Below are positions 1 through 64,000 of a DNA stretch of 64,000 nucleotides, piece after piece. The notes beneath the pieces were generated by a model that ran no database searches, was not told the origin of the DNA, and was given only the letters and a program-made list of their open reading frames with translations. Each line of letters starts with the position of its first letter. Position 1 is the first letter of the stretch. The position numbers and the translations under genes are program-made. The stretch lies in assembly GCA_963737265.1 (NCBI GenBank), contig CAVTRY010000021.1, positions 192,001-256,000 on the forward strand, written 5' to 3'. This DNA comes from an uncultured delta proteobacterium. GTDB taxonomy: Bacteria; Myxococcota_A; Polyangia; Fen-1088.

Positions 1-1
1 C

Positions 2-1507
2 TATGACTTGAGCGCCCGTTTCGGCGCCCTCTTCGAGGACAGCTACCAGCATGTGCGCCAGGGCGCGGTCGAGGTGCGCGTGGGCAGCTACCAGTTCGAC
101 AACACCGCCGACGATTCGTCCGAGAAGGCCTTCGACATCGACGACTTCGACCGCTACGAGCCGCCCATGTTTGCGCCCGTGGACGACAACGTGGATGCCA
201 TCCGCGCCACCATGTGGCTGCAAACCGACGCGCGCTATAAACAGGCGCTGGCGGCCCTGCACAAAAAGCGCGGCTCGCGCGTGACCAAGATGGTCGAGGA
301 CGAAAAGATGCCGAGCTTTTCGCGCGAGAAGCCCGCGCGCGCGGTGGATCCGCCGATCGTCTTGAAACTAGACCGCGCCGCCTGGGCCGACCGTCTGCGC
401 CGCATTTCCGCCTTGTTCAAGGCGAATCCCGAGATTTTCGACTCGCAGGTTAAGCTGTCGGTCGACCACCAGACGCGCACCATCGTGACCAGCGAGGGAA
501 CCGAGCTGGTGAACGAGCGCTTGATCTATTCGCTCCAGCTGCTCGCGACCGGTCGCGCGCCCGACGGGCTGCTGGTCAACCACTTCAAGAGCTTCTACGG
601 CGCCACCGAGGCGGAGATGCCCGACGAAGCCGCGCTGCGGCGCACGGCGGCCCAGCTTGCCGACGAGGTCAAGCGCCTGCGCCAGGCGGCCATGCTGGAT
701 CCGTTCAACGGCCCGGCGATCCTCTTGCCCGAAGCCGCGGGCGTATTTTTCCACGAGGCGCTTGGCCATCGCCTGGAAGGCGAGCGGCAGAACGACAACA
801 AAGAAGGCGCGACCTTCAAGGGCCAAATCGGCAAGCCCATCCTGCCCACCTTTGTCAGCGTGCTCGACGATCCCACGCTGGCCAAGGTGGACGGCGTGTC
901 GCTCAACGGACACTACGGCTACGACGACGAAGGCGTGGTGGCGCGGCCGGTGACCCTGGTGGATCACGGGGTTTTGCGCAACTACCTCAAGAGTCGCACG
1001 CCGGTGAAAGGCTCGCTCGAATCCAACGGCCACGGTCGCTCCGAAGGCACGCTCGATCCTATCGGTCGCATGGCCAATACCATCGTTCGCCTGGACAAGG
1101 TGGTGACGTACGCCAAGCTAAAGGAAATGTTGCTGGAAGAGATCCGCCGGCAAAAGAAGGCGTTCGGCCTCATCATCGCCGACATCAGCGGCGGCCAGAC
1201 CAACACCACCACCTACGATTTCCAGGCCTTCAAGGGCATGCCGCGCATCGTGTACCGGGTCGACGCCACCACCGGCGAGGAAACCCTGGTTCGCGGCGTC
1301 GAGTTCGTGGGCACGCCCATCGGCTCGCTCAACCGCATCGTCGCCGCGTCCGACCAGACCGCCGTCTTCAACGGCTTCTGCGGCGCCGAATCGGGCTACG
1401 TCCCCGTTTCCACCGTTGCCCCCGCCGTGCTCATCAGCGAAATCGAATTGCAGCGCACCCGTCGGGCGCTGGAGAGACCGCCGATCTTGCCGGCGCCTTG
1501 GCGGTAG
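2..1507 (+). CDS. TldD/PmbA family metallopeptidase (5' end outside window)
   Basis: HEALGH (HExxxH) motif, 'DDPT..G.Y.YDDEGV', 'SNGHGR', C-terminal 'NGFCGAESGYVPVS..AP..L'; the frame is open to the window edge. Confidence 0.85.
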   Translation, partial: YDLSARFGALFEDSYQHVRQGAVEVRVGSYQFDNTADDSSEKAFDIDDFDRYEPPMFAPVDDNVDAIRATMWLQTDARYKQALAALHKKRGSRVTKMVEDEKMPSFSREKPARAVDPPIVLKLDRAAWADRLRRISALFKANPEIFDSQVKLSVDHQTRTIVTSEGTELVNERLIYSLQLLATGRAPDGLLVNHFKSFYGATEAEMPDEAALRRTAAQLADEVKRLRQAAMLDPFNGPAILLPEAAGVFFHEALGHRLEGERQNDNKEGATFKGQIGKPILPTFVSVLDDPTLAKVDGVSLNGHYGYDDEGVVARPVTLVDHGVLRNYLKSRTPVKGSLESNGHGRSEGTLDPIGRMANTIVRLDKVVTYAKLKEMLLEEIRRQKKAFGLIIADISGGQTNTTTYDFQAFKGMPRIVYRVDATTGEETLVRGVEFVGTPIGSLNRIVAASDQTAVFNGFCGAESGYVPVSTVAPAVLISEIELQRTRRALERPPILPAPWR

Positions 1508-1513
1508 CCAGCC

Positions 1514-2299
1514 ATGAACGACGACTTCCTCCATCGAACGGTTCCCGTGCTGGGCAAACGCGTGCATCGCTACGCCCTGTCCGCGTCCTATGGGCTCGAC
1601 GAGGCGGGGATGCGCGAGGGACTTGACCGGGGCGCCAACTACATCTTCTGGAGCCCGGCAAAGAAGTTTCTCAAGACCATCATCAAGGACGTCGTCGCCC
1701 CCAACCGCGAGCGCTACGTCCTCGCCACCGGTCCCATCCTGGGCTATTTCGCCGGCTCGGTCCGCCGCGCCACCGAAAAGGCACTGCGCGCCAGCGGCTG
1801 CGACTACCTCGACATCTTGCAGGTGTTCTGGGTCAACCGCATGTCCCTCCTTTCCAAGTCAGTGCTCGCCGAGATGGTGAAGCTGCGCGACGAGGGCAAA
1901 GTGCGCGCCATCGGAATTTCGATCCACGACCGCAAGCTCGCCGGCCGTCTTGCCGAAGAAGGCCCGCTGTCCATGTTCATGATCCGCTACAACGCCGCCC
2001 ATCCCGGCGCCGAGATCGACATCTTTCCCCACCTCGAACGGCGCAAACCCATGGTCGTCGCCTACACCGCCACCTCCTGGCGCAAGCTCTTGCGCGCACC
2101 CAAAAGCTGGACCGGCAAGGTGGCGACGCCCGGCGACTGCTACCGCTTTTGCCTCTCGAACCCGCACGTCGACGCCGTCCTGTCCGCGCCCAAGACCGTC
2201 GAGCAGTTGCGTGAAAACCTAGCCGCCCTGGACAAGGGCCCGCTGTCCGACGACGAGATGACCTGGATGCGCGCCTTCGGCCGCGCCGCGCACGGGTGA
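1514..2299 (+). CDS. Aldo/keto reductase family protein
   Basis: 'DYLDILQVFW', 'LRDEGKVRAIGIS', 'EQLRENLAAL' AKR motifs. Confidence 0.85.
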   Translation: MNDDFLHRTVPVLGKRVHRYALSASYGLDEAGMREGLDRGANYIFWSPAKKFLKTIIKDVVAPNRERYVLATGPILGYFAGSVRRATEKALRASGCDYLDILQVFWVNRMSLLSKSVLAEMVKLRDEGKVRAIGISIHDRKLAGRLAEEGPLSMFMIRYNAAHPGAEIDIFPHLERRKPMVVAYTATSWRKLLRAPKSWTGKVATPGDCYRFCLSNPHVDAVLSAPKTVEQLRENLAALDKGPLSDDEMTWMRAFGRAAHG

Positions 2300-2450
2300 G
2301 ATAATCTGCGCGAAGTAAGACCCACGACCGGCGCCTGAAGCTGCCGCCGAAGAAAGACCGATCCAGGTCGGCAGTGTAGGAACAGCGCCGCGCCAAACTC
2401 GACAGCATTCCACCAAGCTGTTACCCTGAGATCCGATTCCAGCAGTCGAT

Positions 2451-3794
2451 GTGCCGAGCCCGATGGAAATCGCGAATCCTGACGTAGCCGAGACAAGGCG
2501 GCCCACCGCCATCGACATCCGCCGCGAGGCACGGGTTGACCGACGAGCCGCGATTGCCCTAACGGCGATCGTTGTCGCCTACTTGGCGGCCATTGGGTAC
2601 CTCGCTTCGACTGGACGCTTTGTGTTCGTCTGGAAAACCACGACCGTCCCGGCGCTCTTTCTCGTCGCGCTGGTTACTCGACGCCTCGCTCCCTTTGTCA
2701 AGGATTGGGCGGTCTTCCTCGGCACCGTGGTGATCTTCGATTGCCTTCGCGGTCTAGTCTTCTCCCTCATTCTGCGCTTCCGTTTGCCCTATTATGCCGC
2801 CTACGTCATCGACGGGGACAAGCTACTGCTTGGTGGCAAGACGCTTTCAACGATTCTGCAAGACGCCCTATTCAGCGGCCGAATCGGATGGTTCGAAAAG
2901 CTCTTGGTCGTGATTCACGGCTCGCACTTCGTATTCTTCCTATTCGCCGGCATCGCGGTGTGGTTCTTTCGCCGGGCCGAGTTTTGGCGGTTCAGGCGAG
3001 CGTTCATGCTTCTGATGGTGTGCGGAATTACCGCTTACTTCCTGGTTCCCACGGTTCCGCCGTGGATGGCGGCGGCGCATTATCACCTTATCCCGCCCAT
3101 TCGCCACATCAGCTCCGAGGTCTACAACTTCGCCGTTCCGAGCCTCCAGCGCTCCTTCGACACGAACCCGATTGGGGCCATGCCGTCGCTTCACACTGCC
3201 TTTCCTTGCCTATGCACGCTTATTGCCTTCCACCATTTCGGTCGAAGGGCCATACCGCTTGCCCTCTACACGCTGTCCGTCTTGTTTGCGATCGGCTACT
3301 TGGGAGAGCACTACCTCGTCGACATCCTTGCTGGCTTGTTGCTGGCCGGCGCGATCTACCTGCTCTGCTATCGCATCTCATCGCTTTCGCGCCGCGCGGG
3401 GCCCAGCTCGGAAAGTTGGCCGTCAGGGCTTGGTGCACAGGTCGCGATCGCCGTCTTGTTGATCCTGGCCTCGGAGGGTATCGGCCGGGGCGGACAGGCC
3501 ATGCGACAGTCGCACGCAAGACTGATCCAGCGGCCTTTCGTCGAAGACAACCTGAGCGGACGAAGCGATCGTGCGCACTACCTGCTTGCCAGCATCGCAA
3601 TCCAGGACGGAAATGCCCCGGCCGCCATCCGCGAGTTGGAGCTTTCCCTGCGAGAGCTCAAGGACGCGCCTGACCGGCTCGACGCCGCCGAGATATTGCA
3701 AAAGCTTCGCGCGATGAGCGAGCAGACAACAACGCGACCTGAATCCCAGCCAATCGACCCCCAGCCAATCGCGCCCCAGCCAGTCGAACGATGA
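2451..3794 (+). CDS. PAP2-like (PAP2_3 / AUR1 IPC-synthase-like) membrane phosphotransferase with C-terminal TPR-like helices
   Basis: 'PTVPPW', 'GAMPSLH', 'YLGEHYLVDILAG' motifs; multiple TM helices. Confidence 0.8.
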   Translation: MPSPMEIANPDVAETRRPTAIDIRREARVDRRAAIALTAIVVAYLAAIGYLASTGRFVFVWKTTTVPALFLVALVTRRLAPFVKDWAVFLGTVVIFDCLRGLVFSLILRFRLPYYAAYVIDGDKLLLGGKTLSTILQDALFSGRIGWFEKLLVVIHGSHFVFFLFAGIAVWFFRRAEFWRFRRAFMLLMVCGITAYFLVPTVPPWMAAAHYHLIPPIRHISSEVYNFAVPSLQRSFDTNPIGAMPSLHTAFPCLCTLIAFHHFGRRAIPLALYTLSVLFAIGYLGEHYLVDILAGLLLAGAIYLLCYRISSLSRRAGPSSESWPSGLGAQVAIAVLLILASEGIGRGGQAMRQSHARLIQRPFVEDNLSGRSDRAHYLLASIAIQDGNAPAAIRELELSLRELKDAPDRLDAAEILQKLRAMSEQTTTRPESQPIDPQPIAPQPVER

Positions 3795-5314
3795 ACAGCG
3801 GTCCGTCATCCTTCGACGTGGTATCGGGACCGATGCGAGCGCGTACGGCTTTGCTTTTGTGCGTCGTCGGCGTTTCGCTTCCGTTCCTGATGGCGCCCTT
3901 CCCTCCTTCCACGGATCTGGCACAGCACATGGCCCAAGTCCGACTGGCCGGCGACGTGCTCTCCGGCCGGGCGCCGGAGATGGCCATTGCCTGGCTGGCC
4001 CCCAACAATCTCGCCTACGCGATTCTTGGTGCACTCTCGGCCGTCATGCCGCCGACTACGGCGGCACGCGTGGGACTGTGGCTCCTGGTGCTGTCGTGGG
4101 CACTGGCATCGCTCGCGCTCGCCGTCAGGCGTGGGCGCGATCCGCTGCTCGGAGTCACCGCATCTGTCCTCGCCTTCCAGGCGTCAGTCTATTGGGGCTT
4201 CCTGAACTTTCTTGTGGGCTGGCCGGTTTTCGTGGTGTGGCTGCAACTGACCGGCACGCCGGCACGGACGAGCAAGCGTTGGCGACACTACCTAGCGCTC
4301 GTAGCGGTAGGCTTGCTTCTCTACAGTGCCCACATCCTGTGGTTTGTGCTGGGTGGTGTCTGGGTCTTACTCGTTGGAACGCTCATACGCCCGCCACGCG
4401 TGACTTGGTTGCTCCAGCTCGGCAGCATGGTTCCAGGTGCGCTGTTGGCGTCTGTCTGGTACCCGCAGCTCGTGCAACATCGAGCCCAGTTCGAGACCGG
4501 CGCACTCTGGCGCTCCGATTGGTGGCAACGCTTGCAACCGATGGAATTACTCAAAACCATCATGGGCGGCCCCGCCGGTCCCAGTCCCGCGGCCATGGGC
4601 GGGGCGCTTGCCTTCTGGGTCCTGATGGTGTTGATCACACGCTGGGGCGAAGTGCGCCGCCATTCGGACCGAGCTCTGCTGCTCGCGGCGGCCATGCTGG
4701 GTCTTCTCGCTCTCGTCGCGCCTGACAAGTACATGAACACCATCTACTTCGCCCAGCGATGGGCACCTTGTTCGGCAGCGTTGTTGCTGGTGGGCCTGCC
4801 TGTGCCCAGGCTGCCTTTCCGCGCCGCTTTCTCCGCCGGGATACTCGGCGCCGTTTGCATGGCAACCTGCCTGGCATGGCATTCATTCTCGACAGTGGAG
4901 ATGACCGGCTTTCGCGCCGCGCTGGATGCCTCGCCGCCGAACGCGCGCGTGTTGGGACTGGATATGGTTGGCGAAAGTGACTTCGTCGGCGGGCGACCCT
5001 TCATGCAAATGATGGCGTACCTGCAGGCCGAAAAGGGCGGTTCACTCAACTTCTCGTTTGCAGAGCACGGTTCGAGTCTGGTGTCGTATCGGGCGCCGCG
5101 CGAGCGCAGTTGGAATCCGACGCTCGTGTGGCATGCCGAACGAGCACAGATGGCTGACATACTCGCGTTCGACATCGTTCTCATGAATGCGGTGCCGCGG
5201 GACCACCAAGATTTTCGGGAACACGCGCCCGTCCTGCCGATTACGAAAACGGGGCGGTGGCGGCTCTACTCCGTTCGACGGGCGAAGGTTGAGCAAGAAC
5301 CAGAGTCGCGATGA
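3791..5314 (+). CDS. Polytopic membrane protein, putative GT-C fold glycosyltransferase
   Basis: 'P..DL.QH', 'YWGFLNF..G.P', ~11 hydrophobic segments; ATGA overlap with the upstream gene. Confidence 0.55.
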   Translation: MNSGPSSFDVVSGPMRARTALLLCVVGVSLPFLMAPFPPSTDLAQHMAQVRLAGDVLSGRAPEMAIAWLAPNNLAYAILGALSAVMPPTTAARVGLWLLVLSWALASLALAVRRGRDPLLGVTASVLAFQASVYWGFLNFLVGWPVFVVWLQLTGTPARTSKRWRHYLALVAVGLLLYSAHILWFVLGGVWVLLVGTLIRPPRVTWLLQLGSMVPGALLASVWYPQLVQHRAQFETGALWRSDWWQRLQPMELLKTIMGGPAGPSPAAMGGALAFWVLMVLITRWGEVRRHSDRALLLAAAMLGLLALVAPDKYMNTIYFAQRWAPCSAALLLVGLPVPRLPFRAAFSAGILGAVCMATCLAWHSFSTVEMTGFRAALDASPPNARVLGLDMVGESDFVGGRPFMQMMAYLQAEKGGSLNFSFAEHGSSLVSYRAPRERSWNPTLVWHAERAQMADILAFDIVLMNAVPRDHQDFREHAPVLPITKTGRWRLYSVRRAKVEQEPESR

Positions 5315-7445
5315 GGCCCAGGACCGAGAGCAGGAGGCCAATCCACAGCCCCGGGGTCCGAAATTGTTCGTCGATCACGTGCTCACCAGGATCAAGGTAG
5401 ATCCCGCGCATGGCGATCTGTGCATGAACGATGGAAGTCGGTCGGCCGTCCACGGTGGCCTGCCAGCCCGGACTCCAGGCCTCGGACTGGACCAGCAGCG
5501 CCGGACCGCCCTCCACACTGCAGCGCAGACGCACATGCTCCGGCGCGAACAGTTCGTGTATGCACTCGCCCCGTGCCGAGCCGTCAAGCTCGACCGCCCC
5601 CTCGCCGGGTGCCACCAGCGCCTCTGCCTCGGCCGCGAACCCAGATGAACCGAGAAGCGCGATGGCCGTGGCATCGTCCACCACGCGCGCCCTGCCCATC
5701 ACACGTGTCCGGCCAGTCGGCGTCCGGTGGAACAGCATGGCGCCCTCGCCGAGTGAGGCGACAGCCTGCAGCCCTGGCACGGCACCTGGCACGGCAGTGG
5801 TCGGAAGTACCAGCCACTCGACATCGAACAGCGCAGCCGCGCGTTGGGCCTGACCGACCAGCGCGTCCCAAACCTGGCGCTGCTTGCCAGGGCGGCCCGG
5901 ATCGAAACCAGGCAGATGCGCGATTCCCCACGGACTGCCAAGATTGTCTGGCAACGTAGCCAGGGAGCCATCGAGCGTGGGCGTGTAGTAAAGCCGCGGC
6001 GGCGGCGCCCCTTTCATGGGCATGCTCATGTGCGCGGGAGGCTCGCGCAGTTGGCTGGCGTCGGCCCAAGTCAAGTAGGTCGAGGCAGCGCTGGCGAGAT
6101 CCATCAGGACCAACGGGAGTATCAGCCACACGGCGGCTGGTCTGCGCCGAGCCAAAACCAGTACGCCCGCCAGCGCGCCGCCGATGAAGATCACCCGCGA
6201 CGCGCCCGCGCTCGGGTCGCCCGATACCAGCGCGCCAACCAGAGCAGCGACGAGCAACCCGACGACGGCGATCGACGGAAGGCGCAGGTTCCCGGTGTCT
6301 CGGCTCGCCAGCACACGCTCTGCGCCCATGGCTCCGAGCAATGCAAGGCATGCGGTCACGACCAGGAGGTGTTTCTCCGGGTAGCGCATGTAGCCGAGTG
6401 GCGGAAAAATAGCGCGCAGAACGCCGTGCACGGGCGTATGCCGCCCGAAGGCTGCCACCAGCGCCAACGCCGCCAGCACGAGCAAAGCGCTGGTGATCCG
6501 CCGTCGCCCCGCGAACGGCGCGCATAACACCACGCCCAGGCCCAAATAGGCCGAGGTGATGAGCCTGTCGGCGTGCGCGGGGTTGCTGGACGGCAGCAGG
6601 AGCTCGATCACCCGCGCAGGGAAGAACGACCACCGCTCGGCGGCTTCAAGAGCCAGTCCCCCCGAGCGTTCGGAGGCCCCGAGCAGATACAACGCTGGAA
6701 CCAGCGCCACAGCGGCCAGCAGACCAGCCAGGATCAATGCGACGAAGGTCCGCAACAGCAGCCGGCGCAGGACTGGCCAGGTATTCTCACTCTCGGAGCC
6801 TTTCGCCCAGCCCAGGACCAATCCCAGCACGGCTGCGTGCAGCCAGATGAATGGATCGCCTGCCAAAGCAATGAGAGCGAACGCCGCCGCGGTTCCGGCT
6901 AAGACTCGGCGCCGCGATTCGCGCTCCGCGAGCAGCACCAGCCCCAGCGCGGCCCACGGTACCCAGGCACAGGTCAGGACCTTTTCGCCCGCGCTCCACA
7001 GGGACGTGGCGAAACCGCCCATTTGCCAGACAAACCCCGAGGCCGCCGCGACCGGCGCCCGGCAGCCAAGCCGTCTGGCCAACGCATAGCCACCCAAACC
7101 AGCCAGCAACGCATGAGCCAGCCAGAGCAGACACATCGCCAGCACCGGAGGTCCCAAAAGAAGCAGAAGGTTCGGAGGATAGAACGTGCCGTGGACGGGC
7201 GCACCCAGCGTTGCCGCGCCCAGGCCCACAAACGGATTCCACTGCGGCAGCCGCCCATCGAGAATGGCGGCCCGCCACAGAGCCCGCGCCGGCCATGCGA
7301 AACGCGGAAAGTCGCGCATGTCGGGCGCCCGGTCCAATAGGATCGGAAAAAACAGGACCAGGGGCGCGACGACCAGCGCGCCGCAAGCCCACCGAGCGCC
7401 GTCTCCTGGACCAAAACGCCGTACCACAACGGAGGAGTTGGTCAT
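5241..7445 (-). CDS. YfhO family membrane protein (GT-C-like)
   Basis: 'GRLPQWNPFVGLG', 'FYPPN', 'MRYPEK', C-terminal 'SEAWSPGWQATVDG...MRGIYL.PGEH'; start uncertain. Confidence 0.8.
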   Translation of the reverse strand: MTNSSVVVRRFGPGDGARWACGALVVAPLVLFFPILLDRAPDMRDFPRFAWPARALWRAAILDGRLPQWNPFVGLGAATLGAPVHGTFYPPNLLLLLGPPVLAMCLLWLAHALLAGLGGYALARRLGCRAPVAAASGFVWQMGGFATSLWSAGEKVLTCAWVPWAALGLVLLAERESRRRVLAGTAAAFALIALAGDPFIWLHAAVLGLVLGWAKGSESENTWPVLRRLLLRTFVALILAGLLAAVALVPALYLLGASERSGGLALEAAERWSFFPARVIELLLPSSNPAHADRLITSAYLGLGVVLCAPFAGRRRITSALLVLAALALVAAFGRHTPVHGVLRAIFPPLGYMRYPEKHLLVVTACLALLGAMGAERVLASRDTGNLRLPSIAVVGLLVAALVGALVSGDPSAGASRVIFIGGALAGVLVLARRRPAAVWLILPLVLMDLASAASTYLTWADASQLREPPAHMSMPMKGAPPPRLYYTPTLDGSLATLPDNLGSPWGIAHLPGFDPGRPGKQRQVWDALVGQAQRAAALFDVEWLVLPTTAVPGAVPGLQAVASLGEGAMLFHRTPTGRTRVMGRARVVDDATAIALLGSSGFAAEAEALVAPGEGAVELDGSARGECIHELFAPEHVRLRCSVEGGPALLVQSEAWSPGWQATVDGRPTSIVHAQIAMRGIYLDPGEHVIDEQFRTPGLWIGLLLSVLGLIATLVLAQPSPVERSRAATAPFS

Positions 7446-7572
7446 TAGCAATTGTACTCGATATCTAGGTCTGGATGTTCACGCTGAAAGCATTGCGGCA
7501 GCTATCGCCGAAGGGCGCGGACAGATCCGTGGCCTCGGCAAGTTTCCCAACCGGCCCGAGGCCGTCCGCAAG
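7444..7572 (+). pseudogene. IS110-family transposase N-terminal remnant
   Basis: GGAGGAG RBS, then ATT instead of ATG, then SNCTRYLGLDVHAESIAAAIAEGRGQIRGLGKFPNRPEAVRK, matching the 'Y.G.DVH' start of the IS110 DEDD domain; similarity ends after ~43 codons. Confidence 0.7.
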
Positions 7573-7671
7573 CCCATTGAGCATCGTCCCGATCACCCCG
7601 CCGCTCGAAAAGTCGACCTGCTTTGCCCATGGAGAGAAGAGGACACCGTGACGCAGGCTCTGCAGGAGTAC

Positions 7672-7743
7672 GTCCAGCGCCTTTGTCGTGAAGCAGCGCT
7701 CGGCCGGCCGCGGCCCGTTGAGCGCTGCAACGGCTTGTTCGAC
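7672..7743 (+). mobile_element. Integron attC-like site (degenerate)
   Basis: GTCCAGC (R''-like) ... GCAGCGCTC/GAGCGCTGC perfect inverted repeat ... AACGGCTT-GTTCGAC (R'-like); 72 bp. Confidence 0.6.
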
Positions 7744-7796
7744 CGCGTCCGAACGGAGGACTGGACATAATATACAACTGGTCATATATTCTGGTT

Positions 7797-8015
7797 ATGA
7801 AGACGCTGGCAGCCGCAAAATTCAAGGAGCAGTGCCTTTCGATCCTCGATCACCTTGAGCCGGATGGACTCGTGATCACGAAGCACGGCAAGCCCGTCGC
7901 GCGAATCCTCCCTGCCGAGCGAGCCTCGGCTGATCTTATCGGCGCTTTTCGCGGTCGCATCCGAGTGAAGGGTGACATCCAGTCGACAGGAGTCGCCTGG
8001 GAAGCCCATGGTTAA
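7797..8015 (+). CDS. Phd/YefM family antitoxin
   Basis: 'MKTLAAAKFKEQCLSILD...LVITKHGKPVARI'. Confidence 0.9.
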   Translation: MKTLAAAKFKEQCLSILDHLEPDGLVITKHGKPVARILPAERASADLIGAFRGRIRVKGDIQSTGVAWEAHG

Positions 8016-8367
8016 CGTCGACACGCACATCCTCGTTTTCGCCTTGACGGGCCAAGTAACCGAGAGGGAGCGTCGAGTTCTGGCATCGAATACCTGGACC
8101 GTATCCGCGATTGTCCTCTGGGAACTCGCCAAACTCGCGCAACTTGGTCGAATTGATATCGACCTTGACGATGCGGATCTCACGAGAACTCTTTCCAGCA
8201 TTCACGTCTGGCCTATCGACCTTACCGTAAGCATTCAGTCGACCAGGCTCGATTTCAAAAGCGATCCTGCGGATGAACTGATTGCGGCAACCAGCATCGT
8301 CCACCAAATCCCACTTCTAACTCGGGACCGCCGGATCCGCGGTTCTCGTCTCGTCAAGTTCGCTTGA
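8008..8367 (+). CDS. vapC: VapC/PIN-domain toxin
   Basis: 'VDTHILV', 'SAIVLWEL', 'DPADELIAATS', 'LLTRD'; overlaps the antitoxin stop. Confidence 0.9.
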   Translation: MVNVDTHILVFALTGQVTERERRVLASNTWTVSAIVLWELAKLAQLGRIDIDLDDADLTRTLSSIHVWPIDLTVSIQSTRLDFKSDPADELIAATSIVHQIPLLTRDRRIRGSRLVKFA

Positions 8368-8377
8368 ACCTGCATCC

Positions 8378-8412
8378 GTCGAACGCCTTGCCGTCAAGCT
8401 GCGGGCGGCCGT
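8378..8412 (+). mobile_element. attC-like left arm (truncated)
   Basis: GTCGAAC (reverse complement of GTTCGAC at 7737) followed by GCCTTGCCGTCAAGCTGCGGGCGG, similar to 7672-7695. Confidence 0.55.
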
Positions 8413-10079
8413 CGGTTCAACTGAAGCAGCTCTCTCGCCAGCGCCCCGCACGCGGCGGTCAGCGAAGCTTTGACGATGTCGCGGTCGCGAGCGGCGCCGA
8501 AGTGGACGCGGCCGTCGCGGCCGCGCAGGCCGACGTAGGCGATGGCTTCGGCGTCGGCGCCGTCGCCCAGGGCGTGCTCGCTGTAGTCGACCAGGTGAAC
8601 GTCGACGCCCAAAGCACTTGCCAAACCATGCACGAAGCCGTCGATGGGGCCGGTGCCCTGGCCTTCGACGTTGATGGGGCGCTCGCCGTCGGTCAGGCGG
8701 GCGCGCACCACGCATGCGCCCTGGCGCGGGTGATCGACGGCAAAATCCACCACTGCGAAGCGACCAGGCGACAAATACTCGCGTTCAAAGGCTTCCAAGA
8801 TGGATTTCGCGCTCAATTCCTTGCCGGTTGTGTCCGCCATCCGCTGAACCGGTTGACTGAATTCGGCCGCCATGGCCTTGGGTAGGCGATAGCCGTGGCT
8901 CTGCTCCAACACGAAAGCAACGCCACCTTTGCCGGATTGGCTGTTGATGCGAATCAAGGGCTCGTATTGTCGGCCCACATCCGCCGGATTGATTGGCAAG
9001 TATGGCACTTCCCATTGGGTCGCGCCGGTCGTCTCCAATGCGGCCAAACCTTTGCGGATGGCGTCCTGGTGCGAGCCGGAAAAAGCGGTGAACACCAATT
9101 CACCCGCGTACGGGTGGCGCGGCGGCACCGGCATCTGATTGCAGGTCTGGAAGACGTCGACCAGCGCGGGCAAGTCCGACAAATCCAAGTGCGGATCGAT
9201 GCCCTGGCTGTAAAGGTTCATGGCCAGCGCCACAACATCGGCATTGCCTGTTCGCTCGCCATTCCCGAACAATGTGCCTTCCACGCGCTCGGCACCCGCC
9301 AACATAGCCAGCTCGGCAGCGGCGATAGCGCAGCCGCGGTCGTTGTGGGTGTGCACACTGACGATCATCGAATCACGGCGCGACAGGTTTCTGCGCATCC
9401 ACTCGATTTGGTCGGCGTACACATTGGGCGACGACATCTCGACCGTCGCGGGCAGGTTCACAATCATCTTGTTGGCCGGCGTGGCCTGCCATTCCTCGGC
9501 CACGGCATCGCATACCCCGGCGGCGAATTCCAGCTCGGTGCCGGTGAAGCTCTCGGGCGAATACTCCAGCACGATTTCGCTGCCCGCCAGCCCGGCCGCT
9601 TCTTGTCGCGCCTGGCGCACGCCGCGCACGGCGATTTCTTTCACGCCGGCCCGGTCCAGACCGAACACCACCCGTCGCTGCAAGGTCGACGTGGAATTGT
9701 AGACATGCACGATGGCCCGGCGGACGCCACGCAACGCCTCAAAAGTGCGGGCGATCAGATGTTCGCGCGCCTGGGTCAGCACCTGGATGGTGACGTGGGA
9801 AGGAATGCGGCCTTCATCAATCAGCGCCCGCACGAAATCGAACTCGGTCTGCGATGCGGCGGGAAAGCCGACCTCGATTTCCTCAAAACCCACGCGCACC
9901 AGGGCCTCGAAGAAGCGCAGCTTGCGCTCCATGCCCATGGGTTCGGCCAGGGCTTGATTTCCGTCGCGCAGATCGACGCTGCACCAGATGGGTGCGCGGT
10001 CCAGGGTGCGGTCGGGCCAACTGCGGTCTGGCAGGCGAACGGATGGGGCAGCTGGGTATTTGCGGGCATCGAAGGTCAT
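8394..10079 (-). CDS. leuA: 2-isopropylmalate synthase (yeast/actinobacterial type)
   Basis: 'WCSVDLRDGNQAL', 'EYSPESF', 'NLPATVEM', 'HTHNDRG', 'GNGERTGN', 'INSQSGKGG'; GGAGA RBS before the ATG at 10079. Confidence 0.95.
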   Translation of the reverse strand: MTFDARKYPAAPSVRLPDRSWPDRTLDRAPIWCSVDLRDGNQALAEPMGMERKLRFFEALVRVGFEEIEVGFPAASQTEFDFVRALIDEGRIPSHVTIQVLTQAREHLIARTFEALRGVRRAIVHVYNSTSTLQRRVVFGLDRAGVKEIAVRGVRQARQEAAGLAGSEIVLEYSPESFTGTELEFAAGVCDAVAEEWQATPANKMIVNLPATVEMSSPNVYADQIEWMRRNLSRRDSMIVSVHTHNDRGCAIAAAELAMLAGAERVEGTLFGNGERTGNADVVALAMNLYSQGIDPHLDLSDLPALVDVFQTCNQMPVPPRHPYAGELVFTAFSGSHQDAIRKGLAALETTGATQWEVPYLPINPADVGRQYEPLIRINSQSGKGGVAFVLEQSHGYRLPKAMAAEFSQPVQRMADTTGKELSAKSILEAFEREYLSPGRFAVVDFAVDHPRQGACVVRARLTDGERPINVEGQGTGPIDGFVHGLASALGVDVHLVDYSEHALGDGADAEAIAYVGLRGRDGRVHFGAARDRDIVKASLTAACGALARELLQLNRRPPAA

Positions 10080-10136
10080 GGTCAGTCTCCAGGCCCCGCT
10101 TCCGCCGGAGATGGCCACGGTCTTTCGCACCATACG

Positions 10137-10170
10137 AAAAACCCCCTCCGGCTTCCGCGGGAGAGGGTTT
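10137..10170 (-). terminator. Intrinsic terminator of the leuA attenuator
   Basis: Minus strand AAACCCTCTCCCGCGGAAGCCGGAGGGGGTTTTT: GC-rich hairpin plus U-run. Confidence 0.8.
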
Positions 10171-10194
10171 CGAGGTTCGTTGCTTGCGCTTACC

Positions 10195-10257
10195 TCAGAG
10201 CTCTCCCGCGCTGCTAAGAAGCAGTCCCGAGAGAAGGAGGTTGGTGGCGAACAACAT
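10195..10257 (-). CDS. leuL: leu attenuator leader peptide MLFATNLLLSGLLLSSAGEL
   Basis: 20 codons, 8 Leu in two LLL runs; GCGGGAGAG in the leader can pair with CTCTCCCGC in the terminator 5' arm (antiterminator); TTGACG-17-CACACT promoter just upstream. Confidence 0.8.
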   Translation of the reverse strand: MLFATNLLLSGLLLSSAGEL

Positions 10258-10334
10258 GGCCAGAGGCAAGTGTGCGACACGCGAGTGCGGACGTCAAGAC
10301 ACGCTGGTGCCAGCCGTGCTACCTTTCGCGGCCC

Positions 10335-10667
10335 ATGCCTCGCGATCCCAAGATAACCCCCATCACCCGCCACGAGCCCCGCACCTTCTACGCCACGCGA
10401 ACCACGCGCACGAAATCGTCGGAAGTCTGGGATCTGTGGGCGGTGGAGGACGGCCGGCGGGTGGGGTTTCTGTCCATCGTCGACGACGGCAATGTGGTTT
10501 ACGGGCTCGCCACGGTAAAACGCGGTACGTCGCACGAGGAGGTGGCCGACCTGGTGGATGGCTTTTTTCCGCCCTCCTCGACGGACGCTAGCATGCGCGA
10601 AATCGTCATTTCGGACTACGACTCCGACCCCGCGGTGGTGGAATCCGACTTCGCGGCAGAGCCCTAG
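10335..10667 (+). CDS. Hypothetical protein (110 aa)
   Basis: ATG 9 nt after a TGcTACCTT -10-like box; GC3-biased codons; no family recognised. Confidence 0.6.
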   Translation: MPRDPKITPITRHEPRTFYATRTTRTKSSEVWDLWAVEDGRRVGFLSIVDDGNVVYGLATVKRGTSHEEVADLVDGFFPPSSTDASMREIVISDYDSDPAVVESDFAAEP

Positions 10668-10737
10668 CCCGGCCGAACGCTGCCCTGCACCCAACATTTC
10701 CTGCCCGACACGGCCAGACGCGGCTATCCTGCTGGCG

Positions 10738-13700
10738 ATGTCTTCGTCCGGTAACCCCGCCCTCGGCCCTTTTCGGGGCCTGACCTCGTACGATGAGAGC
10801 AGCGTGGTTCTCTTCTTCGGCAGAGCAGAGGAAACCAAGGCTCTCTTCCAACTCATTACCAAGGACGCCGCCCGTGTGACCGCCCTATGTGGCGAGCCGG
10901 GCGTAGGCAAGACGTCGCTTATACGCGCGGGTCTGTTTCCCATGCTGGCCAAGCACGACGTGTCCGGCGTGTACGTCGGCAGCTACGCCAACCTCGACCA
11001 GGAATTGTGGCAGGCCTTGGGCCGCGTGCGTGGCGAGCCACCCACGCCCGGCGACAGCGCCGCCGACTATCTGGTCAGCGTGGCGCGCACCTCGCCCGCG
11101 GGCACGCTGCTCGTCCTCGATCACCTGGAAGATCTGCTGGACGACCATCCCGATGATATCGCGACGGCGGCCCTCGACACGCTCGCCACGCTGCTCAAAG
11201 CCGCCATCGCGGGTGCCGGCAGTCGCCTGCGTATCCTTCTCTGTGTCGACGCGACGCTGTTTCACCGTCTCGAACGCATCCACGAAATCGCCGGCATTTC
11301 GCCCGCGCCCGGCGGCTGGATGGAGCTCGGGCGCCTTTCCCAAGCCCCGGTCGCCGAGATTCTCGAACAGACCGCGCTCAACACCGGAACCTTCTTCGAA
11401 GCCGGGCTCGCCGATTTGATAGCCGCCGATCTGTGCCGGACGGGTCCGTGTCTGCCCTCCGATCTGCAGATCGTCGCCGCGGCGGCGGTCGAGCAGCGCT
11501 TGACCACCTTGCGCCGCTACGAACGCGCCGGCGGCGCCACCACCATCCTGCACGGATTCCTCCATCGCGCCATCGTCGATGCGGGCGAGCAGGCAGCGAC
11601 ACGGCTCCTACTCGCTTGCGCCGGGCGCCAACGGGTGACGATCGGCACGCTGGCGGCCAGCACCAAGCTGCCCGAGCCGGTGGTGGAAAAGGCCGTCACA
11701 GTGCTCGTCGCACGCGGCGTCCTGCGCAGGTCGGCCATCCCAGGCGACGATCGCTTCGCCTTGGCCCATGCGTGCCTGGTGCCCCGCATTCGCGATCACG
11801 CCGCCATCGCCACCGCGCAAATCCAGGAATCACGACGCATCTTGCGGCGGCGCATGCTCACCGAGACCGCGCTGACCTTGCTCGAAATCCGCAACGTGCG
11901 GGCGCACATGGTCGGAGAGCTGACCCCAGACGAATCGTCCACGCTGCGCCGGAGCATCCGCCGAGCTATGCTGCGCACGGGCATCGCGCTGGTGGTGCTT
12001 TTCGCCGTCCTCCTCGGCGTCGTGTTCGAATTGCGCACGTCCTACACGCTGGCGTTCGAGCCGGCCAAGGATTCGCCGAGCAGCCGCGTGGTGGTGCGCC
12101 GGGGGCGCAGCAGTCTGTCGTTCTTGAATTTCCTGCCCGCGCGTCCGCACTTCGGCGCCATTCTCGCCGATACCGGCTTCGCATCGACCGGCGTGGCGAC
12201 GGAGCTTTCCGGCCGCATCGCCTCGGGCCGCGCCTCGGGCACGCTCGACAAGAATCGCACCACACCCATCCCCATTTGGCTGCGCACGGTGCTCGACGGG
12301 CTCGGGCCGGTGCCGCGAGGGATCTCGCTGGTTCTGCTCGGCGATCCCGCCGGCATCGTGTCGCTCAAACAGGCTTTCGCGGATCCCGCTTTGCGCCGCG
12401 AGGCCTTGGAGGCGCTGGCCGTGGTCGGCACCGGCCGCGCGGGCGAGGACGAAATCCTGGCCGCCGCCCTCAACGATCAGTCGCCCGAGGTGCGCCGGCG
12501 CGGCGTCGAGGTGGCCGCTGCCATCGATCGCCGGCAAGGCCGCGGCGCCCACGCATCCATCCTGCGCACGGCCTTGGCAGATCCTTCCTTTGTCGTGCGC
12601 AGCACGGTTCTGCACGAGAGCGCGAGTCTCGACCCAACCACCGCCGCGAGCATCCTCGCCATCGCCATCGCCGACAAGGACACCTCCTTCCGCCGTCTGG
12701 CCGAGAAGGGCATTCTCGACCTGGCCGCCCGTTCGCCGGTGGCGGCCACGGTAGCCGTTCGCCAGGCTCTCAGCAGCAGCGACAGCCAGGCGCGCCGCAC
12801 GGCTTTGGCGCTACTCGATAAGATCGCGGCCGCGACGCCAAGCGAAGCGATGTCGGCGCTTTCTCAAATCGCTGCCGACGAGAGCGCGCCCGAGGAGGCG
12901 CGCGTTTCGGCCCTCTCGTTCTTGCGCAAGAACGGAGATGTTCCCGATTCGCTCCGTCCCGCCCTCGAAAAGGCCGTCGCGGCCGATGCCCCGCCGCGGC
13001 TGCGCACCGCCGCGCTTCCCATTTACGCCCGCCTCATCGATCCCGCCGAGGTCGAGAATCTAGCGGTGGCGGCCACCAAGGGGCCGCCCGCCGGACGCGT
13101 GACCGCAGCGGCGCTGTGGGGCGTGGTGGCCATCAAGCAACCCGATACCGCCACGAGGCCGCTCAAGGTCTTCCTTTACGACCCATCGCCCGAGGTGCGC
13201 GCCGAGGCCGCCCGCGCCTTCGGCTATCTCAAACGCGAAGGGCCCGAGCTGGTACGCAGGGCGCTGCTCGACCCCAACCCCGAGGTGGCCCGAGCCGCCA
13301 TCGAATCGTCGGTGCGCCTGTCGGCTTTCCAGCCGGCGTTGGTGGCCGAGGATCTGGGACACGCCATGGTCAAGGTGCGACCGGCGACGCGCAAGTGGAT
13401 CGTGGAAGCCCTGGGCCAGATAGGACAGAGCAAGCCCGGCCCGGCGTTGCCGCCGCTCGCGAAAGCACTCAAGCAGGGCGACATCCCAACGCGAACCGCG
13501 GCCGCGCATGCCTTCTGCGAGATGGCGAAAAAGGCGCCCGTGGCGGCGTCGCCCTATCTGCGCATCGCCTCGCGCGACAACGACCGCGACGTGCGTACCG
13601 AGGCGGCCGCCTGCCTCGGCAGCTTGACCGAGGGCGACCCCAAGTCCGCGGCGCGCATGGCGGTGCAACTGGCATCGTCCGACGAGCCGGCCGTGCGAGC

Positions 13701-14703
13701 CGCCTCCGCCACGTCGCTCGGTGCCCTGGCGGGCGAGGCGCGCGAGATCGTCATGACTCCGCTCGTGGCGCTGCTCGAAGACCACGAACGCCCGGTTCGC
13801 ATGGCTGCGGCCGAGGCCCTCATCGCCTGCGGCAAGGCCGACGTCGCCGTCGGCAAGCACGGCGCGGATCTGGACAAGAAACTCTCCGCCTTCTTCGTGC
13901 AAGGCGATCTCGAAGAACGGCAGCTCGCCTTGCGCGTGGCCGCGCGCCTCGGCGTCGCTGCGATCCTGCGCCAAGCCGCGCGCGACACCGACGAGAATAT
14001 GCGACTCGAGGCCATGAAAGCCGCCGCCGCCATGGATCCCATGGTTCTCGACATCCTGCAAGCCGGCGCCGAAGATCGCGATGCCTTCGTGCGCGCCGAG
14101 GCCGTGCGTGCGCTGGCCAAGGCCACGGGAAGTGGCGCCGCCAAGGTGCTGCCGGTGTTCGAAGCCATGCTGCGCGCTGGAGATCCCGCCACGCGCAGGG
14201 CTGGGGCGAGTGCGCTCGGCGAGGTCACCGGCGCATCGGAGCTCACCACGGCCATGTTGGCCTCGGTGCTGCGCCAGCGCGGCGAATCGGTGCGCACCGC
14301 CGCGGCCGAGGCTGTCGCGCATATCGCTCAGCGCGATCCCAAGGCCGCCACGCCACTGCTCGAACAAGCGCTGGTGGATCCAGCTCACGACGTGCGCGCG
14401 GCCGCCATCCGCGGTCTCGGCGCGGTCTGGGCCGCCGAAAGCACGCCCGCCGAGGTGGCCGCTATCCTCGAAGGCTCCGAGGCCGACAGCGTCAGGCGCC
14501 TGGTGGCGCTGGAAGCCCTGGTGCTTCAAGCCACACAGGAAAACCAGAAAGGCGCCAAGAACAAGGACGCCCGCATGTGGCTGGAAAAGATCTCCGAGGC
14601 AGGGCCGCCCTTGGCGCGCCTGGCCGCCCAGGTTGGACGCGTCTTCCTCACCAGCCGCCGCGAAGAGATGCACTCCTTCCTGGAAAAGCTGTACGGCGGG
14701 TAG
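10738..14703 (+). CDS. nSTAND1-like NTPase + TM helix + HEAT-repeat protein
   Basis: 'PFRGL..Y...FFGR..E', Walker A GEPGVGKTS, Walker B 'LLVLDHLED', wHTH 'FALAHACL', one TM segment, many 'D....VR..A..AL' HEAT repeats. Confidence 0.85.
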   Translation: MSSSGNPALGPFRGLTSYDESSVVLFFGRAEETKALFQLITKDAARVTALCGEPGVGKTSLIRAGLFPMLAKHDVSGVYVGSYANLDQELWQALGRVRGEPPTPGDSAADYLVSVARTSPAGTLLVLDHLEDLLDDHPDDIATAALDTLATLLKAAIAGAGSRLRILLCVDATLFHRLERIHEIAGISPAPGGWMELGRLSQAPVAEILEQTALNTGTFFEAGLADLIAADLCRTGPCLPSDLQIVAAAAVEQRLTTLRRYERAGGATTILHGFLHRAIVDAGEQAATRLLLACAGRQRVTIGTLAASTKLPEPVVEKAVTVLVARGVLRRSAIPGDDRFALAHACLVPRIRDHAAIATAQIQESRRILRRRMLTETALTLLEIRNVRAHMVGELTPDESSTLRRSIRRAMLRTGIALVVLFAVLLGVVFELRTSYTLAFEPAKDSPSSRVVVRRGRSSLSFLNFLPARPHFGAILADTGFASTGVATELSGRIASGRASGTLDKNRTTPIPIWLRTVLDGLGPVPRGISLVLLGDPAGIVSLKQAFADPALRREALEALAVVGTGRAGEDEILAAALNDQSPEVRRRGVEVAAAIDRRQGRGAHASILRTALADPSFVVRSTVLHESASLDPTTAASILAIAIADKDTSFRRLAEKGILDLAARSPVAATVAVRQALSSSDSQARRTALALLDKIAAATPSEAMSALSQIAADESAPEEARVSALSFLRKNGDVPDSLRPALEKAVAADAPPRLRTAALPIYARLIDPAEVENLAVAATKGPPAGRVTAAALWGVVAIKQPDTATRPLKVFLYDPSPEVRAEAARAFGYLKREGPELVRRALLDPNPEVARAAIESSVRLSAFQPALVAEDLGHAMVKVRPATRKWIVEALGQIGQSKPGPALPPLAKALKQGDIPTRTAAAHAFCEMAKKAPVAASPYLRIASRDNDRDVRTEAAACLGSLTEGDPKSAARMAVQLASSDEPAVRAASATSLGALAGEAREIVMTPLVALLEDHERPVRMAAAEALIACGKADVAVGKHGADLDKKLSAFFVQGDLEERQLALRVAARLGVAAILRQAARDTDENMRLEAMKAAAAMDPMVLDILQAGAEDRDAFVRAEAVRALAKATGSGAAKVLPVFEAMLRAGDPATRRAGASALGEVTGASELTTAMLASVLRQRGESVRTAAAEAVAHIAQRDPKAATPLLEQALVDPAHDVRAAAIRGLGAVWAAESTPAEVAAILEGSEADSVRRLVALEALVLQATQENQKGAKNKDARMWLEKISEAGPPLARLAAQVGRVFLTSRREEMHSFLEKLYGG

Positions 14704-14757
14704 GCGTTACTTCACGAAGTCCACGGCGCGCGTTTCGCGCACCGACGTCCCGGATCT
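14654..14757 (+). repeat. Left copy of ~105-bp imperfect direct repeat (gene-junction duplication)
   Basis: GCCGCCGCGAAGAGATG..CTCCTTCCTGGAAA..TAGGCG..TACTTC.CGAAGTCCACGGC.CGCGTTTCGCGCACC..CGGATCT matches 16889-16998. Confidence 0.9.
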
Positions 14758-14894
14758 CCACCCCACGCGCCCACCACCTCTGCCCGCGCTCACGGGCGAC
14801 TGGGTGAACTGATTAACGCGACCTTCGTGGACACGCCGACGCGATCTTGGCCTGGCGAGGCTATGCCGGCGGGTCGATGGCTTGGACGGCAGGG

Positions 14895-15278
14895 CTACAT
14901 CTCCGCGAGGGTCACCATCCCAAGCCGCGCCATCCGAGCGAAGTCACGATCAAGGGACCACAACGTGCAGCCGTGTTCGACGGCAAGCGCGGCGATCAGA
15001 AGATCGCCCACACCGAAGCGCTGGCCGGCAGCGCTTCCCGCGGTCACCCACGTCTCCATACGCCGCCAGAGATCGTCGGTCGGATAGAGAACTGGCAGGG
15101 CGGAAAGCAGACGCCGAAGTCGCGCTGTTTCCGCCTTCCGTGCGCCCGACAGAATCTCGATCTTCACCGGCACCGGCAATGTCACCTGGTCGTGGTCAAG
15201 CAGCGCGGTCAGCTTCGCCACCACCGGCGTCCGACCGCGGAAGAAGTCGATCCAAACCGAGGTGTCGACGGCGATCAC
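14895..15278 (-). CDS. vapC: VapC/PIN-domain toxin
   Basis: 'IAVDTSVWIDFFRG', 'EILSGA', 'DLLIAALA', 'LWSLDRDF'. Confidence 0.9.
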   Translation of the reverse strand: MIAVDTSVWIDFFRGRTPVVAKLTALLDHDQVTLPVPVKIEILSGARKAETARLRRLLSALPVLYPTDDLWRRMETWVTAGSAAGQRFGVGDLLIAALAVEHGCTLWSLDRDFARMARLGMVTLAEM

Positions 15279-15541
15279 GGCTTCGCCCGCGGCAGACTGG
15301 GCCTGTGCTTGCTGCGCGCCAGCTTCGCCCGGCGGGCCGGAACCTCATCCGGCCGACGACGTGAACGTCCAAGATCGATTCCCAGATCCACGCGTCCCGC
15401 AAGACCCTTCAGCTCATCGATGCGATGGCGGCGAATCAGCTCGGTGAGAGACACCACCACGGTGTCGGTCTTGGACTTGAAACCCAGGAGGTGCTGCGCC
15501 TCGTCCAGAAGAGGCGCGGGCAGGTCGAGTGTGGTGCGCAT
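15275..15541 (-). CDS. vapB: VapB antitoxin (RHH type)
   Basis: 'MRTTLDLP..LLDEA...G.KSKTDTV...L.ELIRR'; GTGA overlap with the toxin. Confidence 0.85.
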   Translation of the reverse strand: MRTTLDLPAPLLDEAQHLLGFKSKTDTVVVSLTELIRRHRIDELKGLAGRVDLGIDLGRSRRRPDEVPARRAKLARSKHRPSLPRAKP

Positions 15542-15577
15542 ACGATTGATGATGATTCGTATGCCTGTGGATATCAA
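15538..15577 (-). promoter_or_regulatory. vapBC promoter/operator (leaderless)
   Basis: Inverted repeat GCATACGA-N11-TCGTATGC overlapping the ATG; TTGATA-17-CATCAT then 7 nt to the ATG. Confidence 0.6.
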
Positions 15578-15850
15578 TCCGCTTCTTCAGGACATGCTGC
15601 CTCGGCGATCTCGCGGGGCTTGTTTTGTCCTCCATTTACGGCGTGGCCGTGCCTCAACGCGCGCTGTGACGGCTTGTTCGGCTGCCTTCCAGATTGTATT
15701 CTCAGCGCATGACCCAGGCGCTCGAAAACGTCTTCTCTGTGGTGCCGGCATACTGTCGGGCCACGGCAGATTCAAGTAGGCCACGGTCTTTGACCGATCC
15801 CTGGCACTTCTTTGCGGATGGCAGGGTGGCACCGCTGGAAATGCCCACCC

Positions 15851-15995
15851 GCCATCAAGGGTAAGCCCGTCCACTGGCTCGCCGGGCTTTCCCGCCATCA
15901 AGGGTAAGGCCGTCCACTGGCTTGCCGGGCTTACCTGCCATCGGGGGTAAGCCCGTCCACTGGCTCGCCGAGCTTACCTGCCATCAAGGGTAAGC
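15851..15995. repeat. Tandem array of ~3.4 x 43-bp palindromic units
   Basis: Units start at 15851, 15894, 15937, 15980 (GCCATCAAGGGTAAGCCCGTCCACTGGCTCGCCGGGCTTACCT-like); each holds a GGTAAGCCCG...CGGGCTTACC hairpin. Confidence 0.95.
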
Positions 15996-16062
15996 ATTTC
16001 CGTTCAGTGGACGGCCTCACCGGGCAAGGAATCCGCCCTTTTCGCTGGCTCGCCTGACTCAC

Positions 16063-16752
16063 TCACTTGGTCGCGAGAGCTGGCGCGGGAGCGGGCGGAT
16101 CCGACTTGCCCTTCTGGTAGTTATTGCGCGTTGCCGCGAGGTAGGACAAGACCCGGTTGGGATCGCCAGGGAAGAGCTTCTTCAGATCGCCTTCCAGCCG
16201 GTCAAGCTCGTCGTTCACCTCGCCGACAAGCAGCGCTACCGAAGTGTGGAATGGCCCGAGAGCGGCTACCGCCTGGTCCCGCTGGGTGCATGCCGCCTGC
16301 AAACCGTCGGTTGCCGCCTTCATTTTCGGTGTCCAGGTCTGTGCCAGCGCCTCGCTGGGGTCGCGGCCGAACTCGGCCAGCCAGGACGTGGCCAGCTCGA
16401 TCTCCTTGTCGATGCCGAGCTCTTGCGCCGCCGATGGGGCGACCTTGCTGAAGAATCGGGTATACGGCGGCTGGCCGCGGCGGCCGCCCGAGGCATCCAC
16501 CACCGCGCGCCCGAAGGCCGCGACCGTGGTGTCCCACGCGCCGTCTTGCACGTACAAGCGGGAGCGTGCCCGCACCACCTCGCGGTTCAGATTCCGCTCG
16601 GTCTCGGCCAGCTTGTCCGCCTTGTCCCTCAAATCGACCCACTTCGGCGCCAGCGCGGAGGTCGCGGGATCGCTCTCCAACGCGGCGCAAGTTCCATCCG
16701 TTACATCCACTGCCGTTACAACCGACGCGTTCGCCTTCATCTTCGTTGCCAT
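16063..16752 (-). CDS. Hypothetical, probably all-helical protein (229 aa)
   Basis: AGGAGA RBS, TTGACA-17-GATTCT promoter (16819-16791), amphipathic helical pattern, 'PYTRFF' motif. Confidence 0.8.
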   Translation of the reverse strand: MATKMKANASVVTAVDVTDGTCAALESDPATSALAPKWVDLRDKADKLAETERNLNREVVRARSRLYVQDGAWDTTVAAFGRAVVDASGGRRGQPPYTRFFSKVAPSAAQELGIDKEIELATSWLAEFGRDPSEALAQTWTPKMKAATDGLQAACTQRDQAVAALGPFHTSVALLVGEVNDELDRLEGDLKKLFPGDPNRVLSYLAATRNNYQKGKSDPPAPAPALATK

Positions 16753-16888
16753 TGTCTATCTCCTTCCTAATAGGGATGAACTACGGCGCAAGAATCCAAG
16801 GGAAGGCTGGTCGTGTCAAGAGGTGCCCGGCAAGGAGCGATATCCTCGGTGCTGACGTCAAGCTCGGCGCGCGGAGGGTGATGCGCTT

Positions 16889-16998
16889 GCCGCCGCGAAG
16901 AGATGTGCTCCTTCCTGGAAAGCTGTCGGCGGATAGGCGGCGAAGCTACTTCGCGAAGTCCACGGCACGCGTTTCGCGCACCACCGACACGCGGATCT
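16889..16998 (+). repeat. Right copy of ~105-bp imperfect direct repeat
   Basis: Degenerate copy of the HEAT-gene 3' end followed by the intact rny 3' end. Confidence 0.9.
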
Positions 16999-18505
16999 GG
17001 CCGGGATAGGCGAGCTGCGCTTCCACCTTGCGCGCGATGTCCTTGGACAGGACACGCGCCTGTTCGTCGTTCACCTTGGTGTTCTCCACCAGGATGCGTA
17101 CTTCGCGGCCGGCCTGGATGGCAAAGGCGCGCTCCACGCCGGCGAAGCTCGCCGCGATCTTTTCCAGATCGTCGAGCCGCTGCACGTAGGATTCCAAGGA
17201 CTCGCGCCGCGCACCCGGCCGCTGGTTCGACAGCACGTTGGCCGCGTCGACGATGTGATCGAGCACGTCTTCCACCGGAACATCACCGTGATGGGCCTCG
17301 ATGGCGTGGCAGATCTTGGGCGATTCGCCGAACTTGCGCGCCATAACGGCGCCAGCCACGGCATGTGAACCGTCGACTTCCTGATCGACGCCGCAGCCGA
17401 TGTCGTGCAAGAGCCCGGCCCGGCGCGCGACCTTGACCGGATAGCCAAGCTCGCCAGCGATGGTGCCGGCGAGAAAACCCACCTCGATCGAGTGGTGAAG
17501 CAGGTTCTGCGCCGTGCCCGAACGAAAGCGAAGCTTGCCGAGCAGTCGGCCGAGATCGGGGTGCAGCCGGCCGATTCCGAGATCGAAAGCCGCTTGGTCG
17601 CCAGCCTCTTTGCACTGTTGCTCAACCTCGTCGGTGGCCTTGCGCACCATCTCTTCGATGCGGGTTGGGTGGATGCGGCCGTCGGCGATAAGCCGGGTCA
17701 GCGCCAAGCGGGCGATCTCGCGGCGCACGGGATTGAAGCAGGAAATGACGACCGCTTCCGGTGTGTCGTCGATGATAAGATCGATGCCGGTGGCGGATTC
17801 GAGGGCGCGGATGTTGCGCCCCTCGCGTCCGATAATACGGCCCTTCATGTCGTCCGACGGCAGCGGAACCACGGCCACGGTGCGCTCGGCAACGTATTCG
17901 CTGGCGTAGCGCTGAACGGCCGCGCCGAGAATGAGCTGCGACTTCTGCTTAGCCTCCTCATGCGCCTCGGCCTCGATGCGCTTGACTTCGCTGGCCGCCG
18001 CCGCGCGCGCTTCGGCCTCCACCTCGGCGGCGAGCAGCTTGCGCGCCTCGGCCTCGCTGATGCCGGCGATCTTTTCCAGGCGGGCGCGCGCTTCGCCGGC
18101 CTGAACGGCCGCGGTTCGCGCCACGGTTTCGGCGGTTTGTTCGCGCGCTAGAAGCTGTTTCTCCTTGCGCACGAGGTTCTCGCGCTCGGCCTTCATCTCG
18201 CGATCGCGCCTGTCCGCGGCCTCCGCGCGCGCGCGCACCTCCGCAGCGCCCCGATCGAGCTCCTGTCGCCGGGCACGCAGCTCGTTTTCCACCTCGCTGC
18301 GAACCTTCTGCGCCACCTCCTTGGCCTCGACCACGGCCTGGCGCTTGATGGCGTCCGCCTCGCTGCCGGCGGCGTCCAGGACGCGCTTGCGCTCTTCTTC
18401 GCTTTCCGGAATCGCGTGCGGTTTGGATTGGCGGCCGAACAGAAATGCGACCAACCCGGCCACCACAGCGGCCAGAATTGCACCGACGATTGCTCCAACG
18501 GTCAT
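16946..18505 (-). CDS. rny: Ribonuclease Y
   Basis: N-terminal TM, coiled coil, KH 'DDMKGRIIGREGRNIRALE', HD 'GLLHDIG', C-terminal 'YPGQIRVSVVRETRAVDFAK'. Confidence 0.95.
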   Translation of the reverse strand: MTVGAIVGAILAAVVAGLVAFLFGRQSKPHAIPESEEERKRVLDAAGSEADAIKRQAVVEAKEVAQKVRSEVENELRARRQELDRGAAEVRARAEAADRRDREMKAERENLVRKEKQLLAREQTAETVARTAAVQAGEARARLEKIAGISEAEARKLLAAEVEAEARAAAASEVKRIEAEAHEEAKQKSQLILGAAVQRYASEYVAERTVAVVPLPSDDMKGRIIGREGRNIRALESATGIDLIIDDTPEAVVISCFNPVRREIARLALTRLIADGRIHPTRIEEMVRKATDEVEQQCKEAGDQAAFDLGIGRLHPDLGRLLGKLRFRSGTAQNLLHHSIEVGFLAGTIAGELGYPVKVARRAGLLHDIGCGVDQEVDGSHAVAGAVMARKFGESPKICHAIEAHHGDVPVEDVLDHIVDAANVLSNQRPGARRESLESYVQRLDDLEKIAASFAGVERAFAIQAGREVRILVENTKVNDEQARVLSKDIARKVEAQLAYPGQIRVSVVRETRAVDFAK

Positions 18506-18514
18506 ACTTCTCTC

Positions 18515-19153
18515 TCAGTCATTCGATGCGCGACAACGAACGACACGCTCGTTCGTGACGATGCAATCGAGTGGGATGTCCCATTCGCCCGTGGGACAGG
18601 TTTCGAGCAATTGAAAATCGTAAGCAAAGCCGACGAACAGGGCCGTCGTGGCGTCGGGATGCGCCCGCACGTAGGCGGCCAATTCGTCGTAGTAGCCGCC
18701 ACCGTAACCGATGCGTGCCCCGCGCTTGTCGAAAGCCAGACCTGGCACCATGAACACGTCGATGTCTTGCGGCGCGATCTCGGGACAGTCCGTCGCAGGT
18801 TCGAGCAGGCCGAAAATGCCGAACACCAGCTCGGACTTGCTCGCCACGCGATGGAAACGCAGGCGCGGTGGGATAAGCCCCGTGCTCACGCGCGGCAGCA
18901 CGACATCGATCTCGCGCCGCCGGAGCTCGACGAGCAGGTGCTCGGTGTCTGCTTCCGAACGCGTGGAAACAAATCCCGCCACGGTTCGCGCCGCGCGCAT
19001 CTCGGGCAAGGCGAGCAGCAGCTCGGTGGCTTGACCCGCCATGCGTTCCCGCTCTTCGCGCGAGAGCGCATCCCTCTGCTCGGCCATGGCGCGGCGAAGG
19101 GCGCGCTTTTCTTCCCTCAGCGACAGTTCGTTCGAAAGCATCGCCGCAAACAT
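18515..19153 (-). CDS. 5-formyltetrahydrofolate cyclo-ligase
   Basis: 'VPGLAFD..GARIGYGGGYYD'; usual neighbour of rny. Confidence 0.92.
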   Translation of the reverse strand: MFAAMLSNELSLREEKRALRRAMAEQRDALSREERERMAGQATELLLALPEMRAARTVAGFVSTRSEADTEHLLVELRRREIDVVLPRVSTGLIPPRLRFHRVASKSELVFGIFGLLEPATDCPEIAPQDIDVFMVPGLAFDKRGARIGYGGGYYDELAAYVRAHPDATTALFVGFAYDFQLLETCPTGEWDIPLDCIVTNERVVRCRASND

Positions 19154-19553
19154 TCTCGTCCCGCCGCTTTCGTCACTCTTGCCCTGCTTGCCTTCCTTGG
19201 ACCAGGCTGGTCAGCTGGCAGAATGATCGGCCACGCCAAGTGCAACTTGGGTGGCACGTCGAGAACAAGGACGTTTCCTCGTGGAAAAGAAGTTGTGAAG
19301 TTGGGGACATCTATGTTGAACGCCCGCCTGCGCCGCGGAAAGCCGAGCACAGCTAGACGTGATGGCAGCACTATACCTGAAAATCCGTCGGGTTACTCAC
19401 CGAGCAACTTCATGCCGTCTCCTCGATGATTCGCCGCCTGAGCGTCGCGCCATTCCCTGCTCCGCTGCCAGAACCGCACCCCTCCGACCGGTCCCGTGCG
19501 CTGCCGTCCGCTGGCATTGACAGGCTCCGGCATCCGAGAACAGAATCCATGGC

Positions 19554-19949
19554 GTGCGAACGACTCTGCAGCGGATCGCCTGTGCCTTGCGCGTTTCGGG
19601 TCTCGTGACCTTGGTGCTCGTCGTTTCTGGGTGCGACGGCAGCGCCGGTCCCCCGGACACTGGGTATGGAAAAGGAGAACCCGTACCGGCCACGAGGAAC
19701 TGTTCCGATCTGTGCGCGCGGGTCGGGGATTGCGCTGGAAATCTCTGCGCCGAGGACAAGCAGTCCGCCGCCTATCTGGGATTGGGCAGCGCGCTTACCG
19801 CTGAGTGCATGTCCACATGCACGGACGCCGAGGTGGCCTCCACCATCACGCCGGTGCAATGGTCGTGTTTGTTCGAGAAGAGCTGCCGTGAGGTCTTCGG
19901 CCAGGATGCCTGCGGCACACCCAACACCTCATATCGGTGCAGCAACTAG
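19554..19949 (+). CDS. Cys-rich putative lipoprotein
   Basis: Signal peptide with VSGC lipobox; CxxxC repeats. Confidence 0.7.
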   Translation: MRTTLQRIACALRVSGLVTLVLVVSGCDGSAGPPDTGYGKGEPVPATRNCSDLCARVGDCAGNLCAEDKQSAAYLGLGSALTAECMSTCTDAEVASTITPVQWSCLFEKSCREVFGQDACGTPNTSYRCSN

Positions 19950-20055
19950 GCCGGAGAGTGCAGTCCGAGGAGCGGGAGCCTCGGACCCAACCGCCGTCGG
20001 GGTCTGGGGAAAGACCGCGCTTTCGACCACCCGTCGCGCTACACTCCCGCCCGTC

Positions 20056-20628
20056 ATGCAAGCCATCGCCATCTCCGGGAGTCCCCGCAAACAAGGCAAT
20101 ACCGAGACACTTCTCCAGCACTGTCTCGATCGGCTGGCCGAGCAGGGCGTGGCTGGCGAGCTCGTGTCGCTGCGAGACAAGACCGTCAAAGGCTGCCGGG
20201 CGTGCGCCACCTGCAATCGCTTGCGGGACAAGACCTGCTACCAGAAGGACGACGACTTCCATCCTGTCTTCGAGAAGATGCAGCACGCCGACATCATCGT
20301 CGTCGGATCGCCGGTCTACTTCGGCTCGGCCACACCAGAAATGATGGCGCTGCTCGACCGGGCAGGCTACGTGTCGCGCGCCAACGGCAATTTCTTTTCG
20401 CGCAAGGTGGGCGGCCCGGTGGCGATTGCCCGGCGCGCGGGGCACAACTTCACCTTCGCCCAGCTGCTCATGTGGTTCATGATCAACGACATGGTCGTGC
20501 CGGGATCGTCGTACTGGAACGTGGCGCTGGCGCGCGAAGCCGGCGAAGCAGCAAACGACAAAGAAGCCTGGGCCACCATCGAGCGCTTCGCCGACAATCT
20601 GGCCTGGCTGGCCGGGCGCCTGGCCTAG
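20056..20628 (+). CDS. Flavodoxin-family / iron-sulfur flavoprotein (Isf-like)
   Basis: 'GSPRKQGNT', CRACATC...C cluster motif, 'GSPVYFG'. Confidence 0.9.
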   Translation: MQAIAISGSPRKQGNTETLLQHCLDRLAEQGVAGELVSLRDKTVKGCRACATCNRLRDKTCYQKDDDFHPVFEKMQHADIIVVGSPVYFGSATPEMMALLDRAGYVSRANGNFFSRKVGGPVAIARRAGHNFTFAQLLMWFMINDMVVPGSSYWNVALAREAGEAANDKEAWATIERFADNLAWLAGRLA

Positions 20629-20630
20629 TC

Positions 20631-20819
20631 ATGGAATCGCGCCTGGTCGACCTCGAAGTCCGCTACACCCACCTCGCGCGCCAAATGGAAGAGCTCAGCC
20701 AGGTGGTTTTCGCCCAACAGAAGACGATCGATCGTCTGACCCAGGAGCTGGCGGCATGGCGGGCGGGCGCAGCGGGCGTGGAAGATGGGCCGGGGCTGGA
20801 ACGCCCGCCGCACTATTGA
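20631..20819 (+). CDS. slyX: SlyX family protein
   Basis: 'RLVDLEVR...EELSQVV..QQ..IDRL' and C-terminal 'ERPPHY'. Confidence 0.9.
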   Translation: MESRLVDLEVRYTHLARQMEELSQVVFAQQKTIDRLTQELAAWRAGAAGVEDGPGLERPPHY

Positions 20820-21170
20820 ACGCGGTCGCATTGGCCGCGCACGTGGGCGCGACGCCGCTTTCGTCGCCCTCCCAGCTCTCAACCGGCTGCCGCAGCAAGC
20901 AGTCATACATGCGGCTTAACTCGGCTTTGCAAATCGCCCAATGGCCATGGACTCGCATCCATGAACAACCGCTGCTGCCGGCGCCGTTGGTTCTGTCGTG
21001 GGTCAGTTTACAAGAGCAGCGCTACTTGTGCTTTGCAGGGGAAAGCGATTCACCTGAATCTCATTCAGCCGGTACAGACGGACGGCCCGAACATCTTTCG
21101 CCATGGCAAAGGTGTCTCGCCCGGCGTGAATGACGTCGAGAGAATCCAGCTTGAGATCGTGCAGCGCCGC

Positions 21171-21356
21171 ACGGGCAGGCTCATGTCAAACGTAACATCG
21201 GCAGCCGCGTCCTTTGTCCCCAGGGGTGCGACGACACCACAGACGATCAGATTTGATTTCGGCAACGGGACCGCCGCGGGCGGCTCAGGCCTCGACGGCC
21301 TAACTCAATACGCCGCGACCTCCGCGATCAGCTTCATCAGCGCAGAACCCACGTAG
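21171..21356 (+). pseudogene. Fragment resembling the flagellar hook FlgE D2 region
   Basis: 'TGRLMSNVT...FVPRGATTPQTIRFDFGNGTAAGGSGLDGLTQYAATSAISF' resembles FlgE 'GA..Q...FNFG......G.TQ....S'. Confidence 0.5.
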
Positions 21357-21369
21357 CGCCCATGCCCGC

Positions 21370-22269
21370 TTACCTGTGGGCGCGAAAGGCGCCGGCCACG
21401 CCGAGCAAGACCAGCCCCGCGCCGAGCAGAGTGACGCCGGCGATGCGCTCGCCAAGCAGGAGCCAACCCAGGAACGCGGCGATCACCGGGTTGACGTAGC
21501 CGTAGGTGAAGACCAGGCGCGTGGGCAGAAGGTGCAGCGCCTTGAGGAACGATGTGAAGGCGATGAGCGATCCGAACACCAACAAAAAGGCGAAGCCGAG
21601 CCAGGCGGTGGCGGTCGGGTTGGGGATGGGCTCGCGAAAGACAAGCGACAGCGCCGCCACGCCGATGCCACCAAACAGCATCTGATAGGCGGCGCTGACC
21701 ATGGCATCCAGTGCGACTGGGCGGCGACGCTGCAACAGCGACCCGCCGCCCCAGCTCAAGGCCGCGACGAGCAGGACCACGACCGCCACGGCATCGGCGC
21801 GGACACCGCTGCGCAGGGCCGGATAGCCGATGAGCCCGGCGCCCGCGAAACCGGCGAGCAGAGCAAAGGCCACGAGCCGCGACGGCAGGCGCCGGTCGGC
21901 GATGCTTTCGAGCAAGGTGACCCAAATCGGCGTCGAGGCGATGAGAATGGCCGCGAGCGCGCTGTTCACATGTTGCTCGGCCACCACCACGAAGCCGTTG
22001 CCGAACGCCCACAGCAACACGCCCGAGGCGGCCAGCAGGGGAAGCTCGCGGCGCGCGGGCCGGAGGCGCAAACCGTGCGCCTTGGCCCACAGCAGGAGCA
22101 GCGGAAAGGCAAGCAGACAGCGCATGGCCGCGAGTGCAAACGGCGGAAATCCGGCGCCCGGACGAACCGCCACGCGGATCGCCAGATAGGTGCTGCTCCA
22201 CACAATGTAAACGACAAAAAGGTGTGCGAGCCCGCGCCATGAAACCGGGGGCTGTGCTTGCGAAGTCAT
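21370..22269 (-). CDS. EamA/DMT family transporter (YedA-like)
   Basis: 'VYIVWSSTYLAIR', 'FGSLIAF', 'YVNPVIA..LGWL.LGE'. Confidence 0.9.
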   Translation of the reverse strand: MTSQAQPPVSWRGLAHLFVVYIVWSSTYLAIRVAVRPGAGFPPFALAAMRCLLAFPLLLLWAKAHGLRLRPARRELPLLAASGVLLWAFGNGFVVVAEQHVNSALAAILIASTPIWVTLLESIADRRLPSRLVAFALLAGFAGAGLIGYPALRSGVRADAVAVVVLLVAALSWGGGSLLQRRRPVALDAMVSAAYQMLFGGIGVAALSLVFREPIPNPTATAWLGFAFLLVFGSLIAFTSFLKALHLLPTRLVFTYGYVNPVIAAFLGWLLLGERIAGVTLLGAGLVLLGVAGAFRAHR

Positions 22270-22398
22270 GCCGTGGCGAAAGTAGCAGACGATCGGCGGC
22301 AAGCGGACTGCAAAGCGAGCGTCGAGGGCAAGCAAGCCCTGGCCGCACAGTCGGCAAATCCAAAGGCCGCCCGCCGGACTTGGCGTAAACTACGCCGC

Positions 22399-22644
22399 AT
22401 GCGTGCGATCTTCATGCTCATCAAGACCGACCTCGGCCATGTGACCGATGTGGCGAATCACATCGCCGAGATCGAAAGCTTCTCGGAGGCGTTCAGCATC
22501 AGCGGCGAGTACGACCTACTCGTCAAGCTCTACGTCGATGACGTCGACAGCATCGGCCGCCTCATCGAGCAGCAAATCCATCCCATCCCCCACATCCGCG
22601 AGACGCACACCATTCTGACCTTCGAGGCGTTCCAGAACGCGTAG
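22399..22644 (+). CDS. Lrp/AsnC ligand-binding domain protein
   Basis: 'SISGEYDLLVK', 'IRETHT'; no HTH. Confidence 0.85.
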   Translation: MRAIFMLIKTDLGHVTDVANHIAEIESFSEAFSISGEYDLLVKLYVDDVDSIGRLIEQQIHPIPHIRETHTILTFEAFQNA

Positions 22645-22660
22645 CCGCGCGGAGCGCCAC

Positions 22661-24328
22661 TTACGACGCCTTCGACCGACGCAACATTTCTTCGGCGTGG
22701 GCGGCGGCTTGAGCGGTAGGCGTTGCACCGCCCAGCATGCGCGCGATTTCGTCGCGGCGTTCTTGATCCGAAAGCTGCACCACCCGCACCGTGGTGCGCG
22801 TCTTGGTCGATTCCTTGCTGACCTTGATGTGCTGACCGGCGAACGCGGCGATCTGAGGCAGGTGGGTAACCACCAAGACCTGCTTGTGCTGGGCAATCGC
22901 CAGGAGCTTTCGGCCGATGACCTCGGCCATGCCACCGCCCACGCCAGCATCGACCTCATCGAAAACGTAGGTCGTGGCCTGGCCTTCGCGCGCCAGCGCC
23001 TGGGTCACCGCCAGCATCACACGCGACAGCTCGCCGCCCGAGGCGATGCGGTCGAGGGGCCGCGGCTCCACGCCGGGATTGGGCGCGAATTGGAAGCGCA
23101 CGCGGTCGCGGCCTTTTCCACCGAGCGTTTCGCGATCCTCGACGGCGATGGGCACGCGCGCGCCGGACAAGCCGAGGTCGCGCAAGGTTTCGTCGATGCG
23201 CTTGCCAAGGGTGCGCGCCGCCTTCTGCCGTTTTTCGCTCAACCGATCGGACAGCTCGCCCATGTGCTTTTCCGCCTCGGCCACGGCCGCGCGCCGGCTG
23301 GCCAGGCCCTCCTCGAACGAACCCAGCTCGGAAAGCTCGAACGCCATTTCTTCCCGCCGTTTGACGGCGGCCTCGACCGAACCGCCGTGCTTGCGCACGA
23401 GCCGACCAATCAGAAACAGCCGCTCTTCGATCTCGCCCAGCCGCTCGGGCTCGAAGCGCATCTTGCCTGCGTAGCGCGATAGCGACGATGCGGCGTCCTC
23501 GACCTGGGCTTGCGCCCCTTGCAGGCTCTCGACCACCGGCGCCAGCGCCGGATCGATCTGCGCCAGGGCCGCGATCTCGCGCGCCACGGAGGCAATGCGG
23601 CCTGCGGCTGCGTCCTCGCCGGAATAGAGCGCATCCTCGCCCCGCGTGCAGGCGGCGACGAATTTCTCGGCGCCTTTGCAGCGCTCGCGCTCCACGCGCA
23701 AGGTATCGTCCTCGCCAGGTTTCAAGTCGGCCTGTTCGAGCTCGGTCAGTTGAAAGCGCAAAAGATCCTCGCGCTCGCTGCGCGCCCGCGCATCCGCGTC
23801 GAATTCCGCCAAAGCCGCGCGCGCCCCGGACAGCGCCTGGAACGCCTGCTTCGCTTCGCCGAGGGTGGCTGCGTTGCCCGCGAAGGCATCGACAATCGCA
23901 AGCTGACTTTCCGGATCCATCAAGAGCTGTTGATCGTGCTGCGAGGTGATGGCGCACAGCCGGCCTGCGCTGGCCGCCAGATCCGCCGCCGTGGCCAGCC
24001 CGCCGCCGAGATGAATCCGCCCTCGGCCCGCACGGGCGATGGCGCGGCGAACGACCAAGCCTTCGCCGAGATCGCGCCCGTCGTCGAGCAACTGCTGGCG
24101 AAACTCCGAGTCGGCGGCGATGTCGAAAATGGCCTCCACGCGCGCCTCGTCCGCGCCGGCACGAATCAGATCGGCACTGGCACGTCCGCCGCGCAGCAGG
24201 CCCAAGGCCTCGACCAGGATGCTCTTGCCCGCACCGGTTTCGCCCGTGATGACGGTCAAGCCCGGCCCGAAGGAAAGCTCGACCTCGTCGATGAGCGCAA
24301 AGCCAGATACGCGGAGCAGTGTCAGCAT
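22661..24328 (-). CDS. recN: DNA repair protein RecN
   Basis: 'TGETGAGKS', 'ASGGELSR', 'FDEVDAGVGG', 'VTHLPQIA'. Confidence 0.97.
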   Translation of the reverse strand: MLTLLRVSGFALIDEVELSFGPGLTVITGETGAGKSILVEALGLLRGGRASADLIRAGADEARVEAIFDIAADSEFRQQLLDDGRDLGEGLVVRRAIARAGRGRIHLGGGLATAADLAASAGRLCAITSQHDQQLLMDPESQLAIVDAFAGNAATLGEAKQAFQALSGARAALAEFDADARARSEREDLLRFQLTELEQADLKPGEDDTLRVERERCKGAEKFVAACTRGEDALYSGEDAAAGRIASVAREIAALAQIDPALAPVVESLQGAQAQVEDAASSLSRYAGKMRFEPERLGEIEERLFLIGRLVRKHGGSVEAAVKRREEMAFELSELGSFEEGLASRRAAVAEAEKHMGELSDRLSEKRQKAARTLGKRIDETLRDLGLSGARVPIAVEDRETLGGKGRDRVRFQFAPNPGVEPRPLDRIASGGELSRVMLAVTQALAREGQATTYVFDEVDAGVGGGMAEVIGRKLLAIAQHKQVLVVTHLPQIAAFAGQHIKVSKESTKTRTTVRVVQLSDQERRDEIARMLGGATPTAQAAAHAEEMLRRSKAS

Positions 24329-24392
24329 GTTTGGTGTTTCGGCAAAGGCGAAGTCCGAGTTGCGCGCCAGTCCCGACTATTCCATGCCCGGT

Positions 24393-25247
24393 TCACGCCT
24401 TGCGCTCCCCCCACGAAAGTTTCTGGCGAAGAATCTTGAAGAACGAGTGGTCGGGCCGAAAAACCCGCAGGCGACGCTCCATCTTGCGAACCTCGACGAC
24501 GTCGCCGGGGGCTATCTCGCGGCTCCAGTGACCATCGACGGTAAGTACGCCGTGATAGCGCGAAACATTGGTGACGGTCACGCCCAGATCGGCGCGCACG
24601 ACGAGCGGGCGGTTGGAAAGTGTGTGCGGACAGATAGGGGTCAGGACGATGGCTTCGAGATCCGGGCTCAGGATCGGGCCGGCCGCCGAAAGGTTGTAGG
24701 CCGTCGATCCGGTTGGCGTGCACAGAATCAACCCGTCGGCCTTATAGGTGGTGATGGTGTCGCCGTTGGTCGAGGCCAAAAGATCCATCAAACGCGCAAC
24801 CTCGCGCTGGTTGATGACCGCCTCGTTGAGCGCGCTCTGCCGTTCGACCTGTCCGTCCTTCCCGCGCAGGGTGACGAGCAGGCGCATGCGCTCTTCGATG
24901 GGCAGACGACCATCCGCAGCGTCGGCAAGCGCGGCGCGTGCTTCGTTCACCGAGTACGGCGTGAGAAATCCCAGGCTGCCCAGGTTGAGTCCGAGCAATG
25001 GCACGTCGTGGTCGGCGACGAGCTTGGCGCCATGAAGAAAGGTTCCGTCGCCACCAAGCGCGACCATCACATCGATTCGGGCGCCGATGCTCGCGCCCGG
25101 CACGCCGGGGTAGCCAGCCGGCACGCCCTGCCCGTAGTCCTCGACGAACAGGACGTCGCAGCCGCGGGCTCGCAGGATGTCAGCGAAGCTCGCCGCGAGA
25201 CTGGGCGCCTCGGGACTGCCGCGCCTGACAAGAAATCCAAAACGCAT
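24393..25247 (-). CDS. nadK: NAD+ kinase
   Basis: 'GGDGTFL', 'ALNE', 'TPTGSTAYNLSAAGP'. Confidence 0.95.
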   Translation of the reverse strand: MRFGFLVRRGSPEAPSLAASFADILRARGCDVLFVEDYGQGVPAGYPGVPGASIGARIDVMVALGGDGTFLHGAKLVADHDVPLLGLNLGSLGFLTPYSVNEARAALADAADGRLPIEERMRLLVTLRGKDGQVERQSALNEAVINQREVARLMDLLASTNGDTITTYKADGLILCTPTGSTAYNLSAAGPILSPDLEAIVLTPICPHTLSNRPLVVRADLGVTVTNVSRYHGVLTVDGHWSREIAPGDVVEVRKMERRLRVFRPDHSFFKILRQKLSWGERKA

Positions 25248-25401
25248 CGGCGCGATTATGGCACGGACCCACGCACTCCGGCACGCACACTCGCGGGACG
25301 CCGGTGACAATTTGCGGACCCTGCGAAGACCTGCCAACGAATGGGCCGCACTCCCAACGGATGTGCGGCCTGCCGTTGCGCCTCCCGGCGCTGTGCGCAG
25401 C

Positions 25402-25590
25402 CTAGGGCTGCATTTCGTAGAAAATCGTGATGCTAAGGCAGTGGAACTCCCGATCCGAGCTCTGCGTCACAACCTTATCAATAATCCGAGCCTTGGGATT
25501 GTCGTGAATCCAACGAGTCAAGACCTCACCGAGCTCATCGCGGTCCTTCGCCTTCGTGGCGGTGAATACCTTTGCCCCCATCATTGGCAC
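25402..25590 (-). CDS. Small hypothetical protein of a type seen in myxobacteria
   Basis: GAAGGAGA RBS; 'KVFTATKAKDRDELGE...VVTQSSDREFHCLSITIFY'. Confidence 0.75.
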   Translation of the reverse strand: MPMMGAKVFTATKAKDRDELGEVLTRWIHDNPKARIIDKVVTQSSDREFHCLSITIFYEMQP

Positions 25591-25846
25591 TTCTCCTTCC
25601 GAACTGTCCTACAGAACACTGTTCGCAGAGCTCTCTCACAACCTGCGTGCGCCTTGAAATACGATCCTTAAAGCGAAAGGTAAATACTTTTTTTAGTAAT
25701 CTAACACACGGGTTTGTTTTTTCAAGTAACGCGCCGTTTTCTTGAACAGAGCTTGACCGTAACCACTCTCAATGGTTAATTCCTACCCCTCGGAAATTCG
25801 ACCCACCCTGTTCGGCCCCTGTGCCGGACCTCACCTGGAGAAATGC

Positions 25847-26062
25847 TTGGAGACACTGCTCGGACGCCCCCTCGAAGTAGAAGTTCGGGATTCCATCGAA
25901 AAAGCGATGAAAATCCTGAAGCAGAAGATGTCGAAAGAGGGCATCCTGCAGGAGATCAAGCGCCGTCGCTACCACGAGAAGCCGTCGGTCAAGCGCAAGC
26001 GCAAAATCCGCGAGGCGCGCAAGCGGCGCAGGCGCGAGGCCAAGAGGCGCGTGATCCGCTGA
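25847..26062 (+). CDS. rpsU: 30S ribosomal protein S21
   Basis: 'IEKAMKILK.K...EGILQEIKRRRYHEKPSVKRKRK'; GGAGA RBS before TTG. Confidence 0.92.
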   Translation: METLLGRPLEVEVRDSIEKAMKILKQKMSKEGILQEIKRRRYHEKPSVKRKRKIREARKRRRREAKRRVIR

Positions 26063-26964
26063 CGACCTGGATAGAAGTTCAGATCGAGACGCAGGCCGAG
26101 GCGGCCGAGATTTTGGCCGCCGAGGTCGGCCCGCTGGTGGGCGGTGTCGAACTGCGCGACGCTGGCACTCTGCTTTCGACCGCGCCGGGCCGGACGACAA
26201 TCGTAGCGCTATGCAAACCAGAGGATCGTGGCTTCCTGCTCGCAGCCGCGCACGAAACGCTGGCGACCGCGCGCGCCACCGGCCTGGCGGTGGATCCTGT
26301 TGCCATCCGCGAACGCACCGCGAACGAGGATGAGTGGCGCGATGTCTGGAAGCAATTCTTCAGAGCGACGCGCATCGGCCGTCGTTTCATCGTGCGGCCG
26401 AGCTGGGATCCGGGAAAGCCCGTGGCGGGTGAATTCATCATCGACCTCGACCCAGGCCGCGCCTTCGGCACTGGCGCCCATCCCTCCACCCGACTTGCCA
26501 TCGCGCTCGCCGAGGAGGTTTGCGCGAAGGAGCCAGGGATCGTGCGCTTCCTCGATCTTGGCTGTGGCTCGGGAATTCTCTCCATTGCGGCCGCTCGCCT
26601 TTGGCCGAAGGCAGCCGGCCTGGCCATCGACAACGATCCAGAGGCCACGGCGTGCAGCCAGGAAAACTTCGCGCGCAACCAGATAGGCGGCGTGGCGCTT
26701 CTCACCGGCACGCTCGACCAGGCGGAAGGATCCTTCGACGTCATCTTGGCCAATATCCAGGCCGACGTGCTTTGCGACCTCGCCTTGGCCATGGCGAGCA
26801 AGCTGTCGGCGACGGGCCACGCGATTCTCTCGGGTATCTTGTGCGAACAAGCGGACGACGTGCTTGCGGTCTTCGCCAGGTGCGGCTTCCAGCCATCGTT
26901 GCGCCAGGACGAAGGCGAGTGGAGCGGCCTTTTGCTCAACAAGGCAGGTTTGCCGCAGCGGTAG
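26059..26964 (+). CDS. prmA: Ribosomal protein L11 methyltransferase
   Basis: 'DPGRAFGTGAHPST', 'LDLGCGSGILS', 'ANI'; apparent start is a CTG overlapping the rpsU stop. Confidence 0.9.
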   Translation: MTTWIEVQIETQAEAAEILAAEVGPLVGGVELRDAGTLLSTAPGRTTIVALCKPEDRGFLLAAAHETLATARATGLAVDPVAIRERTANEDEWRDVWKQFFRATRIGRRFIVRPSWDPGKPVAGEFIIDLDPGRAFGTGAHPSTRLAIALAEEVCAKEPGIVRFLDLGCGSGILSIAAARLWPKAAGLAIDNDPEATACSQENFARNQIGGVALLTGTLDQAEGSFDVILANIQADVLCDLALAMASKLSATGHAILSGILCEQADDVLAVFARCGFQPSLRQDEGEWSGLLLNKAGLPQR

Positions 26965-26982
26965 CCAGAACGGGTAGCATTG

Positions 26983-27714
26983 ATGGCGCGCCTATACGTT
27001 TCGCCGGACAAGCTGCAAGGCGACAGAGCAACGCTCGATGAAGCAGCACACCGCCACCTGGTCAAGGTGCTCCGCCTGGCGCCCGGGGCTACGTTCGGCG
27101 TCTTCGACGGCAAGGGTACCGAAATCGAGGCGCGCATCGAAAGCGTGGGACGGGCATCGGTCGACATCGTCCTCGGGGCCCGCCGGCAACTCCCTGCGCC
27201 AGCCTGCGCTATCACCTTGCTCCAGTCGCCGCCACGGGGCGATCGGATGGACCTCATCGTTCAGAAGACCACCGAGCTCGGGGTGGCGCGCATCGTTCCG
27301 GTCCTCACCGAGCGCGGCGTGGCAAAGCCTGGTTCCGACGGCCGGGATCGCCAGAGGCGCTGGCAAACCATCGCCGAAGAGGCAGCCCGTCAGTCGGGCA
27401 GGGCCGATGTCCCCGACGTGGCGAGCGTCGTTACGCTGGCGGAAGCTGTCGGCAAGATTTCCGTCCCCGCCGGCAGCCGGTTCGTGCTGTGGGAAGAGGA
27501 GCGCGCGCAGTCATTCCGCCAAGCGCTTGCCGCCGGTCCGCACGAGGTTGCCGTCCTGGTCGGCCCCGAAGGTGGCTTTCCCGCCGCCGAGGTCGAGCTC
27601 TGTCGCGCCTCGGGATTTCAAGCCGCGGGTCTTGGTTGGCGCGTCCTACGCTCGGAAACGGCGGCCATTGTGGCGGTGGCGCTCGCGCAGGCAGCAGCCG
27701 GCGGGTTGGACTAA
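26983..27714 (+). CDS. rsmE: 16S rRNA m3U1498 methyltransferase
   Basis: 'HLVKVLR', 'KTTELGV', 'VGPEGG', 'VLRSETA'. Confidence 0.95.
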   Translation: MARLYVSPDKLQGDRATLDEAAHRHLVKVLRLAPGATFGVFDGKGTEIEARIESVGRASVDIVLGARRQLPAPACAITLLQSPPRGDRMDLIVQKTTELGVARIVPVLTERGVAKPGSDGRDRQRRWQTIAEEAARQSGRADVPDVASVVTLAEAVGKISVPAGSRFVLWEEERAQSFRQALAAGPHEVAVLVGPEGGFPAAEVELCRASGFQAAGLGWRVLRSETAAIVAVALAQAAAGGLD

Positions 27715-27776
27715 CTTGAGCAAAACCAGATAGCAAGAAACTTGCGACCGCAGGCAAGCCTTCGCAGAATGCTCGG

Positions 27777-28385
27777 GTGACAAGCTACGCTGCCATCGTC
27801 GACCCGCCTAGCAACCTCGGCGCGCCCAGTCCGACCGCGGGTGCCACGCGACCGGTCCGCCTGGCTTCCGATAGATCCAAAGTCCATGGCCAGGGGCAGC
27901 GCGTGCTGCGCGTCCGGGCCGCGGTCTTTCCCCGCCGTATGGCCGCCTCGATCGTCGATCTCCTGCTCGTGACACTCGTCTCGACGGCGGTGACCGTGGT
28001 CGCCGCGCTCGCGCTCGGCGTGCGCCTCCCCGGCAGCAAAGAATTTGGCGCGGATTTCGTAATGGCCGGCTTGCTCGATCGCAATCCCATGGTCTTGGGT
28101 GCACTGGGACTGTTTCTCGGCATGAGCGGCCTTTATCAAATCTATCTCGGCGGCATGCTCGGCCAGACCCCGGGAAAACGGCTTCTGCGCTTGCGTGTGA
28201 TTTCCTCGCGCGGCCAAGTGCCTGGACCGGTCGTCGCGAGTGTGCGCTTCTTGGCCATGCTGCTTTCCCTCGCGCCGGTGGGCCTCGGCTGGCTGTGGTG
28301 TATTTTCGACCGCGAACGCCGCGCGCTCCACGATCACCTGTCCGGGACCTATGTGATCTTCGACGGCGACGCCGACGAGCACTAA
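27777..28385 (+). CDS. RDD family membrane protein
   Basis: 'RRMAASIVD', 'GQTPGK', 'RALHDHLSGT'. Confidence 0.9.
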   Translation: MTSYAAIVDPPSNLGAPSPTAGATRPVRLASDRSKVHGQGQRVLRVRAAVFPRRMAASIVDLLLVTLVSTAVTVVAALALGVRLPGSKEFGADFVMAGLLDRNPMVLGALGLFLGMSGLYQIYLGGMLGQTPGKRLLRLRVISSRGQVPGPVVASVRFLAMLLSLAPVGLGWLWCIFDRERRALHDHLSGTYVIFDGDADEH

Positions 28386-28410
28386 CAGCGGAAAGCCTTA
28401 ACCAACCACC

Positions 28411-29484
28411 ATGCCCCTGTCTGAGACTGCCCAGGCACTGGTCCGTCGCGGAGTCGTCACCCGCGAAGCCGCCATCGAGGCCGAGCGGCGCAAGAAGATC
28501 TACGGCGGCGGCCTCGATACCTTGCTGCTCGAGCTGCGGGCCACCGACGAGGAAACCCTCACCAGCCACCTCGCCGAAATCCTCGGCATTCCAGCCGCGC
28601 CAACGTCCAGGGTCGAAAAGGAGTCGGTGCCGGCGGCCAAGAAGTGTATCGACGACGCCACTGCGCAGAGGCTGGGCGCCGTGCCGATGGCTAAGTGCAA
28701 CGACGTCCTGGATGTGCTGGTCCGACCCGATCACGACCACGACATGCTGGTGGCGTGGGCCGCGGAGCGCGCGCTTCTCATCGAGCCCATGCTGGTCAGC
28801 GAGGTTCGTTTCCGTGGGCTCTTACACACCCTCTACGGCATCCCGGTGCCACCGCGCTATCTTGCGCTGCTGGCCAGACTGGTTGGCACCGCCCATGCGC
28901 GGGCTCTTGCGGGCGACCGAGCACGGGTGGGAGGCCGAACGTCGACGACAGGTGGCGGCGTCGACGAAGTCGAGACCCTGCTCATCGCCGCGCGTTTCGG
29001 TGATGCCGAGGCGCGGCGCTCGGCCCTGCGGCTGCTGGCGCGACGACTCGACCATCCGCGCGTGGTCGCCTTTCGCCACGCGCTGGAGAAAAAGGCGGCC
29101 GACACCGATAGCGCGGCCGCGGGTGCATTGCGAGCGATCGCCGAGCTGCGGGACAAAAATGCCGTGCCCGCCGTGGTCGAATTGCTGGAGACCGGAAACG
29201 AGGAGGTGGCCGCCGCGGCGCAGGCCACCTTGGTAGCACTCACCTGCGAGGATCTTGGCCGCAAGACCAAACGCTGGCTCGAATGGTGGGAAAAGATGGG
29301 CAGCCGGACCCGCCTCGAATGGTTGCTCGACGGCCTCGCCCATCGCACGCCCGAGCTTCGACTGGCCGCCTCCAACGAGCTCTACGAGATTTCCGGCGAA
29401 TACTTCGGCTACCACTACGACCTGCCCGAACGCGACCGCGAAGAGGCGCGCCAGCGCTGGATTGCCTGGTGGCAAAATCGCTAG
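28411..29484 (+). CDS. GspE_N/MshEN-like + HEAT-repeat protein
   Basis: 'ALVRRG.VT...GGGLDTLLLELR' (MshEN-like) and C-terminal HEAT repeats ending in 'RWIAWW'. Confidence 0.6.
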   Translation: MPLSETAQALVRRGVVTREAAIEAERRKKIYGGGLDTLLLELRATDEETLTSHLAEILGIPAAPTSRVEKESVPAAKKCIDDATAQRLGAVPMAKCNDVLDVLVRPDHDHDMLVAWAAERALLIEPMLVSEVRFRGLLHTLYGIPVPPRYLALLARLVGTAHARALAGDRARVGGRTSTTGGGVDEVETLLIAARFGDAEARRSALRLLARRLDHPRVVAFRHALEKKAADTDSAAAGALRAIAELRDKNAVPAVVELLETGNEEVAAAAQATLVALTCEDLGRKTKRWLEWWEKMGSRTRLEWLLDGLAHRTPELRLAASNELYEISGEYFGYHYDLPERDREEARQRWIAWWQNR

Positions 29485-29534
29485 CGCCATCACGGTGCCT
29501 GGCTTGGGCGAGCCTGTGGTAGATTGCGCGCCCG

Positions 29535-31134
29535 ATGTTTGAGACACTTACCAAGGGATTCAGGTCCGCGAAGCAAAAGTTTCAGGGCCTGGCTGAGCTG
29601 GACGAGAAGACCGTGGACGAGGCGCTCGGCGAGGTGCGCACGGCGCTCCTCGAAGCCGACGTCGGCTTCGACGTCGTCAAGGATTTCTGCGCGCAGGTGA
29701 AGGAGAAGGCGGTTGGGGTCATCGTCAAGGTGCGCGCATCCAGCAAGGAAAAGGTCCGCCGCGTCACGCCCGAGGATCAATTCGTCAAGTTGTGCCACGA
29801 CGAACTTGTGCTGCTCATGGGCCCCATCGACTCGGATCTGCACTTCGCCAAGAAAGGCCCGACCGGCATCATGATGGTCGGCCTGCAGGGCAGCGGTAAG
29901 ACCACTACAGTCGGCAAGCTGGCGCGCTATCTCGAAAAGCGCGGCTCTCGCCCGCTGCTGGTCGCGGCCGACGTGTACCGCCCGGCCGCCATCGAACAGC
30001 TGCAAGTGCTCGGCAAGCAACTGAACATGCCGGTTTTCGCCGAGCCCGGCGGCAGCCCGCCGCTCATCTGCGAAAAGGCGCACCGTTTTGCCGCGGAATC
30101 GGGCCGCGACGTGGTCATTTTCGACACCGCCGGCCGTCTTGCTATCGACGAGCTGCTGATGAACGAGCTCAAGGAGATTAAACGCCGCACCAACCCGGCC
30201 AACATCTTCTTCGTCATCGACGCCATGATTGGTCAGGACGCCGTCGCCACGGCCAAGACCTTCCACGACTGGCTCGATTACGACGGCGTCATCCTGACCA
30301 AGCTCGACGGCGACGCCCGCGGCGGCGCGGCCTTGTCGGTTAAGGCGGTCACGGGCAAGCCGGTGAAATTCGTCGGTATGGGCGAATCGCTCGACCGGCT
30401 GGAGGAGTTCCGCCCGGACGGCATGGCCAGCCGCATTCTCGGCCGCGGCGACGTGGTCGGCCTGGTCCAGCAGTTCGAGGAGGTGGTCGACGAAGAGAAG
30501 GCCGAGCAGGACGCCCTGCGCATGCTCAAGGGGAAGTTCGACATGAACGACTTCCTCGAACAGATCTCGATTCTGAAGAAAATGGGGCCGCTCTCCGAGA
30601 TGGTGGAAAAGATCCCGGGCATCGCCGACGCCAACATCCAGGTCGACGACCGCGAGCTTGTCCGCATCGGATTCGATCATCTCGTCCATGACCGATGTCG
30701 AACGGCGCCAGCCCGAGCGGTTCATCATCACCAGCTGGGAAGAGGTCGTAGACAGCGGCAAGCGCAAAAAGAAGCGCAGCGCCTTCTTCGACCAAAGCCG
30801 GCTCGCCCGCGTAGCCCGCGGTTCCGGGCGCAAGGAATCCGAGGTCGCCGACCTGCTCAATCGCTTCGCGATGATGCGGCAGATGATGATGCAGCTCGGA
30901 GCATCGTCGGGGCTGCTCGGCAAGATTCCGGGCTTCAAACAGTTGGGGCAGCTCAACCAGGCTAGGAAAATGCTCGGCGGCATGGACATGGAACAGCTTG
31001 CGTCCATGATGAATGCGCAGTCGCGCGAGCGCGGACACTTCCAGGCGCCCACCCGCAGCGTCGACCGCTCCAAGGAAAAGCGCAAACGCAAGGATGCGCG
31101 CAACGCCCGCAAAAAGGCGCGCAAAAGACGGTAG
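29535..31134 (+). CDS. ffh: Signal recognition particle protein (apparent +1 frameshift at ~30672)
   Basis: 'GLQGSGKTT', 'DTAGR', 'TKLDGDARGG'; the M domain 'IISSMT..ER..P...SRLARVARGSG' continues in another frame. Confidence 0.93.
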
Positions 31135-31149
31135 CGATTGGCGCCGGGA

Positions 31150-32124
31150 TCAGAGCTTCGGCGTCGCGACCAGCAGCCTCGCCGATGTCGCGTCGATGTG
31201 CCACCATCCCGCATCGGCCGGAACCAGCACGGTCTGCATCGGCACAAGGGCCGCCTGACCCTCGCACGTCGACAGTGTGCCCTGTCCGTCGAGGCAGGTC
31301 ACCACGGCACACGTGCTGCGTGTCGGCTGCTCAAGGTGCCCGCGCATCCGCTGCTCGCGCAACGTGAAGTGAGGACAGTCAACCAAAACCCGCTCCTCGC
31401 AGCCTGGCGATTCCGCCGGTCGCCATGACCCGGAAGCGTGAGGACCAAAGCCCGAACGCGAAAAATCGATCGTCGCCATGGACTCCTCGATGTGCAACTG
31501 GCGCGGCTTGCCGTCGAGCCCCATGCGATCCCAGTCGTACACGCGAAAGGTGACATCCGACGTCTGCTGAACTTCGTAGAGGAGACATCCTTCGCCAACC
31601 GCGTGGACGGTACGCGCCGGCAGAAAGAATACGTCGCCCCGGCGTCCCTCGAAACGATTGAGCGTGGTCGCAACCTGGTGCTCTGCCAGGGCACGCTCGA
31701 GCTCGACGCGCCCAGCGCCTGGGCGGGTGCCCTGGTAGATCGCTCCGCCGTCCTCGAGAATCACCCAGCATTCGGTCTTGCCGCTCGTGCCCACGCCCAG
31801 CCTACGAGCGAGCTCCTCGTCGGGATGAACCTGGACGCTCAGACGTGCGGTGGCGTCGATGAGCTTTACCATGAGAGGGAACTCGGCTCCGCGAAAGGCG
31901 GTGCCGACGAGCGCGGTGCCGGCCTTGGCCACGAGCGCGCGCAAAGGCAGGCCCGCGAGAACGCCCTCGGCCACAATGCTCATGCCGCGCTGGTGATCCG
32001 CCAATTCCCAGGATTCGCCGATGGGTCCGGGCGGCAAGGCCGGCCGCCACGTGGCCATGCGCCGCCCACCCCAAACCAGGGGTTGGTAGACCGGATGAAA
32101 AATCAAAGGAGCGCGAATGTCCAT
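31150..32124 (-). CDS. manA: Type I mannose-6-phosphate isomerase
   Basis: 'GESWE', 'LSVQVHP', 'KTECW', 'VHA', 'EVQQTSD.TFR.YDW.R'. Confidence 0.88.
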   Translation of the reverse strand: MDIRAPLIFHPVYQPLVWGGRRMATWRPALPPGPIGESWELADHQRGMSIVAEGVLAGLPLRALVAKAGTALVGTAFRGAEFPLMVKLIDATARLSVQVHPDEELARRLGVGTSGKTECWVILEDGGAIYQGTRPGAGRVELERALAEHQVATTLNRFEGRRGDVFFLPARTVHAVGEGCLLYEVQQTSDVTFRVYDWDRMGLDGKPRQLHIEESMATIDFSRSGFGPHASGSWRPAESPGCEERVLVDCPHFTLREQRMRGHLEQPTRSTCAVVTCLDGQGTLSTCEGQAALVPMQTVLVPADAGWWHIDATSARLLVATPKL

Positions 32125-32151
32125 GGAAACGAAGCCGTTTCTAACCTACTT

Positions 32152-33054
32152 TCAGGCTCCGAACACGAGTGCTAGCACAAGAACGAGCAGCGAAATCAGG
32201 ACTGTTGCGGCGATGGCGGTGCCGACCACTGGCATGTGGCTCTTCGGCACGGAAGAATGGCGTGCATTGATGTCAGCTTTGAGATTCCCATCCGCCTCCC
32301 GCATCTGACGCAGGTAGCGTTCCTCGGGATCGACGACGCGCAGCCGCGTACCGCCGACGCGAACGATTTCTCCGTCGTGCAGAGCGCGCGATCCGGTGAG
32401 CTTTTGCCCCTCGACCTCGACGCCATTCTTGGACTGGAGATCGCGCACGACAATGCCTTGCGCGCTCCGCTCTAACGCCGCATGTTCGCGTGACACGTCG
32501 TCATCTGGCAAGGCCAAGTCGCAATGAGCCCCTCTACCAAGCAGAAAAGCGCGACCACTCGCGGCCAGAACCATCTCGCGGCCCCGCGCCGGGCCCTCCA
32601 GAACCACCAGCCGTGCGCACTCGGCGGGCGGACAGGTCTCGAAGATGTCGTGCACGAGGCGGCGCGCGAGCGTGGCGGTGCTCTCCGTCGCCGGCTTCGG
32701 CCGAGCGTCGGGAAGCTCGCCTTCGAAGACGACATCGACGCCAGCGACACCGATGGTCTCGCCCAGGGCGACGACCTCGGAGACGTTCGCCGTCAGCCTT
32801 CGCTCGCCGAGCCAGGTCCCGTTCGCGCTGCCCAGGTCCTCAAGGCGGTAGCCGCTGTCAGCGCGAAATAGGCGTGCGTGGCGGCCCGAGACGGCGGAGA
32901 AAGGCAATTCAATGGTCGCACCCACGTGGCGGCCGATGACGACCTCGCCGGTCTCAAAAGGCACCTCGACCCATCGCTCGTTGACAGGCGAGCTGAGATC
33001 GAACTCTGCACCGGCCCGGGCCGCGCGGGCGCGGATCAGAAACCGCAACAGCAA
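32152..33054 (-). CDS. Dual FHA-domain protein with C-terminal TM
   Basis: 'GR...VSGRHA...DLGSANGT' and 'GR...VSREHA...DLQSKNG'. Confidence 0.88.
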   Translation of the reverse strand: MLLRFLIRARAARAGAEFDLSSPVNERWVEVPFETGEVVIGRHVGATIELPFSAVSGRHARLFRADSGYRLEDLGSANGTWLGERRLTANVSEVVALGETIGVAGVDVVFEGELPDARPKPATESTATLARRLVHDIFETCPPAECARLVVLEGPARGREMVLAASGRAFLLGRGAHCDLALPDDDVSREHAALERSAQGIVVRDLQSKNGVEVEGQKLTGSRALHDGEIVRVGGTRLRVVDPEERYLRQMREADGNLKADINARHSSVPKSHMPVVGTAIAATVLISLLVLVLALVFGA

Positions 33055-33072
33055 CGGGATCCGTCGGACTCG

Positions 33073-33639
33073 TCAGCCCGAGGTGGATGTTGACGTTGCC
33101 GATTGTTCATCCGCCAGCGCGCCCGTGGCCACGCCGGCAGCGGGGTCTGTTACTGGCGCCGCCTCTGTGGCGGCGGGCGCGGGAAGCGGACCAGGATCGA
33201 TGCCGTGCCGCTTGAGGGTCGCCAGGTAATGGTCGCGTTCGGCGATCGCCGCCAGGAGCTTGGCGCGCATCACGTCGTTGTTCTGCTTGAGCCGCCCGAT
33301 CTCGGACAAATCCCGCTGCCGAGTCGAATCGGTTTTCGAGGCTCGCGCGAGCGCCTTGAGGAACTCCGCCTGAGGCACCTCTTGGAACGGCGTCGAGCGA
33401 TACTTGCCCACGTCTACTTTCTCGAGATAGCCCTCGGCCGACAGGCCGAGCAATGCGCGCGAGACGGCCGCTTCGCTTGCCCCGATCGCCATGGAAATGT
33501 CGACCGGGGTGAAGACCTGGCCTGAGCTGGCGAGGCTCTTGAGCTCGTCAAAAAACTCTTGCCGCCCAAGTTTTGTTCCCGAATCCGAACCAGAACCGGA
33601 ACCCGATCGTGCACTGGTGTGACTGCGCTTGAGACTCAT
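33073..33639 (-). CDS. Putative winged-helix + coiled-coil protein
   Basis: 'TPVDIS..IG.SEAAVSRAL..L..EGYLEK'. Confidence 0.6.
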   Translation of the reverse strand: MSLKRSHTSARSGSGSGSDSGTKLGRQEFFDELKSLASSGQVFTPVDISMAIGASEAAVSRALLGLSAEGYLEKVDVGKYRSTPFQEVPQAEFLKALARASKTDSTRQRDLSEIGRLKQNNDVMRAKLLAAIAERDHYLATLKRHGIDPGPLPAPAATEAAPVTDPAAGVATGALADEQSATSTSTSG

Positions 33640-33728
33640 ATTCGCCCCCACAAGACAATGACCGTGCCTTTATACATCAATTTGCCACCCGGCGTCCCCT
33701 GGACAAAATTCGTGCAGGGCGACTGTTG

Positions 33729-34814
33729 CTAGCGCCTGCGCTTGCCCCGAGCCTTGCGCCCGGGTTCGGACGACGGCGCGGCGACCGGCAACGGGTGCTC
33801 CCATAGGCGCACAGCGTCCGGATCCGCTTTGAATTTCTTGAGCAGTCGAAAGAGCAAGAAGAGCGCGGCGATCACCGAGACGATGCCGATAAACTGCGAC
33901 GTCGATACTGGCCCTACGGCGCCTCGGTCGGAGTCGCCACGGTAGATCTCGATGATGGGGCGCAAAATTCCGTACCCCATCACCCAACCGAGAAAGACCT
34001 CACCGGAGAATTTGCGCACGTGGCGCAGATACATGAGCAGGCCGAAAAGCGCCAGCCCGGCGAGGGATTCGTAGACCTGGGTCGGATGGACTGGGTAGGA
34101 AAACAGGGACGACTTGTCGAGGCCGGAGTTGCTGACATGGTCGTACCAGGCGGGCGAATCGTGCGGAAACCGGATGGCCCAAGGCAGGTCGGCGCGTTTG
34201 CCATAGTCGCAACCGAAGAGCAGACAACCCACTCGCGTGATGGCCGTCCCGAGAACGACCGAGGGCGCTGCCACGTCCGCCCAGCGAAGCAAATGAATCT
34301 TGCGCTTGTGACAACCATACCAGCTTGCCAGGAAGCCGCCGATCATGCCGCCGTAGGCGACCAGGCCGCCCTTGTTGAGCAGAAAGATATCCAGCGAATT
34401 GGCGAATTCGTGCCATTCGGTGATGATGTACAGCAGCCGCGCGCCGATGATGGACCACACCGCCGTCCACATGTAGATAGCGCCTGCCTGTTCGTTGGGG
34501 ATGCCGTCGTTCTTCGCCAGGCGCAGGGCCAGGAACCACCCCACCACCATCGATGTGCCTAGCATTACGCCGTACGAGAAGATGGGCACGGGCTCCCACG
34601 GTCGCGCCAACATGCCCCCCGAAGGAATCCACCTGCCGCCGCGAAGTCCCAGCAGAAGCCAGGCGCCGAACAACAGGTAGATCGGCGTCGAGGTGCGCGG
34701 CGTTTCGGGATTGCGGCGCCGTGCTCGACGATTCCACAGGGCGCTACCCACGGCCAGCAGCAGCGCCGCGACAAAAAGAAGTTTCGACGGAACATGCGCG
34801 AGGATCGGAAGCAT
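33729..34814 (-). CDS. lgt: Prolipoprotein diacylglyceryl transferase
   Basis: 'SYGVM', 'GARLLY', 'GGLVAYGG', 'RVGC...GC.YG', 'HPTQVYES'. Confidence 0.92.
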   Translation of the reverse strand: MLPILAHVPSKLLFVAALLLAVGSALWNRRARRRNPETPRTSTPIYLLFGAWLLLGLRGGRWIPSGGMLARPWEPVPIFSYGVMLGTSMVVGWFLALRLAKNDGIPNEQAGAIYMWTAVWSIIGARLLYIITEWHEFANSLDIFLLNKGGLVAYGGMIGGFLASWYGCHKRKIHLLRWADVAAPSVVLGTAITRVGCLLFGCDYGKRADLPWAIRFPHDSPAWYDHVSNSGLDKSSLFSYPVHPTQVYESLAGLALFGLLMYLRHVRKFSGEVFLGWVMGYGILRPIIEIYRGDSDRGAVGPVSTSQFIGIVSVIAALFLLFRLLKKFKADPDAVRLWEHPLPVAAPSSEPGRKARGKRRR

Positions 34815-34907
34815 CGCGCCCGTTCTAGCAGAAATCGCGGGGTCGAGGCGACCCGCGGGTCGCCCCACCCATGTCCGTCTATCCTAGTTCTTTCGCTAGT
34901 TCTTTTC

Positions 34908-36839
34908 CTAGTTCTTCGGCGTTTCGGTGTACTCGGCGTCGATGACGTCGTCCTTCTTGGCTGCGCCGCCGCCGTCGCCGGCTGGTTGGCCTCCGCCTGC
35001 CGCGCCCGCCTGCGCTCCTTCGCTACCGCCCGCGGCTTTGTAGAGCGCCTCGGCCATTTTGTGCGAGGCCTTTTCCAAGCGCTCGAACGCGCCCTTGAAC
35101 ACCTCGGCATCGACGGCCTCGCGGTTCGATTCCAGCGTCGTATGCGCGTCCTTGAGAGCTTCCTCAAGTGCGCCGCGCTCGCCAGCGGGAATCTTGTCCC
35201 TGTTCTCGTCGAAGTGCTTCTGCACGCTGAATTGCAGGCTTTCCAGCCGATTGCGCCCCTCGATAGCCTCGCGCCGCTTCTTGTCTTCCACCTCGTGTTC
35301 CTGCGCCTCGCGGGTCATGCGCTGCACTTCGGCCTCGGACAGGCCGGATGACGCCGTGATGGTGATCTGTTGCGCCTTGCTGGTGGCCTTGTCCTTGGCG
35401 GATACGTTCACGATGCCGTTAGCGTCGATGTCGAAGGTGACCTCGATTTGCGGCACGCCGCGCGGCGACGGCAGGATGCCTTCCAGGCCGAACTTGCCGA
35501 GCAAGCGGTTGTCGTTCGCCATGGGCCGCTCGCCCTGGTACACCTTGACCTCGACCGAGGTCTGATTGTCCGCCGCAGTCGAGAACACCTCGGACTTCTT
35601 GGTCGGAATCGTGGTGTTGCGCGCGATGAGCGTGGTCATCACCCCGCCCAGCGTCTCGATGCCGAGCGACAGCGGCGTCACGTCGAGAAGAAGCATGTCC
35701 TTCACCTCGCCCGACAGCACGCCCGCTTGCACGGCCGCGCCCAGCGCCACGACCTCGTCGGGATTCACGCCCTTGTGCGGCTCCTTGCCGAAGAAGTCCT
35801 TCACCACCTGCTGCACCTTCGGGATGCGAGTCGAGCCGCCCACCAGCACCACCTCGGCGATATCGGATGGCTTCTTGTTGGCGTCCGACAATGCTTTCTT
35901 GGTGGGCGCGATGGTGCGCTGAATGAGGTCGTCCACCATCTGCTCCAGCTTGGCGCGCGACAGTTTTATCTGAAGGTGCTTCGGGCCCGAGGCATCCGCG
36001 GTGAGGAAGGGCAGATTGATTTCGGTTTCCAGCACCTGCGAGAGCTCGATCTTCGCCTTCTCGGCCGCTTCGCGCAGACGCTGGATGACCATCTTGTCCT
36101 TGGAGACGTCGATGCCCTGATCCTTGCGAAACTCGGCGATGAGCCAGTCCATGATGCGCGAATCGATGTCATCGCCACCGAGGTGCGTGTCGCCGTTGGT
36201 GGACACGACCTCGACCACGTTTTCGCCGACTTCGAGAATGGAAATATCGAAGGTGCCGCCACCAAAGTCGTACACGGCGATGAGCTCATCCTTCTTCTTG
36301 TCGAGCCCATAAGCCAGCGCGGCCGCGGTCGGCTCGTTGACGATGCGCTTGACGTCGAGGCCGGCAATACGGCCCGCGTCCTTGGTCGCCTGGCGCTGCG
36401 AATCGTTGAAGTATGCCGGCACCGTGATGACGGCCTCGGTAACCTTCTCGCCCAGGTGATCTTCGGCGGCCTTCTTCAGCTTTCCCAGCACCTTGGCCGA
36501 GACCTCGGGCGGCGTGACCTGCTTGCCGCGAATCTCGAAATCCACCTCGCCGTGGGCGCCACGTATGGACTTGAAGGGCATGCGCTTGATGTCCTCCGCG
36601 GCCTCTTCGAACCTGCGTCCCATGAAGCGCTTGGCGGAGAACACCGTGTTCTCCGGGTTGGTAATGGCTTGCCGGCGCGCAATCTGGCCGACCAGAACCT
36701 CGCCCTTGTCGTCCCATGCCACGACCGACGGGGTCAGCCGCCCGCCTTCCTCGTTCGCGATGACCTTGGGCTCTTTGCCGTCCATGATGGCAACGACAGA
36801 GTTGGTTGTCCCGAGGTCGATTCCGATTATCTTTCCCAT
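34908..36839 (-). CDS. dnaK: Chaperone DnaK
   Basis: 'GIDLGTTNS', '[18 protein letters not shown]', 'DFGGGTFD'. Confidence 0.99.
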
Positions 36840-36934
36840 GATTTAGGTCCCTTTGTGCTTGTGTCAGAGGCGAAGCGTAACGTCCGCAACAAGAGGTAAG
36901 CACCTCACCCCGTGGGTCAAGCGCCCCAGCAAGA

Positions 36935-38230
36935 TCAGGGGCGTCGCGAGCCCTGCTTGCCGATGTCGAGATCGGGCCGCAAACCCATGGCACGGGCCAG
37001 GCGAAACAGCCCTTCCATCGCGACGGTTCCGGGAAACACCACCGAGCGGATCTCGACGCGGTCGAGCGCGCGATCGAGCAGGCGCGTAGGCGCGCCCGAG
37101 CCACGCAGCCAACGGGAACGTCCGCCATCCATCGCCGGAGAAATGACCAACATGACCGCGAGGGCCAGTGCCGCCGCCATACGCGCCCGGCCAAGCTTGC
37201 CCGACACGTGCACGAGTCCCGCACAGGCGAAGACGCCGCTGACCAGAATCGCCACTGGCAAGGCTGGACGTGTGGGCTCAAGCAAGGTGGAAAACCGTTC
37301 GGGCGAATGCGCGAAGAACAGAGACGTTATCAGGGTGAGGGCAAGCCAGGCCGACACCAGCGGCGCCCGGGTGGCCAGCACGAAGATGCCGACCGCGGCG
37401 AGAATACCACCGACCACCCCAAGCTCGTCGCCGAGCTCAAGTGCTATGGCTAAAAACCCATGGCCACCAGGGGCGGCCGTAGGTGCCAGCTTGGCAAGCA
37501 GCCGGCCCATGGACACCGGCGTGGCCGCGCCAGCCACGCTCGCCAGCGCCGAGCCGCCCCAAACCGCCACCAAGCAAAGCGGAGCAAGAAGCGGCCAACG
37601 CGCCCCCTTGCGCAGCGACCACAGCGACATCCCGACCAAGGGCGGCCACAACAGCAGCCCAGCCATCGGGTCTACACCCGCCGCCAGCCCCGCGATCCCC
37701 GCCAACGCATAGCCAGACGCACTGCTGCCCGTTTCATGCAGAAGCGAAAGGCCAGCCAAAAGGCCGCCCGCCACGACCAGCAGAGTTGCCGACGCGCTAC
37801 CCGCGGTTGTGCCGACATCGAAGGTCGCCAGAGCAAGCGTCGACGCAAAGACCGCACCCGCGACGGCGATGGGTTCGTGGAGAAAATCGCGCGCCTCTTG
37901 CCGTGCATTGACCGGCGGACGCAGAACCACGATCGCGTCCAGGCACAAACGGCCAACCAGTGCCACGGCGATGGCACACAGAAAGGCCGACGCGAGATTG
38001 GAGCGAAAGGGCGTGTCTCCCAGCGGTACGTACTCAATCACTCGCATGGCAAGCACAGCGAACGGCGTGGTCTGCGTCGTGGTATCGCGCGCGATCCCGG
38101 CCGCGACTTGGGACGCCACCTCGACCCGCGCGAGGCCAAGCGGCATGGACAGGGCATAGAGCACCAGCGCACCGGCAAACAACCCCGGAGCGAGCGCGGG
38201 CCAGGCGCGGCCCTTGGCAGCCTTGTCCAT
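36935..38230 (-). CDS. Polytopic membrane protein (DUF2723-like)
   Basis: 'PLGD..FR.NL.SA'; many TM helices. Confidence 0.5.
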   Translation of the reverse strand: MDKAAKGRAWPALAPGLFAGALVLYALSMPLGLARVEVASQVAAGIARDTTTQTTPFAVLAMRVIEYVPLGDTPFRSNLASAFLCAIAVALVGRLCLDAIVVLRPPVNARQEARDFLHEPIAVAGAVFASTLALATFDVGTTAGSASATLLVVAGGLLAGLSLLHETGSSASGYALAGIAGLAAGVDPMAGLLLWPPLVGMSLWSLRKGARWPLLAPLCLVAVWGGSALASVAGAATPVSMGRLLAKLAPTAAPGGHGFLAIALELGDELGVVGGILAAVGIFVLATRAPLVSAWLALTLITSLFFAHSPERFSTLLEPTRPALPVAILVSGVFACAGLVHVSGKLGRARMAAALALAVMLVISPAMDGGRSRWLRGSGAPTRLLDRALDRVEIRSVVFPGTVAMEGLFRLARAMGLRPDLDIGKQGSRRP

Positions 38231-38326
38231 TCCCGCGATCTCACGCGAAAGCGAGGCAGAAGTCGAGCAAGTCGAGAATGTCCTTGTTTATTGACGAAGG
38301 CCGGCTCACCCGGTATCCCGGAAGGA

Positions 38327-39289
38327 GTGCACACCGTTCTGGGACGCCACCAAATCCTCGCCAACCTGGGGCGAGCCTTGCGCGCGCCCGCGGTCGCGAT
38401 TGGCAACTTCGACGGCGTGCACCTCGGCCATCGGGCATTGCTCGATGAGGCAAGGGTGGTTGCGCGCTCGGCCGGTGGCGAAGCCGTGGCCTTGACGTTC
38501 GATCCACACCCCGCACGATTTTTCGCTCCCAAGCTGGCGCCGCCCATGCTGGCGCCGCTCGAACGCAGAATCGAGCTTTTGCACGACGCCGGGGCAGACG
38601 TGGTGCTGGTCGAGCCTTTCACTGCGGAATTCGCCGCGCTGCCCGCCGAGACTTTCGTCGAGCAGGTGTTGGCCAAGGACATTGGCGCGCAACACGTGGT
38701 GGTGGGCGCGGATTTCAGTTTTGGGAAGGATCGACGCGGCAGTATCGGCGTCCTCGCCAGCCTGGGCCAGCGCCTGGGCATCGGCCTATCCGTCGTTCCC
38801 CAGGTCACGGCGAGTGGACTCGTCTGCTCGTCGACGAAGATCCGCGAGTTCGTCCTTGAAGGGCGGGTGGAGGGAGCCAGCCTACTGCTTGGCCGTCCGT
38901 TTGAAATCGACGGCACCATCGTCCACGGCCTTGGGCGTGGGCGAACCCTGGGAGTGCCAACCGCCAACCTCAGGCAGGAGGGGGAAATCCTGCCCAAGCC
39001 CGGCGTGTACGCGGGTCGAGCGAGCCACCTTAGCGGCAACGGCACAGAAGCTTCCACTTGGTTCGCCGCCGCAATCAGCATCGGTGACAACCCAACCTTT
39101 GCCGCCAAGGGCGAGCCTGAGCTGCTCCTCGAAGCGCATTTGCTCGATTTCACGGGTGACCTCTACGACACGCGCATGCGCCTGGCCTTTCTTGCCCACC
39201 TGCGCGAACAGCGACGGTTTGCCTCGGTGGACGAGCTAGTCGCCGAGATAGGGCGCGACATCGCGCGGGTCAGGGAGATTTGCACATGA
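38327..39289 (+). CDS. ribF: Bifunctional riboflavin kinase/FAD synthetase
   Basis: 'GNFDGVHLGH', 'SSTKIR', 'GRTLGVPTAN', 'EAHLLDF'; TTGACG-17-TATCCC promoter. Confidence 0.96.
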   Translation: MHTVLGRHQILANLGRALRAPAVAIGNFDGVHLGHRALLDEARVVARSAGGEAVALTFDPHPARFFAPKLAPPMLAPLERRIELLHDAGADVVLVEPFTAEFAALPAETFVEQVLAKDIGAQHVVVGADFSFGKDRRGSIGVLASLGQRLGIGLSVVPQVTASGLVCSSTKIREFVLEGRVEGASLLLGRPFEIDGTIVHGLGRGRTLGVPTANLRQEGEILPKPGVYAGRASHLSGNGTEASTWFAAAISIGDNPTFAAKGEPELLLEAHLLDFTGDLYDTRMRLAFLAHLREQRRFASVDELVAEIGRDIARVREICT

Positions 39290-39765
39290 CCACGGATCGT
39301 CTTTACGAAACCGAGACCATGGCCGAGCTGTGCGCTCGCCAAGGCCGCATCGGCGAAGCCATTTCCATCTACCGCTCGCTCGCCGAGAGCGGACCGGACA
39401 CGGTCACGCGCACGCGCGCCCGGACACGCCTAGCGACGCTCGAATCGACCTGGCAGCCGCTGCGCGAGACCGAAGTCCCGCCCGCCGATATTCCGCTTCC
39501 CACCGAACCGGGCGTGGCGGTTCTGGTCGGCGACGATCAGGTGACCGTGGCGTGGGCGTTACCGAGCGAAACGTCGCCATTGGCGCTGGATGTCCTCGTC
39601 CTGCAAAAGACGAGCGCGGGCGTCGATGCGCAAAAAAAGCTGCTGCCCCTGGCTACCGCCACTGGCCGAATTGGCCTTTCGGTCCCTGGCATTCACTCTG
39701 CTGTCGCGGCCGCGGGAACCGTGCGCGCCGGCCGCTTCGTTCCTCTCGCCCGTTCAGGCAGCTAG
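39286..39765 (+). CDS. Hypothetical protein with N-terminal TPR-like motif
   Basis: 'TETMAELCARQG...EAISIYR.L'; ATGA overlap with ribF. Confidence 0.65.
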   Translation: MTTDRLYETETMAELCARQGRIGEAISIYRSLAESGPDTVTRTRARTRLATLESTWQPLRETEVPPADIPLPTEPGVAVLVGDDQVTVAWALPSETSPLALDVLVLQKTSAGVDAQKKLLPLATATGRIGLSVPGIHSAVAAAGTVRAGRFVPLARSGS

Positions 39766-39774
39766 AAACAGGCC

Positions 39775-39909
39775 TCAGGCTTCGGGCTTCAGGCTTCTTG
39801 TCTGGTCGACCTCGTCGCGCCCCTTCGCCGTCAGGTCGAGGTAGCGATAGGCGGTGTTCAGCATGTCCACGCTGCGGGCGTAGGTTGAATAGGTGTGGAT
39901 GATGAGCAA
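39775..39909 (-). pseudogene. DUF899 (thioredoxin-like) C-terminal fragment
   Basis: Translates to LLIIHTYSTYARSVDMLNTAYRYLDLTAKGRDE, matching the DUF899 'HTYS.YARG.D.L...Y..LDL.PKGR.E' signature. Confidence 0.7.
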
Positions 39910-39989
39910 AGGTTACGGTGTGATCGCGCCGTCCAGCAAATCCGCTTCCTTCGTGCGCATCTCCGTGACACGTTCTAGCTCTAACCATC

Positions 39990-42336
<2,347 letters not shown>

Positions 42337-42400
42337 CCTGGAAACCTACGCCAACGCGACTTAGATCGACCTCCGCTGAACTCGGCTATACTGCGGCGCC

Positions 42401-44005
42401 ATGATTCGTAGAACCGTCGTCCCGTTGGTGCTAACTGCGGTCACCTTGGGCGGAAGCGCCTGCACCATTCTGGTGCAAATCCCCACCACGCCACGGCTGC
42501 AAGGGCTGACCGAGGCGCAAGTCTTTTCCATGGCGCCACCGCCCGAATGGCCGGTTCCTCAACCAGACAATCCCGCCACCGCCGCCGTCGACGTAGCGTG
42601 CGGGGTTGGTCCGCTGCCCACCGACGGCTACCTATACGCGGCGGTCAGCGTGCGCGGCCGGCCCCCGACCGCAGCGTTGGCGCCGCTGAATGTCGCGCTA
42701 GTTTTGGATCGATCGGGTTCCATGGCCGGCGACCCGTTCCGCAACATGGTGGGTGCCGCAGAAACCTTCGTGAATCAGCTGCGCGACGGCGATCGCGTGT
42801 CCGTGATTGCCTTCTCCGACGGTGTTTTCGAGGCCGTTCCTTCGATGGTCATCGATCCCAATACCCGCAACCTGGCCATCGCCAGTATTCGCAGTCTACG
42901 CGACGGCGGCGGAACGAACTTTTCCGGCGGTCTTTTGGCCGGGCTCTTCGAAGTGTTCAGCGCCTTCCAGTTTTGGCAGGTCAACCAAGTGATCCTTTTC
43001 TCCGACGGACAACCCAACATCGGCATCACCAGCGCCGGTGAGCTGGCTCGCATCGCAGAGCTCGCCGCGGAGTCCGGCGTCAGCGTGACGACCATCGGCT
43101 TCGGCCAGGAGCACGACGAAATCCTCATGCAAGGCATCGCCGACGCCTCGGGCGGCTATTATTATTACGTCGATAAGCCTGGGGACTTCGCGCAGATCTT
43201 CCAGCGCGAGGCCGGCGCCATCCTACGCAGCGCCGCGCGCGCCACCGAGGTCGCGTTCACAGTTCCACCGGGCACCCAGGTCGAGGATGTCATCGGTTAT
43301 GACTACATCGTTGCTGGCGGCACCATTTGGGTTCGCATGGGCAGCATTCCGCACGGCGAAGAACGCTACGTCGTATTCAAGATGCGCTCGGGCGGGCAGG
43401 GCCACATGCCGATGAACATCGTCTACGCGGATCTGGCCCGCCGCGGCCGTTTTGGGGTTTCGTGCAGCTCGCGATTCGACGCCAAGCACGGCGGCAGCGA
43501 CGCGTGGGCGCTGGAGCTCGCCGGCCGAGCCGAGGCTGCGTGGGGCTTGCAAGAGGCGATGGCGTGGGCCGATGCGGGCAGCGAGGTGTTCGTGATTTCT
43601 CAGCTCGGTTACACCCGCGGTATCATCGCCAGCATGCGCGACGTGCTGGGGCAGCAAGCCCTGGCCGAGGAAGACAAGATGCTCCTCAATGCGCAGGTAG
43701 AGCTTGGCCTCAATGTCGCCGAGGGTGCCAAGACCTCGTTCATGAGCGGCGGCGTGAACGGCCTGCTCAACTTCGGCGCCCACCAAGCCGTCAGCAACGC
43801 TACCACGGCTGTCGCCTACAAGATCGACCATTCCTTCCGCGCGCGCATCCGCCCGACTGTAGCCGTCACCTTCCAGGGCAGCCCCGGCACGCGCTACGTC
43901 GCGCACGGCACGACCTACAAGCCGCGCGATCGCGACGCCAGCATCCGCTTCAAGCGCGCGCGCTGGAAGAGCTACGAAATGATGCGCGTGCGGCCACAGC
44001 ACTAG
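42401..44005 (+). CDS. VWA-domain lipoprotein
   Basis: Lipobox 'GSAC'; MIDAS 'DRSGSM', 'GGT', 'SDG'. Confidence 0.85.
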   Translation: MIRRTVVPLVLTAVTLGGSACTILVQIPTTPRLQGLTEAQVFSMAPPPEWPVPQPDNPATAAVDVACGVGPLPTDGYLYAAVSVRGRPPTAALAPLNVALVLDRSGSMAGDPFRNMVGAAETFVNQLRDGDRVSVIAFSDGVFEAVPSMVIDPNTRNLAIASIRSLRDGGGTNFSGGLLAGLFEVFSAFQFWQVNQVILFSDGQPNIGITSAGELARIAELAAESGVSVTTIGFGQEHDEILMQGIADASGGYYYYVDKPGDFAQIFQREAGAILRSAARATEVAFTVPPGTQVEDVIGYDYIVAGGTIWVRMGSIPHGEERYVVFKMRSGGQGHMPMNIVYADLARRGRFGVSCSSRFDAKHGGSDAWALELAGRAEAAWGLQEAMAWADAGSEVFVISQLGYTRGIIASMRDVLGQQALAEEDKMLLNAQVELGLNVAEGAKTSFMSGGVNGLLNFGAHQAVSNATTAVAYKIDHSFRARIRPTVAVTFQGSPGTRYVAHGTTYKPRDRDASIRFKRARWKSYEMMRVRPQH

Positions 44006-44033
44006 GCCTCCGCAAAAGGAGAAATCGTAGACG

Positions 44034-44696
44034 ATGCGCGGTTCGCTGCGGTTGCTTTTCCGCGACGAACACCTGGTCGTCGCGGACAAGCCCGCCGGGC
44101 TGGCGGTCCATCGCGGCTGGGCGCCAGAGCGCGACGTGGCGATGGTCCGCGTCCGCGATGCGCTGGGCGTGCACGTGTATCCCGTGCATCGCCTCGACCG
44201 CGGCACGAGTGGCACGCTGGTGTTCGCCCTGTCGTCAGAAGTCGCAGGTCTCTTCGCACAGCTGTTTGCGACGGGCGCGGTAGAGAAGACCTATCTAGCG
44301 CTGGTGCGTTCGGTACCGCCTGAAAATGGCGTCATCGATCATCCGTTGCCGCCCGGCGAGGCTCGCGGCGAAGCTCGGGTGCCCGCGCGTACCGCGTTCA
44401 TTCGCCGCGAGGTCTTCGGCCGCTACAGCCTGGTCGAAGCCAGGCCCGAGACCGGCCGCTTGCACCAGATCCGCCGCCATCTCAAGCACATCGCGTGCCC
44501 CATCATCGGCGATGTCCGCTATGGCAAGGGCGAACACAATCGCCTCTTTCGCGAGACCTTCGATCTGCACCGCATGTTCTTGCACGCAGCCCGCATCCGC
44601 TTCCCGCACCCCGTGACCGGCGCCATGCTCGACATGCACGCGCCGCTGCCGCCGGAGCTAGAAGCGACGTTGGCGCGCTTGCGCGCGAGACGTTAG
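44034..44696 (+). CDS. RluA/TruC-family pseudouridine synthase
   Basis: 'KPAGL', 'HRLDRGTSG', 'TGRLHQIRRH'. Confidence 0.92.
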   Translation: MRGSLRLLFRDEHLVVADKPAGLAVHRGWAPERDVAMVRVRDALGVHVYPVHRLDRGTSGTLVFALSSEVAGLFAQLFATGAVEKTYLALVRSVPPENGVIDHPLPPGEARGEARVPARTAFIRREVFGRYSLVEARPETGRLHQIRRHLKHIACPIIGDVRYGKGEHNRLFRETFDLHRMFLHAARIRFPHPVTGAMLDMHAPLPPELEATLARLRARR

Positions 44697-45295
44697 GTCA
44701 ACGCGACCCGCAGGGCTTCCGCCAAGGCGCGGAAGGCCGCCGCTCGATGGGACAGTTGGTTCTTCTGCGCAAGGCCGATTTCGGCCATGGTTTGGCCCAA
44801 GGGCGGAATCCAGAACAGCGGGTCGTAGCCGAAGCCGCCGCTGCCACGCGGGCTGAAGAGCAGAATCCCCTCGCAGGCGCCCGAGCGTACGACCTCCAGA
44901 CTTCGTCCGGCATCCACGAAGGCAGCGGCGCAGCGATAGCGAACCGTGCGCTTTTCCGCTGGTACCAACGCCATCTCGCGCAACATCTTCTCGTTGTTGC
45001 GAGCGTCGTCGCACGGTTCGCCGGCCCAGCGCGCGGAGCGCACACCGGGCGCCCCGCCGAGCGCGTCCACTTCAATACCCGAATCGTCGGCAATCGCCGG
45101 CAGGTGGCAGGCCACGGCGGCCTGACGTGCCTTGGCGATGGCATTGTCCTCGAAGGTGTCTTCGTTCTCGATTAGCTCGGCGTCAGGCGCCACGTCGTCG
45201 ATAGTAACCGCATCCAGGTCGAGGCCGGCTTCGGCCAGCAGCACGGAGATCTCACGCAACTTGTGCCCGTTGCGCGTGGCGACAACGATCTTCAC
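44693..45295 (-). CDS. rdgB: dITP/XTP pyrophosphatase
   Basis: 'ATRN.HK..E', 'ADDSG', 'GFGYDP', 'SHR'. Confidence 0.95.
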
Positions 45296-46005
45296 GGCAG
45301 CTTGGCCTCGGCCAGGGCCTGTCTTTGCAGGGCAAACAACTCGCCGGCGCCCTTTTGCGCCAGCGTCGCGAGCTTCTGATAGTCGTCCGGGGAAAAGGGC
45401 TCGCCCTCGGCCGTACCTTGGATCTCCACGAAGTTGCCGCTGTCGGTAAGCACGAAGTTGAAATCCACATCGGCGGAGGAATCCTCGGCGTAGGCTAGAT
45501 CCAGACGTGGCTCGCCGGCGACAATGCCAGTGGAAACGGCGCAGACCGCTCGCCGCATGGGATCCTTGGCAAGCTTCTCTTTGTGAACGAGGCGGCGCAC
45601 CGCCAGTGCCAACGCCACCCAGCCGCCGGTGATCGCCGCCGTGCGTGTCCCACCGTCGGCCTGAATCACGTCGCAGTCGATGGTGATCTGCCGCGGTCCG
45701 AGGCTTTTCACGTTAATTGCCGTGCGCAAGGCGCGGCCAATCAGGCGCTGAATCTCCTGGCCGCGCCCGCCTGGGTTGCGCCCCGACCGGGTGTGGGTCG
45801 AACGCGGCAGCATGGCGTATTCGGCCGTGATCCAGCCCTTGCCCTGCCCTTCCAAGAAGGGCGGGACCTTATTCTCCACGCTCGCGGTGCAGATCAATTT
45901 GGTTTCGCCAAATTCGACCAATGCCGAGCCTTCGGCATAGCGGTTGTAGTCCGGCGTGATTCGGACAGGCCGCAATTCATCGGATTTTCGACCATCGGGG
46001 CGCAT
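45292..46005 (-). CDS. rph: Ribonuclease PH
   Basis: '[11 protein letters not shown]', 'EIQRLIGR', '[12 protein letters not shown]'. Confidence 0.97.
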
Positions 46006-46117
46006 GGCCGGGAGGATGGAAGTTGGTCACGCAACTGTCAACCACCGCGCTCGCGGCGGCCTAGCACCGAGCCCGCAAAGAAGTATTCCTGACGCGTAAC
46101 GATCTGGTACGTTCAAT

Positions 46118-47263
46118 GTGCAGTACCCGACCATGGCAGACGAAGCAGAAGCACGGCTCGGAACCAGACTCGGCAATTACGCCTTAAAGGAAATCATCGG
46201 CCGAGGCGGCATGGGCGTGGTCTACCGCGCCTCGCACATCTACATTCGCAAGCCCTTCGCCGTGAAGGTCCTGCACCGCCACCTATTCGAACAAGCGGGC
46301 GCCAAGGCGCGCTTCCTCGCGGAGGCACAAACTGCATGCCTGGTAGAACATCCCAATATCGTCGGCATTACCGATTTCGGCGAAGCTCCCGACGACACGA
46401 TCTACCTCGTCATGGCGGAGGCACCTGGCGTGGGTCTCGACATGATGCTGGAGCAGGAAGGCACGCTTCCGCTCTTTCGTGCCATCGGTGTGCTGAGCCA
46501 GGTCGCTCAAGCGCTGTCTGCGGTGCATGCCCGGGGCATCGTTCACCGCGACGTCAAACCAGAGAACATCATGCTGGCGCGAAGAATTGGACGACGCGAG
46601 CTCGTCCGCCAGGTGCGCCAAGCGTGGGACGGAGGCGGCTACTGCGAAACTGTGGAACCCGAGGAGTGCTTCGATCTCGTCACCCTGCTCGACTTCGGCG
46701 CGGCGAGGATGCTGCCGCCGAGCTTCCAAGCACGGGGTGAGCAAGCCCGCCTTTTTTGCACGCCGGCCTACGCCGCGCCCGAGACGGTGCAGGACGGATA
46801 CGCCGATGTGCGATCCGATATCTATTCGGTCGCCGTCGTGTTCTACGAGATGTTGACTGGACGGCTTCCCTTTGACGGCGATACGCCCGCCGAGATTTTA
46901 GCGCAGCAGATCGGCGCGCAGCCCAAGCCGCCGAGTCAGCGAAACCCGCACGTGGAAATTTCTCCCGAAGCCGAGCGCGTGATTCTGCGTGCGCTCGAAA
47001 AGGATGCCGAGCGGCGCCAGGCCACCATGGATGAGCTGTGGAAGGATCTGCAGCGCTGCTACGGTTCCATGCGCTGGCGCCGGCCGAACGCCGCGCTTGA
47101 GGGAGATCTGGACTTCGACACCTTGCGCGCGCCTTCTCAGGCCGCCCGCGCTGAAGTTCCCGGGCCGCTGCTGCTGACGAAACGCAAGCGCGACACTCAT
47201 CGCAGCGTCGTCGCTCCCGAAGACGACGCGACGCCGCCCCCGGCGCGCGTCCGGCACCCCTAG
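46118..47263 (+). CDS. Hanks-type Ser/Thr protein kinase
   Basis: 'GRGGMG.VY', 'AVK', 'HRDVKPEN', 'DFG', 'APE', 'SDIYS'. Confidence 0.92.
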   Translation: MQYPTMADEAEARLGTRLGNYALKEIIGRGGMGVVYRASHIYIRKPFAVKVLHRHLFEQAGAKARFLAEAQTACLVEHPNIVGITDFGEAPDDTIYLVMAEAPGVGLDMMLEQEGTLPLFRAIGVLSQVAQALSAVHARGIVHRDVKPENIMLARRIGRRELVRQVRQAWDGGGYCETVEPEECFDLVTLLDFGAARMLPPSFQARGEQARLFCTPAYAAPETVQDGYADVRSDIYSVAVVFYEMLTGRLPFDGDTPAEILAQQIGAQPKPPSQRNPHVEISPEAERVILRALEKDAERRQATMDELWKDLQRCYGSMRWRRPNAALEGDLDFDTLRAPSQAARAEVPGPLLLTKRKRDTHRSVVAPEDDATPPPARVRHP

Positions 47264-47297
47264 TGCCGTCGGCGAGAAATTCCGCGCCAGGTGGGCA

Positions 47298-47657
47298 TCA
47301 GGGGCCTTGTCGAGGCATGCACTGCCGGTAGGGCACGCCACCGGGACGCGTCGGGATCTCGCGACACTCCTCGCTGCGCGGGCAATCGGGATCCTCGGTA
47401 CAAGCCACGCCGATCGCCAGCCATCCGCCCGCCGCGAATACCGCCACGGCCCCGAGCGCCGTTGTCGCCATGCCAGCGGCGGCCACACCTCCTCGACCTT
47501 CGTGGTCGCCAACCACCCAGGCGGTTCCACCCACCGCGAGGAGCCCGGCGCCGATCGCGGCGAGCGTTTTCGGCCCCGAGTAGGGCCGCGCGCAACCGAC
47601 GCCTAGAGCGAGGACGAGTAGCAGGGACGTACTTGTGAAACGACGAACCGACACCAT
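47298..47657 (-). CDS. Small lipoprotein/membrane protein with Cys-rich C-terminus
   Basis: 'LGVGC' lipobox, two hydrophobic segments, 'CTEDPDCP..EEC...C'. Confidence 0.65.
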   Translation of the reverse strand: MVSVRRFTSTSLLLVLALGVGCARPYSGPKTLAAIGAGLLAVGGTAWVVGDHEGRGGVAAAGMATTALGAVAVFAAGGWLAIGVACTEDPDCPRSEECREIPTRPGGVPYRQCMPRQGP

Positions 47658-47780
47658 GTCTCGGGCATTGTGCCATGAAATGGGATCCAAACCGTGCGCC
47701 CAAAACACCGCCCCATGGGGTCGACCCGCGAGAACTGCCTGTCTACTTGGACCCGTGCCGGCATATGCTGAACACCACCC

Positions 47781-48995
47781 ATGCCTTCCAGTTCTCTGCC
47801 GATGGTACAGATAGGAGCCCGCGGCCGGGCCCGCGTGGTGAGCGGCCAACCGTGGATCTTTCGTCAAGACGTGATGACTGGGCCGCCGGATGACGCCAGA
47901 GCGGGCGGCCCGGCGTTGGTGCTGGTCACCGATGAGCGCAAGCGGCCGATTGCCATCGCAACCTGGTCCCTCGAATCGCCCATCGCGCTGCGAATCCTCG
48001 ATCGCCAGGTTCAAAAGTCGGGAAAACCTGACTTGCCCGACCTGCTGCTGTTTGTCGAAGCCCGCCTGGCGAGGGCCCGTGCTCGTCGGGCGGCGCTCGC
48101 GCTCGATCGCGACGCCTTTCGCGTGGTCCACGGCGAAAGCGACGGACTGCCCGGTCTGTTCGTCGACATCTACGCCGACGCGGCCGTCATGCAAACCACC
48201 TCGGTCGCCATGGACGCGCACCGAGGAGCTATCGCGGAGGTGGTGCAACGGGCGTTCGGCGTGCGCGTGGTCATTTCGCGCGATGATGGATCCGCGCGCG
48301 ACTTTGAGGGCCTTCGGCGGCTGAGCGAGGTAGTCCGAGGGCAAGGTGGTTCGGAGATTACCTACCGACTCGGCCCGAACGGGCTGACCGCTGACCTGCT
48401 CACCGACAGCAAGACCGGCGGTTTTCTCGATCAAGCCGACAACCACGCCCTGGTCGCGGCCTTGGCCCCGGTTGGCGCGCGCTGCCTGGACGCTTTCACT
48501 TACCACGGCGGATTTGCCCTGGCCCTGGCGCGCAAGGGCGGCCCCGTGCTGGCCACCGACGAGGATCCCAACGCCGTCGCACGCGCCACAGCGAATGCCG
48601 CCCGCAACGGCCTTGCCAATCTCACCGCGAAGCAGGCCAACGCCTTCGATTTGCTCCGTTCGCTGGAAGCGTCGGGCGACCGCTTCGATGTGGTCGTCCT
48701 GGATCCACCCGCCTTCGCCAAGCGCAAGAGTGGCGACAACGCGGCCGAGCGGGCATATCGGGAAATCATCCTGCGCGGATTGCGCCTGGCCGTTCCCGAC
48801 GGACTCGTGGTCGCGTGCTCCTGCTCGGGCCGGATTTCGCGCGAGCATTTCGATGCCATCGTCGCCGAGGCGAGCGCGGACAGTGGACGCCAAGTGCAAA
48901 TCTTGGCCCGCATGGGCGCGGGACGCGATCACCCGGAGCTCGCGGGCCTCCCGGAAACCGGGCATCTCAAGTGCTGGATCTTGCGCGTGCTCTAG
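47781..48995 (+). CDS. RlmI-like class I SAM rRNA methyltransferase
   Basis: PUA-like N-terminus, 'ESDGLPGL', 'KTGGFLDQ..N', 'LDPPAF'. Confidence 0.88.
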   Translation: MPSSSLPMVQIGARGRARVVSGQPWIFRQDVMTGPPDDARAGGPALVLVTDERKRPIAIATWSLESPIALRILDRQVQKSGKPDLPDLLLFVEARLARARARRAALALDRDAFRVVHGESDGLPGLFVDIYADAAVMQTTSVAMDAHRGAIAEVVQRAFGVRVVISRDDGSARDFEGLRRLSEVVRGQGGSEITYRLGPNGLTADLLTDSKTGGFLDQADNHALVAALAPVGARCLDAFTYHGGFALALARKGGPVLATDEDPNAVARATANAARNGLANLTAKQANAFDLLRSLEASGDRFDVVVLDPPAFAKRKSGDNAAERAYREIILRGLRLAVPDGLVVACSCSGRISREHFDAIVAEASADSGRQVQILARMGAGRDHPELAGLPETGHLKCWILRVL

Positions 48996-51900
48996 AACCA
49001 GACGCGTGCACCTAGGCGCCCGCTGATGGGCACTTGATAAGATGTCGCGTGAAGATAGTTAGGATTGTTAGGAGCGGCGAATCCCGCACTGCACGTGGTG
49101 CCTTTGGCACCGCAAGCGCTTCCGTTGTTGTCGGCTAGGGGAACTTGCGCCAGGTTAGTGCCAGGCGCTTGCGGCATCACCTGATCATAGGTGTACGTGT
49201 TATCCACGCTGAGCGCTGTCTTCTGGTTGAGGACATTGAAGATGTCGATGAATGCTTCGGCGGAGAGAGCCTTCGAGAGCTTGGTTCGATAGGCCAGGTG
49301 CACGTCGAGTTGGGTGACAAAGGGCGTGCGGCCCGCCGACCCGCGCGGTAGGATGAAAGTCTCGCCGGGCCCTTCAAAAGGCGCGGTGCCGACAGGCGTG
49401 ATGGGCTGCCCCGAATGTCCCATGAAACTAAGCCCGGGAGAAAGAGAGTGCTGGCCCCAAGCAAAGCGATAGTACCCGTCCATGTGGATCACGTGCGGCC
49501 GATCGTTTGGCAATGGCCCGTATCGATTCGCCGTCAATCCCTTGATGTCGTATTGCGTAGAGGCGTTCGGATCGAGCTGACCATTGTCCGCGTCATAGAG
49601 ACCGGTGTAATTACCGAACAGGCGCGAATAGGCATACGAGCCTGAGAAAAACCAGTTCTGGGCCAGCCGCTTGTTGGCCGTAAGCTGAAGCGCAGTGTAG
49701 GTCCGTTCCGGCTTGGGCCAGGTCGGATCGGTGATGTTGCCGAGGAGGTTCGGGCCAGTTGGGTTGCCCGTTATTGGGTCGGGGACAAGACTACCTCCCG
49801 TGTCCTCAATGATTCGGCCGAGCCAACGGCGGACGAACGAAGCTCCCACCACGAGATCGCGCAGCGCCTGGTATTGGCCGCCCACGACGACTTCATTGTT
49901 GTAGCTGCCTTTAATATTGGACTGTACCGGGAGTCGGCCGCCGCTAATTGGGAGCGAATCCAGAACTTGGTCTTTGCAGGCGCTCGAACTCCATGCCGTC
50001 GGCGGACAGGAAGGATTGTAGTCAGTCGACAAAGTGCCCCATCCTCCAAAAGCTCTTTCGGCCAGATCCATCGGGATCGACTCGTAGTACTGACCGTAGT
50101 GGGCGAATATCTTGGAGCGTCCTTCCTTTGTCGGGTCGTAAACCACGCCGATCCGTGGGGCGAAGGAATCGGTAATCGAGAGAGCGGTGTTGCCCATGTA
50201 GTCAGTCATCCGCTGCGTCTCCCAACGCACACCCAAGTTCACGGTCAAGTTAGGCACGGGCAGGTAGCTCTCTTCGATGAATGCACCGCTGTTGAATGCG
50301 CGGGTCGTGGAATCGGCTACGTCTTGATAGGTGTTATTCGGCGATTGAAAGAGTGTGTAAACCGTCGGCGCTGACTCGGGCATGCCGTTCGGAAGGGTAT
50401 TTCCCGTCGGAAGAACCAATACCGAACCACGCGATCCATCGATGCCAGAATTCCACACTTTGTCGCCGTATTGGTTGAATTCATAGTCGAGGCCGTACTT
50501 GAGCTCGTGCAGGCCGAGCGCCGTGAAAATGTTGGTACTCTTGACTTGTCCAGCCAGCCTGAAAGCCGAAACATCATGCATAATTCCGTATCCGCCCGAT
50601 TGGTATCCCTGCACCGGGCAACTTTGAAAACCCGTCACCGCGTCGTCCTGACACAACGGCGCCACTTGGGGGTTGAACTGCGCCAGCGACGGCGAATTGT
50701 ACCAATTCACATCATTCGCACTCTCGGCGTCGCCATAGGGCGAGCGTTGCGAGTAGCCCTCGGTGTGCAATCCCAAGGTGGCGTCGATGCGCCAGTGGCG
50801 CTGAAAGAACGCCGACTGCCAATGCGCGATGATGTCCTGGCGATTCGTCTGTTCCTGCGTCATGCCGGCCAAAAGATCCATGTTGGCACCGCGCATATAT
50901 TCCTGATCCTTGCGAATGCCGACCAGGCTCAGGCTCAGCGTGTGATCTGGCCGAATTCGCCAAGTTAGCTTGCCAGCGTAATTCTGTGTGGTCGACTCGC
51001 CGGGGATCACGCGGCTGAAAAGCGGCTGGACGACAGGCGACCCATCCGGGTTGGTGGCAAGCGTGCCGTCTCTCTCGACGAAGCGATCCGTGTACTGAAT
51101 GAAATTGCTGCGGCCGATCTCGGGCACGTAGCCCATCCATAGGAACAGCTTGTCCTTGATAATCGGGCCGCCGACTTCGACCCCCATTTGCGTGGTGTAA
51201 TCCGGCTGGGTGTTCCCGGTCAGAACGGTAGAGGTGCTCAAAATTCGCTGCTGACTTCCCGACATCCACCCCGGCTGGACCCAAGAAAACGCGCTTCCCT
51301 TCCATTCGTTGGTGCCCGACTTCAACGCCATGTTCACGACACCGCCCAAGGCGCGACCGTACTCAGCTCCGTAGCCGGCGCTCACGACCTCGGCTTCCTC
51401 GAGAAATGCCACGTTCAGGTTCGTCCCAAGCAGGCCATCCCGCAGCGACGTGACGTTGAGGCCTTCGAGGTAGTAAGCATTGTCCGCCCCTGTGCCGCCT
51501 GACAGCGAAACCCCAAAATTGCCCTGGTACCCGGTGGGCGTGTCGTCATAGGCGCCCGGCGTTTTCTGCATCAGCGACGCCACATCGGCACCGGCGTTGG
51601 GGATGCCATCGACAAAGTCCGCGCTGAAGGTGGTGCCGATACGCGACGAGCCCACGTCGATGGCGGGCGCACTGTAGGGGGCGGCGATGGTTTCGGCCTC
51701 CGCGGGAACCGCCGGCAGCCGCATGTTCACGCGCACCGTCTTGTCCACCGACACCGCCGCGTCACGCTCGGCAAGCACATCATTGCGGTGAAAGCGAATC
51801 GTGTAGCGCCCGATAGGCAAGGCGGTGAACTGATAACTGCCCTTGTCATCGGTCAGGGTCGCCAAGTCGCCTTCAGGCCCGCTGGCCACCACGGTCACAC

Positions 51901-52051
51901 CGGCGACCGGCTGGGCGCTGTCGCTATCGCGCACCTGACCGAGAATCGTGCCCTCGGTGGGCGCGGCTGCCGCCGCCTCGTGGGCTCGTAGCAAGCACAG
52001 CGATGCCGCCAACACAGAAGCGGGCCAAGCAGAGCCAAATTGTATTTTCAT
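48992..52051 (-). CDS. TonB-dependent receptor, Oar-like, with carboxypeptidase-regulatory-like domain
   Basis: Signal peptide, plug 'AEYG...GGVVN...KSGTN', 'FAPRIG..YD', C-terminal aromatic 'VWF'. Confidence 0.88.
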   Translation of the reverse strand: MKIQFGSAWPASVLAASLCLLRAHEAAAAAPTEGTILGQVRDSDSAQPVAGVTVVASGPEGDLATLTDDKGSYQFTALPIGRYTIRFHRNDVLAERDAAVSVDKTVRVNMRLPAVPAEAETIAAPYSAPAIDVGSSRIGTTFSADFVDGIPNAGADVASLMQKTPGAYDDTPTGYQGNFGVSLSGGTGADNAYYLEGLNVTSLRDGLLGTNLNVAFLEEAEVVSAGYGAEYGRALGGVVNMALKSGTNEWKGSAFSWVQPGWMSGSQQRILSTSTVLTGNTQPDYTTQMGVEVGGPIIKDKLFLWMGYVPEIGRSNFIQYTDRFVERDGTLATNPDGSPVVQPLFSRVIPGESTTQNYAGKLTWRIRPDHTLSLSLVGIRKDQEYMRGANMDLLAGMTQEQTNRQDIIAHWQSAFFQRHWRIDATLGLHTEGYSQRSPYGDAESANDVNWYNSPSLAQFNPQVAPLCQDDAVTGFQSCPVQGYQSGGYGIMHDVSAFRLAGQVKSTNIFTALGLHELKYGLDYEFNQYGDKVWNSGIDGSRGSVLVLPTGNTLPNGMPESAPTVYTLFQSPNNTYQDVADSTTRAFNSGAFIEESYLPVPNLTVNLGVRWETQRMTDYMGNTALSITDSFAPRIGVVYDPTKEGRSKIFAHYGQYYESIPMDLAERAFGGWGTLSTDYNPSCPPTAWSSSACKDQVLDSLPISGGRLPVQSNIKGSYNNEVVVGGQYQALRDLVVGASFVRRWLGRIIEDTGGSLVPDPITGNPTGPNLLGNITDPTWPKPERTYTALQLTANKRLAQNWFFSGSYAYSRLFGNYTGLYDADNGQLDPNASTQYDIKGLTANRYGPLPNDRPHVIHMDGYYRFAWGQHSLSPGLSFMGHSGQPITPVGTAPFEGPGETFILPRGSAGRTPFVTQLDVHLAYRTKLSKALSAEAFIDIFNVLNQKTALSVDNTYTYDQVMPQAPGTNLAQVPLADNNGSACGAKGTTCSAGFAAPNNPNYLHATSYQVPISGRLGARVWF

Positions 52052-52202
52052 TCCTCTTACCCTTCGAGGCGGCCGAGGCGGGAAAGGTCTCTATCGGCGG
52101 AACTTGGCGCCACCTTTAGGGAAATCTAAATGGGGAGCCCACCTCAGGCAACAACCGAGTGTCGGGACGTCGAGTCGACGGCCTGATTCGGCCACCAACC
52201 TG

Positions 52203-53687
52203 CTAGTCAAGCACGGTATCGCCCATCAGGTAGCGATCGGCGCCGATAGCGGCATCGCGGCCCTCGGCGATGGCCCACACGACGAGCGACTGGCCGCGCG
52301 CCATGTCGCCTGCTGCGAAGACGCCGGGGACGGAGGTCTGCTTGCTGGCGTCGGTCACAACATTGCCGCGGCCGTCGAGGTTCACCCCGAGATCGGCGAG
52401 TAGGCCGGTCTTCTCCGGACCAAGAAAGCCCATCGCCAAGAGCACCAAATCCGCCGGCAGCACACGCACCGTTCCTGGCACCTCTTCGATTTTCGGTGGC
52501 CCGCCCGCTTGCGCGACGAATCGCACCTCAACGACCTCGATGGCACACACGTGGCCCTTGTCGTCGCCAAGGATGCGCTTGGTCTGCACCTTGAATTCTC
52601 GCGGATCCTTGCCGAAGATCGCAGCGGCCTCTTCCTGGCCATAGTCGACGCGATAGATCTTCGGCCAGTTCGGCCAGGGGTTGTCGTCGGCTCGCGTCTC
52701 CGGCGGGCGCGAGAGCAATTCCAGTTGCATCAAGCTCTTGCAGTGATGCCGCAGCGACGTTCCGACGCAGTCGGTACCGGTGTCGCCGCCGCCGATGACG
52801 ATGACGTGTTTGTCCTTGGCCGAGATGAAGCCTGCCTCGGCCTTGCTACCGTCGAGCAAACGTTTGGTGTTGGCGGTGAGGAACTCCATGGCGAAGTGAA
52901 CCCCGGCAAGCTTGCGGCCCTCGACCGGCAAGTCGCGCGGGACCGTGGCGCCACCGCACAGCACGACCGCATCGAATTCCTTGCGCAATTTATCGGTCGA
53001 ATAGGTTTTGCCCACCTCGGTGTTGGTCTGAAACTTCACGCCCTCGTCCACGAGCAGCTTGATCCGCCGCTCGACGATGCCCTTGTCGAGCTTCATGGCG
53101 GGAATTCCATACATCATCAAACCGCCGATGCGATCGGCGCGCTCGAACACGGTCACGAGGTGGCCGGCTTGATTGAGCTCGGCGGCGCAGGCCAAACCGG
53201 CCGGACCCGACCCGACCACCGCGACCTTCTTGCCGGTGCGAAAGCTGGGCGGGCTGGCCACCACCCAGCCCTCGTCGAAGGCGCGGTCGGCGATGGCGCA
53301 TTCGTTCACCTTGATGGTGACCGGCGGCGCATTGATGCCGAGCACGCACGATCCCTCGCACGGCGCCGGACACACGCGACCGGTGACCTCGGGAAAGTTG
53401 TTGGTCCGGTGCAAACGGTCGATGGCTTCGCGCCAGCGGCCCTTGTAGACGAGATCGTTCCATTCGGGAATCAGGTTGTGCAGCGGACAACCGCTGGTCA
53501 GCCCGTCGATGATTTTTCCCGTGTGGCAAAAGGGCACGCCGCAGTCCATGCAACGCGCACCCTGCTCGCGCATGGTGGCTTCGGGCAGGTGCTTGTGGAA
53601 CTCGCGGTAGTCGGCAACCCGTTCGCCAGGCGGTCGTGAATCAGGAGTGACGCGAGAAAATTCGAGGAATCCGGTTGGCTGACCCAT
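52203..53687 (-). CDS. gltD: Glutamate synthase small subunit
   Basis: 'RCMDCGVPFC', 'TNNFPE.TGRVCPAPCE', 'GGGDTG.DC', 'RGQSLVVWAI.EGR'. Confidence 0.97.
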   Translation of the reverse strand: MGQPTGFLEFSRVTPDSRPPGERVADYREFHKHLPEATMREQGARCMDCGVPFCHTGKIIDGLTSGCPLHNLIPEWNDLVYKGRWREAIDRLHRTNNFPEVTGRVCPAPCEGSCVLGINAPPVTIKVNECAIADRAFDEGWVVASPPSFRTGKKVAVVGSGPAGLACAAELNQAGHLVTVFERADRIGGLMMYGIPAMKLDKGIVERRIKLLVDEGVKFQTNTEVGKTYSTDKLRKEFDAVVLCGGATVPRDLPVEGRKLAGVHFAMEFLTANTKRLLDGSKAEAGFISAKDKHVIVIGGGDTGTDCVGTSLRHHCKSLMQLELLSRPPETRADDNPWPNWPKIYRVDYGQEEAAAIFGKDPREFKVQTKRILGDDKGHVCAIEVVEVRFVAQAGGPPKIEEVPGTVRVLPADLVLLAMGFLGPEKTGLLADLGVNLDGRGNVVTDASKQTSVPGVFAAGDMARGQSLVVWAIAEGRDAAIGADRYLMGDTVLD

Positions 53688-53695
53688 GCCTGGTC

Positions 53696-56600
53696 TTACT
53701 TTCCGTGGATGCGAGCGGCGTCTTTGGAATTGAGCTCGAACGCGGCCATCTCGGCCTCTTCGCGCGAGAGGCCACTGGCCAGCATCTTGTTCTGAGCTTC
53801 GAGAACTCGGCGATAGTCGTTGGGAATCACGCGCACGAACAGCGGCCGGAACAGCGACCAACTGACCAGGATGTTGCGCGCACGCTTGCTATCCGTCAGT
53901 TCGAGGTGGCGGCGAAGCATGGTAAGCACCGTTTCGATTTCGGCGGGATCATCGAGAGGTCCGATGCCCACCATCTCGGCGTTGCAGTTGTGGCGCAGCT
54001 CGCGGTTCTCGTCGAGCACGTAGGCGATGCCACCCGACATGCCAGCCGCGAAATTGCGCCCCGTGGGACCCAGGATGACGACCCGGCCGCCGGTCATGTA
54101 CTCGCACCCGTGATCCCCCACGCCCTCAACCACGGCGTCGGCGCCGCTGTTGCGCACGCAAAATCGTTCGCCGGCCAAGCCACGGATGTACGCTTCGCCG
54201 CTGGTGGCGCCGTAAAGCGCGACGTTGCCGACGATGACGTTTTGTTCGACCACAAAGGTGGCGTCGGCCGGCGGGTAGACGACCAGCTTGCCACCCGACA
54301 ACCCCTTGCCGACGTAGTCGTTGGCGTCGCCTTCGAGTGCGAAGGTCACGCCCTTGGGGACGAAGGCCATGAAGCTCTGCCCGGCCGAGCCCTTGAAGTG
54401 AACGTGGATGGTGTCCTCGGGCAAGCCTTCTGGGCCGTATCGTCGCGTGATTTCGCTGCCGAGGCGAGTTCCCACCGTCCGGTTGACGTTGCGAATGGGG
54501 AAGCTCGCGCGAACCTTCCGCTTCTCATCGAGCGCCGGCCGGCACGTCGGAATGAGCTTCATGTCGTCGAATTCGTCTTCGATACCGTGCTTCTGCGCGA
54601 CGGTGCAGTGTCGCCCCACGCTGACCGGGATCTCGGCTTGGTGGAGAATGGAGCTCAAATCCACGCCCTTGGCCTTCCAGTGGTCGAGGGCGGCGTGCAT
54701 CTCCAGGCACTCGCTGTGACCGACCGCCTCGGCCAGGGTTCGGAACCCAAGTTGGGCGAGCAGCTCGCGCACGTCGCGCGCCACGAAGCGCATGAAGTTC
54801 ACCACGTGCTCGGGTTTTCCCGCGAAGCGGTGGCGCAGCTCGGGATCCTGGGTGGCGATGCCGGCCGGGCAGGTATTGAGGTGACAGGCGCGCATCATGA
54901 CGCAGCCCAGGGACACCAGCGGCGCCGAGGCAAAACCAAACTCCTCCGCGCCCAGCAGCGTTGCCACCATGACGTCGCGGCCGGTCTTGAGCTGGCCGTC
55001 GGTCTCGATGGCCACGCGGCTGCGCAGATCGTTGAGCAGCAGCACCTGGTGGGTCTCCGCTAGGCCAAGCTCCCACGGCCCACCCGCATGCTTGATGCTG
55101 GTGAGCGGCGAGGCGCCGGTGCCGCCATCGTGACCGCTGATGAGAATCACGTCCGCCTTGGCCTTGGCCACGCCTGCCGCCACGGTTCCCACGCCCACCT
55201 CGGCGACCAGCTTAACGCTGATGCGCGCCCGATCGTTCGAGCACTTCAGATCGTGGATGAGCTGGGCCAGATCTTCGATGGAATAGATGTCGTGATGGGG
55301 CGGCGGCGAGATCAGCCCAACGCCGGGCGTGCTATGGCGGACCTTGGCGATCCACGGATAGACCTTCTTGCCCGGCAACTGACCGCCCTCGCCGGGCTTC
55401 GCCCCCTGGGCCATCTTGATTTGAAGCTCGGACGCGTTGGTGAGGTAGTCGCTGGTCACGCCGAAACGCCCCGACGCCACCTGCTTGATCGCGCTGCGCT
55501 TGGAATCGCCGTTGGCCATGGGTTTGAAGCGCTCGGGATCCTCGCCGCCCTCGCCGGTATTGCTGCGACCGCCGAGACGGTTCATGGCGATGGCAAGCGT
55601 CTCGTGCGCTTCCTTGCTGATCGAGCCGTACGACATGGCGCCGGTCTTGAACCGCTTGACGATGGCCTCGATGGGCTCGACCTCGTCGATGGAAATCGGC
55701 TGGCGCGAGGAACGAAATCCCATCAGTCCGCGCAAGGTGTTGTGGTTCTTCGACTGGTTGTTGATGAGCTCGGCGAACTGCTTGTACGCGGAATAGCTGT
55801 TCGTTTGCGTGGCGTTTTGCAATCTCGCGATGGCTTCGGGACTGAAAAGATGGCTTTCGCCGTCGCTGCGATAGCGGTATTCGCCGCCGGTATCGAGCCC
55901 CGTGCGCGCCACTGGACGGCTGGGATAGCCGCGCGCATGACGGCGGCGCGCCTCCTCGGCGATCACGTCGAGCCCGACGCCGCCGACGCGAGACGCGGTT
56001 CCGCAGAAGTAGCGATCCACGACATCCGGATGAAGACCGATGGCTTCGAAGACCTGTGCGCCGTGGTAGCTCTGCACGGTCGAGATCCCCATCTTGGAAA
56101 TGACCTTCACCACGCCTTTGACGGCCGCGCTGACGTAGTGCTTGCGCGCGTTGTCCGCGTTGGCCTTGAGGATGCCTTGTCTGACCATGTCGTCGACGGT
56201 TTCGAGCGCCAGGTAAGGATCGACCGCGCTCGCGCCGTAGCCGATGAGCAGGCAGAAGTCGTGCACCTCGCGCGGCTCGCCGCTTTCGACGATGAGGCAG
56301 GTTTGCGTTCGGGTGGCTTCGCGCAGGAGGTGGTGGTGGACGGCCGCGCAGGCGAGCAGGGCCGGAATGGGCGCCAGGTCGCGGGTGTGGTCGCGATCGG
56401 AAAGGATGATGACGCCGCAACCTTCGCACACCGCCGCCGCGGCCTTGGCGCAAAGCTCGTCGAGCGCCTCTTTGAGCGCCGCCTCGCCACCCGCGGCGCG
56501 AAACAGCGTGGGCAACGTGCGCGAGCGGAAGCCCCGGCTGGTCGCCGAACCGTCGAGGGCGCGCAACTGCTCGCTCTCGGCATTGCACAGCACGGGACCA

Positions 56601-58363
56601 GAGAGGTCGATCTGGTGGGCGGATTCGGGCTGCGGATCGAAGAGATTGCGCTCGGGACCGATGGTGGTACCGGCGGCCATGATGAGCTCTTCGCGAATGG
56701 CGTCCACCGGCGGATTGGTCACCTGGGCAAAGAGCTGCTTGAAGTAGCTGAACAGGCTCTGCGGGCGATTGGACAACACGGCCAGCGGCGTGTCCGTGCC
56801 CATGGAGCCGATGCCCTCGCCGCCGGTTTCGGCCATGGGCGTGATGAGACGAATGTCCTCGGTGGTGTACCCGAACGTGCGCTGGCCGACTTCGAGCGCC
56901 TTGTGGTCGAGCGGTGGCTTGTCCGCGCCAGGCGGCAGCTCGAACAGAAACACGCGCTGCTCGTCGAGCCACTTGCCGTAGGGAAGCGCGGTCGCCATCT
57001 TGGACTTGATCTCTTCGTCCGCAATCACGCGCTTCTCGGCGGTATCCACCAGGAACATGCGGCCGGGCTGGATGCGCCCCTTGTGCGACACCTCGGACGG
57101 GGGAATGTCGAGCACGCCGGTTTCCGACGCCATCACCACCATGCCGTCCTTGGTGATGGTGTAGCGCAAGGGCCGCAAACCATTGCGGTCGAGCACGCAG
57201 CCGATCTGCACGCCGTCGCTGAAGGCCACGGCCGCGGGACCGTCCCACGGCTCCATCAAACAGGAATGGTACTCGTAAAAGGCGCGCTTCTCGGGACTCA
57301 TGGTTTTGTGCTTGTGCCACGGCTCCGGGATCATCATCATCACGGCGTGGGGCAGCGAACGCCCGCCCATGACCAAGGCTTCGAGCACGTTGTCGAACAT
57401 GGCCGAGTCGCTGCCGGATTGGTCGACGACCGGCCGCAAGTGGTTGATGTCGTCGCCAAAAAGCGGCGAAGCCAGCTGGCTTTCGCGCGCGCTCATCCAG
57501 TTGACGTTGCCGCGCAGGGTGTTGATTTCCCCGTTGTGCGCGACCAGGCGATAGGGATGCGCGCGCGACCAACTGGGGAAGGTGTTGGTGGAAAAACGCG
57601 AGTGCACCAGCGCCAGCGCCGAAACCACCGAGAGCTCGGACAAGTCGGGGAAATACGAATCGAGCTGATCGGCCTTGAGCATGCCTTTGTAGACAAGGGT
57701 TCGCGCCGACAGGCTGCAGACGTAGAAGTCGCCACGCCCGGCGATGTCGCTCGCGCGGACGAGCTTCTCCGCCGCACGGCGAACCAGGCAAAGCCGGCGC
57801 TCGAAGGCGGCGACGTCGGCCACGCCTGCGCCACGCCCGACGAATACTTGGCGGATGAGAGGCCGGGACTCGGCCGCGCTCTTGCCGAGTCCGGTCGGGT
57901 TCGCCGGAACATCCCGCCAGCCCAGAACCTTCTGGCCGAGCAGCGCAACCGACTCTTCGAACAGCTGCTCGCAGCGAGCGCCGTCTTGGCTGTCCCGAGG
58001 CAAGAACACCATGCCCACGCCGTACTCCTCGACCGCGGGGAGCGCGATACCCAAGCTTGACGCCACATTGCGCATAAAGGCATCTGGAATCTGCAGCAAG
58101 ATGCCGGCACCGTCGCCGGTGTTCTCCTCGCAACCGCAGGCGCCGCGATGGGCGAGGTTTTCTAGCACCTGGATCGCGTTGCGAACGATCTGGTTCGACT
58201 TTCGCCCTTGGACGTCCACCACCAGCCCCACGCCGCACGCGTCGTGCTCGTCTCGTGGATCGTAAAGTCCTTCTGCCTCGCGCTGCTGGTAGGGGATCTG
58301 TTGCTTTCGTGAATTGTCGATGCTGCTCATTTCGTATTGCTCCGGCGCGCTCGCCTGCAACAT
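53696..58363 (-). CDS. gltB: Glutamate synthase large subunit (alternative start 58330)
   Basis: 'EHDACGVG', 'HSRFSTNT', 'MSYGSIS', '[10 protein letters not shown]', '[13 protein letters not shown]'. Confidence 0.98.
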
Positions 58364-58449
58364 TTCTATATACTAGGAGGGAACCCTAACGTCCGGGCTT
58401 ATCGTCAGCAAACCATCGCGTGGCGGCCAGAACTAGAATTTCCGAAGCG

Positions 58450-58476
58450 GAAATATAGTAGAAACAAATCGGACAC
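58450..58476. promoter_or_regulatory. Putative OmpR/GlnR-type binding site
   Basis: GAAAT-N6-GAAAC-N6-GACAC (11-bp period) between gltB and the divergent regulator. Confidence 0.45.
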
Positions 58477-58573
58477 AAACCCGTGGGGTTAGTCGGACGC
58501 GAAACATGACGACGCCCGACCGTGCCTAATTCAACTGTTGTTTGCGACCGGGCTAGGATATGTTTCGTAACCA

Positions 58574-59269
58574 ATGCGATCCCTCGTGGTTACTTCCCGA
58601 CCGCAACTTGGCGCCTCCGAACCAGACTCTCCCGCCGCGGCACTTCGTGAGCTCGGGTGCGAGGTCGTCGCGGTAGGCTACGACCTCGATGAGCTGCCGG
58701 ACGACATCGAGCACGTGCGACCATCGGTGGTGGTGGTCGACGCCGGACCGCATCTGGAAGTCGGGCGGGCCGTGGTCAAGCGGGCCAAGCAACTCTCAAC
58801 CCTCGCCGACATCCCGATTCTTCTGTGCATCGAGGTGTCCCGCCTGGCAGGGCTCGATCCCGAGCTCGGCATGGACGATTTCATCCTGTCGCCCATCGTC
58901 GGTCCGGAGCTTTACGCACGCGTGCGCCAGCTCGACTGGCGACTCTCCTCGTTCTCGGCCGCCGGCCGCATCAAGCTTGGCGACTTGGTCATCGACACGG
59001 TAGCGGTGGAAGCCACCTTCCGCGGGCGAGTGCTGAAACTGCCCAGGCAAGAATTCCAGTTACTCAAGTTCCTGGCCGCAGGCACGGGCCGTGTGTTCAC
59101 GCGCGAGCAGCTCCTGTCGCGCGTCTGGGGCTATCGCTACACCGGCAACACGCGCACGGTCGACATCCATGTGCGGCGCCTGCGTTCCAAGCTCGGAACG
59201 GGCGCGGACATGATCGAGACCGTGCGCCATGTCGGCTACAAGATGAAGTCGCCAGTGTCGACACCTTGA
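58574..59269 (+). CDS. OmpR-family response regulator, GlnR-like atypical receiver
   Basis: wHTH 'EFQLLKFL...GRVFTREQLL..VWGY.Y.G.TRTVDIHVRRLRSKLG'; the receiver lacks the acidic pair and the conserved Lys ('DDFILSP'). Confidence 0.8.
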   Translation: MRSLVVTSRPQLGASEPDSPAAALRELGCEVVAVGYDLDELPDDIEHVRPSVVVVDAGPHLEVGRAVVKRAKQLSTLADIPILLCIEVSRLAGLDPELGMDDFILSPIVGPELYARVRQLDWRLSSFSAAGRIKLGDLVIDTVAVEATFRGRVLKLPRQEFQLLKFLAAGTGRVFTREQLLSRVWGYRYTGNTRTVDIHVRRLRSKLGTGADMIETVRHVGYKMKSPVSTP

Positions 59270-60159
59270 GCGCGCACGCCGTGCCCGCAGCCAGAAAGAA
59301 GCGCAGGATCCGAGTCGCCTTTCAAGGCGAGCGCGGGGCTTTCTCCGAGGAAGCCGCCCGGCGCATTCTCGGCAAGACCTTCGAGCCCTGTCCCAAACGC
59401 GAATTCGAACAGATGTTCGAAGCGGTGATCCGTGACGAAGCCGATTGCGCCATCGTGCCCATGGAAAACACCCTCGCCGGCTCGGTGATCAAAAACTACG
59501 ACCTTCTCGTCGACTACGATTTGGAAGTCATCGGCGAGGTCGTGCTGCGCGTTGCCCACAACCTGATTGCCGCCAAGGGAACGCGCCTCGCCTCGGTGCG
59601 GAAGATCTACTCCCATCCGGTGGCGCTCGCTCAATGCGAAGATTTCCTGCGCCGCCTGCGCGGGGAAGTACCGAGCCTCGAAGTCCTGCCGGCCTACGAC
59701 ACCGCGGGCGCAGTCAAGATGGTTGTCGAGAACGGCCGGCGCGACGAAGCGGCCATCGCCAGCCACATCGCCGCCACGACCTACCACGCGCAGATTCTCG
59801 CCGCCGGTATCGAAAGCAACCCGCAAAATTTCACCCGCTTCTTCGTCATGGCTCGGCCCGACCGACGCAAGACAATTCCGCTCAAGAACCGCGCCAAAGC
59901 GCTCAAGACCAGCATCGTGTTCCGCACCACCAACAAACCCGGTGCGCTTTTCCACGCCCTCGAGGCCTTCGCCAAGGGGAAGATCGATCTCACCAAGATC
60001 GAATCGCGGCCCATCGTCGGCCGGCCGTGGGAGTATTCTTTCTATCTGGATTTCCTCGGCGACCGCAACACCCCGGCCGCGCGTCGCGCATTGGCCAGCC
60101 TGACCTACGTCGCCGAGAGCCTGCGCATCTTCGGCACCTACCCACGTGCGGATGCGTAG
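59266..60159 (+). CDS. pheA: Prephenate dehydratase with ACT domain
   Basis: 'VAFQGERGAFSE', 'SHP.ALAQC', 'NFTRF', 'LTKIESRP'. Confidence 0.95.
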   Translation: MSAHAVPAARKKRRIRVAFQGERGAFSEEAARRILGKTFEPCPKREFEQMFEAVIRDEADCAIVPMENTLAGSVIKNYDLLVDYDLEVIGEVVLRVAHNLIAAKGTRLASVRKIYSHPVALAQCEDFLRRLRGEVPSLEVLPAYDTAGAVKMVVENGRRDEAAIASHIAATTYHAQILAAGIESNPQNFTRFFVMARPDRRKTIPLKNRAKALKTSIVFRTTNKPGALFHALEAFAKGKIDLTKIESRPIVGRPWEYSFYLDFLGDRNTPAARRALASLTYVAESLRIFGTYPRADA

Positions 60160-60162
60160 CCC

Positions 60163-61050
60163 ATGTTGACCATTGATCTGCGAGGAAAACGCGCCCTGGT
60201 CGCAGGCGTCGCCGACGATGGTGGGTTTGGTTTTGCCATCGCCAAAGCCCTGGCCGAGGCCGGCGCTTCGGTGTGCATCGGCACGTGGCCGCCAGCGCTC
60301 GGAATCTTTCAGACCATGCTCGATCGGGGAAAATATGACGACTCGTTGACCCTTTCGCATGGCGGAAAGCTCGCGTTTGAACGCATTTATCCGCTCGACG
60401 CCGCGTTCGACGAGCTGTCGGACATTCCGGCGGAAACGCGCGAGAGCAAACGCTACCGCGACCACGGAGATGTGAGCATCCAGGGCTTGGCGAATCGTCT
60501 GTCGGCGGACTTCGGTCCCGCGTGCCTCGACGTCGTCGTTCACAGCCTGGCCAATGCCCCAGAGGTAAAGAATCCCCTGCTCGAAACCAGCCGCAAGGGG
60601 TACCTGGCCGCGCTCGGAACCAGCGCCTTTTCCTTCGCATCGCTTTTGCGCCGGCTGGGACCGCTCACGAATCCGGGTGGATCGTTCCTCACGCTTTCCT
60701 ACCTCGCCGGCGAACGGGTCGTGCCCGGCTACGGAGGCGGCATGTCGTCGGCCAAGGCCGCCTTGGAAAGCGACATGCGCACGCTGTCCTACGAGGCGGG
60801 ACGAAAGTGGGCGATTCGGGTCAATGCAATTTCGGCCGGCCCGATGGCTTCGAGAGCGGCGAACGCCATTGGTCGGATTCAGGACTCCATCGAACACCAT
60901 CGCGCGACATCGCCGCTGGCCGAAGCGATTTCCGCCGCCGAGGTTGCCAGCGCGGCAGCCTTTCTTTCCAGCCATTTGGCCTCGGGAATTACCGGGACGA
61001 CACTCTACGTGGACAAGGGCTACCACGCCATGGGCGTGACCAGCGTCTAG
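60163..61050 (+). CDS. fabI: Enoyl-ACP reductase (plant/Chlamydia-type FabI)
   Basis: 'AGVADD.GFG.AIAK', 'GTWPP', 'HSLAN.PEV..PLLETSR.GY', 'YGGGMSSAKAALESD'. Confidence 0.92.
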   Translation: MLTIDLRGKRALVAGVADDGGFGFAIAKALAEAGASVCIGTWPPALGIFQTMLDRGKYDDSLTLSHGGKLAFERIYPLDAAFDELSDIPAETRESKRYRDHGDVSIQGLANRLSADFGPACLDVVVHSLANAPEVKNPLLETSRKGYLAALGTSAFSFASLLRRLGPLTNPGGSFLTLSYLAGERVVPGYGGGMSSAKAALESDMRTLSYEAGRKWAIRVNAISAGPMASRAANAIGRIQDSIEHHRATSPLAEAISAAEVASAAAFLSSHLASGITGTTLYVDKGYHAMGVTSV

Positions 61051-61068
61051 GGTTCGGCGGAGTCGCCT

Positions 61069-62634
61069 TTGCCTGAGCTGCAGCGCCTATCCTGGATCCT
61101 AGCACTCCTCGCGTCGGTGCCCATCGCGGAACGGATCGCCCAAGCCGCGGAAACAGCCGCGATCGGCGAAGATGCGGTGGACAGGATGATTGACCTCAAC
61201 AAAAAGGCGTTCGCCGATATTCAGAGCTCGCGCTTCGACGCCGCCAGGTACCGGTTGCAAGAAGCGCTCGTCATCGGCGAAACCGCCGGTCTCGAAGACG
61301 ATGAGATTACGGCGCGGACCTATGTTCATCTTGCAGCCGTGTGCCTGACCGGCTTCAAGAACCGCGACGAGGCCGTCACACAGTTCATGACCGGGCTCAA
61401 GCTCAATCCCAACATCACGATCACCGTCGGCCTTGAGACCCCTGCGCTGAAATCCGCCTATTTGCTGGCGCGCAAGCGGATGGGCCTTCCGCCCAACCCC
61501 GACACGATTTCCTCTCCATTGCCGTTACCGTCATCTTCCGCCGGGCCAGCGACGGAATTGGCGGTCACGACGCCATCGCCAGTGGCGGAAACCACGACCA
61601 TCACCAAGCAGACTCGCGGCAGCGCGGGTGGAACCGAGGATCCGGATCCACCGGTCCGCATCCGCGTTCCGCTCTATTGTCCCCTGCCCTTCGAGATTCC
61701 GGCTGGACAAGACCTCGTCGTGCGCTGTCTCACGCGTAAACCGCAAAAGAAGTGGAGCGCGACCTTCTACTATCGGCGGGAAGGGGCGACCGGGGCCGAC
61801 TACAGCGCCTTGACAATGGACCACAGCCCCAAGGGCTGGCTGGTCGGGACCATCCCGGGCGACGCCATCCACGCCAGGTCGCTCTCGTACTACGTTCAGG
61901 CGCAAATTGCGGGTTCGCCCGAAACCTTGTCCTGGGGGCGCCCCGATGCGCCGAACGCCTTCATTGTCAAGGAGGATGACGAGTCCGACGCCGGACGTGG
62001 GCGTGCCGCTCGAACCCGACAGCGTGGAGCAGCTTGGATTTCAGTCGCCAGCGGCTCGGGCGTCGCCCTGCATGGAAGACAGTCAGTCGACAGCGGCGCA
62101 CCCGTCCCCGTCCATGCGGGTTTCTCGCCGGCCGGCCTTCTTCAGATCGAACCCGAGGTCGGCTATCAATGGAGCGAAAGACTCGCCGTGTCCGTCATGG
62201 CAAGGTATCAAGTCGCGCCCAAGGACAGCGACGGATACGTGCCCCGCCCCGGGGAAAGGGATATTCTGACCTCGGCCCTGGCAGGTTTCGTGCGGGCCCA
62301 ATTTGGATTCCTGCCGCACGACCATTTCCAACCCCACGCCTCGGGCGGACTCGGCCTTGGCAACAGCTTTCTCGCCAACGTAAAAAAACAATGCAGCGAC
62401 AGCTCCTGCACGCTCAACCACAGCGACACGCTTCATGGTGGCCCGATCGGCTTCATCCTTGGCACCGGCGCCTTCTTTCCAGTGAGCCCGGCCTTTGGCG
62501 TCTTTGTCGACGTGAACGAAATCGCAACCCTACCTCGGTTCATGGTGCTCACCGAGGTCAACCTGGGCATTACCGTCACGCTCGACCGTAAAGAGCGGAG
62601 CCCGTCTCGCAGGCCGAGCAACGCCGGTTTGTAG
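61069..62634 (+). CDS. Hypothetical exported protein (TPR-like N-terminus, Ig-like middle, beta-barrel-like C-terminus)
   Basis: Long ORF with amphipathic beta-strand pattern at the C-terminus; start uncertain. Confidence 0.6.
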   Translation: MPELQRLSWILALLASVPIAERIAQAAETAAIGEDAVDRMIDLNKKAFADIQSSRFDAARYRLQEALVIGETAGLEDDEITARTYVHLAAVCLTGFKNRDEAVTQFMTGLKLNPNITITVGLETPALKSAYLLARKRMGLPPNPDTISSPLPLPSSSAGPATELAVTTPSPVAETTTITKQTRGSAGGTEDPDPPVRIRVPLYCPLPFEIPAGQDLVVRCLTRKPQKKWSATFYYRREGATGADYSALTMDHSPKGWLVGTIPGDAIHARSLSYYVQAQIAGSPETLSWGRPDAPNAFIVKEDDESDAGRGRAARTRQRGAAWISVASGSGVALHGRQSVDSGAPVPVHAGFSPAGLLQIEPEVGYQWSERLAVSVMARYQVAPKDSDGYVPRPGERDILTSALAGFVRAQFGFLPHDHFQPHASGGLGLGNSFLANVKKQCSDSSCTLNHSDTLHGGPIGFILGTGAFFPVSPAFGVFVDVNEIATLPRFMVLTEVNLGITVTLDRKERSPSRRPSNAGL

Positions 62635-62648
62635 TTCGGTGCTCTAGT

Positions 62649-64000
62649 CTAGCGTCCTGTAAGAGAAGAGGCTTGTGCAGGGAAGTGCATCGTCAGTCGG
62701 CTTCCGCGGCCCAGCGTGGAAGACAGTCTGACGTCGCCGCCCAGTTCGTGGGCGATGGCGCGGATGGCGTCCATGCCAACGCCTCGGCCCGACACGGAGG
62801 AAACGTTTGCTGCCGTCGAGAAGCCCGGTAGGAATAGCAGCTCGTGGACCTCGTCAGCCGACATCGCCGCCGCCCGCTCGGCGTCGATGAGACCGCGCTT
62901 GAGCGCGATTTCCTTCACGCGCGTCGTGTCGACGCCGCGACCATCGTCTTCGACGGCAAGGTCGATCCAGCCCTGGCGCGCTTGCCCAGAGATGCTGATG
63001 CGACCGCGTGGCGCCTTGCCTGAGCTCATGCGGACGTCCGAGGGTTCGAGCCCGTGGTCGACTGCATTGCGAACTGCATGCACGACTGCACTGCGGATCT
63101 TTTGCATGGCCTTTGAGTCCAAGAACAGGTCGAGATCTGCCAGAGAGACCTCTTCGAGTGGTTTGCCGCGTTCGCTGGCCAAATCGCATGCGGTGGAGGC
63201 TACGGGGGCGAGGATGTCACCCAGCGACGACGTGGTGAGGTGGACCACCGCCTTCTCGAGCTCCTGGAGCGTGGGCAGGATCGCCTGGCGATCTTCATGC
63301 GCGAGAGCAACGGCTTGTCGAAGTCCGCGAAGCGAGTCGCGCAGGACGGTGATGCGTCCTTCCAGTACACGTTGAACAGGCTGACCTGTCTTGGCACCGC
63401 GCACGGCAGGAAGGACGATGTGAAAGTGACGAACATCCTCGATTAGATAAATGCGGCACGACGTCGGCAATGAGCGTGCGTAGGCCGTCAAGTGGTTCAA
63501 GCCCGCCTGGGTTGCAGCGGCCAGCCAGCTCTCAAGCTCGTGCTCGCCTCTGTCAGCGGTGTCGGGCAAGACCAGCAACAAGTGCTCGGCAGCCTCGTTG
63601 CCGCGGATCTCGCGGCGAATATTCTCGTAGGAATCAAGATGTTGGCGCAAGGCGCCTGCGACGCCTGGGCCATTTTGGGGAAGGGTCTTGGCCAACGACT
63701 CGAACGTCTCTTGTACCACACGGAAGCGGTGTCGACGCGCGCAAGCGATGGTTGCTGTCACCAGGCCAGCGACCTGGCCCGGGTCTGCGGAACCGAGGCG
63801 ATCGACGAGCTCTCCGGCATCGTTATGGAAGCGTCCAAGGAGGTCGATCTCCAATTCCGGGCGCGATTTCATCTCGACCAGATTGCGTGCATCGATCATC
63901 CAGGTCTCCAAGGCATCGAGGACGGCCCGTGGTTCCAGCCCTTCCTTTGTCATGCGTCGATGATAGTCGGTCGCAAGGTTCGCGAGCGTGGGCAAGCCGA
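62649..64000 (-). CDS. CheA-like histidine kinase (HATPase domain, no C-terminal CheW); 5' end outside window
   Basis: 'HAVRNAVDHGLE', 'EDDGRG', 'FLPGFSTA', 'GRGVGMD'. Confidence 0.8.
   Translation of the reverse strand, partial: GLPTLANLATDYHRRMTKEGLEPRAVLDALETWMIDARNLVEMKSRPELEIDLLGRFHNDAGELVDRLGSADPGQVAGLVTATIACARRHRFRVVQETFESLAKTLPQNGPGVAGALRQHLDSYENIRREIRGNEAAEHLLLVLPDTADRGEHELESWLAAATQAGLNHLTAYARSLPTSCRIYLIEDVRHFHIVLPAVRGAKTGQPVQRVLEGRITVLRDSLRGLRQAVALAHEDRQAILPTLQELEKAVVHLTTSSLGDILAPVASTACDLASERGKPLEEVSLADLDLFLDSKAMQKIRSAVVHAVRNAVDHGLEPSDVRMSSGKAPRGRISISGQARQGWIDLAVEDDGRGVDTTRVKEIALKRGLIDAERAAAMSADEVHELLFLPGFSTAANVSSVSGRGVGMDAIRAIAHELGGDVRLSSTLGRGSRLTMHFPAQASSLTGR

Follow-up and report, generated by a model that had tools for sequence, protein, structure and literature searches.

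Modules that pair a gene with an array of short repeats have repeatedly proved to be machines for specific nucleic-acid recognition, as in CRISPR, toxin-antitoxin (TA) systems of type III, TIGR and plasmid centromeres. In type III TA systems, a single transcript carries first the repeats and then, beyond a terminator, the toxin gene, and the RNA repeats bind and neutralise the toxic protein, often after their processing by the toxin. The antitoxic arrays listed in an excerpt of PMC12373285 consist of units of 34-36 nt in 2.8-5.5 copies or of units of 45 and 50 nt in 2.1 copies, and according to the same excerpt the corresponding loci often lie in variable or defence-rich contexts (PMC12373285). 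At the DNA level, sopC of the F plasmid comprises, as excerpted in PMC3177203, 12 direct repeats of 43 bp that each contain a 16-bp inverted repeat and are bound by SopB (PMC3177203). Here we describe a gene followed by 43-bp repeats in a 64-kb stretch of DNA, hereafter the window, and compare it with its relatives and with these systems.

The gene, which encodes a protein of 229 aa, and its repeat array lie together with VapC and VapB genes in an islet of 2.1 kb (approximately 14753-16888; Table 1). About 100 bp across the stop codon of the STAND gene and the 3′ end of rny are present twice, at 14654-14752 and 16889-16993, and, because these duplicated copies flank the 2.1 kb, the islet looks like an insertion into the junction of two convergent genes. 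Repeat analysis, alignment and annotation of the neighbours are therefore in keeping with a preliminary description of this DNA, which had noted an islet with a duplicated junction beside VapBC. Neither tRNA nor tmRNA genes were found in the 64-kb window, and Rfam gave no match at the gathering threshold over its whole length; at E ≤ 10, a search of positions 15500-16150 returned two matches, both at chance level.

Reading of the sequence also agreed with the earlier claim that the 229-aa ORF has a promoter (TTGACA-17-GATTCT) and a ribosome-binding site (AAGGAG) of its own. A consensus promoter scanner missed the promoter because its -10 hexamer is poor. The promoter string TTGACACGACCAGCC is also present 5′ of a 64%-identical homologue in locus L002, and TTGAC-type -35 boxes are found 5′ of most homologues, several copies of which look leaderless. 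Tandem Repeats Finder (TRF) confirmed the tandem hairpin units described 3′ of the gene, reporting a period of 43 and 3.5 copies with 88% matches, 0% indels and a score of 242. A 33-nt hairpin pattern matched three times with one or two mismatches (15860-15892, 15903-15935 and 15946-15978) and nowhere else in the 64 kb, where 0 matches were expected from 100 shuffles. The 67 bp that separate the end of the array from the stop codon contain decayed unit remnants, one of them being direct repeat D3 at 16045-16059, so that the array effectively begins at the stop codon. The same gap contains the inverted partial unit copy reported previously, which we located at 16005-16021 and which is 94% complementary to 15903-15919.

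Table 1. Features of the locus and its neighbours (window coordinates).
Feature	Position	Strand	Basis
nSTAND1-HEAT NTPase	10558-14703	+	
VapC	14895-15278	-	
VapB	15275-15541	-	
Extra decayed unit at the distal array end, 64% identity in 86-nt register	15804-15846	-	Repeat family D1
3.5 tandem 43-bp units (per unit: stem 10 bp, loop 13 nt, spacer 10 nt)	15847-15995	-	Tandem Repeats Finder and pattern search
Leader from stop codon to array: decayed unit remnants and inverted partial unit	15996-16062	-	Repeat analysis (I4, I10, I11, D3)
Gene for the 229-aa all-helical protein (P0001)	16063-16752	-	ORF call and translation
Ribosome-binding site, AAGGAG at 16760-16765, 7 nt 5′ of the ATG	16760-16767	-	Sequence reading
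Sigma-70-type promoter: TTGACA 16814-16819, 17-nt spacer, GATTCT 16791-16796	16791-16819	-	Sequence reading
RNase Y (rny)	16946-18505	-	
5-formyltetrahydrofolate cyclo-ligase	18515-19153	-	

To compare the locus with its relatives, we assembled 23 loci of 18 genomes from species-representative genomes (Polyangium species, Minicystis rosea, Sandaracinaceae and other Myxococcota MAGs), each locus containing a single gene copy. TRF detected a 42-, 43- or 86-bp array immediately 3′ of the homologue in 14 of the 23 loci, with 1.9-6.0 copies of 42/43 nt, where the value of 1.9 corresponds to the 86-bp double unit of L004; the 353,688 bases that make up the loci contained no further 42/43-bp array according to TRF. 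Autocorrelation was applied to the 21 sources with readable downstream DNA, that is, 20 loci and the window. Results showed that the strongest lag 3′ of the gene was 42/43 or 84-87 in 19 of the 21 sources, while in 300 background windows the best lag fell in that set in 6.7% of cases. The best identity in this background was 49 ± 5.2 per 100 nt (95th percentile, 55) and that of the arrays 59-100. There were two exceptions. In L019, six 42-bp units are placed 5′ of the gene and extend as far as its ribosome-binding site, and the gene is followed by a hairpin and T-run that resemble a terminator; in L016, a weak 43-bp periodicity (61 per 100) appears ∼465 nt downstream, past a small convergent ORF that was read by eye. 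Of the other loci, L002 has a sequence that stops within the gene, the copies in L018 (no signal) and L021 (borderline signal) are partial or broken, and L022 carries an intact 4.4-unit array beside a truncated gene.

When the array sequences were compared by BLAST with the 417,688 bases of the window and loci, no REP-like dispersal was seen: 183 of the 196 matches lay inside annotated arrays, 12 in a cassette co-duplicated in L007, and the last one was an 18-nt chance match. The core idea of the preliminary description, namely that the gene and a non-coding array form one system, has thus withstood both comparisons, as 42/43-bp arrays do accompany homologues and their units were not seen dispersed in these 417,688 bases. 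We consider it very probable that the gene-array association is real and functional.

Searches with the protein itself retrieved no family in Pfam (the best match, DAHL, had E = 0.15 and 12 bits against a 38-bit cut-off), NCBIfam or PHROG, and PADLOC gave only a weak, non-significant match to DrmMII (E = 0.0015, 15.5 bits); the absence of any such domain match is in line with the initial remark that the protein is unlike ToxN, CptN and TenpN. At E ≤ 0.001, 131 relatives were found among proteins of similar length, of which the named ones come from Polyangium and the closest, 87-91% identical, are metagenomic. With a profile search, the family grew to at least 445 clusters (50% identity), most of them 220-240 aa long and aligned over the full length, and 60 distant members compared with Pfam gave nothing over the cut-offs. 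In a protein atlas, only clusters from Myxococcota and Acidobacteriota were present, none of them with a name; no longer or fused forms were found, in a search that counts as weak evidence, and plasmid and phage collections contained no homologues. A fusion of the Minicystis homologue to the histidine kinase upstream of it was weighed and rejected, because the reading frame in which the kinase terminates is a different one and because a promoter-like site and a TTG start belong to the homologue itself. An alignment of 53 sequences, with 57% mean column identity, contains 20 invariant residues, among them a conserved non-helical loop, GGRRxxPPYTRFF (residues 87-101); no His is invariant across the 53 members. 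The family is mildly acidic (median pI of 5.8 and median net charge of -2 in the same 53 members), and no recognised DNA-binding motif was found in the protein.

The AlphaFold2 model of the protein is all-helical (pLDDT 91, pTM 0.76), with a 59-residue helix and zero beta strands. With Foldseek, neither PDB nor BFVD yielded a matching structure at E ≤ 0.001, and comparing the profile with PDB sequences produced only laminin coiled-coil noise. When two copies were modelled together, a symmetric homodimer was predicted with a complex-prediction score of 0.78, the best control reaching 0.12; among proteins of solved structure, 20 of 30 pairs of one chain and 1 of 23 single chains attained this mark. 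The homodimer runs had at least 65% of their contacts in common, with a partner pLDDT of at least 87. The predicted interface is formed by residues 15-31, 56-75 and 194-207 and leaves the conserved loop 87-101 outside. These models support a symmetric homodimer.

How the arrays change from one homologue to another was then considered. Protein identity and array similarity are correlated (Spearman 0.79 in 136 non-independent pairs), and below ∼68% protein identity the array similarity drops to background while the period remains 42 or 43; that is, the unit sequence turns over almost wholly and the period is kept. Paralogues within one genome have unrelated arrays in five out of six pairs, the exception being L011 and L012, whose proteins are 88% identical. 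A box of the approximate form GYGCGTGAsGCrCGrrGG(T)CAC is nevertheless recurrent in many arrays, including distant ones. Pairwise alignment and a box HMM with low bit scores assign it to the gene-sense strand for most arrays and to the other one for L015 and L022. In L003, L005, L008 and L010, an 18-nt box alone is kept at strict 43-bp spacing and the 25-nt G-rich spacers have diverged between units; between species these variable stretches are conserved, and they are G-rich relatives of one another. The arrays of the window, L001, L014, L022 and L023 are tandem long imperfect palindromes, and in the window, L011 and L014 whole units are near-identical, L014 (Minicystis rosea DSM 24000) having six of them, each of 42 bp. 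Several arrays alternate two unit subtypes, which generates an 86-bp super-period. In L007, two terminal units and a promoter were duplicated along with a Cys-rich lipoprotein cassette, and two terminal units stand 5′ of each duplicated promoter-lipoprotein cassette. A coding function of the arrays was discarded, since 3 does not divide 43 and TGA recurs within the box of many arrays, and so was a sigma-54 promoter within the window units, whose GG-to-GC spacing is wrong (compared by eye with the consensus).

The regular repeats beside an associated gene, and the alternation of the box with variable stretches of fixed length in L003, L005, L008 and L010, resemble CRISPR and TIGR arrays. In contrast with those arrays, the variable stretches are conserved between species, mutually related and G-rich, the near-identical whole units of the window, L011 and L014 leave no spacers, and the protein has neither a Cas nor a Nop domain. 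A guide array with unique spacers was rejected on these grounds.

Regarding the genomic context, none of the 101 flanking ORFs of the 23 loci represents a conserved partner gene, and the neighbours vary by locus. L001 is located between duplicated copies of an IS91-family transposase, inside a suf cluster; L017 lies between glyQ and glyS, with an AAA_21 ATPase; and L016, L020, L011 and L002 lie beside an Eco57I-like methylase, Uma2 nucleases, a PrimPol-AAA_25 gene and a PAAR toxin, respectively. No downstream target gene is consistent across loci. In two Polyangium locus groups, the similar neighbours found across species suggest vertical descent. The mobile or defence role put forward in the preliminary description fits the window, L001 and L017; across species, though, a number of Polyangium loci appear syntenic.

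Taken as a whole, the gene and its array are best explained as a self-contained, co-evolving module in which the repeats are the protein's own nucleic-acid target. The preliminary description had left the nature of this target between a structured RNA and an iterated DNA site, and we find that the DNA-site option agrees with the data no less well than the RNA one. Our tentative proposal, held with less than even confidence, is that the repeats are recognised by the protein as phased sites in duplex DNA; we lean this way because 43 bp correspond to four helical turns, as in sopC of the F plasmid. The module would then comprise a promoter, a gene whose all-helical product is a dimer, and 3-6 dyad-symmetric repeats in phase. 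One symmetric dimer would occupy each dyad on duplex DNA and, with units spaced by four helical turns and dyads by about two, 3-6 dimers would be arranged on one face of the helix. They could assemble a cooperative nucleoprotein complex beside the gene, like that of SopB on the 43-bp repeats of sopC. The effect of such a complex would likely be local, either blocking or tuning transcription between the module and its neighbours or acting as an operator array, and a role in segregation seems unlikely because there is no ParA-type partner.

Several findings argue for this proposal. The 43-bp period is kept in L003, L005, L008 and L010, where the spacers diverged; folding is equally non-random on both strands; the box occupies the opposite strand in L015 and L022; and in L001 a terminator-like hairpin with a T5 run stands between the stop codon and the array. 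The units upstream of promoters in L007 and the predicted symmetric dimer were counted on the same side. At the predicted pairs, changes between orthologues comprised 12 A-C changes and 68 other mismatches versus 36 G-U and 11 compensated ones, so that most of them disrupt pairing. On the other hand, the protein is acidic and has no known nucleic-acid-binding motif, which also weighs against an RNA target. Ten arrays (L003-L005 and L007-L013) are G-rich on the gene-sense strand, with ∼108-140 G versus 47-61 C, and this counts against duplex sites because a symmetric site leaves it unexplained. Moreover, the box lacks symmetry and in most arrays faces the same way with respect to the gene, and the loci contain neither ParA nor another motor gene nor a consistent downstream target. 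Finally, in the window, L006 and L014, no terminator-like site was seen to separate the gene from its array. Since these arrays abut the stop codon with no such site intervening, arrays adjoining the stop codon are probably transcribed anyway.

This transcription is what an RNA module, similar to type III TA or to another protein-RNA system, would build upon. The array would be part of the gene's transcript, forming its 3′-UTR or, in L019, a 5′ leader, and would fold into tandem hairpins; the dimer would bind these hairpins and perhaps cleave them to RNAs of unit length, which in turn would neutralise or regulate the protein. We regard this explanation as rather unlikely but as a serious competitor of the first, and a considerable body of evidence is compatible with it. 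Besides the arrays that continue from the stop codon on the gene strand, L019 presents the order array, gene, terminator-like hairpin and T-run, and the units of 42-43 nt in 3-6 copies fall within the range of the antitoxic arrays excerpted from PMC12373285 (∼34-50-nt units in ∼2-6 copies). In the same excerpt, AbiF provides a precedent for a helical toxin with repeated RNA motifs (PMC12373285). As in ToxIN, CptIN, TenpIN and AbiF, one protein gene adjoins a short tandem array, and paralogues in one genome have cognate, mutually unrelated arrays. A TA or defence context is provided by VapBC and the islet in the window, by AAA_21 in L017, by the methylase in L016 and by Uma2 in L020. Strand-specific features are also present, namely the G-rich sense strand and a G-U:A-C ratio of 36:12 between orthologues, and pairing is retained through double changes in some hairpins, for instance in the first hairpin of L010 compared with L003. 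Against this, the orthologue ratio is confounded by the G-rich strand, and the corresponding count inside single arrays, 29:19, lacks significance. Conservation of pairing is weak and, once composition is controlled, neither strand folds consistently better. The order of gene and array is reversed with respect to type III TA in 19 of 21 sources, and the intervening terminator that sets antitoxin excess is absent; in L019 the array does lie upstream, but no terminator was seen between array and gene. In L001, the terminator-like site would yield less array RNA than mRNA, and L022 keeps its array intact although the gene is truncated. The protein is not basic, matches no toxin family, has no invariant His and is unrelated to ToxN/AbiQ, CptN, TenpN and Abi_2/HEPN according to Pfam, PADLOC and its fold; no Rfam match was obtained. 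The preliminary description had argued for a gene-sense RNA from a U-G wobble, and this observation is correct for unit 15946-15978, where one of the three stem substitutions of the window array gives a G-U pair on the gene-sense strand only. It is, however, a single and selected event, as the two remaining stem changes (units 15860-15892 and 15903-15935) disrupt pairing on either strand. Compared with dinucleotide shuffles, the window array folds with z = -4.0 on the gene-sense strand and -4.5 on the antisense strand, and the argument is upheld neither by these scores, nor by sense versus antisense folding energies, nor by counts of single mismatches (G-T versus A-C) or of events at Watson-Crick pairs. 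Thus, the gene-array unit and the DNA-site option of the earlier interpretation were retained, and the wobble argument for a gene-sense RNA was not.

A quite improbable alternative is that the array acts purely in cis, without contact with the protein, as an element, for instance, of 3′-end formation, mRNA protection or insulation that is inherited with the gene, its tandem hairpins serving a transcription unit where U-tract terminators are rare. The position of the array, which is that of a terminator at most loci, would agree with this, as would L019, where the array is upstream and the gene is followed by a hairpin and T-run instead. The significant inverted repeats on both strands and the acidic protein without a nucleic-acid-binding signature point in the same direction. 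A generic stabiliser, however, needs no fixed 42/43-nt period through a full turnover of its sequence, nor does it need to be private to one gene family, and no other array of this type exists in ∼354 kb of loci. Neither would the arrays of paralogues within one genome have to differ, as they do, nor would distant arrays be expected to have a primary-sequence box in common; the upstream array of L019 is a further difficulty. That the array is a dispersed repeat of REP/BIME type, or a tandem duplication that arose by chance, and only happens to adjoin the gene is very improbable. Its units are, like REPs, hairpins in intergenic DNA, and like BIMEs with their RAYT gene they are palindromic, sometimes tandem and placed beside a dedicated gene, and the scan of the source genome covered the 64-kb window only. 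Yet these 64 kb contain a single array, arrays recur beside homologues in 18 genomes, BLAST matches are confined almost entirely to annotated arrays, and the units are private to each gene copy in 417,688 bases. Furthermore, no RAYT-type (HUH/Y1) transposase is found nearby, among either the window neighbours or the flanking ORFs.

The phased duplex-DNA sites that we favour bring the module close to SopB-sopC and, in general, to ParABS and ParMRC. Common to both are a gene with tandem direct repeats of identical period (43 bp) immediately after it, an inverted repeat inside each of them (for sopC, as excerpted in PMC3177203), and a protein and site that are cognate and fast-evolving, and a dimer is predicted here; phased repeats with inverted-repeat cores beside the gene are likewise a feature of ParABS and ParMRC. 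The differences are that neither the window neighbours nor the 101 flanking ORFs of the 23 loci include ParA, ParM or TubZ, that the protein lacks a ParB, HTH or ribbon-helix-helix signature in Pfam and has no fold neighbour, and that the arrays have 3-6 units versus 12 in sopC. In addition, the loci are chromosomal, and the plasmid and phage collections are devoid of homologues.

A literature search at title and abstract level, for protein-plus-tandem-repeat systems or for myxobacterial tandem repeats with TA, returned nothing matching. The gene-repeat module is robust and previously undescribed, and its function is put forward as a proposal. It would operate in the manner of known protein-plus-repeat systems, yet it fits into none of them. 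It is conceivable, though we would rather doubt it, that it constitutes a new two-part system, distinct from CRISPR, TIGR, type III TA and ParABS, in which a dimer of new fold is matched with a private, fast-evolving 42/43-nt array in a manner that is sequence-specific and orthogonal between paralogues. In its boldest version, if true, the array RNA would be an antidote or a guide, and the module would represent a new family of RNA-protein addiction or defence systems with the array 3′ of the gene; if the array were only a 3′-end element, its interest would be modest. The family comprises the at least 445 clusters mentioned above, without annotation or structural neighbour, and its link to arrays comes from 23 myxobacterial (Polyangia) loci. 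The module thereby offers a testable handle on an uncharacterised family, together with natural and apparently orthogonal protein-site pairs. Cultured carriers suitable for such tests include Minicystis rosea DSM 24000 and several Polyangium species.

The junction between the 3′ ends of the STAND gene and rny is present twice in the window, in copies of ~100 bp each (14654-14752 and 16889-16993), and the 2.1-kb insert between them comprises the VapBC pair, the array and the gene. No integrase was found within this insert. Target-site duplications of transposons are usually far shorter than this ~100-bp junction duplicate. A promoter-like site of the VapBC pair lies at 15577-15549, and the neighbouring nSTAND1-HEAT protein resembles STAND-type sensors in its architecture.

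Coordinates of neighbouring and repeat features (locus-internal for L-numbered relatives)
Feature	Sequence	Position	Strand
nSTAND1 NTPase, 1381 aa, long C-terminal region with HEAT repeats	window	10558-14703	+
VapBC pair (PIN-domain toxin and VapB antitoxin)	window	14895-15541	-
24-bp-period repeats, 7-9 copies	L004	1371-1655	
24-bp-period repeats, 7-9 copies	L007	1610-1807	
24-bp-period repeats, 7-9 copies	L009	2866-3092	
24-bp-period repeats, 7-9 copies	L013	3125-3389	

Rearranged or inserted settings were also observed among the related myxobacterial loci. At L001, an FeS_assembly_P gene and an IS91-family (Y2) transposase are directly duplicated (4844-6987 and 13021-15164, spacing 8.2 kb) and enclose the module together with a SufBD-like gene; the module is located within a rearranged suf cluster. 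As a rule, glyQ and glyS form a contiguous gene pair. At L017 (8637-14486) the module lies between them, along with an ATPase of the AAA_21 (AbiEii/OLD-like) type and an unknown gene of 242 aa; this islet is an insertion into the pair. At L022 (6642-7148) the gene is reduced to its C-terminal 60-90 residues; the array beside this remnant, with 4.4 units of 91% uniformity, seems to have outlasted it.

At L007 there are three tandem cassettes (10985-14124), each consisting of a gene for a Cys-rich lipoprotein (~80 aa) and, downstream of it, another lipoprotein-like gene (about 125-160 aa). The first cassette comes after the array itself. Ahead of each of the two downstream cassettes stand two array units together with a conserved TTGACG promoter, which is similar to the units and in register with them.

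In the type B loci (L004-L013), a promoter-like element (TTGACA, 17-nt spacer, GTTACC) is situated ~40 nt upstream of the ATG and comes to within only about 7-9 nt of it, and there is no Shine-Dalgarno sequence. These gene copies are probably expressed as leaderless transcripts. The tabulated 24-bp-period repeats lie ~7-8 kb from the gene on its upstream side; those of L007, L009 and L013 are presumably coding repeats, because they fall within an ORF of ~1300 aa.
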